A stretch of DNA of 34,423 bases. Origin: a virus. Taxonomy: Duplodnaviria > Caudoviricetes. A model generated the notes under the pieces. The model had not been told where the DNA came from. It worked only from the letters and a program-made list of their open reading frames with translations, and ran no database searches. Location of the stretch: the IMG/VR virus record IMGVR_UViG_3300025084_000103, positions 1 through 34,423 of that record. The stretch is one strand, 5' to 3'. A program made the translations under genes and the position numbers. Positions 1 to 34,423 of this stretch are shown here, piece after piece (position 1 is the stretch's first letter; the number at the start of each line of letters is the position of its first letter).

Positions 1-2
1 CT

Positions 3-515
3 ACATCGTACATACCTTCACTGACGGGTAGTACAGTTACAAGAGCAACAGAAACACTAACAGGTAGTGGTAATAGTACATTAATAAACTCAACAGAGGG
101 TGTGTTATATGCAGAGATAGCTGCTTTGGCTGATGATTTAAGCACTAGAATTATATCCTTATCTGACCAAACGGATACTAATAGAATAAATTTATTTTAT
201 TTTTCACAATCAAATGACTTAGCAGTAAATTATAGGGTGAGTGGTTCTACTGTAGTAAGTTTTATTGCTGAATTATCAGATATAACTAACTTTTCTAAAG
301 TAGCTTTTAAATGGAAAAGTAGTGATTTTAAACTGTATGTTGATGGTGTTTTAATTGGAACAAATACTAATACAACTATGCTTCCAACAAATACTCTAAA
401 TACATTATCATTTACAAGAGGAGATGGTTCTTTTCCTTTATACGGAAAATGCAAAGCACTAGCAGTATTTAATGAGGCTTTAAGTGATACAGAACTTACA
501 AATTTAACAAGCTAA
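3..515 (+). CDS. Tail fibre/receptor-binding protein, C-terminal part (LamG/concanavalin-like), 5'-truncated
   Basis: Frame is open from position 3 (TSYIPSLTGSTVTRATE, a motif typical of phage fibres); continues with KVAFKW..FKLYVDG and AVFNEALSDTEL, LamG-like. Confidence 0.7.
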   Translation, partial: TSYIPSLTGSTVTRATETLTGSGNSTLINSTEGVLYAEIAALADDLSTRIISLSDQTDTNRINLFYFSQSNDLAVNYRVSGSTVVSFIAELSDITNFSKVAFKWKSSDFKLYVDGVLIGTNTNTTMLPTNTLNTLSFTRGDGSFPLYGKCKALAVFNEALSDTELTNLTS

Positions 516-880
516 TGAATAAGATAGGTAAATACGAGTTTGATGATAGCGTACAAGCAGATAGCAAAATAAACGCTTTAGGTACAACAACAACAGAATT
601 AGGTGATGTAGTACCATCGCACAATCATATTATCGTAAGACTAGGCTATATTGTTTTAGAGCAAGGCGAGTATAACGAAAGTGGCGAACAAACTAAAGCA
701 CCTATACTATCTGATAAATACCACGTAGATGTGTTATGGAAAGGCTTAGAGCCTGTTGATGCAGAAGCAGAGGTTTTATCTTATGTAGAGCCTAGTGGTT
801 GGGAAGCAAATAGAATAGAGTTAGATAATAACGGGGTACACTCATTTATGGGATTAGATTACCAAGAATACAAGTTCTAA
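515..880 (+). CDS. Hypothetical protein
   Basis: 121-aa ORF coupled by TAATG overlaps on both sides. Confidence 0.75.
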   Translation: MNKIGKYEFDDSVQADSKINALGTTTTELGDVVPSHNHIIVRLGYIVLEQGEYNESGEQTKAPILSDKYHVDVLWKGLEPVDAEAEVLSYVEPSGWEANRIELDNNGVHSFMGLDYQEYKF

Positions 881-1131
881 TGGCACGAGTATCAGCAGCA
901 CAAGAAATAGCACTTATGAAACAGAGAATGGACTCTATGGAGGATAAATTAGATAAAATGGACGACAAGTTAGATATGCTAACTAAGAATCTTCTTGACC
1001 CTGATAAAGGAGTTGTTTCTCGTGTAAACAAAAATACTTCAGCTAGAGTTACTATGCAGAAAGCATTATGGGGATTGTGGACTATTGTAATCGGCTCATT
1101 GGTAGCGTTTTTCTTTACTAAGAATGGCTAA
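880..1131 (+). CDS. Coiled-coil protein with C-terminal TM helix (XhlA/holin-like, lysis module)
   Basis: MDSMEDKLDKMDDKLD heptads plus ALWGLWTIVIGSLVAFFF; position before lysis genes. Confidence 0.55.
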   Translation: MARVSAAQEIALMKQRMDSMEDKLDKMDDKLDMLTKNLLDPDKGVVSRVNKNTSARVTMQKALWGLWTIVIGSLVAFFFTKNG

Positions 1132-1255
1132 GGGTATATCATTTACATTTAGAGCAACTCCTAAAGTAAAAAGAAAGGGAATACACGCTAAGACAAAAAG
1201 CAGAACAAAAAGTGGTAAACAATATAAAAAGAAATACAATGGGCAAGGAAGATAA
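1124..1255 (+). CDS. 43-aa highly basic protein (not in ORF track)
   Basis: MAKGISFTFRATPKVKRKGIHAKTKSRTKSGKQYKKKYNGQGR; overlaps both neighbours and fills the gap. Confidence 0.7.
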   Translation: MAKGISFTFRATPKVKRKGIHAKTKSRTKSGKQYKKKYNGQGR

Positions 1256-1418
1256 AGAATGCTGTAAATGTTTTGAATGCGAATCTTGTAAATGCTGTGA
1301 AACTGCTGAAACTGCTGAACATAACGGTTTTGATGCTTGGGTAGAAGATATGGAAGAACAAGAACAACCTACCTGCGACATTGATAATCAAGAGGACTGC
1401 GAGAATTGTGGTAGCTGA
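1239..1418 (+). CDS. Small acidic Cys-rich protein
   Basis: ATG 1239 preferred over 1212; CCKCFECESCKCC near N-terminus and C-terminal CDIDNQEDCENCGS. Confidence 0.7.
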   Translation: MGKEDKECCKCFECESCKCCETAETAEHNGFDAWVEDMEEQEQPTCDIDNQEDCENCGS

Positions 1419-1900
1419 TGAAACTGCTGTGCTTACGATATAACCTTGCTTTAGATAGTACTAATGGTATGTTATTCTACGAAGGCTTTGCAGGGTATGA
1501 CTTTCTTTGCTATACACTAGAAGATGAGTACAGGAGAGATAAGGTCAAAGGAGAAACAATGATACCTTATGGAGTGTACGAAATCAAATACAGAAAAGAG
1601 GGTGGCTTTCATAATAGATATACTGAAAGATTTGGCGATTTACATCGTGGTATGTTGCATATCACTAATGTTCCTAACTTTGAGCATATTCTCATACATT
1701 GCGGTAATACTGATGAACATACTAGCGGGTGTTTACTCGTTGGCGATTCGCAAGAAAACAACAACTTAGTTTCTGATGGATTTATAGGAAAATCTACACA
1801 AGCATACAAAAGACTTTACAAAATGGTTGCTGATGAACTTGATTTAGGTCATAGAGTAATTATTGAATATAAACACATTAATGATTTAATGGAATTTTAA
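1418..1900 (+). CDS. DUF5675-like protein, putative endolysin
   Basis: CYTLED, IPYGVY and ILIHCGN...TSGCLLVG motifs; adjacent to holin. Confidence 0.75.
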   Translation: MKLLCLRYNLALDSTNGMLFYEGFAGYDFLCYTLEDEYRRDKVKGETMIPYGVYEIKYRKEGGFHNRYTERFGDLHRGMLHITNVPNFEHILIHCGNTDEHTSGCLLVGDSQENNNLVSDGFIGKSTQAYKRLYKMVADELDLGHRVIIEYKHINDLMEF

Positions 1901-1909
1901 CCATTGCCA

Positions 1910-1980
1910 AAGGGTTCACAAAGGGTAGTTTATACCCTATATAATAAAGCTAAAGATAAAGCTAAAGATAAAGTTAAGGA
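1910..1980 (+). repeat. Origin-like element, copy 1
   Basis: AAGGGT at 1910 and 1921, AGGGTA-N5-TACCCT palindrome 1922-1938, TAAAGN-like hexamers 1945-1980. Confidence 0.8.
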
Positions 1981-1981
1981 T

Positions 1982-2371
1982 ATGAGTATATTGAGAAAAA
2001 TATTTAGTAGTGGAGCAAAGGATTTAGTAGATAGTGTTGGAACTGCTATTGATAAGATACATACCTCAGCAGAAGAAAAAGAACTTGTAAAAAATGAGAT
2101 AAACAAAGCCATCTATGAGTTTGAAAAGAATATTCAGGTAGAGGTAACTAAGCGTTGGGAAGCTGATATGAATGGTAATTGGCTTACCAAATCTATAAGA
2201 CCATTGTCATTAGCCTTCCTGTTGTTTGTGCTTACCGTATTTACACTAATTGACTTTGGATATGTAGATATGGACATCAAAGATTCTTGGATTGACCTAT
2301 GGCAACTATTAGCCATCACAGCCTTTGGTGCGTACTTCGGAGGAAGGTCGTACGAAAAAATTAAGAAATAG
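1982..2371 (+). CDS. Holin (GTA 3TM-holin-like)
   Basis: ATG 1982 preferred because the upstream TTG frame only translates the repeat; hydrophobic helices with IRPL and AYFGGRSYEK motifs. Confidence 0.75.
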   Translation: MSILRKIFSSGAKDLVDSVGTAIDKIHTSAEEKELVKNEINKAIYEFEKNIQVEVTKRWEADMNGNWLTKSIRPLSLAFLLFVLTVFTLIDFGYVDMDIKDSWIDLWQLLAITAFGAYFGGRSYEKIKK

Positions 2372-2404
2372 TTTGGTAGGTAAGGGTTTATTTGCTTACA
2401 TTTG
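2372..2404 (+). promoter_or_regulatory. Bacteroidota sigma-type promoter
   Basis: TTTG(2372)-N21-TACATTTG(2397-2404). Confidence 0.7.
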
Positions 2405-2407
2405 TAA

Positions 2408-2495
2408 TTCACTTATGTTTCTTAATTGACGTAATTGTAAATATTTTGGGGAAAATGTTTGAATAGGGTTCATTAATTTGTTCCCTATTTTTTTT
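2408..2495 (+). ncRNA. Candidate ~85-90 nt small RNA
   Basis: Bounded by consensus promoter and terminator, no ORF over a few codons; carries ATTTTGGGG complementary to early leaders. Confidence 0.5.
2462..2495 (+). terminator. Rho-independent terminator
   Basis: AATAGGG...CCCTATT stem followed by T run. Confidence 0.7.
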
Positions 2496-2526
2496 ATTAA
2501 GTTTTTTTTATTAACTTGCGAACATT

Positions 2527-3288
2527 ATGAAACAATTTCGACCAAGATTAACTCAAAAAGAATACGAACTAATACAACAGCATCGTGGCAATAGTGGTGT
2601 AGGAATCATAGGAGATACTCACGAACCATTCTGCCACCCTGATTATAGAGACTTTTGTTATGAAGTATTTGATAGATTTGGTGTTTCAGATATAGTACAC
2701 ATTGGAGATGAGGTAGATAACGCAGCACTTTCTTACCACGAGAAACTGACAGATATGCCTAACGCAGAAAGCGAAGCAGAACAAGCACAAAGAGCTATGG
2801 AGAAGTGGTACGCAACCTTTCCTGATGTTAAGGTGTGTGTGGGTAATCACTCGGCACTACCTTTTAGACAAGCTACAACAGCAGGTATTCCTAAAAGATT
2901 TTTAAAGTCTTATGAAGAAATATGGAAAGCACCAAAAGGTTGGAAGTGGGAACTTAATTGGGAAATAGATAATGTTATCTATGAACACGGAACAGGCTCA
3001 TCAGGTGCAAGAGCTGCTGTAAACAGAGCAACTGCTAATAGACAATCTACGGTTATAGGTCATTGTCATTCTTTTGGTGGAGTAAACTATATGGCTTCTC
3101 GCAATGATTTAATCTTTGGTATGAATGTTGGTTGTGGTATTGATGTAGATGCTATGGCATTTAGCTATGGTAAAAACTTTCCTAAAAAGCCTACTCTTGG
3201 CTGTGGTGTCGTTCTTGACGGTGGAAAGACTGCATTGTTTATTCCTATGGACTTAGGTTCAAAAATAATTCACAAGAATACACTCTAG
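2527..3288 (+). CDS. Calcineurin-like metallophosphoesterase
   Basis: GDTH, GDEVD, GNH, EHG and GHCH motifs in the expected order. Confidence 0.88.
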   Translation: MKQFRPRLTQKEYELIQQHRGNSGVGIIGDTHEPFCHPDYRDFCYEVFDRFGVSDIVHIGDEVDNAALSYHEKLTDMPNAESEAEQAQRAMEKWYATFPDVKVCVGNHSALPFRQATTAGIPKRFLKSYEEIWKAPKGWKWELNWEIDNVIYEHGTGSSGARAAVNRATANRQSTVIGHCHSFGGVNYMASRNDLIFGMNVGCGIDVDAMAFSYGKNFPKKPTLGCGVVLDGGKTALFIPMDLGSKIIHKNTL

Positions 3289-3325
3289 TAAAACAAACTT
3301 TTTTTACTCTTTTCTTAATTTATAC

Positions 3326-3355
3326 TAGGTTTTTAAATTAATTGTTGTATATTTG
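3326..3355 (+). promoter_or_regulatory. Promoter of DNA-metabolism operon
   Basis: TAGG-N18-TATATTTG(3348-3355). Confidence 0.65.
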
Positions 3356-3386
3356 CATCAGTTATTAACAAATTAACCCCAATTAT

Positions 3387-3614
3387 ATGGAACAGATTAA
3401 GGTAGAAACAGTAAAGAAAGGCGATGTCCTTTTTCAGTTAGACAAAAAAATAGAGTTGGTAAATACGTTTATTGCTGATGACGAGAAGTCAGAGGTTGAG
3501 TGGGCGAATAAAAACAATGAAAATCTAAGAGAGTGGTTTAACGGAAGATTGTCGGCAAGACTTTTCGAGTTAGAAAGCCTTGAGTCTTTAAGAAGTATAA
3601 TAAATAACCTTTAA
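3387..3614 (+). CDS. Hypothetical protein
   Basis: 75-aa ORF directly after promoter. Confidence 0.7.
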   Translation: MEQIKVETVKKGDVLFQLDKKIELVNTFIADDEKSEVEWANKNNENLREWFNGRLSARLFELESLESLRSIINNL

Positions 3615-3625
3615 TAAATATTATT

Positions 3626-4033
3626 ATGTCAGAAATTAAAACAGAAACTAAGAAAGAAACCCTAAGAAGATTATTTAAAGAGAATGGTCTAGTTCAAGAA
3701 GATGTGTATAAAGATAAGCGTGGCTTTGTTATTATCACTAGAACAGGTATAGATAAGATTATCAGCAATCGTAATATCAATGTAGCATACGAACCAATAG
3801 TTATGGAAAAAGATTGGGTAGTTATGCGTTGTATTGCAGATATGGTAAAAGGAAAGCAGATAGGTCAGACAAGAGTAGAATCTTTTGGCGAAAGCAGCAA
3901 AGAGAATACTATGGGTATGGCAGGTAAGTTTCCTGTTGCTATGGCAGAGAAACGAGCTAAGTCAAGAGCAGTCCTAATGCTTACAGGATTTTATGAGCAA
4001 GGTGTTTACGGTCAAGACGAAATGGCTGACTAA
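3626..4033 (+). CDS. Putative ssDNA-annealing/recombination protein (Rad52-like, tentative)
   Basis: AMAEKRAKSRAVLMLTG helix and position upstream of SSB. Confidence 0.45.
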   Translation: MSEIKTETKKETLRRLFKENGLVQEDVYKDKRGFVIITRTGIDKIISNRNINVAYEPIVMEKDWVVMRCIADMVKGKQIGQTRVESFGESSKENTMGMAGKFPVAMAEKRAKSRAVLMLTGFYEQGVYGQDEMAD

Positions 4034-4269
4034 TGGATTGGATAGATGATATACTTGCAAGTGAGCCTATCAGTAATGGTCAGATAGCCATTATTGAAGG
4101 CTTACTAACAGGTGTTCCCTACGAACAAAATGACATTAGAGATATAGAAAGTGGTCTTTTACATTTAACCTATCAGGAAGCATACGAGTTAATCGGTAAG
4201 CTAAAAGAAGATTATATATCAAAAGACCCAAGAGAACAGTTTAATAAAATGTTTAAGTATGGCAATTAG
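4033..4269 (+). CDS. Hypothetical protein
   Basis: TAATG-coupled 78-aa ORF. Confidence 0.7.
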   Translation: MDWIDDILASEPISNGQIAIIEGLLTGVPYEQNDIRDIESGLLHLTYQEAYELIGKLKEDYISKDPREQFNKMFKYGN

Positions 4270-4477
4270 AAAACACGCAATGACAAAACAGGGTGCTATT
4301 GTTGCAATCACTAGAAAGCAGTTAAGAGATATGGGTAAAGAAAGTACCATACAAAAAAAGTTTGTAGAACTTTATATGTTAGAGAGTGATGAAAGAATAG
4401 CAGAAACCTATAAATTAGAATTTGGAATAGAATTAGTAATAGTTAAAAATAGAAAAGATGAAAAAAGCAAGAAATAG
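4259..4477 (+). CDS. Hypothetical protein
   Basis: 72-aa ORF overlapping neighbours in operon. Confidence 0.65.
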   Translation: MAIRKHAMTKQGAIVAITRKQLRDMGKESTIQKKFVELYMLESDERIAETYKLEFGIELVIVKNRKDEKSKK

Positions 4478-4679
4478 TTTTGAGGTTCTTATGAGAACAC
4501 AAGGAGTAACAAAAAGAAAGTTCGGTCAGATAACAGGAGTTAGTGGAACTACAATAGACAAGTATTTGGAAAACCCTACTATGTTAAGACTAAAACACTT
4601 ATCTTTATTGGCTGAAAGTCAAGAGATGAAGGAAGAAGAATTGTTAAACTTAATAAACGGAGAGAAGAATGAACTTTAG
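4458..4679 (+). CDS. XRE/Cro-like HTH protein
   Basis: TKRKFGQITGVSGTTIDKYLENP helix-turn-helix pattern. Confidence 0.7.
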   Translation: MKKARNSFEVLMRTQGVTKRKFGQITGVSGTTIDKYLENPTMLRLKHLSLLAESQEMKEEELLNLINGEKNEL

Positions 4680-5091
4680 AATGGAGGTACTTCAGTCTGC
4701 TGTTTGTAAACACTACAACGTTTCCCCAACGGAATTACACAGTAAGTCAAGGAAGATGGAGATTGTAGGTGCTAGGAGAATGTTTTTCTTCTTTGCTAGA
4801 AAGCATTTCAATAAAACATACACAAGTATTGCTAATATGTTTGGTGCAAATCACGCAACGGTTATGCACCACGAGAAGAAGATGATTGGCTATCTTGAGT
4901 TTGATAAACTAGAAATGTTGAGATACATTAAAATCAGGGATATGGTTTTTGAGGAGAAAACATTTATAAATATTCGTGATGAATATGACTGCCTTAATAG
5001 AGAGAAAATAATTATTGAGGATAGAATGAAAGAAATACAAGATGAAATTAATTTAATAAATAACAAAAACGAATTTAAGTATGGAAATTAA
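4669..5091 (+). CDS. DnaA C-terminal (domain IV)-like DNA-binding protein
   Basis: VCKHYNVS..L.SKSR..EIVGARRM...IANMFGANHATVMH pattern, followed by a coiled coil. Confidence 0.8.
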   Translation: MNFRMEVLQSAVCKHYNVSPTELHSKSRKMEIVGARRMFFFFARKHFNKTYTSIANMFGANHATVMHHEKKMIGYLEFDKLEMLRYIKIRDMVFEEKTFINIRDEYDCLNREKIIIEDRMKEIQDEINLINNKNEFKYGN

Positions 5092-5395
5092 CGGAAAGTT
5101 AGAAGCTAAGTTTGAAACAAAAGAGTTTTCAAGTGGATTTAGAAAAAGAGAGTTTGTGGTAAACACAGGTGGAGAATACCCACAGGCTATCAAAATGGAG
5201 GTTGTAAAAGACAACATAGAAAAGTTAGATGCTATTCCTGTTGGAACAGATATTACCTGTAAAATAGATATAAGAGGTCGTTTGTATGAAGGAAACTACT
5301 ACAATAATATTTTAGCTTGGGCAGTAAATGTAGGTGCTGCTACAAAGTCTGAGCCTAAAGAAACTGCAAAAGCAGATGATGGCTTACCCTTTTAA
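5081..5395 (+). CDS. DUF3127-type single-stranded DNA-binding protein
   Basis: SGFRKREFVV..EYPQ..IDIRGR..YYNNILAW and acidic DDGLPF tail. Confidence 0.85.
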   Translation: MEINGKLEAKFETKEFSSGFRKREFVVNTGGEYPQAIKMEVVKDNIEKLDAIPVGTDITCKIDIRGRLYEGNYYNNILAWAVNVGAATKSEPKETAKADDGLPF

Positions 5396-5418
5396 GGTAA
5401 GGTATTTAATAAAAGTAT

Positions 5419-5640
5419 TTGATTGTGAAATCGAAAACTAGAAGAAAGAATGTAAAGAGGGTAGATAGCTTGTTAGCCAAGAACGCTGCCCTCAATGCTT
5501 CTCTCGGAATTGACAGCACAAAGACCGATATAGAAGCAGTTAGAAAGGAAATAAGAATCAACATAAGAAAGATTAAAGATATGTGTGAGCATACATATAG
5601 CATTATCAATGTTGATGACAACCATAAAACAGTACACTAA
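5419..5640 (+). CDS. Hypothetical protein
   Basis: ORF in operon; start uncertain (TTG 5419 or GTG 5425). Confidence 0.6.
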   Translation: MIVKSKTRRKNVKRVDSLLAKNAALNASLGIDSTKTDIEAVRKEIRINIRKIKDMCEHTYSIINVDDNHKTVH

Positions 5641-5721
5641 ATGATAAGTATAATATCAGCATTAGCAGTAGTATCTGCTGCTTTTGTTTTAGCATTAATA
5701 GATTATAACGATGAAATTTGA
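5641..5721 (+). CDS. 26-aa single-TM peptide (not in ORF track)
   Basis: MISIISALAVVSAAFVLALIDYNDEI; starts immediately after the previous stop. Confidence 0.55.
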   Translation: MISIISALAVVSAAFVLALIDYNDEI

Positions 5722-6136
5722 AACCCCAAAAGACTTTGCAAGACAAGAGAGAGCAGCAAAGTGTTTTTCAGACAAATATGCTTATTGCTACTCTAGTCAA
5801 GGCGACTTCAGTTCTGTTGATTATGAGATGAAGAACGAGAGCTTTGATAGAATATGTGGCTTCGAGGTAAAGGGTTGTCCTAATCAAAATATGGATAGCC
5901 ACAGATATTGCATAGTATCAATGAAGAAGATTGTTGATTGTCAGGAGGAACAAATAAAGTATGGTAAGCCTGTTGTTATATGTTGGGCATTTGATGATGG
6001 CATATTGTTTAACAAGATAGATAACCTAACAGGAACTTTCAAAAAAGGTGGCAGAAAACCACGCAAAGGTTCAGTACACGACCTAGAGATGATTGTGTAT
6101 GTGGAACGAGAAACATTGCAAAAAATTTGTTTTTAA
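5711..6136 (+). CDS. PD-(D/E)xK nuclease-like protein
   Basis: SSVDY...GFEVKG catalytic-type pattern. Confidence 0.6.
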   Translation: MKFETPKDFARQERAAKCFSDKYAYCYSSQGDFSSVDYEMKNESFDRICGFEVKGCPNQNMDSHRYCIVSMKKIVDCQEEQIKYGKPVVICWAFDDGILFNKIDNLTGTFKKGGRKPRKGSVHDLEMIVYVERETLQKICF

Positions 6137-6156
6137 TCAAAAAAAGTTTACCTTTG
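6126..6156 (+). promoter_or_regulatory. Promoter of replication gene
   Basis: TTTG(6126)-N19-TACCTTTG(6149-6156). Confidence 0.75.
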
Positions 6157-6184
6157 CAAAGTATTAACCCCAAAATTATATATT

Positions 6185-6868
6185 ATGGCAAAAAGAATGA
6201 CAGATACGGACAAGTGGAAGAAACGCTTTGTTCGTGAATTACAACCTGAATACAAGCTACTATGGTTCTACATATTAGATGACTGCAATCACGCAGGTAT
6301 ATGGGAGGTAGATTTAGAGGTGGCTTCATTAAGAATTGGAGAAAGCCTTGAATGTGATATACCTGCTGAAGATATGCTTCCCAAATCTTTTTTAGAAAAG
6401 ATTATTGTTTTCGACAATGGCGATAAGTGGTTTATTCCTGAATTTATTGACTTTCAATATGGCGAACTAAATCCAAACTCTAATGTTCATAAATCAGTTA
6501 TTGCACTTCTTGATAAATATAACCTTGAAGGGTATGTAAAGGGTTCGCAAGGGGTACAAAGTACCCTTAAAGATAAAGATAAGGATATAGTTATAGTTAA
6601 AGAAAAAGCTAAAGCTAAAAGGTTTGCTAAACCAACAGTTGATGATATTGTAGATTACTGCAATGAAAGAAACAATATTGTAGATGCACAGAAGTTCTAC
6701 GACTACTATTCTTCTAATGGTTGGAAAGTAGGAAAGAACCCTATGAAGGATTGGAAGGCTGCTGTAAGAACTTGGGAGAAGAACACAACAGCAACACAGA
6801 CTAAAGGTAAAGTACAGCAATCACTAGACACTTGGCAAGAAGCTAGACAAATGATAAACAATGGATAA
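6185..6868 (+). CDS. Replication initiator/replisome organiser (lambda O-like organisation)
   Basis: N-terminal YKLLWFYILDDCNHAG, central repeat-encoded linker, C-terminal KFYDYYSSNGWKVGKNPMKDWKAAVRTWE domain. Confidence 0.75.
   Translation: MAKRMTDTDKWKKRFVRELQPEYKLLWFYILDDCNHAGIWEVDLEVASLRIGESLECDIPAEDMLPKSFLEKIIVFDNGDKWFIPEFIDFQYGELNPNSNVHKSVIALLDKYNLEGYVKGSQGVQSTLKDKDKDIVIVKEKAKAKRFAKPTVDDIVDYCNERNNIVDAQKFYDYYSSNGWKVGKNPMKDWKAAVRTWEKNTTATQTKGKVQQSLDTWQEARQMINNG
6528..6621 (+). repeat. Putative replication origin (origin-like element, copy 2)
   Basis: AAGGGT/AGGGGT at 6528, 6539, 6550 (11-bp period), GGGTAC-AAA-GTACCC palindrome, then hexamer tract; inside initiator gene. Confidence 0.7.
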
Positions 6869-7256
6869 GAGCAGACAGATATGGTATAGATTTAGCAACG
6901 ACCTTGAGCAGCTTAATGTTGATTGCGTGGACTTGTTGAGCAAGTGTTATATGATGTTGGGTCAAAGACCTGATACTCAGCAGGTGGTAATGATGGCTAA
7001 GTTTCTTGTAGATGACTTGTCTAGGTTTTACGGTTCTATGGAGATGGAAGAAGTTGCTTTTGCTTTTGAGCAGGGCATCAGGAACTCTGATAACGGTGGC
7101 TTTGTAAATGTTCGTAATTGGAATATATGGCTAAAAGAACATAAGGCAAAGGCACAACTGCAAAGGCAACAAAAATTAGTAACAGATTTTCAAAAGCATC
7201 AGCAAGGACAAAAGATGATTGATGCAACTATTAATAAAGCAAAAAGATTAAAATAA
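6861..7256 (+). CDS. Hypothetical protein, possible helicase loader
   Basis: Overlaps the initiator stop, in the position of lambda P. Confidence 0.5.
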   Translation: MDKSRQIWYRFSNDLEQLNVDCVDLLSKCYMMLGQRPDTQQVVMMAKFLVDDLSRFYGSMEMEEVAFAFEQGIRNSDNGGFVNVRNWNIWLKEHKAKAQLQRQQKLVTDFQKHQQGQKMIDATINKAKRLK

Positions 7257-7456
7257 TGGGAATATATAAGCACGTTCAGAATATTTGTAAAGACGATAAA
7301 GATGGTATAAGCTATGTAGTTTTGCCAAAAATAATTAACTCTGATGTAGGTTTTCAGCTTATGTTTGGAAGAATGTTATCTAAAGAACCTGTCAATAACA
7401 AGCCTGTACGAGATACAGAAAATATAAAGGTTGCTGACTACTACCAAAATTATTAA
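7256..7456 (+). CDS. Hypothetical protein
   Basis: TAATG-coupled 66-aa ORF. Confidence 0.6.
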   Translation: MGIYKHVQNICKDDKDGISYVVLPKIINSDVGFQLMFGRMLSKEPVNNKPVRDTENIKVADYYQNY

Positions 7457-7457
7457 T

Positions 7458-7913
7458 ATGGAAACTATATTACTTACATTGTTGCTGCTTTCAGTTTTAT
7501 ATCTTATATTTGCACAAAGACATACTGAATCAGATGTATCAGACATACTGCATCGTATAGACTTTTTAAACAAAACCTGTCAAGAACAGGAGAAAAGAAT
7601 TAACGAACTAGAAAGAAATCTTGCAACGGTCAAAACCAACATTAAGCGAAGAAAAAGTACAAATCGCTATCGTAGATTACTTGAGATTACAATATCCAAA
7701 TGCGTTGTTTACTGCAACAATGGGTGGTCAGTTTCAAAAACACTACTCACAAAGGCTCAAAGCAAAGCGTACAGGATATTTGAAAGGGGTGTCAGACCTT
7801 CTTATATTCGAGCCAAACGAAAAGTACACAGCTTTGTTTATAGAGCTAAAGAAAGACAAGAAGTGTTATCCTTCAAAAGAGCAAAAGCTATTCATACAGA
7901 ACGCTTTAGATAG
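7458..7913 (+). CDS. Membrane-anchored coiled-coil protein
   Basis: ATG 7458; ILLTLLLLSVLYLIF TM then coiled coil; 3' part overlaps the VRR-NUC gene. Confidence 0.5.
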   Translation: METILLTLLLLSVLYLIFAQRHTESDVSDILHRIDFLNKTCQEQEKRINELERNLATVKTNIKRRKSTNRYRRLLEITISKCVVYCNNGWSVSKTLLTKAQSKAYRIFERGVRPSYIRAKRKVHSFVYRAKERQEVLSFKRAKAIHTERFR

Positions 7914-7992
7914 GGGATATTATGGAGTGTGCTGTAAGGGTTTTGACCATTGCAAAGAAATTATTGATAGATACTTTAACAACGAACTATGA
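7621..7992 (+). CDS. VRR-NUC family nuclease (Holliday junction resolvase-like)
   Basis: SEEKVQ..., GVSDL, FIELK, PSKEQ motifs. Confidence 0.85.
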   Translation: MQRSKPTLSEEKVQIAIVDYLRLQYPNALFTATMGGQFQKHYSQRLKAKRTGYLKGVSDLLIFEPNEKYTALFIELKKDKKCYPSKEQKLFIQNALDRGYYGVCCKGFDHCKEIIDRYFNNEL

Positions 7993-8351
7993 CAGACAAG
8001 AGTAAATACTACTATGACTATACAAGGAACTGCCATTGTGGAGGTGCTTGTTTATGCAGAAGGGTAGAAGAACAAGAAGATTTAGAAAGAATAAACAATA
8101 AGATATTTAAAAAGGTGGGAAAAGATATTTCTGTTCCTAGCTACTATGTTGGTAGCAATGGATATGAAGCAAGGAAGGTTATAAGTGGATTTGATTTATC
8201 TTATAATGTTGGTACTGCTACGACCTACCTCTTGCGTTGTGGCAAGAAAACTGAAGAAGGTATGACTAACAAGGAGAAGCATATCGAGGACATTGAAAAG
8301 GCTATTAATCATTTGAAGTTTGAATTAGAAAAGTTAAAAGATGAGTGTTAA
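7989..8351 (+). CDS. DUF3310-like protein (nucleotide kinase-like)
   Basis: PSYY...YNVGTATTYLLRCGKK...EDIEKAINHL. Confidence 0.75.
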   Translation: MTDKSKYYYDYTRNCHCGGACLCRRVEEQEDLERINNKIFKKVGKDISVPSYYVGSNGYEARKVISGFDLSYNVGTATTYLLRCGKKTEEGMTNKEKHIEDIEKAINHLKFELEKLKDEC

Positions 8352-8538
8352 TCCATTTGAAAGAAAAGACCGTAGGGGTGGTGGCTATGCCAAGCGTAAG
8401 TTTACAATAGAAGAAGCAGATGCAATTCGTGAAGAATATAAAGCAGGAGGTGTAAGTCAAAATCAGTTGGCAGCTAGATATAATGTAAGTCAGCCTATAA
8501 TAAATATGCTACTGAAAGGAAAAACTTATACGAAATAA
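8341..8538 (+). CDS. HTH DNA-binding protein
   Basis: IREEYKAGGVSQNQLAARYNVSQPII. Confidence 0.75.
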   Translation: MSVNPFERKDRRGGGYAKRKFTIEEADAIREEYKAGGVSQNQLAARYNVSQPIINMLLKGKTYTK

Positions 8539-8570
8539 TTTGGAATTGTAATAAATTATTTATATGTTTG
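8539..8570 (+). promoter_or_regulatory. Early promoter
   Basis: TTTG(8539)-N20-TATGTTTG(8563-8570). Confidence 0.75.
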
Positions 8571-8662
8571 CCTTGCAAATAGGGGGGAACTCAGGGGGTA
8601 CACTAGGGGGGGTCTTATTGCAGAAACAACAAACATAAATAACCCAAAAAAAATATTACATT

Positions 8663-8989
8663 ATGAATTACGATAGTTGGAAATTAATGTCAGATAGAGA
8701 TGAGATGAGTTATGCACCTGATGGATTAGATAAGTCAGATGTTGTTAGCTTCCTAAAGCAAGAGGGTGCTGATAATATAGATGTGATGGAAGGAGAAACA
8801 ACCTGTGATGTTACCTTTGATTACGATGGTGCTTGGTATGTGTTAGAGGACTTATCGTTAGAAGATTTTGAAGTTATGTCAAACATAAAGGATATGACAG
8901 ATATGTATGATGATACAGGTACTGCTTGTTGTGGTGCAGCTTATGATAGCGACCACAGGAGATGTCATCATTGTAAAGAAGCGTTTTAA
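8663..8989 (+). CDS. Acidic hypothetical protein with C-terminal Zn-finger-like motif
   Basis: TACCGA...RCHHCKE. Confidence 0.7.
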   Translation: MNYDSWKLMSDRDEMSYAPDGLDKSDVVSFLKQEGADNIDVMEGETTCDVTFDYDGAWYVLEDLSLEDFEVMSNIKDMTDMYDDTGTACCGAAYDSDHRRCHHCKEAF

Positions 8990-9027
8990 TAGTACACACT
9001 TTGTTTTGTGTAATTGTGTTTTGTGTT

Positions 9028-9078
9028 AGATGAAGGGTGGGGGTTTTTTAGTTTGCCTCACTTTTCATCTTTTTTTTT
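9028..9078 (+). terminator. Rho-independent terminator
   Basis: AGATGAAGGGTGGGG / CCTCACTTTTCATCT stem then T run. Confidence 0.8.
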
Positions 9079-9131
9079 ATTTCTTTTCTTTTGTTTTTCA
9101 AATTGTATTTTTTCTGCTTTTTTAAACTTGT

Positions 9132-9197
9132 CAAGTAACTGCGAAGTAACTGCCAAGAAACTGTCAAGTAACTGCGAAGTAACTGCCAAATAACTGC
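9132..9197 (+). repeat. Tandem 11-bp repeat array A (6 units)
   Basis: CAAGTAACTGC, GAAGTAACTGC, CAAGAAACTGT, CAAGTAACTGC, GAAGTAACTGC, CAAATAACTGC. Confidence 0.95.
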
Positions 9198-9359
9198 TGA
9201 TGGTAGAGCTAGGGTGTCCTGATGAGCCAAATTCTGTGTTGATATTTTTTTTAAAAAAACATTAGAAAATATTAGGATATTAAATTTATTTTGTTATTTG
9301 CGTGTACTTATATAGCAAAACAAGTATCAAACTTTTTTACAATTATTTTAAAAAAACAT

Positions 9360-9389
9360 TAGGATATTAAAAAAATAGCATTATGTTTG
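9360..9389 (+). promoter_or_regulatory. Early promoter
   Basis: TAGG-N18-TATGTTTG(9382-9389). Confidence 0.65.
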
Positions 9390-9418
9390 CATTGAATTTA
9401 AAACTAAAACACAAGACA

Positions 9419-9595
9419 ATGAAAGTAAAAACAACAGAACAAAGAGGAGGGGGTTATATAAACGAGGTTTCAGTAGCTAAATCAAGAGCAATTAAAACAC
9501 CTTTGCACCTATATTCTGAATGGAATATTAAAGTAAACAAATGTAATTCACTAGAGGAGATACAAACTTTATTAAAAAAAGATAAAAATAATTAG
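9419..9595 (+). CDS. Hypothetical early protein
   Basis: ATG 9419 preferred because 9383 lies inside the promoter; AC-rich leader. Confidence 0.65.
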   Translation: MKVKTTEQRGGGYINEVSVAKSRAIKTPLHLYSEWNIKVNKCNSLEEIQTLLKKDKNN

Positions 9596-9624
9596 GATTG
9601 TATTAAAAAAGTTTATTATATTTG
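9593..9624 (+). promoter_or_regulatory. Early promoter
   Basis: TAGG-N20-TATATTTG(9617-9624). Confidence 0.65.
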
Positions 9625-9662
9625 CCTAACAAAACAATTAACAACAACTAAAACACAAAACA

Positions 9663-9953
9663 ATGAAAGAATTAATAGCAAATAATATTTTAAGAGAGAG
9701 GTATTCATCTAGGGGAGGGGGTATAGAAATTGACCTAACAGACTTTGGATATGATGGGGAAAAAATGACTACATATCAAAACTATCTAGGAGGAGGTATG
9801 TTGGGTAGTGTAAAAAATGATTGTACTATATCAGGATATTGGCAACACGACAACGACCTACAAGAAATACAAAGAAACCTTAATGAATACTATTGTGAGC
9901 AAATAGATGCAACGACAGAGGAGTTTATCGACAGACCTACATCAGCATACTAA
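9663..9953 (+). CDS. Hypothetical early protein
   Basis: 96-aa ORF after promoter; YQNYLGGGMLG motif. Confidence 0.75.
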   Translation: MKELIANNILRERYSSRGGGIEIDLTDFGYDGEKMTTYQNYLGGGMLGSVKNDCTISGYWQHDNDLQEIQRNLNEYYCEQIDATTEEFIDRPTSAY

Positions 9954-9995
9954 AACAAAAGAAAGTAGCTTAAAACACACTAAAACACTAAAACA

Positions 9996-10196
9996 ATGAG
10001 AACATTTGAATATAGAAGTACAGAACTTAATAAGATAGTCAAAGATGGGTACGAGAATAGCCATCGAGAAATTGACTACTACAAAGTTAATTTAAGGATA
10101 TGGGATTGCAACAGCAATAGCACCAAAACCTTATCAATAACTAACAGAGAATATAATAAGATAAAAGAAATACTTTTGGAGGATAAAGAAAGTTAA
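9996..10196 (+). CDS. Hypothetical early protein
   Basis: 66-aa ORF with the same CTAAAACA-type leader. Confidence 0.7.
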   Translation: MRTFEYRSTELNKIVKDGYENSHREIDYYKVNLRIWDCNSNSTKTLSITNREYNKIKEILLEDKES

Positions 10197-10217
10197 ATGT
10201 TTGTTTTTAGTTTTGTT

Positions 10218-10255
10218 AAAGAAAAGTTTGCAATTTATTTTGTAGACTTTTTTTT
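10218..10255 (+). terminator. Rho-independent terminator
   Basis: AAAAGTTTGCAA / TTGTAGACTTTT stem then T run. Confidence 0.7.
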
Positions 10256-10257
10256 AT

Positions 10258-10301
10258 GTAGTATCTGCCGAGTATCTGCCAAGTAACTGCCAAGTAACTG
10301 C
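10258..10301 (+). repeat. Tandem 11-bp repeat array B (4 units)
   Basis: GTAGTATCTGC, CGAGTATCTGC, CAAGTAACTGC, CAAGTAACTGC. Confidence 0.92.
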
Positions 10302-10346
10302 CAAAGACCTATAATATATATATTGGTGTGGTGTTGTTTTTTACTT

Positions 10347-10365
10347 ATTTAGAACGATTCTAAAT
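10347..10365. promoter_or_regulatory. Palindromic operator 1 (Fur-box-like)
   Basis: ATTTAGAA-CGA-TTCTAAAT perfect 8-3-8 inverted repeat. Confidence 0.6.
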
Positions 10366-10443
10366 TACAAAAATACTTTCTTTTTTATTTGTTTTATTCA
10401 ATTATTTTTTTATTCGTGCGTACCTATATACACAAATAGTCTT

Positions 10444-10462
10444 ATTTAGAATGATTATAAAT
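10444..10462. promoter_or_regulatory. Palindromic operator 2 (Fur-box-like)
   Basis: ATTTAGAA-TGA-TTATAAAT, 17/19 identical to operator 1. Confidence 0.55.
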
Positions 10463-10482
10463 TACATAAAAATATAAATTTA

Positions 10483-10515
10483 TTTGTTTTGTATTAAAAA
10501 ACTTTTATATATTTG
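10483..10515 (+). promoter_or_regulatory. Early promoter
   Basis: TTTG(10483)-N21-TATATTTG(10508-10515). Confidence 0.7.
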
Positions 10516-10544
10516 TAAAACAAAACAATTAAACTAATATTACT

Positions 10545-10802
10545 ATGATGACTAAAACACAATTTAAAAAAGCAAAAGAATTAGTAAAAAGATATTCTGA
10601 GTTAAAAGATATGATTGAAGAACATACTAGTGTATTTCACGATGAAATTTTTTACGACATACAAGGATATAATGAGGATTTAAACAATTTAAATTTAACT
10701 AGCATATATATTGAAAACTTACAAGCTAGGGTAAAAGCCACTGAAATGCTTTACAAATCACTTGTATTATTCAATGATGAAACAGAAACAATTTATTGTT
10801 AA
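10545..10802 (+). CDS. Hypothetical early protein
   Basis: 85-aa ORF after promoter. Confidence 0.7.
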   Translation: MMTKTQFKKAKELVKRYSELKDMIEEHTSVFHDEIFYDIQGYNEDLNNLNLTSIYIENLQARVKATEMLYKSLVLFNDETETIYC

Positions 10803-10864
10803 TCAATTTAATTAAGGGGTTCGCCAGAACCCCTTAAAAAAAACTAATTTAATTTATTACTATT

Positions 10865-11164
10865 ATGAACTACATTGAACCAATAAAAAAAGAACTAGAA
10901 CAAAATTTACACGAATTTTGCCAAGCGTTTATTTTAATAGGCAACGGAACAAACGAAACGCCAAGATACTTTAATTTAAAAGAATATAATTTTTTTGAAA
11001 AAACTTTGAAAATAGGTAGTACCCAAAAAAGCAATTTATTTTTTATAATTAATTTAGAAAATAAAATTGAACAATACATTGATACTAATCTATTTTGGCA
11101 ACAATTCAAAGAGTTTAGAACTAATTTTCTACTAGAAAATTATCCAACCATTGACACACAATAA
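10865..11164 (+). CDS. Hypothetical early protein
   Basis: 99-aa ORF; leader AAACTAATTTAATTTA shared with the next gene. Confidence 0.7.
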   Translation: MNYIEPIKKELEQNLHEFCQAFILIGNGTNETPRYFNLKEYNFFEKTLKIGSTQKSNLFFIINLENKIEQYIDTNLFWQQFKEFRTNFLLENYPTIDTQ

Positions 11165-11188
11165 AAACTAATTTAATTTAAAACTATT

Positions 11189-11332
11189 ATGAAATATTAC
11201 ACAAACCCAAAACACCTAGACAAACCAAAACAAAGTAAAAAAGTAAATACAAATGATGTAATTTTACTACTAGCATTTACATTTATTTTTATTTTACCAA
11301 CTATTAACCTAATAATTGAAAAACATTTTTAA
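11189..11332 (+). CDS. 47-aa single-TM protein (not in ORF track)
   Basis: MKYYTNPKHLDKPKQSKKVNTNDVILLLAFTFIFILPTINLIIEKHF; shared leader. Confidence 0.65.
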   Translation: MKYYTNPKHLDKPKQSKKVNTNDVILLLAFTFIFILPTINLIIEKHF

Positions 11333-11336
11333 TATT

Positions 11337-11531
11337 ATGATACAACAAAAAAAATATTTTAAGAACTTGAGAACAGACAACAAATTTATTTATTCATATA
11401 ACACCAATGTGGCAACAATAGACCACAATAAAAAAGAGGTAATAATAAAAAATTGGTACTCGGTTACAACCTCAAAGCATATTAATTATATTGCTAATCT
11501 ATTAAATTATAACACAATAAAATTATACTAA
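11337..11531 (+). CDS. Conserved-type small phage early protein
   Basis: ATG 11337 preferred; YSYNTNVA...WYSVTTSKHIN motif that I recognise from phage early regions. Confidence 0.7.
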   Translation: MIQQKKYFKNLRTDNKFIYSYNTNVATIDHNKKEVIIKNWYSVTTSKHINYIANLLNYNTIKLY

Positions 11532-11533
11532 CT

Positions 11534-11899
11534 ATGAACATATTAAAAATCAATATTGGGTTAAACAATAACCCATTAAACGCGGAACAGATAAAACAAA
11601 TGTTTTATAAAAATTCAATCTTTGAATTTATATTGTTTGAAGAAAGAAAAGGAGAATATTTGAATAACTATGAACCTACATTAATTATTGAAGGCGAAAC
11701 AAAACAAACAGCAGAACAAATAGAAAGTTATATTTTTATTCTTTGTACTTTATTAACACAAGAATGTATACCCTTTGCGCTTGATTTAATGAACGAACAA
11801 AAGCAAATAAATAAATTAGTATATAATAAAACTTTTAACGGCTTAAAATACGAATTTAACAAAGATTATTTTTTAACTATTAACAACAAAAACAAGTAA
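11534..11899 (+). CDS. Putative S-adenosylmethionine lyase (T3 SAMase-like)
   Basis: INIGL, GEY..NYEPTLIIE and LCTLLTQECI motifs; size and early-region position. Confidence 0.55.
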   Translation: MNILKINIGLNNNPLNAEQIKQMFYKNSIFEFILFEERKGEYLNNYEPTLIIEGETKQTAEQIESYIFILCTLLTQECIPFALDLMNEQKQINKLVYNKTFNGLKYEFNKDYFLTINNKNK

Positions 11900-11903
11900 A
11901 ACT

Positions 11904-12065
11904 ATGATACAACACAAGCACAAAATTGAATATCTTAACCTTTGTAATATATACGGAAGTTTTGAGATTACAAGTATTTTTTCATTAAAATACTATTCAA
12001 AAATAAGAAGTTATACCACACAAAAAGAAGTTATAAACGAAATTGACAAATTATTATTTATATGA
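11904..12065 (+). CDS. 53-aa hypothetical protein (not in ORF track)
   Basis: MIQHKHKIEYLNLCNIYG...IDKLLFI. Confidence 0.6.
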   Translation: MIQHKHKIEYLNLCNIYGSFEITSIFSLKYYSKIRSYTTQKEVINEIDKLLFI

Positions 12066-12133
12066 AGTTAGAACAATACACACCGCCTTTTTTTATAATA
12101 TTAATATTGATTATCTTAATATTTTTAATGTAA
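12062..12133 (+). CDS. 23-aa hydrophobic peptide (not in ORF track)
   Basis: ATGA overlap; MKLEQYTPPFFIILILIILIFLM; ends just before terminator. Confidence 0.5.
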   Translation: MKLEQYTPPFFIILILIILIFLM

Positions 12134-12153
12134 GAAAGTACAAATAAATTGAC

Positions 12154-12193
12154 AAGGATTAGAGAGTTTAAAACCTTTTTAATCCTTTTTTTT
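12154..12193 (+). terminator. Rho-independent terminator
   Basis: AAGGATTAGAGAG / CTTTTTAATCCTT stem then T run. Confidence 0.8.
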
Positions 12194-12582
12194 GTGCTAT
12201 GTTTTTATATTGGTACTATATTTGTGTTGAATGTCTGCAAAATTTCTGTAATTACGCAAGTTTTTCAGTCAGAATCTACTATTTTTGTTAAAAAATGATG
12301 TTTTTTTTAATATTTTTGGATTAAAATTCCGTCAAATTTCGCATTAAGATAGTATCGCCACATATACATAACCACAAGATTTTCAAAGTCAATTTTATAT
12401 GTTATTTAGGAGTAGTATTATTTATAGAATACTGTTATGCTTTAAGTACGTTTATTCAACGTTGCAAGAACACCACGAAGTTAGGGTTTAGATAATAGAC
12501 TATTACGCAAAAAGTGGAAGGAAACTAAAAATAGACCCCCATATTACACAAAAAAAATTTTGAAGTCCTATTTTATAGGTTT

Positions 12583-12659
12583 AAGGGTTTGTGAAGGGTA
12601 TATAGTACCCTACATAATAAAGATAAAGCTATGGTTAAGGTTAAAGATAGGGTTAAAGG
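12583..12659 (+). repeat. Origin-like element, copy 3
   Basis: AAGGGT at 12583 and 12594, AGGGTA-N5-TACCCT 12595-12611, hexamer tract from 12618. Confidence 0.8.
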
Positions 12660-12668
12660 TTTTTTTAT

Positions 12669-12676
12669 TATATTTG
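12669..12676 (+). promoter_or_regulatory. -7 promoter element of terS
   Basis: TATATTTG, 4 nt before the ATG. Confidence 0.65.
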
Positions 12677-12680
12677 CAAT

Positions 12681-13046
12681 ATGGAAAAGAAAAAAGGTAA
12701 TCCTGCTTTTGTTGTCGGCAACGCATTAGGTGGTCGAACAAAGGGTTCTATGAATAGGGTAACAAAATTCTCAAGAGAGGTTTTGACTATGGCATTGGCA
12801 GGGCAGGAAAAGAATATAATGTTTGCTCTTGAGGAGTTAGCAGAAAAAAATCCTGAAGCATATATCAATGCTGTATCTAAACTTCTTAACTATGCCATTC
12901 CTAAACTTCAATCAACGGAGGTCAGCTCAAAGAGTGCTACAAAAATTGAGATAACTCTTGACGACACTATGACCGTTGATGACCTTAAAAAGCGTATGGA
13001 GGAAATGGAAGCAGACGATACGGAATTTGAAGAAGTAGATGAATAA
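12681..13046 (+). CDS. terS: Terminase small subunit
   Basis: GN..GGRTKGSMN N-terminus; overlaps terL start. Confidence 0.75.
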   Translation: MEKKKGNPAFVVGNALGGRTKGSMNRVTKFSREVLTMALAGQEKNIMFALEELAEKNPEAYINAVSKLLNYAIPKLQSTEVSSKSATKIEITLDDTMTVDDLKKRMEEMEADDTEFEEVDE

Positions 13047-14466
13047 GCAGCAAAGAAAAGAAATGCTCAAGGCAATGGAGAAAGCCATTTGCGAGAAGTC
13101 GTTTTACGAGTTCTTTGTGAAAGCATTTCCAATAGCAGAACCATCTGTTCCCTTATCAATAAATTTTCATCATAAATACCTTTGCGATATTCTACAAGCA
13201 GAAGCCGAAAGAATAAGAGATGGCAAAGAGAAAGATAAAGACATAATCATTAATATTCCTTTCCGTAGCACAAAGTCATTACTCGTTACGGTTATGTTTC
13301 CTGCTTGGTGTTGGGCAGTACACCCAAAGATGAGGTTTATCACAGCATCGTACTCGGCAGAGATTAGTATAGAACACGCAACTAAGTCTAGGGATATAAT
13401 AAATAGCGAATGGTATCAATCACATTGGGGAGAAACATACCAAATTAAAAAAGACCAAAACCTAAAAGCAAGATACGAGAACACGCACTTGGGAGTTAGG
13501 AGAGCAACATCTGTCGGTGGTTCGGTAACAGGGCAGGGTGGAGATATAATTCTTGTCGATGACCCTACCTCTCCAAAGAACGCTGCATCGGAAACAGAAA
13601 GAGATAACGCTAACGAGTGGTATAAATCAACACTATACTCACGACTTAACGAGCCAACAAAAGGAGTTAGGATAATTATTATGCAGAGAGTACACGAAGA
13701 TGACCTAAGTGGCTACCTTCTATACAACTCTCCTGATAAACATAAGCATATATGTATTCCTGCCGAACTATCTGATGACCTAAAACCAAAAAGCCTATCC
13801 AAACACTATGAAGATGGACTTTTTTGGAAAGATAGGTTTTCTCAGGCTATACTAGACGACTATAAGTCAGCACTAGGCTCTTATGGATATGCAGGACAGC
13901 TACAACAGCGACCAACACCTGCCGATAGCGGTATGCTTCAGAAAAATTGGTTTAGAATTGATAAAGATAAGGAGGAGGGAGTGGTAAACTTCGTTATTGA
14001 CCCTGCATATACAGCAAGTAGCAAGAACGACCCATCAGCTCTTATGGCTTATATATACAAAGATAAAACTTGGCAAATAACCGAAGTACAAAATGTGAGG
14101 TTAGAATTTCCTGAACTAATCAAACACATAAAAAAATTCGTACACAAAAACGGATATACCAGCCAATCAAAAATTTTCGTTGAACCAAAGGCGAGTGGGA
14201 AATCAATAGTTCAAACCCTGATTAGAGAAACAGGACTGAATATTAAGGAAGATAAGCCACCAACGAAAGATAAAGTAGCAAGAGTACAGGATATTAGTGC
14301 TACAATAGAAACAGGAAGGGTGTCTTTAATGAAAGGGCATTGGAATGAAGAATTTTTACTGCAATGTCAGTCATTTCCTGCTGCGAAGCACGATGATATG
14401 GTAGATTGCCTTGTTATGGCTCTTAATAGACATTTTTCAGGGCAAAAAGTAGTATTCTTTGGATAA
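13039..14466 (+). CDS. terL: Terminase large subunit
   Basis: IIINIPFRSTKS Walker A variant, IILVDD Walker B, IIIMQR motif, nuclease DPA..ND..VEPKASG..HDDMVD. Confidence 0.95.
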   Translation: MNKQQRKEMLKAMEKAICEKSFYEFFVKAFPIAEPSVPLSINFHHKYLCDILQAEAERIRDGKEKDKDIIINIPFRSTKSLLVTVMFPAWCWAVHPKMRFITASYSAEISIEHATKSRDIINSEWYQSHWGETYQIKKDQNLKARYENTHLGVRRATSVGGSVTGQGGDIILVDDPTSPKNAASETERDNANEWYKSTLYSRLNEPTKGVRIIIMQRVHEDDLSGYLLYNSPDKHKHICIPAELSDDLKPKSLSKHYEDGLFWKDRFSQAILDDYKSALGSYGYAGQLQQRPTPADSGMLQKNWFRIDKDKEEGVVNFVIDPAYTASSKNDPSALMAYIYKDKTWQITEVQNVRLEFPELIKHIKKFVHKNGYTSQSKIFVEPKASGKSIVQTLIRETGLNIKEDKPPTKDKVARVQDISATIETGRVSLMKGHWNEEFLLQCQSFPAAKHDDMVDCLVMALNRHFSGQKVVFFG

Positions 14467-14535
14467 TTAACATATAAAATTGATTTTGACAAGAAATTGC
14501 GAAACTTTTTACATTTTTTAGATAATATTTGCATA

Positions 14536-14904
14536 ATGAACGAAATAGAAGGTATAAATCAGGTTCACACTAAGATATTAAACGATTTTATAGTTTATGT
14601 CAAACAACAGACATATATTATAACTGAGGAGTGTGAAGATGGTAAATATCAAGATTTTGCTGATGTGATGGAAGATGTTTTCGCATATTATGTTGATTTT
14701 AGAAAGTATGCTGTCAAAGACGAGGGAGGTATTGAAGAATGGGTATATATGTTGCCTAACCTTTTAATGTACTCTTTCTTGGGTTTTTTGGCAGGAGTTA
14801 AGAATAGAAGTAATTATAGACTTATAAACAACATAGAAACGAAAGTTATTCAAGCTACAATGGAAACAATAGGCTTGATTTCGGATATGTATAAACAAGA
14901 TTAG
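14536..14904 (+). CDS. Hypothetical protein
   Basis: ATG 14536 preferred, 4 nt after AATATTTG. Confidence 0.65.
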   Translation: MNEIEGINQVHTKILNDFIVYVKQQTYIITEECEDGKYQDFADVMEDVFAYYVDFRKYAVKDEGGIEEWVYMLPNLLMYSFLGFLAGVKNRSNYRLINNIETKVIQATMETIGLISDMYKQD

Positions 14905-14905
14905 T

Positions 14906-15550
14906 ATGCTAGTAATAGACATCAACGGAAAGCAAAAAGATATTCCAAGCGATTGGAAAGAAATGACACTCGAATATTATTGTGGTATTTATGAAATATT
15001 GCAAAAATATAAGAGAACTGAGGAACAAGACAAGAATGACGAAGGTAAAGACCTAACTAAATTCTTTTTTACTCAAGAAATCAAGATGTATAACGATTTA
15101 TTTTGTTATATGACAGGAATGAGTAAGGAGAATGTAAAAAAGGTAAAGACTGAGGAGATAGAAGCTGTTATTAGTTCTTTAGACAACATATTGGAGGAAT
15201 ACAAGCCAAAAGGTATGACCAACTTTGAATTTGAAGGAGATATATACTATTTCCCTATGAATTTCTTTAGAGAGGGTACTTTTGGCGAATATATAGAGAG
15301 TACGCAGTTGGAGATGAACACAGAGTACCTAAAGAACGGTAGATTTGATATTTTACCTGAACAGATGGCTATTTTGTGTAAATCCGTTGATGAGGAGGTT
15401 GATTTGGATAATATAGACGATAAAGCTAAGGCTTTTAAGAGATTGACAATGGACATCGTTTGGGAGTTCGCTTTTTTTTTGAACAGGCAAACGAGCAACT
15501 CACTAAACGTTATCCAAACCTTTTTAGGGAAGGAAGCTCAAAAAGTGTAG
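14906..15550 (+). CDS. Tail assembly chaperone (gpG-like)
   Basis: IPSDWKEMTL N-terminus; T9 slippery run near 3' end. Confidence 0.65.
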   Translation: MLVIDINGKQKDIPSDWKEMTLEYYCGIYEILQKYKRTEEQDKNDEGKDLTKFFFTQEIKMYNDLFCYMTGMSKENVKKVKTEEIEAVISSLDNILEEYKPKGMTNFEFEGDIYYFPMNFFREGTFGEYIESTQLEMNTEYLKNGRFDILPEQMAILCKSVDEEVDLDNIDDKAKAFKRLTMDIVWEFAFFLNRQTSNSLNVIQTFLGKEAQKV

Positions 15551-15771
15551 CAGTAGTTAAGGCTAGTAGGATAATGAAGCCTTATGGTTGGTTAAACACT
15601 CTATATGACATAGCTTTAGACGGTATTTTTACAAACAAAGGTAAAGATGCAATACAAAGTGTAAAAGATGAGAAATTGTATAAAGTAATGACATATTTAT
15701 CTTGGAAAACATCAAAAAGCGACTTTGAGATGGCAGTACAAGAAGAACAGAGTAAACAAGTTAAGAAATAA
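15472..15771 (+). CDS. -1 frameshift extension of tail chaperone (gpGT-like)
   Basis: -1 frame is open through T9 (15472-15480): EQANEQLTKRYPNLF..YGWLNTLYDIA. Confidence 0.7.
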   Translation, partial: FFFEQANEQLTKRYPNLFREGSSKSVAVVKASRIMKPYGWLNTLYDIALDGIFTNKGKDAIQSVKDEKLYKVMTYLSWKTSKSDFEMAVQEEQSKQVKK

Positions 15772-16934
15772 TGAGTTTTAATAAATTAAGAGAATTAACT
15801 AACAGGTTTGAACAAAAATGGATAAACGGTGGCTTTATCTTTGGTTACGAGAACGAAATCAACGAAAACCACAACAACGACTACCCATTATTGTTAGTCT
15901 TACCACCAACATCGGTGCTTCCCACAACCGAAGGAGATGTTCAGGAAGAATACTCCTATGAGTGTCTAATAGTAAAACCATATCATCAGAACCACGCAGG
16001 TTCTCTTGATAGCGTGTTCACACTACTAGAGCAAGAAGCGTTAGGTTGGCTACAAAGAGTTTTAGACAGTTACGCAAATAAAGAAGTAATATTAAGTCCT
16101 GACAGTATATCTGTTGAACGAGAAAAAGAATTATATAACGACAAGTTGATACAAGTCAGACTTAGTTTTACTCTTAATGCGTTTTCACACTCATTTACAT
16201 TTACAGATGAGTCGTCTATAACTAATCTAAGTCCTTTGGTATGGCTTCGTAGCGATATGGGTGTTAAGACCTCGTTTAGTGGTGGCAACGAAGTTGTAAG
16301 CAAGTGGATAGACCAAAGTGGTAACGGAAATCACTTTGAACAAGCCACAGCAATAAAGATGCCACAATTCAAGTATGAGATAACGGAAAACAACTATCCT
16401 TACCTTCTTTTTGATGGTACTAACGATTTTATGACCTGTGTAAACGGTGGAATAAACTCAGGTAGTGGAATACCAAAAGACCATACAATAGCTTGGGTGG
16501 CTAAGGGCGATAGTCAAGAAGGCTACCTTCTAGCTAAGAATGATGGTATTGCAAACACAAGGCAATTCTATATAGACATTAATGCAAGTAATTTTTGGCA
16601 AACAAACTATGAAGATGACGATGGAGATGATGCTAGTGTAAATAGTGGTAGCACACACTCGTCAAACACTTTGTCTGTTTTTGTGGCAACATTTAATAAT
16701 AAGACAACTAAGATATACAAAGATACGACAATGATAGATAGTGAAACAGCACCTTCTTTTGACAGCTTCTCAGACTATGGCTCAAACAGAAAACTAACAT
16801 TGGGTGCTTCTTCTTCATTAACTGCTAGATTTTTCAAAGGCTCTATGCAGGAGATAATAATATTTGGAAGTGCCTTTGAAGATGGAAAGATAAAAGAATT
16901 AACAGACTACCTAAAACATAAATACAGTATATAA
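15771..16934 (+). CDS. Tail completion-like protein fused to LamG-like domain
   Basis: N-terminal DYPLLLV domain; C-terminal VWLRSD..WIDQSGNGNH..FDGTND..MQEIIIF..YLKHKY. Confidence 0.6.
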   Translation: MSFNKLRELTNRFEQKWINGGFIFGYENEINENHNNDYPLLLVLPPTSVLPTTEGDVQEEYSYECLIVKPYHQNHAGSLDSVFTLLEQEALGWLQRVLDSYANKEVILSPDSISVEREKELYNDKLIQVRLSFTLNAFSHSFTFTDESSITNLSPLVWLRSDMGVKTSFSGGNEVVSKWIDQSGNGNHFEQATAIKMPQFKYEITENNYPYLLFDGTNDFMTCVNGGINSGSGIPKDHTIAWVAKGDSQEGYLLAKNDGIANTRQFYIDINASNFWQTNYEDDDGDDASVNSGSTHSSNTLSVFVATFNNKTTKIYKDTTMIDSETAPSFDSFSDYGSNRKLTLGASSSLTARFFKGSMQEIIIFGSAFEDGKIKELTDYLKHKYSI

Positions 16935-19216
16935 TGGCAGTAACACAAATAATTATTGACCAACCAATAACAAATGCTTTAATATCTGCATACGAGCCTA
17001 TAAAACTAACATCAAGGCTTCAAGGAGCAGAGTTAGGAGATTATAAAAGTGTTCAGTTTATTATAACACCTAGAAACTCTAGGACTAACGATTATGAATA
17101 CGAAAATCAAACATTTATTAGGGTTCAGCCAAGTACATACATACATAATTGGGGTGCTACTGCAACAGCTAACGATGGCACATACAAATACTTTAGCTTA
17201 GATGTAAGCAGTATGTGTAGGGATTACCTCTCGTATGATTTAAGAGCTTGTACTCACGACACTACCGATAAGGTTCAAAGAGATATAACTCAGTCAATGC
17301 CCTCTTATAATATGTTTAAGGAGTTTAGTGTTCGTATGCGACCTGAGTATGTAAATTCTAGTGGTCAGCTTACCACAGATACTAGTTTAGACATAACACA
17401 TAATTTTTTCGTTGCTAATGTAGCTTTATCTCACGAAGAACAACACAGCTTGGTATTGTCTAATGCAATGTCAGGAAGCACAGCTAGCGAAGAACAAAAT
17501 GATTCTCTATCAAAAGCATTTACTTTTAGTAAAGATAACGCTAATGAAAGGGTTAGGTGTCTTACACTAAAGCCTAACTACAAGATAATAGGAACTGACG
17601 AGTGCGAATACTTGAGTGCTATTATGGATAAGGGAGATGGTACAGATTATCCTTATGCTCAGATTAGGATTTATTTTAAAGATGGAAGCCTTCTTACAAA
17701 TGGGTTGGGTCAAACATTATCTTTGGTTTTAAACAGCTCTGCTAGGGGAGATGGCAATTATAGTGCTTCAGGTGGTGTTTTTCATTGGGGAGGAAGCACT
17801 AGCACAAACGACTTTAATTCAAACAAGCCTGAGCTTGGTGTGTTTCAGATTGGCGTTGGAACAAGAAATATAAGAGAAGCAATAGTTGGTTGGACTAATA
17901 CCACTAATGATAACCTTCCAAAATTTGGAGATTGGTCTAATGTTGAATACTATACAGTTCAGTTTTACACATCAGCAGAAACTAGAGAAATAGGTCAAAT
18001 GATGTACTACTATATAGACCACAAGTCGGAAGATAAAAAATATTTTGGTCAATCTGTAAGGTTTCATTGGCAAAACAGGTTAGGTGGTATTGATAGCTAC
18101 ACTTTTGATGGAACAGCTACTGAGGGAATAAATGTTTCTTCAAAAACTTACGAGCAGACTATATATCCTGACTTTCAAAGTCAATTAGGACAACCAAGTT
18201 CAAGTGATAGTATTTGGCAGGGTAATCTACCTAATGTTAAGAATAATTACGGTGCTTTAGTCCCTAGAGTTGGTGGATTGACCTCAGATGAATATAGGGG
18301 GGTGTCTAAATCCGTTGTAAAAGCCTTTAGAGAGGGTCAGGCAGTATCACGACCTTATCCAAGACAAGAACAAGCTATGATGGAAGATTTACTGTCATCT
18401 CCTAATGTATGGGTAGAAAGAGGTTGGAGAGGAAAAGAGGTCTTTAGGGATAACTTCGATGACCTCACAGCTTTACAAGCTGATTGGACTACGTATTCAG
18501 GAACGTATATTTACGAGGGTGGTAATACAGACCAAATAACAACTTCAAACGGACATACAGCAGGTACAGGTGCTTATTTAAAAGGCGATAATGATATTAG
18601 TGGTGGCGACCCTGCCGATGACGTTTGGGCGATTGCTAAAGCCAAGAAGTTTCCATACGACCCAAATAAAATATATGAGGTTGAGGTAAGAATAAAAGTT
18701 CAGTATCAAGATGCTGCTGCTACAAACTATATTGGATTAGGAGGTATTGCAGCAGACGGAACGACATTAGTAAACACAAGTGGTGCAAATGCCCATAGCT
18801 CTCAGCACTACATTACGCTAAATGGCTACGACCAAGATACTGATAACGAATGGGAGGTACACAGAGGGTATATAACAGGTAGGTTGGCAGAGGGTTCTTC
18901 AACATCAGAGTCTTTTCAAGGGCAGTCCAACGACCCTAAAGACCCTGCTAACGCACACGCAGATGTTGAGTTTTTTGCACCACTAATACTTTTACAATTT
19001 GATTCAAAAGCAGGTAGAACTATGATTGACTATATTGTGGTTAGGGAGTATGAGAGTGATTTGCCGACAGCAGGTGGTTGGTATAGCACATTAAACAGAC
19101 ACTACTATGTTCCTGTAAACATAAAAGATGCTACTACTACAAGTTTTGATAGTGAGAATCAATCTACTATGACCGTAAACTATGTTGAAAGTAAAGAGAA
19201 AAGAACTATAAAATAA
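16934..19216 (+). CDS. Virion structural/tail protein
   Basis: 760 aa; WQNRLGGIDSYTF and EDLLSSPNVW motifs; tail module. Confidence 0.65.
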   Translation: MAVTQIIIDQPITNALISAYEPIKLTSRLQGAELGDYKSVQFIITPRNSRTNDYEYENQTFIRVQPSTYIHNWGATATANDGTYKYFSLDVSSMCRDYLSYDLRACTHDTTDKVQRDITQSMPSYNMFKEFSVRMRPEYVNSSGQLTTDTSLDITHNFFVANVALSHEEQHSLVLSNAMSGSTASEEQNDSLSKAFTFSKDNANERVRCLTLKPNYKIIGTDECEYLSAIMDKGDGTDYPYAQIRIYFKDGSLLTNGLGQTLSLVLNSSARGDGNYSASGGVFHWGGSTSTNDFNSNKPELGVFQIGVGTRNIREAIVGWTNTTNDNLPKFGDWSNVEYYTVQFYTSAETREIGQMMYYYIDHKSEDKKYFGQSVRFHWQNRLGGIDSYTFDGTATEGINVSSKTYEQTIYPDFQSQLGQPSSSDSIWQGNLPNVKNNYGALVPRVGGLTSDEYRGVSKSVVKAFREGQAVSRPYPRQEQAMMEDLLSSPNVWVERGWRGKEVFRDNFDDLTALQADWTTYSGTYIYEGGNTDQITTSNGHTAGTGAYLKGDNDISGGDPADDVWAIAKAKKFPYDPNKIYEVEVRIKVQYQDAAATNYIGLGGIAADGTTLVNTSGANAHSSQHYITLNGYDQDTDNEWEVHRGYITGRLAEGSSTSESFQGQSNDPKDPANAHADVEFFAPLILLQFDSKAGRTMIDYIVVREYESDLPTAGGWYSTLNRHYYVPVNIKDATTTSFDSENQSTMTVNYVESKEKRTIK

Positions 19217-21798
19217 TGGCTGAAATAAGAATAGAGTTAAGAGATTTTGACAAAAATACATTGGGCGACCTTGATATTACTTCAAGCGATGAGTTCCCTT
19301 TATCTTTAACTTATCAAAATTTTGACATTAGAGATTTTAACTCAAGAAACGGTGGCTTTAGTAAAACCTTTAAAGTTCCTGCAACAAAGAGAAACAACAA
19401 GCTGCTAAACCATATTTATCAAGACGGTAATATAGATAAAAAAAATGTTAGGGGTTCTTTGCCTTCAACAATATATTCTGATAACATTCCGATAGTTTCA
19501 GGAACGCTGAAAATAACAAAAATTCTTAAAGGAAAAGACCCTTTGGAGTATGAGTGTAATTTTCTTTCAGACAATATGGATTGGGCATCTAAGATAAAAA
19601 ACAAAGACCTCAAAGAGCTTACATTTGATAATACAAGTGGTGGTGGAAACACAGGTTATGTTTTTGAGAATATGCAAGGTCTTTCAGGTAACGCTAGAGA
19701 TGCTGCAACATTTAATGCCGACTCTGACAAACCATTATTTCCTTTGCTATCTGTTGGAGAGGGTGTTAGCTCTAGGAATCAGGTAACAGATGCAGACTTT
19801 GTTCCTTGCCTTTATGTAAAAAATATTTGGGATAAGATATTTGAGGGAGAGGGGTATGTAGTTGATAGTGAGTTTTGCAATAGCGAATACTTTAAATCAT
19901 TGATAGTTCCACTTAACTTTGAAAAGCAATCAGAACTTATAAATGATAAGTACGGAAAGATAGAAAAAAATGATGGATATACAAAGGCAGCACACTATTT
20001 TCACGATAGTAACCCTGCTATTTCAACCGTTCCTCATATAGGGTATAACGCCATTGAAGTAAGTCGTAGGTGGGGTTACTTAACAGATAATACCAATGTT
20101 GCAGCAAGATACCCTTTTAGTGGTAATTTTGCTTTAGACGACTCCCCACTACCTAGTAGCACATCAACAGGAAATGTTCAGACAGGTGGTAATACACACC
20201 CTACTTTAAATTCACATACAATGTTGGTTATAAACGAAACAGGAACTCATACAATAGACTTTAATATAGACTTTCGTCATTACAGGGATAGTGGTGCTAG
20301 TAGTGGCTCTATGACATACAAGCTAAGGGGAGAGATTTGGGAGGTTGATAATGACCTTGACCAAGATATAAATTCTTTTTATCAGGCAGTAGAAGATAGC
20401 AATAACGGAAACAACACAAACCCAAACATAATAAGAAAATGGGATAGTGGAACTATAACTCACGTTAAAAATGGCGACCACGATTCTGTTGAGAACTTTA
20501 ATGATGAAGTAGAAATTGATTCAACAGAAGTTGGTAGAAAATTTATATTTACAGTTTCTGTTAGAATGGTGGATTATGCAGCTTTTGATGGTGGACACGT
20601 TAAATTTGGTTATAAAAATGGCACTATGGAGATTAAAGGTAATGACACTATTAATGTAGGGGAGGACTACTCTCCTGTTCAGTTCCTTTTACCAAAGGGT
20701 AAGCAGTCTGATTTTGTATCAGGAATATCTCAAATGTTTAATCTTCAATTCTTTACCGATTCTAAATCAAAGATAGTAAAGGTTGAGCCTTACGATTATT
20801 TTTATCAAGACTACACAAAAGCTAGAGATTGGACTTCTAAAATAGACTATTCAAAGCCTATTGAAGATGAGTTTATAAACGATATAAAGTCAGAGCTAAT
20901 AATAAAATATAAAGATGCTTCAGGAGATGCTTTTTTAGAAAGATTTAACAAGAAAAATGATACTGATTGGGGTTCTTACAGAGAGCTAAATGACGATGGA
21001 GTTTTTGCAGACGGAACATACAAGGTTGAGAATAAATACTTTTCTCCTTCTTTTAATTGGTACGAGGGGGATTATATTGACCAAGATGTTGGTCATTCAT
21101 TTACAAGACGACCTTTTATTCCTGTTTATCACACAAAGTTTACAAACATAGATTCTAAACGGAGTGTAGAAAGAGCTGAGAAAGAATTTAACATAGGTGC
21201 TAGGGTATTAATAACGCTTCCTGTTTATTCAGGTGCTAATCAATATTTGAGTAGTCAGTCAGGTATAAGAACAGGGTACTCCTACAACAATAATGGAGAA
21301 GCTGTTGCTTCTAACGCTTTTCAGACTGATTTTTGTAGAGCTAACTTTTTTCACTTGGATAGTGCTAAAAATAGTGCAGACAACAACGATACATTTGATT
21401 CTTTTGTGCAGTTAGATGCAGGAACTTACAATGGCTCTACATTGTCGTTAGACCCTAACCTGTCTTTTAATAATATCACTTACGATTTTTCAGGTCAAGG
21501 AAGTCAAACGCATATTGGTTTGTATCAGTCTTTTTACTCTAAAATGGTTGGGCAGCTAAAACAAAAACCTAGAATAAAAACAATATATCTTAATTTAAGT
21601 AATACGGATATGGCTATTCTTGACTTTACAAGACTTGTTTTTATAGATGGTAATTATTACAGGATAAACAAGATAATTGATTTTAAACCACACCTAAAGC
21701 AAAGCACAAAGGTTGAGCTTGTAGAGTATCTTGATTTGGGTAAAAAAGAGGTTAGCTCTACTTTAGTTATGAACATTTCAGATTCGTTAAATTTATAA
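19216..21798 (+). CDS. Tail tip/structural protein
   Basis: 860 aa; FSKTFKVPAT N-terminus, MFNLQF..VEPYD, IDGNYYRINKI..TKVEL C-terminus. Confidence 0.7.
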   Translation: MAEIRIELRDFDKNTLGDLDITSSDEFPLSLTYQNFDIRDFNSRNGGFSKTFKVPATKRNNKLLNHIYQDGNIDKKNVRGSLPSTIYSDNIPIVSGTLKITKILKGKDPLEYECNFLSDNMDWASKIKNKDLKELTFDNTSGGGNTGYVFENMQGLSGNARDAATFNADSDKPLFPLLSVGEGVSSRNQVTDADFVPCLYVKNIWDKIFEGEGYVVDSEFCNSEYFKSLIVPLNFEKQSELINDKYGKIEKNDGYTKAAHYFHDSNPAISTVPHIGYNAIEVSRRWGYLTDNTNVAARYPFSGNFALDDSPLPSSTSTGNVQTGGNTHPTLNSHTMLVINETGTHTIDFNIDFRHYRDSGASSGSMTYKLRGEIWEVDNDLDQDINSFYQAVEDSNNGNNTNPNIIRKWDSGTITHVKNGDHDSVENFNDEVEIDSTEVGRKFIFTVSVRMVDYAAFDGGHVKFGYKNGTMEIKGNDTINVGEDYSPVQFLLPKGKQSDFVSGISQMFNLQFFTDSKSKIVKVEPYDYFYQDYTKARDWTSKIDYSKPIEDEFINDIKSELIIKYKDASGDAFLERFNKKNDTDWGSYRELNDDGVFADGTYKVENKYFSPSFNWYEGDYIDQDVGHSFTRRPFIPVYHTKFTNIDSKRSVERAEKEFNIGARVLITLPVYSGANQYLSSQSGIRTGYSYNNNGEAVASNAFQTDFCRANFFHLDSAKNSADNNDTFDSFVQLDAGTYNGSTLSLDPNLSFNNITYDFSGQGSQTHIGLYQSFYSKMVGQLKQKPRIKTIYLNLSNTDMAILDFTRLVFIDGNYYRINKIIDFKPHLKQSTKVELVEYLDLGKKEVSSTLVMNISDSLNL

Positions 21799-22760
21799 TG
21801 TCAAAAATATATAAAAAACAAAGAGAAGATTCTTTATCAAAGTATGTTTATTGTACTGTTGATGGTGCGTTGGTAAAAGTTGTTTACAAGTCAGGAGAGG
21901 GGTATAATGATAGTGGAAGCACATACTCAAATTATTCTGACTTAAAAATAACAAATAGTTATAGGGTTGGAATACAAGATTCGCTTAAAGCAACATCTAA
22001 AACACAAACCGTATTTACGGAAGAAGAAGAAGTTACAACAACAACTCCACAGTCAGGAACAGTAACAACAAAGACAACAACAAAGATAAACCCTGTTTGC
22101 ATATTCAATTACAACCATAAGGTTTATTCAAGTGGTGGGTCTGTTTCTAAATGGGCAAGTAGCTATGATTCATTTGCTTTTTCTCAATCCACATCTGCTA
22201 ATATGCCTAGTTTAGGAAAATATGGTAAAGGTGTTAGCAATCAATCTCCCATTTATTTTAGCTTATACAATAGTAGTTTTATGTCATTAAACTCTGCTGT
22301 TACACTTTCAGGAGATTTTACAATGTTCTTTTATGTTAGTATAATAGGACACCCTGTAAATAAGTATATGAGATTCTTGGGTAAGTCTGACGATAATGAT
22401 ATGTTTTTGTCGGCAGGAGATGCAAGTAACAAGAGCTATATAATGAAGTTTGACTCATCTAACACCGTTCAATTTGATTCATCTACATATTATTACACCC
22501 CATCATCAAATCCATTGCTAATATCTGTTGTAAGAAAAAAAGACCAATTAACAATAAGAGAAAATGGTGTTGAGGTAGGAACACAAACTTGCCCTACAAG
22601 TGATTTTGTTTTCGACCAATTTGGAAGAACAGGAAATATAGATTTATCATTTAATGGTGGGGTATGGCACTTTTCTGCTTATGACGGTGCTATGAATAAA
22701 AGCCTAACTAAAGTAGAAAATTCAATTATTAAATTAGCATCACAATCTAAATCGGTATAA
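21798..22760 (+). CDS. LamG-like structural protein
   Basis: Beta-rich C-terminal domain (LSGDFTMFF..IRENG..) after a Thr-rich linker. Confidence 0.55.
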   Translation: MSKIYKKQREDSLSKYVYCTVDGALVKVVYKSGEGYNDSGSTYSNYSDLKITNSYRVGIQDSLKATSKTQTVFTEEEEVTTTTPQSGTVTTKTTTKINPVCIFNYNHKVYSSGGSVSKWASSYDSFAFSQSTSANMPSLGKYGKGVSNQSPIYFSLYNSSFMSLNSAVTLSGDFTMFFYVSIIGHPVNKYMRFLGKSDDNDMFLSAGDASNKSYIMKFDSSNTVQFDSSTYYYTPSSNPLLISVVRKKDQLTIRENGVEVGTQTCPTSDFVFDQFGRTGNIDLSFNGGVWHFSAYDGAMNKSLTKVENSIIKLASQSKSV

Positions 22761-23254
22761 TGAAAATACAAGAACAAATAGGCAGAGAGCTAGATGAAAT
22801 AGGAAGAACTCTTGTTAAAAGATTTCGTAAGGAGTTGGTAAATCAAGGGCATATTGCAACAGGTAAGCTACACGACACAACAAAACATAAGGTCGTTTTT
22901 AAGGGTGGAGAAGCAAGTATTAGTATAACATCAAAGACAAACTATTCAAAGGCTGTAAACGATGGTACAAAACCTCATACACCCAACCTAGATGCTATAC
23001 TTGATTGGATAGATGATAAAAAGATTTCATACTCAAACGAAAATGAAAAGCATCAGATAGCAGCAGCTATTATTGCTCGTATTGAAATAGAAGGTACTCC
23101 TACAAAAGGTAGCAACCAATACTCTAACAACGGATATAGAAAAGGATATATAAATCGTGTTGTAGGATTTAGTAAGAAGGGAATAAAGAATCAACTTCAG
23201 AAGAAGTTTGGAGATATAATAAAAACAGAATTTAGAAAAGCAACTAAGAAATAA
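22760..23254 (+). CDS. HK97 gp10-like neck/tail protein
   Basis: ATGKL..Y...VNDGTKPHTP..I..W pattern. Confidence 0.6.
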   Translation: MKIQEQIGRELDEIGRTLVKRFRKELVNQGHIATGKLHDTTKHKVVFKGGEASISITSKTNYSKAVNDGTKPHTPNLDAILDWIDDKKISYSNENEKHQIAAAIIARIEIEGTPTKGSNQYSNNGYRKGYINRVVGFSKKGIKNQLQKKFGDIIKTEFRKATKK

Positions 23255-26200
23255 TGGCAGGAGAAAATTTAGATTTTAAAGTACGAGTATTAGGTATTAA
23301 AGAGCTTGTTGAATTAAACAATCAAATACAAGCCACCTCTAAGGAGTTAAAGGAAAAGAAGAAAGCTCTAAAGACAGACAAAGAAGGTCAGCAGGAAAAT
23401 ATGAAGTCCGTTCTTCAGCTTACAGACACTTTAAAAAAGCAAAGAAAAGAGTTTAGAGAAGGAACTAAACAGCAGCAAAAAGTTCAACAAGAAACCAAAA
23501 AGACCACTAGCTTTACTATGAAGATGGCTACTGCTTTTGGGGTTGCTCAACTAGCTGTTAATGGTTTTCAAAAAGTTGTAGGCTTCCTTGCTAATCAAAT
23601 GAAAGACGGTATAAATGTCTTTAAGGAGTTTGATTTTCAAATGCAGAAGGTTAGAGCTATTAGTGGTGCAACTGACTTGGAGTTTAAAAGACTAAAAGAA
23701 TCTGCTGAAGCATTAGGTAGAACAACATTCTTTACTGCAACACAGGTAGCCGAGCTGCAAACAAACCTGTCTAAACTAGGTTTTACTGCCGAAGAAATAC
23801 TACAAGCACAGGGTGCAACATTAGCAACTGCTACTGCAACAGGAGAGAACCTAGCAAGAACAGCAACGGTAATGGGTTCTGCTATACGAGGTTTTGGTCT
23901 TGATGCAAGTGAAGCAACAAGAGTTGCAGATGTTATGGCATCTGCCTTTACAAGTTCTGCACTAGATATTGAGAAGTTTCAAACATCAATGACAAAGGTT
24001 GCACCTATTGCAAAGATGGCAGGTTTTGAAATTGAAGGTACAACAGCGATATTAGCTTCCCTTACAGATGCAGGTATCGAAGCATCTATTGCAGGTACTT
24101 CTTTAAGAAACATATTATTAAGACTAGCAGACCCAACATCAAAACTTTCTAAAAGATTAGGTGGCTCTGTAAAGTCTGTTGATGAGCTTTTACCAAGACT
24201 AAAAGCTATGAAAGATGAGGGTATTGCTCTTTCTGATGTTTTAGGTATTACGGACAGAAGAACTGCTGCTGCTTTTGGTAGAATGTTAGATAGTGCAGAT
24301 GGTGTGGCTATCCTAACAAAGCAACTAAGAAACTCTGAGGGTGCAGCAGAAGCTATGGCTGAAATTGTAGGAGATAGCTTACAAGGTGCTATGCTTCGTT
24401 TTAAGTCAGCAACAGACGGACTGAAGATTGCTTTAGTTGATTTGTTTGGAGAAAACTTACAAAAAAGATTTGATTCTTTTGCTAAGTTCTTTAATAATTT
24501 AGCTAGTGAAAAAAGCATAAAAAGAATATCAAAGGTTGCAAAAACCATAAGCACTTTAGTAAAAGCAATATTGCTTTACACTATTGGTGTTAAGGCTGCT
24601 TCTCTTGCAACTCTTGCTTGGACTAAAGGAAGTCTTTTTCTATATAATACTGCTATAAACTTAGCTTTTGGTGGAACTGTTAGATTAACAGGTGCTGTTA
24701 ATTTATTTAGAACAGCTCTCATTAAAACAGGTATAGGTGCTTTTGTTGTTCTTATAGGTACTGCTATTGCAGGTATGATTAAGTATGCAGGTGGGTTGGA
24801 ACAAGCTGAGAGTTGGACTTCAAAACTTACAAAGGCAACTAAAACTAGCAATGAAGGAATAGTTGAAGCTCAAACCAATCTTAAATCTTTAGCTAGAACT
24901 AGAGAAAGAATAAATGAGCTTACAGATAAAGAAGGGAAGTTATTAAATGACAACGCTTCAACAAGAAAAATACTTGACGGACTAAGAAAAAAAGAAAAGT
25001 CTGAAATAGCATCTCTCAATAAGTTGTTAAACACTCATAACCTAGAGCTTATAGATGAAAAAGACAATATAGATAAAATCACAGAAGCTATATCAGGTAG
25101 TGGTGGTCTTATTGATGCTATGACAAATAAAATGCTAGTAGAAGCATTTGGCGACCTCAACAAAGAGCTTATAAGTATGACTGTTCAGTCTGATATGATA
25201 CAAGAAGCTTTAGGAGAGAATTTTCAGCTAGACCCTAAAAGGATAGCAGAAATGAAAAAGGAACTTGAGGAAATGAGTTCTTTCAGGCAATGGCTAACAC
25301 AAGATGTCGGTGGTACTGTTTATGATTTTATATTAGGAATGTTTGGCTCAGGAACAGAACAAGAGCTTTTTGCAGATGTTGATATGTTAGATGCTTTATT
25401 AGAGCAGTCAGGATTAACCCTTCAACAATTTTTAGATACATTAGAAGATGGCTACTTTGAAAAAGAGCAACAAAAAATAATGGATTTAATTTTAAAAAAA
25501 GGGGAATCAACAAGTCTTTCTATCGGAGATTTATTCTCAACAGGGAAGAAGGGTTCAGGCGATGACCCTAACATAAAGGCTGTTACTGCTCAAATAGAAG
25601 AAGAAGCTCAAAGACATTCTAAGGCACTACTTGATATAGGTAATGAATCATACAAGTTTGAAAGTGATAGAAACATACTTCAGTTAGAAGAAGAAATAAA
25701 ACATCTTGAAACTATGAAACTCCTTAATATGAAGATGGGAGAAGATGGTCTTAAAGAGGATTTAAAAATACAGAAAAAGCGTGATAAACTTTTAAAAGAA
25801 ACTAACAAGCTAAAACTAGATGCTTTAAAACAAGAAAAAGAAGATAGAAAGCTTCAGATTGACGAGGACTTTACTAATGAGCTTATGACTGAGCTTCAAC
25901 ACAAACAAGCGTTGCTTGATTTAGAAGCGTGGTTCTTAGGTCAGAAGGGAGAGTTGATTGCACAAGATTTCCAAGCATATTTAGAAAATCAAAATGCTCA
26001 AAGGCAATTAGATATAGATGCAATAGAATTAGAAAAACAAGCAAATCAAGAAAGAATACAGGCTGTTGATGATTTAGGTTCTTCTATGTCTGAGCTTGGT
26101 AATATTATGGGAGAAAACCACGTTCTTACAAAGATAGGGACTAAGTTATCACAAGCTGCTGCTGTTGCTAAAAATATAGAAACATTAAGAACAATACTGC

Positions 26201-26778
26201 AAACAAAAGCAGATGAAGCAGGAACAACAACATCATTGGTAAAGATGGGTGCAAATGCAGGGGAAGGGGTAACCAAACAGGCAGCAAGACCATTCCCTGA
26301 AAACATAGCTGCTATGGCTGCAACTTTAGCTGTTGTGGTTTCTGTACTATCTATGTTTGGTGGAGGTATGGGTGGAGGAGATTCTAAAACTGTAACAGAA
26401 GGTGGCAAGTTTGCTAATGGTGGTCTTACTAAAGGTGGAATGTTTAGAGGTAACTCTCACGCTAACGGTGGTGTAAAGTTTGCAGTAGGTGGTAGAATAC
26501 ACGAAGCAGAAGGTGGAGAAGCTATTATAAACAAGCGTTCAACATCTATGTTCAAGCCTGTTCTTTCTGCTATAAACTCCTACAATGGAAACGGAGTAAA
26601 GTTTGCTGATGGTGGACTTCTGAATAGTGGAGAAAAGTTTGCTAGAGGTGGTCAGTTGGCTGATATTCAAGGTATGATTTCTCAACAGCAAACATCTCAA
26701 AGAGTTATAATGGTTGAGAGTGATGTAACAAAAACACAAGGTAAAGTATCTGCTATTGAAAGTCAGGCTACTTTTTAG
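23254..26778 (+). CDS. Tape measure protein (TP901-like core)
   Basis: 1174 aa helical; FDFQMQKVRAISGAT, GRTTFFTA, GIEASIAGTSLRNIL. Confidence 0.93.
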   Translation: MAGENLDFKVRVLGIKELVELNNQIQATSKELKEKKKALKTDKEGQQENMKSVLQLTDTLKKQRKEFREGTKQQQKVQQETKKTTSFTMKMATAFGVAQLAVNGFQKVVGFLANQMKDGINVFKEFDFQMQKVRAISGATDLEFKRLKESAEALGRTTFFTATQVAELQTNLSKLGFTAEEILQAQGATLATATATGENLARTATVMGSAIRGFGLDASEATRVADVMASAFTSSALDIEKFQTSMTKVAPIAKMAGFEIEGTTAILASLTDAGIEASIAGTSLRNILLRLADPTSKLSKRLGGSVKSVDELLPRLKAMKDEGIALSDVLGITDRRTAAAFGRMLDSADGVAILTKQLRNSEGAAEAMAEIVGDSLQGAMLRFKSATDGLKIALVDLFGENLQKRFDSFAKFFNNLASEKSIKRISKVAKTISTLVKAILLYTIGVKAASLATLAWTKGSLFLYNTAINLAFGGTVRLTGAVNLFRTALIKTGIGAFVVLIGTAIAGMIKYAGGLEQAESWTSKLTKATKTSNEGIVEAQTNLKSLARTRERINELTDKEGKLLNDNASTRKILDGLRKKEKSEIASLNKLLNTHNLELIDEKDNIDKITEAISGSGGLIDAMTNKMLVEAFGDLNKELISMTVQSDMIQEALGENFQLDPKRIAEMKKELEEMSSFRQWLTQDVGGTVYDFILGMFGSGTEQELFADVDMLDALLEQSGLTLQQFLDTLEDGYFEKEQQKIMDLILKKGESTSLSIGDLFSTGKKGSGDDPNIKAVTAQIEEEAQRHSKALLDIGNESYKFESDRNILQLEEEIKHLETMKLLNMKMGEDGLKEDLKIQKKRDKLLKETNKLKLDALKQEKEDRKLQIDEDFTNELMTELQHKQALLDLEAWFLGQKGELIAQDFQAYLENQNAQRQLDIDAIELEKQANQERIQAVDDLGSSMSELGNIMGENHVLTKIGTKLSQAAAVAKNIETLRTILQTKADEAGTTTSLVKMGANAGEGVTKQAARPFPENIAAMAATLAVVVSVLSMFGGGMGGGDSKTVTEGGKFANGGLTKGGMFRGNSHANGGVKFAVGGRIHEAEGGEAIINKRSTSMFKPVLSAINSYNGNGVKFADGGLLNSGEKFARGGQLADIQGMISQQQTSQRVIMVESDVTKTQGKVSAIESQATF

Positions 26779-26790
26779 TATATTTGAACT

Positions 26791-27111
26791 ATGGCTATAA
26801 GACAAAATAAACAAGAGGTGGTTGATGAGTTTTTAGAATTAATGTATAAAGAGATTAGGTCTAAGTATTCTGATGATGCAGGTATAAAGAATGTTGTGTT
26901 TCACTTGATTGAAAAAGGTCTTGTAGAGCCTAAAAGGTTAAGAAACTATATGATTATATCTGACTTTCACAAAATACTAAAAGAAAACTTAGGACACAGC
27001 ACACATACATTTATGGACTTGTCTATTAAGTATGATGTTTCAGATAGGACTTGTCAGAATGTAGTATATAAAGAAAGCAAGAAAAGCAAAAGAATAAACA
27101 ATATAAGATAA
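26791..27111 (+). CDS. Mor/C-like transcription regulator
   Basis: RNYMIISDF...LSIKYDVSDRTCQNVVY HTH pattern; own TATATTTG at 26779. Confidence 0.5.
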   Translation: MAIRQNKQEVVDEFLELMYKEIRSKYSDDAGIKNVVFHLIEKGLVEPKRLRNYMIISDFHKILKENLGHSTHTFMDLSIKYDVSDRTCQNVVYKESKKSKRINNIR

Positions 27112-27164
27112 GTATTGTAAACTTTTTCGCATATAGCGAAATAACTAATAATATATTTGTGGTT

Positions 27165-28166
27165 ATGAACAAATGGTACTCAATAGAAAACAAAGCAGAC
27201 GGTAATCCTGTTGAAATATCCATCTATGATGAGATAGGAGATTACGGAACTTCTGCTAAAAACTTTATAGAGGAAGTAAAGAATGTAAGCGAGAGAGATA
27301 TTACACTAAGAATCAACTCTGTTGGTGGTAGTGTTTTTGACGGTCTTGCTATTTACAACACTTTGCGTTCCCACAGAGGTTTTGTAAACATTAAGATTGA
27401 AGGTTTGGCAGCATCAATTTCTACTGTTATTGCGATGGCAGGAGATAATATTGAAATGTCAGAGAACGGATTTTTTATGATACACAACCCATTCGGACAA
27501 TCGGCAGGAGAAGCAGTAGATATGCGTAAGACTGCTGATTTACTTGACAAAATAAAAAGTGAAATTATCGAGATATATCAAAAAAAGACCGACTTAACTT
27601 ATGAGGAACTTTCTGATATGATGGATAAAGAAACTTGGCTATCAAGTCAAGAAGCTATTGAATTTGGATTTGTAAACAATGTAACAGAGCCAATGAAGAT
27701 AGCAGCAACATTTGACCTCTCTAAATTTACTAATGTAAATGAAAAAGAGGTTAATGATAAATTAAGTTTAATTAATAATAAAACAAAAATGACTGAAGAA
27801 TTAAAAACTTGGTTCAATGGTGTTAAAGAGGAAATCTTAAACGCTGTTAAAGGAGAAGAAGTTTCATCTCCTGTTGAAGAAGTTTCCGTTATTCTTTCTG
27901 ACAATGAAGCTGTGGTAAACAAGTTCGAGGAACTTGAAGAAAACGCTACATCTTTAAGAGAAGAAAAAGAAGAACTAGCAGGTCTTGTTGGAGAAAAAGA
28001 AAGTACAATTACTGACTTAACTAACAAGATTTCTGAGATGGAAGCTAAATTAGCTAAATTAGAGGCTACTGAAACAAGCGTAGAAGCTGACACAGACCCT
28101 GCAATCAACGAAAGTGATGTTGTAGTTAATGAGTGGGATTCTTTCGCTAAATCAATATTAAAATAA
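27165..28166 (+). CDS. ClpP-type head maturation protease with scaffold-like tail
   Basis: INSVGGSVFDG, GLAASIS, MIHNP, ETWLS; C-terminal coiled coil; ATG 27165 preferred. Confidence 0.92.
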   Translation: MNKWYSIENKADGNPVEISIYDEIGDYGTSAKNFIEEVKNVSERDITLRINSVGGSVFDGLAIYNTLRSHRGFVNIKIEGLAASISTVIAMAGDNIEMSENGFFMIHNPFGQSAGEAVDMRKTADLLDKIKSEIIEIYQKKTDLTYEELSDMMDKETWLSSQEAIEFGFVNNVTEPMKIAATFDLSKFTNVNEKEVNDKLSLINNKTKMTEELKTWFNGVKEEILNAVKGEEVSSPVEEVSVILSDNEAVVNKFEELEENATSLREEKEELAGLVGEKESTITDLTNKISEMEAKLAKLEATETSVEADTDPAINESDVVVNEWDSFAKSILK

Positions 28167-28191
28167 TAATTAAATAAAAAATTAGAAAATT

Positions 28192-29199
28192 ATGGCAACT
28201 TATACAAGTGCAAATTTACCTACTGTAAAGTCGTATGACGTAAGTAAGTATATTTTAGAACCATTATTTATGGGTCAAGATTATATGTCCTATATGGACG
28301 TAATGCCTAACGTATCAGGAACAATCGTTGTTGATAAGTTTAAGGCTATTGGTGGAATTACTAACGCTTTCGCTTCAGGTGCTTTCGCAGGAGAGTCAGG
28401 AGAGATAGGCGATACTGTAACAATTACTCCTGTTCGTAGAGAAGCAGAGATTGCTTTCGCAGGAGATTCTTTATACAACAAAATCAAAGGTCAGCTTATG
28501 AGAGGTGGACACGACTTTGACAATGTTGAAGGAACTGTTGTTAAGAACATCTTATTAGAAATGATTGGTCAAGGCGTTAAGTCTGACTTTAACAAGCACC
28601 TTTGGTTATCTGATACTTCAGCATCAGGTGCTTTTGGAGATTTCGATGGTTTGTTTGATGCAGCTTTTGCTGTTACTGCAAACAAAATCAACAGAGATAC
28701 TATTTCTCAAGGTTCTGATGCTGCTTTAGCTTCAGGTAAAGGTCTTGAGATTTTAAAAGGTCTTTATGATAACGCTGCACCTGAATTATTAGAAGCAGGA
28801 AATCACGTTTACATTGTTTCAGGCGATGTTGCTGATGATTATATGGCTGCAACTTTAGAATCTTCTAACTTTGCAGCAGCAGGTTATGGTGCTATGGTTA
28901 ATGGTGTTCCACAACTTACTTACAGAGGTATTCCTATCATTGTTCGTAGAGATTGGGACGTAGCTATTGCTGCTAACGTTGCAAACATCAACGGTGCTTC
29001 TAACGCTGCTGAAACTCACAGAGCTATGCTAACTACTAAAGATGCTTTCGTTGTTGCAACAGACTTCAGCGAGAACTCAGTAGAGCAATGGTACTCTAAC
29101 GATAACAAAGAATATCGTTTCCGTGTAGCTTACTCAATCGGTTGTGCATTGAAAGATGCTAAATTGGCTGTGTACTACACACCTGATAATATGGCGTAA
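28192..29199 (+). CDS. Major capsid protein
   Basis: 335 aa directly after protease/scaffold; FDGL and YRGIPI motifs; followed by hairpin. Confidence 0.8.
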   Translation: MATYTSANLPTVKSYDVSKYILEPLFMGQDYMSYMDVMPNVSGTIVVDKFKAIGGITNAFASGAFAGESGEIGDTVTITPVRREAEIAFAGDSLYNKIKGQLMRGGHDFDNVEGTVVKNILLEMIGQGVKSDFNKHLWLSDTSASGAFGDFDGLFDAAFAVTANKINRDTISQGSDAALASGKGLEILKGLYDNAAPELLEAGNHVYIVSGDVADDYMAATLESSNFAAAGYGAMVNGVPQLTYRGIPIIVRRDWDVAIAANVANINGASNAAETHRAMLTTKDAFVVATDFSENSVEQWYSNDNKEYRFRVAYSIGCALKDAKLAVYYTPDNMA

Positions 29200-29207
29200 T
29201 TAATATA

Positions 29208-29241
29208 ATATAGGGGGTTGCAATACACCCCCTTATATTTT
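29208..29241 (+). terminator. Hairpin/terminator after capsid gene
   Basis: AGGGGG / CCCCCT stem with weak T tail. Confidence 0.55.
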
Positions 29242-29262
29242 AACTTTTAAAAATAAAAAAAA

Positions 29263-29838
29263 ATGGCAATAGAAACTTTAACAGTAGCAGCTTCTGATTT
29301 AGAAATTAGAGGTGGACTACAATATATCGCTATCGGTAAATTATCAGCAGTAAGTGCTATTACATTTACTGACACAGCAGATACTGCACACGGAATATCA
29401 GCCATTGGTGGTCTTACAAGTTCCAATGTAGCTTTACTTTTTGACTTAAAGCAAGGCACAGGTTCTTTATCTACAAGTGGTTCTAAAGATGGTGGAACGA
29501 TTATGTTTGAACACACGGTTTCATTCTATGTTCCTAACTGTTCAAATCAACACTTTAGAGCATTACAGACACTAAACAATGAGAATCTAGTGGTAGTTAC
29601 TGAAGATTATAATGGTACAAATCATTGTATTGGTCTTTCAAAAGCTTATAAAAACGCAGACGAAATTACTAACCAACAAATGTATGCAAGATTATCTGCT
29701 GTCGAAGGTGGTACAGGTGCTGCTTTAGGAGATGAAAATGGTGTTACAGTAACAATTACTTGTTCTTCAGGAGAACTTCCTAGATTGTTTACAGGAACAT
29801 TTAATCCTGCTGCTGACGGAACAATAGCAATATCTTAA
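29263..29838 (+). CDS. Probable major tail tube protein
   Basis: 191 aa beta-rich; GG...FEHTVSF..VVVTEDYNG....G..G.GT pattern. Confidence 0.55.
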   Translation: MAIETLTVAASDLEIRGGLQYIAIGKLSAVSAITFTDTADTAHGISAIGGLTSSNVALLFDLKQGTGSLSTSGSKDGGTIMFEHTVSFYVPNCSNQHFRALQTLNNENLVVVTEDYNGTNHCIGLSKAYKNADEITNQQMYARLSAVEGGTGAALGDENGVTVTITCSSGELPRLFTGTFNPAADGTIAIS

Positions 29839-29847
29839 TAATTAACT

Positions 29848-29894
29848 AAAAAGGAATGGGTTTGGCAGAGAAATTTGTCATTCCCCTTCTTTTT
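29848..29894 (+). terminator. Terminator with GAAA loop
   Basis: TGGCAGA-GAAA-TTTGTCA core, extended stem, T run. Confidence 0.65.
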
Positions 29895-29908
29895 ATTATA
29901 TTTACACT

Positions 29909-30115
29909 ATGTATAAATCAAGATTAAAAGAGGGACACGCATATTTTGTAGGTGGATTAAACTTTGCTTGGGCAGATGCAACGCAAGAGCAATTAAAAGA
30001 AGTTTATGAAATGGGCGACAACGACCTTGTAACAAAAGAAGAAGATGCAGCACCAAAAAAGAACAAGTCAAAAGCAAAAAAAGTCGAAGGTTCAGAAATC
30101 TCCGATAACGAGTAG
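29909..30115 (+). CDS. Hypothetical protein
   Basis: 68 aa; ATQEQLKEVYEMG. Confidence 0.65.
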   Translation: MYKSRLKEGHAYFVGGLNFAWADATQEQLKEVYEMGDNDLVTKEEDAAPKKNKSKAKKVEGSEISDNE

Positions 30116-31337
30116 TTTTAATACTAAGTACGCTTTTGTAAACTTATCTACACCTCAAGTAAATACTGAGGTAAAAGACTTAGATAGATTAAGAGATGAT
30201 TGGATTCCATTTGGTGCAGATAATCTCTTTCCACAGTATTTAGCAGAGCTAAAAAGACAATCTTCAACACATCGTTCTGTATTAGCACAGAAAACAACTT
30301 TCACAACAGGTGGAGGTTTTTTGACTGATAATGAGCAATTAACGGATTTTATATCTGATGTAAATGCAAACGGAGAAAGTTTAAAGGATTGTTTTAAGAA
30401 ATTAGCTGATGATTATTTTACTTATGGAAATGCTTATCTTGAGGGAGTTATATATGATGGTGGTGTTAATTTTTATCACAAAGATGCTTCGACTGCGAGA
30501 TTAAGCAAAAATAAAAAGCACGTTTATTTCCACCCTGATTGGGCAAATCAAAGAAAGTTTAAGGAAAAAACACAAAGAATACCAATTTATCCTAATGTAG
30601 CTAACAGCAGATTTATAATACATTACAAGGATTATGAAAGCACATTTAGCTTTTATGGTTTACCTGACTATGTAGCTGCTTTAGAGCATATAGCGATAGA
30701 TTTTGAAATAGGAAAATTTAACCATACAGCATTTAAAAATGGATTTAGTCCTTCTGCTATTGTTACTGTTAATGGCGATTTTGGAGAGGCAGAAGCAGAG
30801 AAATTTGTAGAAACTGCCAAAGATACGCTAACAGGAAGTGGTAACAATTCAAAAATATTATTCCTTGTAAAGAATGGGGACGACAGTAGAGGTACTGATG
30901 TTCAGATTATAAACAACAAGGAAGATGGCGACTTCTTAGATTTACAGAAGCTAACAGACCAAAACATAATTACTGCTCACAGATGGCAACCTGCATTAAG
31001 TGGTATTGTTTCTTCAGGAAAGATGAACAATACAGGTAGTGAGATTAGAATAGCTTACGACCTTGCTATGAGTACGGTAATTAGAGATACAACAAACATA
31101 CTACTAGACCCTATAAAGAGAGTTATAACAAATGAGATAGGAATAGATACGGAAGATTTAACGGTTGCTTACGAGCCACCTATATCGTTCCTTTCTGACA
31201 TAGACCCTAAACAGGTTCTTACTATAAATGAGCAGAGAGCAATGCTTAACAAAGACCTTCCTGATATTGAAGATGGAGAGTTGTTGCTTTCTGATAGACA
31301 AACAATTAGAGTTGAACGACAAAACACAGAGGTATAA
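30045..31337 (+). CDS. Portal protein
   Basis: FGADNLFP, YGNAYLE, FYGLPDY, FKNGFSPS, TGSGN motifs. Confidence 0.85.
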   Translation: MQHQKRTSQKQKKSKVQKSPITSSFNTKYAFVNLSTPQVNTEVKDLDRLRDDWIPFGADNLFPQYLAELKRQSSTHRSVLAQKTTFTTGGGFLTDNEQLTDFISDVNANGESLKDCFKKLADDYFTYGNAYLEGVIYDGGVNFYHKDASTARLSKNKKHVYFHPDWANQRKFKEKTQRIPIYPNVANSRFIIHYKDYESTFSFYGLPDYVAALEHIAIDFEIGKFNHTAFKNGFSPSAIVTVNGDFGEAEAEKFVETAKDTLTGSGNNSKILFLVKNGDDSRGTDVQIINNKEDGDFLDLQKLTDQNIITAHRWQPALSGIVSSGKMNNTGSEIRIAYDLAMSTVIRDTTNILLDPIKRVITNEIGIDTEDLTVAYEPPISFLSDIDPKQVLTINEQRAMLNKDLPDIEDGELLLSDRQTIRVERQNTEV

Positions 31338-31870
31338 TGGCAAACGTAAGACAATATGATAATCTAATAACAGCTTCAGAGGTTGTATCAAAATCATTTA
31401 CAAATCAAGCTACTGATTTAGCTTTAATAAGTAATGAGTTGATTACTATTGCAGAACTTGCTCACATTAAACCTATGTTGGGTTTGGATATGTATGAGGA
31501 ACTTAAAACTCAAAACCACAACAGCACATTAACTGCTGTTAATACGACCCTTTTAACGCATTATCTTAAAGATGCACTAGCTTGGTATGTTAGGTTTGAG
31601 GTTATGAATGAAATGCAATACAACACTACATCGGCAGGGTTGGTTGTTAATGTTTCCGAGTTTAGTAATCCTGCAAATGTAGAGCAATTCAATCAAATGA
31701 AGTCTGATACTTTTAGAAAGGCACAGGTTTTAAGTGATGATATGTTGGCATATATAATGCACGATGACCAAAACAATGACTATCCTTTATTTGGTCAAGA
31801 CGGAGATACATCTATGCCTAACTTAGATGGGGATATGGCTAAAAAAATGAACGGAATAATTTTTTACTAA
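31337..31870 (+). CDS. Probable head-tail adaptor
   Basis: IAELAHIKPMLGLDMYEEL pattern; follows portal. Confidence 0.55.
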   Translation: MANVRQYDNLITASEVVSKSFTNQATDLALISNELITIAELAHIKPMLGLDMYEELKTQNHNSTLTAVNTTLLTHYLKDALAWYVRFEVMNEMQYNTTSAGLVVNVSEFSNPANVEQFNQMKSDTFRKAQVLSDDMLAYIMHDDQNNDYPLFGQDGDTSMPNLDGDMAKKMNGIIFY

Positions 31871-32328
31871 TGGATTTAATAAAGTATTATTTAAGACATA
31901 TATGTAACGCAACCGTAAGGAAGAATGATAATTGTCCTGATGGGTATGAACATCAAATGCCTGACGGTTCTTATATGTGTGGAAGGGAACACGAAGAAGC
32001 CTATAATCTTTCGCAAGAAGAAATAGATGAAACATATAAAGAATACAAGGCATCTGTTAATATGAGCTACTCTGAATTAAAGAGATGGTCTGAAACAGAG
32101 TGTAGTAAAAAGGCTAGTATAGGAAGAACTGCTATAAACAGAAACCTAACACTACTTTCTAAGAAGAAAGCTGATTGGACTTCTGCAAACGCAACTGAAG
32201 CTAGAAAAGCTATTGCTTATATTGCAAGAGCAAAAAAACAACCACAAGGCAAGAATGTGAGTAAAGATTGCCCTTACTCCAAGAACTATATTGCTTTAAA
32301 GAATTGGGCATACGATAGAAACAAATAA
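31870..32328 (+). CDS. DUF3140-like protein
   Basis: VNMSYSELKRW..S..ASIGR...ALKNWAYD; N-terminal HQMPDGSYM motif. Confidence 0.55.
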   Translation: MDLIKYYLRHICNATVRKNDNCPDGYEHQMPDGSYMCGREHEEAYNLSQEEIDETYKEYKASVNMSYSELKRWSETECSKKASIGRTAINRNLTLLSKKKADWTSANATEARKAIAYIARAKKQPQGKNVSKDCPYSKNYIALKNWAYDRNK

Positions 32329-32340
32329 AAAATATATAAA

Positions 32341-32616
32341 ATGGCTTACGAATTTTTAGATGACAATATTGCTTTAATGAGAATGTTGGGAGAGTGTCAA
32401 AGTATTCAGGTTATTAGCGATACAGCAGCTCATACAAGCAAAGACTTTTACTGCCTTTACTGTGTTACTGAAACTGTTATTGCTTCTATAACTTGCGATA
32501 GTGAGGTTACAAACGCAGCAGGTTTACAAACAACGCTTCCTGCGGGAACAATGTTGATGCTTAACATTACAGCAGTAACACTTACAAGTGGAGTAGTAAT
32601 AGGATATAACAGATAA
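32341..32616 (+). CDS. Small structural protein
   Basis: TLPAG...ITAVTLTSGVVIGY beta pattern. Confidence 0.6.
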   Translation: MAYEFLDDNIALMRMLGECQSIQVISDTAAHTSKDFYCLYCVTETVIASITCDSEVTNAAGLQTTLPAGTMLMLNITAVTLTSGVVIGYNR

Positions 32617-32620
32617 TAAT

Positions 32621-33106
32621 ATGGCAAGTACAATAATAGCAGCAGCACTCACAATAACTATTAACGAAAGTATAACATTGGGAGGTACTCAGTATGGAGG
32701 AACAAAAACACTAGAAATAGCATCTATTAAAGAGGTTTTTAAGCGTATTGTTCGTTGTGTTGATGATACTGATTGCACAATAGCAACATTTCAAACAGCA
32801 ACAAACACAGCAGATAATGCTATTGATTTAGAGAATGTTAGATATATTAGGGTAACTAATTTAGATGACACTAATCCAATGAATTTGTCTTTACAAGTTG
32901 CAGGTGGAGAAGATGGAGCTGCAAATATGTCTGCTACACACTTAGTAGGTGCAGGTCAAAGTTTCATTATGCACACAGTTCACGATGGTATTGCTGTTAG
33001 TGATGCTAACGCTACTCTTGTAGATGCTTTAACTGACTTAGAAAGTCTTTTGGTTGACCCTTTGTCGGAAGATATAGATGTAGAAGTATTAATTGCAAGT
33101 GTATAA
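32621..33106 (+). CDS. Structural protein
   Basis: 161 aa; YIRVTNLDD. Confidence 0.6.
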   Translation: MASTIIAAALTITINESITLGGTQYGGTKTLEIASIKEVFKRIVRCVDDTDCTIATFQTATNTADNAIDLENVRYIRVTNLDDTNPMNLSLQVAGGEDGAANMSATHLVGAGQSFIMHTVHDGIAVSDANATLVDALTDLESLLVDPLSEDIDVEVLIASV

Positions 33107-33109
33107 AAT

Positions 33110-33715
33110 ATGGCAAGTAACGAACATAGTGGATTAGATAACAGTCAGCTTCACGTACCAAAGGACTTTAGCACAGCTTCTGCGAATACTGTATTAACAA
33201 AAGACGGTAGCAATAACTTAACTTGGGCAGACGACAATCTTAGAAGAACTCAACAATTTAGAGTTACAGGATATTTTAGTAAGTCTGATACTAATGAGTA
33301 TGCACCGACTTATGCAGCAAACGCAACTCATCTTTGGGACACAGTAGTTACTAATTCTACTAATGACGCACAAGATGCTGTTGCACAGGCTCAGTTATAT
33401 TGCAATAGAGCAGGTTTTATAGGTGGATTTGGTGGTGTTGTAGCAGCTACAAGTGGAAAGACTGTAAATTTTAAAGTTTACAAAGGTACACCTGCTGATG
33501 CTAGTTCGTCAGGATTTGCATTAACTCAACTAGGAGATACTGCATCTGAAGTTGGTGGTGGTGGAACTAATGTTGATGTTTTTGAAGCAGGTTCTATGGG
33601 TTCTTCTGCTACATTCTCAGCAGGAGATGTTATTATAATTACTATATCGGCAGGGGCAGCAGCATCTACTGTCGCAAGGTTTAACGCTACATTAGAAGTA
33701 GTATATACAGAATAA
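33110..33715 (+). CDS. Fibre-like structural protein
   Basis: VLTKDGSNNLTW fibre-type repeat; Gly/Ala/Ser-rich. Confidence 0.6.
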   Translation: MASNEHSGLDNSQLHVPKDFSTASANTVLTKDGSNNLTWADDNLRRTQQFRVTGYFSKSDTNEYAPTYAANATHLWDTVVTNSTNDAQDAVAQAQLYCNRAGFIGGFGGVVAATSGKTVNFKVYKGTPADASSSGFALTQLGDTASEVGGGGTNVDVFEAGSMGSSATFSAGDVIIITISAGAAASTVARFNATLEVVYTE

Positions 33716-33716
33716 T

Positions 33717-34423
33717 ATGTTAGGATTAGGATTAGCAATAACAGTAGGTAAAAGAATATTAGGCGATGCCATAGATAGCTTATTATCTGCGTTAAAAGGT
33801 AGAGCAACATACTATGAGAATGGTAGTGCATCTAAATCTACTATTAAGGCAATAGATAATGCTGATGTACTAGACAAAGCATCTATACTACTTACTCCTA
33901 CTGCAACAAGTGATGCAAGGGTACACTCTGTAAAGACTTATACAGGTGATGAACTTGTAACTAATGGTGCATTTGATACTGATAGTGATTGGGTAAAGGG
34001 TACAGGTTGGTCTATTGCTAATGGTAAAGCTAGTTGTAACGGTTCTAGCACTAACTTAAATCAAAATGGAGTTTTGGTTGTAGGTAAAAATTACAAGATT
34101 ACTATAACTGTTACTGATTATGTTTCAGGAACTGTTGAGGTATCAGCAGGTGCAGCACCTAGAGGTGCTATGTCAGCTAATGGTACTTATACTTTTTATC
34201 AAAACGCTACACCTAACACAAACTTTTATATAGTTGCACAATCATTTGATGGCTCAATAGACAACGTATCAGTAGTAGATGTATCATCAGACTTTGACTT
34301 CGATAGAGCAAGTAGTGCTACAAGAATAAACTCTGATGGTTTAGTACAAGATATGCAAAGTATTACTGACCCTGAATTAGTACTTAATGGTGATTTTGAG
34401 GAGTTGGGTGATGAAGAAATTAC
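33717..34423 (+). CDS. Tail fibre/receptor-binding protein, N-terminal part, 3'-truncated (not in ORF track)
   Basis: Open from ATG 33717 to window end: MLGLGLAIT..KASILLTPT..ELVTNGAFDTDSDW..FDFDRASSATRINSDGL..ELVLNGDF. Confidence 0.8.
   Translation, partial: MLGLGLAITVGKRILGDAIDSLLSALKGRATYYENGSASKSTIKAIDNADVLDKASILLTPTATSDARVHSVKTYTGDELVTNGAFDTDSDWVKGTGWSIANGKASCNGSSTNLNQNGVLVVGKNYKITITVTDYVSGTVEVSAGAAPRGAMSANGTYTFYQNATPNTNFYIVAQSFDGSIDNVSVVDVSSDFDFDRASSATRINSDGLVQDMQSITDPELVLNGDFEELGDEEI

Follow-up and report, generated by a model that had tools for sequence, protein, structure and literature searches.

The cassette between the holin and phosphoesterase genes

The window, meaning the whole stretch of DNA that was analysed, corresponds to an entire virus record of 34,423 bases and represents a ~34-kb phage. 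Its real-looking genes all lie on the + strand, with products that include a terminase, a portal protein, a Clp-type protease, a tape measure protein, a holin, a metallophosphoesterase and an SSB. Three HTH proteins are encoded. An early protein at 4669-5091 contains a DnaA C-terminal helix-turn-helix domain (PF08299). The promoters of the window are of the TANNTTTG type. Since these agree with the Bacteroidota consensus, given in the available sections of the source as -33/-7 elements of the form TTTG/TANNTTTG (PMC6847099), the host is probably a marine Bacteroidota bacterium, likely of the Flavobacteria type, judged from promoter and leader style only. A close cultured relative was looked for and none was found, a single query of genome contigs returned no prophage relative, and a tRNA/tmRNA search gave none. 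A tyrosine integrase is absent from the window phage and from four related complete genomes (0/5).

Between the holin gene (1982-2371, + strand; phrog_3427, E 1e-22), the last gene of the late/lysis operon, and the metallophosphoesterase gene (2527-3288, + strand; phrog_221) lies a predicted stand-alone small RNA gene of 87 bases, at about 2409-2495. The holin gene directly precedes this cassette. The phosphoesterase gene directly follows it, carries its own box-like element just past the terminator and is not a target of the RNA. The Bacteroidota-type promoter (2372-2404, + strand) is composed of the -33 element TTTG (2372-2375) and the -7 box TACATTTG (2397-2404), which are located directly after the holin stop, 21 nt apart, and bear out the consensus promoter claimed in an earlier note on this DNA. 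The published box-to-start spacing places the predicted RNA start at ~2409 (PMC6847099, available sections). A -7 box or a near variant is found in 38/38 elements of the comparison panel, which was assembled by requiring such a box.

The predicted RNA shows a 5' hairpin (2413-2434, + strand), which fold prediction returns in 14/14 representatives of the tract types and whose sequence is variable among relatives. The U/G-rich anti-leader tract, or seed (2430-2460, + strand), is built from the motif CGTAAT, able to pair with AUUAUG across a start codon, plus a hairpin at 2439-2460. The 9-mer antisense to the initiator leader sits within this second hairpin, with GGGG exposed in the loop. The 6-bp stem of the hairpin is 100% paired in seven clade A sequences, which show one U-G/C-G change and no two-sided change. 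In the clade A alignment the tract is nearly invariant and the 5' hairpin variable.

The intrinsic terminator (2462-2495, + strand) contains a stem at 2462-2489 and a U run reaching to 2495, with a fold z of -4.6, as the earlier note had proposed; the fold z for 2411-2495 is -3.9. As the first terminator after the holin gene, it is also predicted to form the 3' end of the late/lysis operon. A sigma-70/terminator scanner reports neither the cassette promoter nor the terminator, because this promoter type lies outside its scope and it requires a loop of 3-8 nt. The + strand within the cassette contains no open reading frame of at least 45 aa, only a 4-codon ATG frame at 2416. Rfam gives no match at gathering score in the window, and near the element only a chance PreQ1 match (E 2.2). 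Like genes of trans-encoded base-pairing sRNAs in general, the cassette has its own promoter and an intrinsic terminator around a non-coding stretch. In RNA datasets, four runs contain 5-9% of words, in the form of contigs without strand, ends or level, and none of the listed pieces spans the element. A small open reading frame on the minus strand with the tract as its leader was considered and rejected: no minus-strand -7 box lies nearby in the window, and an inverted box is present in 0/38 elements.

Complementary leaders in the window

The window contains CCCCAAAAT in exactly two places, once antisense (2443-2451) and once sense (6168-6176), the latter corresponding to -17..-9 of ORF 6185. 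The 9/9 pairing described in the earlier note therefore holds in its coordinates and is found nowhere else in the window. The count of 2 compares with 0.37 expected, and 6/100 shuffles contain at least two copies. The main target is the leader and start of ORF 6185, a putative replication initiator (6161-6190, + strand; -7 box at 6149). A second target is the start region of ORF 8663 (8643-8665, + strand), ~90 nt past the -7 box at 8563. The third and weak one is the leader of ORF 3387, the first gene of an early unit (3375-3389, + strand; -7 box at 3348); the leader homologous to it ranks as best target in several other tract types.

In a control with 1000 dinucleotide shuffles of the tract, the fraction of shuffles as good as the real tract is 0.003 for ORF 6185, 0.009 for ORF 8663 and 0.21 for ORF 3387. 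The pairing before ORF 8663 is as had been described, and it exceeds chance together with that of ORF 6185. The motif CCCCAA before ORF 3387 is present at 3377-3382, but its pairing is not above chance. For the early leaders at 9419, 9663 and 10545, 0.58-0.74 of the shuffles are as good. These leaders are unmatched, so that the RNA is not a switch for all early genes in the window phage.

The energy models rank the targets differently. By raw duplex energy, ORF 6185 is first and ORF 8663 third among 80 start regions. A stricter accessibility model places ORFs 3387, 8663 and 6185 at ranks 9, 11 and 13 of 80, with -2 to -3 kcal/mol; the seed is self-paired in the window RNA. Co-folding ranks the leader of ORF 6185 first among 57 sense leaders (-12.7 kcal/mol), followed by ORF 8663 as ninth, a rank obtained with a short fixed leader window, and ORF 3387 as twelfth. 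With the long leader, the pairing to ORF 8663 reaches ~-13 kcal/mol. Of the three leaders that the earlier note expected to rank at the top, the initiator leader does so by raw duplex energy and by co-folding. According to the shuffle fractions and these ranks, the window taken alone gives one good target (6185), one fair target (8663) and one weak target (3387).

ORF 6185 has no Pfam, NCBIfam or named PHROG match, and its nearest named Atlas cluster is PF09524 at 0.93; its designation as a replication initiator is a lead only. A motif of 76 nt is present in three copies that are 68-75% alike, before the holin gene (1910-1985), inside the putative initiator gene (6539-6614) and before the terminase genes (12583-12658). 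Each is comprised of an AAGGGT...ACCCT inverted pair followed by TAAAGATAAAG repeats, and the copy before the holin gene is also present in the related locus L301. The motif appears origin- or iteron-like, and through the copies outside the initiator gene the binding of initiator could be linked to late functions or to packaging. A stretch rich in G runs (GGGGGG..GGGGG..GGGGGGG, 8575-8615) lies in the long leader of ORF 8663. Such a stretch also precedes the ORF 8663 homologue in relatives, and several contigs end near this place.

Covariation of tracts and early leaders

Eighty phosphoesterase loci were fetched, of which the closer half contains the same cassette between the holin and phosphoesterase genes; the more distant loci mostly show a short gap and no terminator. 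Whole records were used for 21 relatives and local loci for the remainder. The panel comprises 38 genomes or loci out of 40, since L024 (box mis-assigned) and L072 (a 64-kb phage, no box found) were removed before all counts. The architecture of the cassette is constant across the panel, and its sequences vary. Sorting of the 28 distinct tracts into 14 types was done by eye and followed a first view of the matches; types that are related have common ancestry and are not independent.

The types differ in small steps that recur in the leaders. The tract AGGGTT of type F1 faces leaders with AACCCT, GGGGTT of F2 faces AACCCC, TAGGTT of F3 faces AACCTA, and ATGGTT of F4 faces AACCAT. Type C has four T in the tract and four A in the leaders, and type C2 has five and five. 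The type B tract shows a perfect match of 13 nt to its own initiator leader. One-base changes in the tract are mirrored in several distant leaders at once.

For the statistical comparison, start regions were classed blind to the tract, as early or late by homology and position and by the presence or absence of a -7 box 8-45 nt upstream. Promoter-proximal early leaders pair with their own tract at a mean z of -2.18, compared to -0.47 with foreign tracts (37 genomes, 14 types). The permutation p of 1e-5 is the floor of 100,000 permutations, exact-match length gives the same, and the result holds with nine coarse groups. Full-length co-folding with one representative per type yields p 2e-5 for early promoter-proximal leaders, compared to 0.053 for other early leaders. 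The three control classes (other early, late promoter-proximal and other late leaders) give no consistent signal, with p 0.37-0.70 for energy and 0.055-0.998 for match; one control reaches p 0.036, namely late non-promoter leaders with exact match and coarse groups. Within group F, each of the four one- or two-base variants is best on its own leaders (exact p 1/24), and within group C the correct sorting is one of six permutations.

Counts of individual matches point in the same direction. In 21/37 genomes, with 3.3 expected, the best-ranked sense leader belongs to the early promoter-proximal class, and exact matches of at least 11 nt fall in 35 distinct early leaders and one late leader. The strand of such matches in 22 genomes is sense in 45 cases, 31 of them in leaders, and antisense in 14. 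Against their own shuffles, 11/14 types are superior (at most 6 of 150 as good); the other three, C3, E and J, do not exceed theirs (75, 56 and 42 of 150). On their own leaders, nine new tract variants at the true position in loci fetched later, mostly close to known types, rank 1, 1, 1, 1, 2, 7, 8, 9 and 9 in sets of 23-27 tracts. Of the 11 later seeds, two (L271 and L300) are false detections and rank 22 and 28 of 29; the mean relative rank of all 11, the false ones included, is 0.27 on own leaders compared to 0.51 on control leaders. L301 has a new tract type, which comes third among 29 for two out of the seven candidate leaders of the locus. In this locus (L301:5650-5870) the new tract is followed by a second hairpin and terminator ahead of the phosphoesterase gene.

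On comparison of these sequences, the complementarity of the tract is shown to be phage-specific and to co-vary with the early leaders. The compensatory changes anticipated for related phages are found as strong covariation across the 14 tract types. Short, imperfect complementarity to distant mRNA starts, kept by compensatory change, is a further feature of sRNAs that the cassette displays.

The match also persists in mosaic genomes. The window holin is 99% identical to the holin of a type C phage, and five genomes (G014, G015, G016, G017 and L121) have a phosphoesterase that is only ~40% identical, with cassette and leader type unchanged. Mapped on gene trees, seed type requires 17 changes for the holin, 15 for the phosphoesterase and 13 for the initiator; the minimum is 13 with all 14 types, and 12 in the holin set, which has 13 of them. 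Genes on both flanks of the cassette have been exchanged, and tract and leaders remain matched. Such persistence fits selection for the match, which exchange of a single gene would also preserve. In L031 (3760-3830), the initiator gene is 93-94% identical to that of type F1, yet its leader is different and promoter-less; this leader is the top duplex partner of the type C3 tract of the same locus. L031 is possibly a natural recombinant with an adapted leader.

Proposed action, alternatives and related systems

Early-gene shut-off in lytic phages is known mostly through proteins. The reading preferred here, with a probability of roughly 0.65, is that the cassette encodes a trans-acting antisense RNA that would block early translation and whose sequence is also the late operon's 3' end. 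The broader claim of trans pairing that represses early leaders, with an immunity variant included, is probable and held with greater confidence. The RNA would be made from a promoter of the host type and for this reason could accumulate from the start of infection. The 3' end of the late/lysis transcript would be a further supply, as the terminator is the first after the lysis genes and late transcription would add more RNA. Supply from the start and by late read-through would give a delayed brake on early and replication proteins.

The tract would pair in trans with early and replication start regions and block the loading of ribosomes. In clade A, the GGGG loop would nucleate on CCCC of the leader, and the duplex would zip to the AUG; a nearly invariant tract and the kept stem under the GGGG loop are the form expected of a loop toehold. 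In Flavobacterium johnsoniae, positions -3, -6, -12 and -13 promote initiation when occupied by adenine, according to the available sections of PMC6847099. The duplex would cover the adenines that drive initiation in Bacteroidota lacking Shine-Dalgarno pairing, those around -12/-13 and near -3/-6, so that early and replication proteins would fall as infection proceeds. Position -12 is covered by 39/49 matches of at least 9 nt. With -2 to -3 kcal/mol, the target leaders have almost no structure, and since pairing would add it, repression is favoured over another effect of pairing, as we infer from these folds. The early and replication shut-off switch of the earlier note is in this way partly supported, by the covariation and by the first rank of the initiator leader; the weak pairing of ORF 3387 and the unmatched early leaders limit it, and the repression itself is the inferred part.

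The same RNA and pairing might serve mainly in competition between phages or in dormancy, by silencing later-arriving kin or by holding the genome quiet in starved hosts, with types diversifying to escape each other. That one mosaic phage family contains 14 tract-leader types of mutual specificity would fit this assignment, as would the host-type promoter, owing to which the RNA needs no phage protein, and the role of the c4 RNA in the heteroimmunity of P1 and P7, as presented in the available part of the review PMC12197685. It is nevertheless unlikely as the main function, given the missing tyrosine integrase in all five complete genomes and the empty prophage query; moreover, neighbouring types cross-react (the F2 tract with leaders of A and F1, the C tract with those of C2), and neutral compensatory drift yields types too.

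The tract might also have no targeted pairing at all, being either an early-leader relic, inverted and kept alike through descent or exchange of DNA, or a U/G-rich 3' tail of the kind generic to Bacteroidota transcripts, serving protein binding or stability. The A-rich leaders are loosely matched by U-rich tracts, other early-region terminators are likewise preceded by U/G-rich tracts, and distant phages with the same phosphoesterase have no cassette. Against this, foreign tracts of like composition match worse, the matches of 9-14 nt are short for DNA exchange, and no element of the panel retains an inverted -7 box. Neither the mirroring of one-base changes in several distant leaders nor the near invariance of the clade A tract beside a variable 5' hairpin would be expected of a relic or tail, which makes this origin improbable.

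A reading at the DNA level would treat the matched sites as an operator downstream of early promoters, read by a phage HTH protein, with the inverted copy in the cassette controlling its own promoter or that of the phosphoesterase gene. Most matches do lie within promoter-proximal leaders, and their position is tied to the -7 box (residual SD 3.3) as well as to the ATG (3.8). The phage has its three HTH proteins, and RNA pairing is not evident from G-U counts, with 4 wobble-compatible compared to 6 reverse mismatch types per lineage (13 compared to 6 raw). However, the proteins do not follow the sites: types A-F share one C-terminal helix motif in the ORF 8341 family, and F1 and F2, whose addresses differ, have identical versions of the corresponding helix in the ORF 4458 family. 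Eleven matches of at least 11 nt lie near the ATG before early genes that have no -7 box within 45 nt, the sites show no palindromy, and the inverted copy is placed between hairpin and terminator. An operator is therefore quite improbable. Activation or stabilization of the leaders by 5'-end protection, or a main action on host mRNAs with similar A-rich starts, is the least probable assignment and very improbable: matches start near the predicted 5' ends and, in lambda, translation of a host gene is raised by the sRNA PreS (bioRxiv 10.1101/2024.10.31.621285, available part), but the nearly unstructured leaders offer no inhibitory fold for pairing to open, the duplex covers the start region, and the covariation is with the phage's own leaders.

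As an antisense RNA of the preferred kind, the cassette RNA would work like c4 and FopS and belongs to neither family. The c4 antisense RNA of phages P1 and P7 is likewise phage-encoded, base-pairs with a phage mRNA at its ribosome-binding region, exposes its pairing sequence in a loop, and varies between related phages in step with its target (heteroimmunity). Its target, as far as the available part of the review describes it, is the antirepressor mRNA of temperate phages, whereas the cassette RNA matches several scattered early and replication leaders (PMC12197685). The cassette also differs in its setting, an integrase-free phage and a host type without Shine-Dalgarno pairing. The window has no match to the c4/CI antisense RNA family in Rfam at gathering score, and no antirepressor is present among the 33 proteins scanned.

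The sRNAs FopS and GibS of Bacteroides thetaiotaomicron, whose mode of action is proposed to be alike, are described in the available part of the source as chromosomal, multicopy and RbpB-associated, with a conserved seed and polysaccharide-utilisation targets (PMC11697453). The cassette RNA, by contrast, is single copy and phage-encoded, has a 5' hairpin, and switches its seed between lineages together with its own targets. Rfam gives no match to this family in the window, which is informative only if release 15 includes the FopS model; the seed of the cassette is internal and variable, in contrast to the conserved R1 seed at the 5' end. PreS/LPR1, an sRNA encoded by phage lambda, likewise acts in trans and has ties to DNA replication during the lytic cycle. 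It acts on host genes and enhances dnaN translation, whereas the cassette RNA matches genes of the phage itself and is a predicted repressor (bioRxiv 10.1101/2024.10.31.621285, available part). A search of mostly open literature found no description of a self-targeting early-gene sRNA in Bacteroidota phages, and the words Bacteroid and Flavobacter are absent from the available part of the review PMC12197685.

If the preferred reading is true, a self-targeting sRNA that co-evolves with its leaders would be a timer made of RNA alone, in a phage group that is common in the ocean, and show translation control in the absence of Shine-Dalgarno pairing. Ready-made compensatory pairs are available in the 14 natural types of tract and leader, which are possibly also orthogonal RNA switches for Bacteroidota. 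A far-reaching and speculative generalization, rather doubtful at present, is lock-and-address timing by RNA in lytic Bacteroidota phages. Here, the end of the late operon would double as an sRNA shutting lineage-specific early and replication addresses, with diversification into RNA-defined immunity groups that decide which co-infecting relatives are silenced.

U/G-rich tracts precede early-region terminators at 8995-9075 and 10197-10257 of the window, are complementary to generic early leaders, and recur at matching places in 11 relatives (G002, G004, G005, G012 and G014-G020). The G+U fraction at early-region terminator tracts is 0.64-0.78, compared to mostly 0.36-0.5 at late terminators. 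The tract at 10197 has an own match of 10 nt, no better than with foreign genomes (mean 10.3). These tracts are possibly a second set of anti-leader RNAs derived from 3' untranslated regions. Tandem repeats of 11 bp, of the AGTAACTGCCA type, form two clusters in non-coding early DNA, at 9134-9200 and 10260-10310 of the window.
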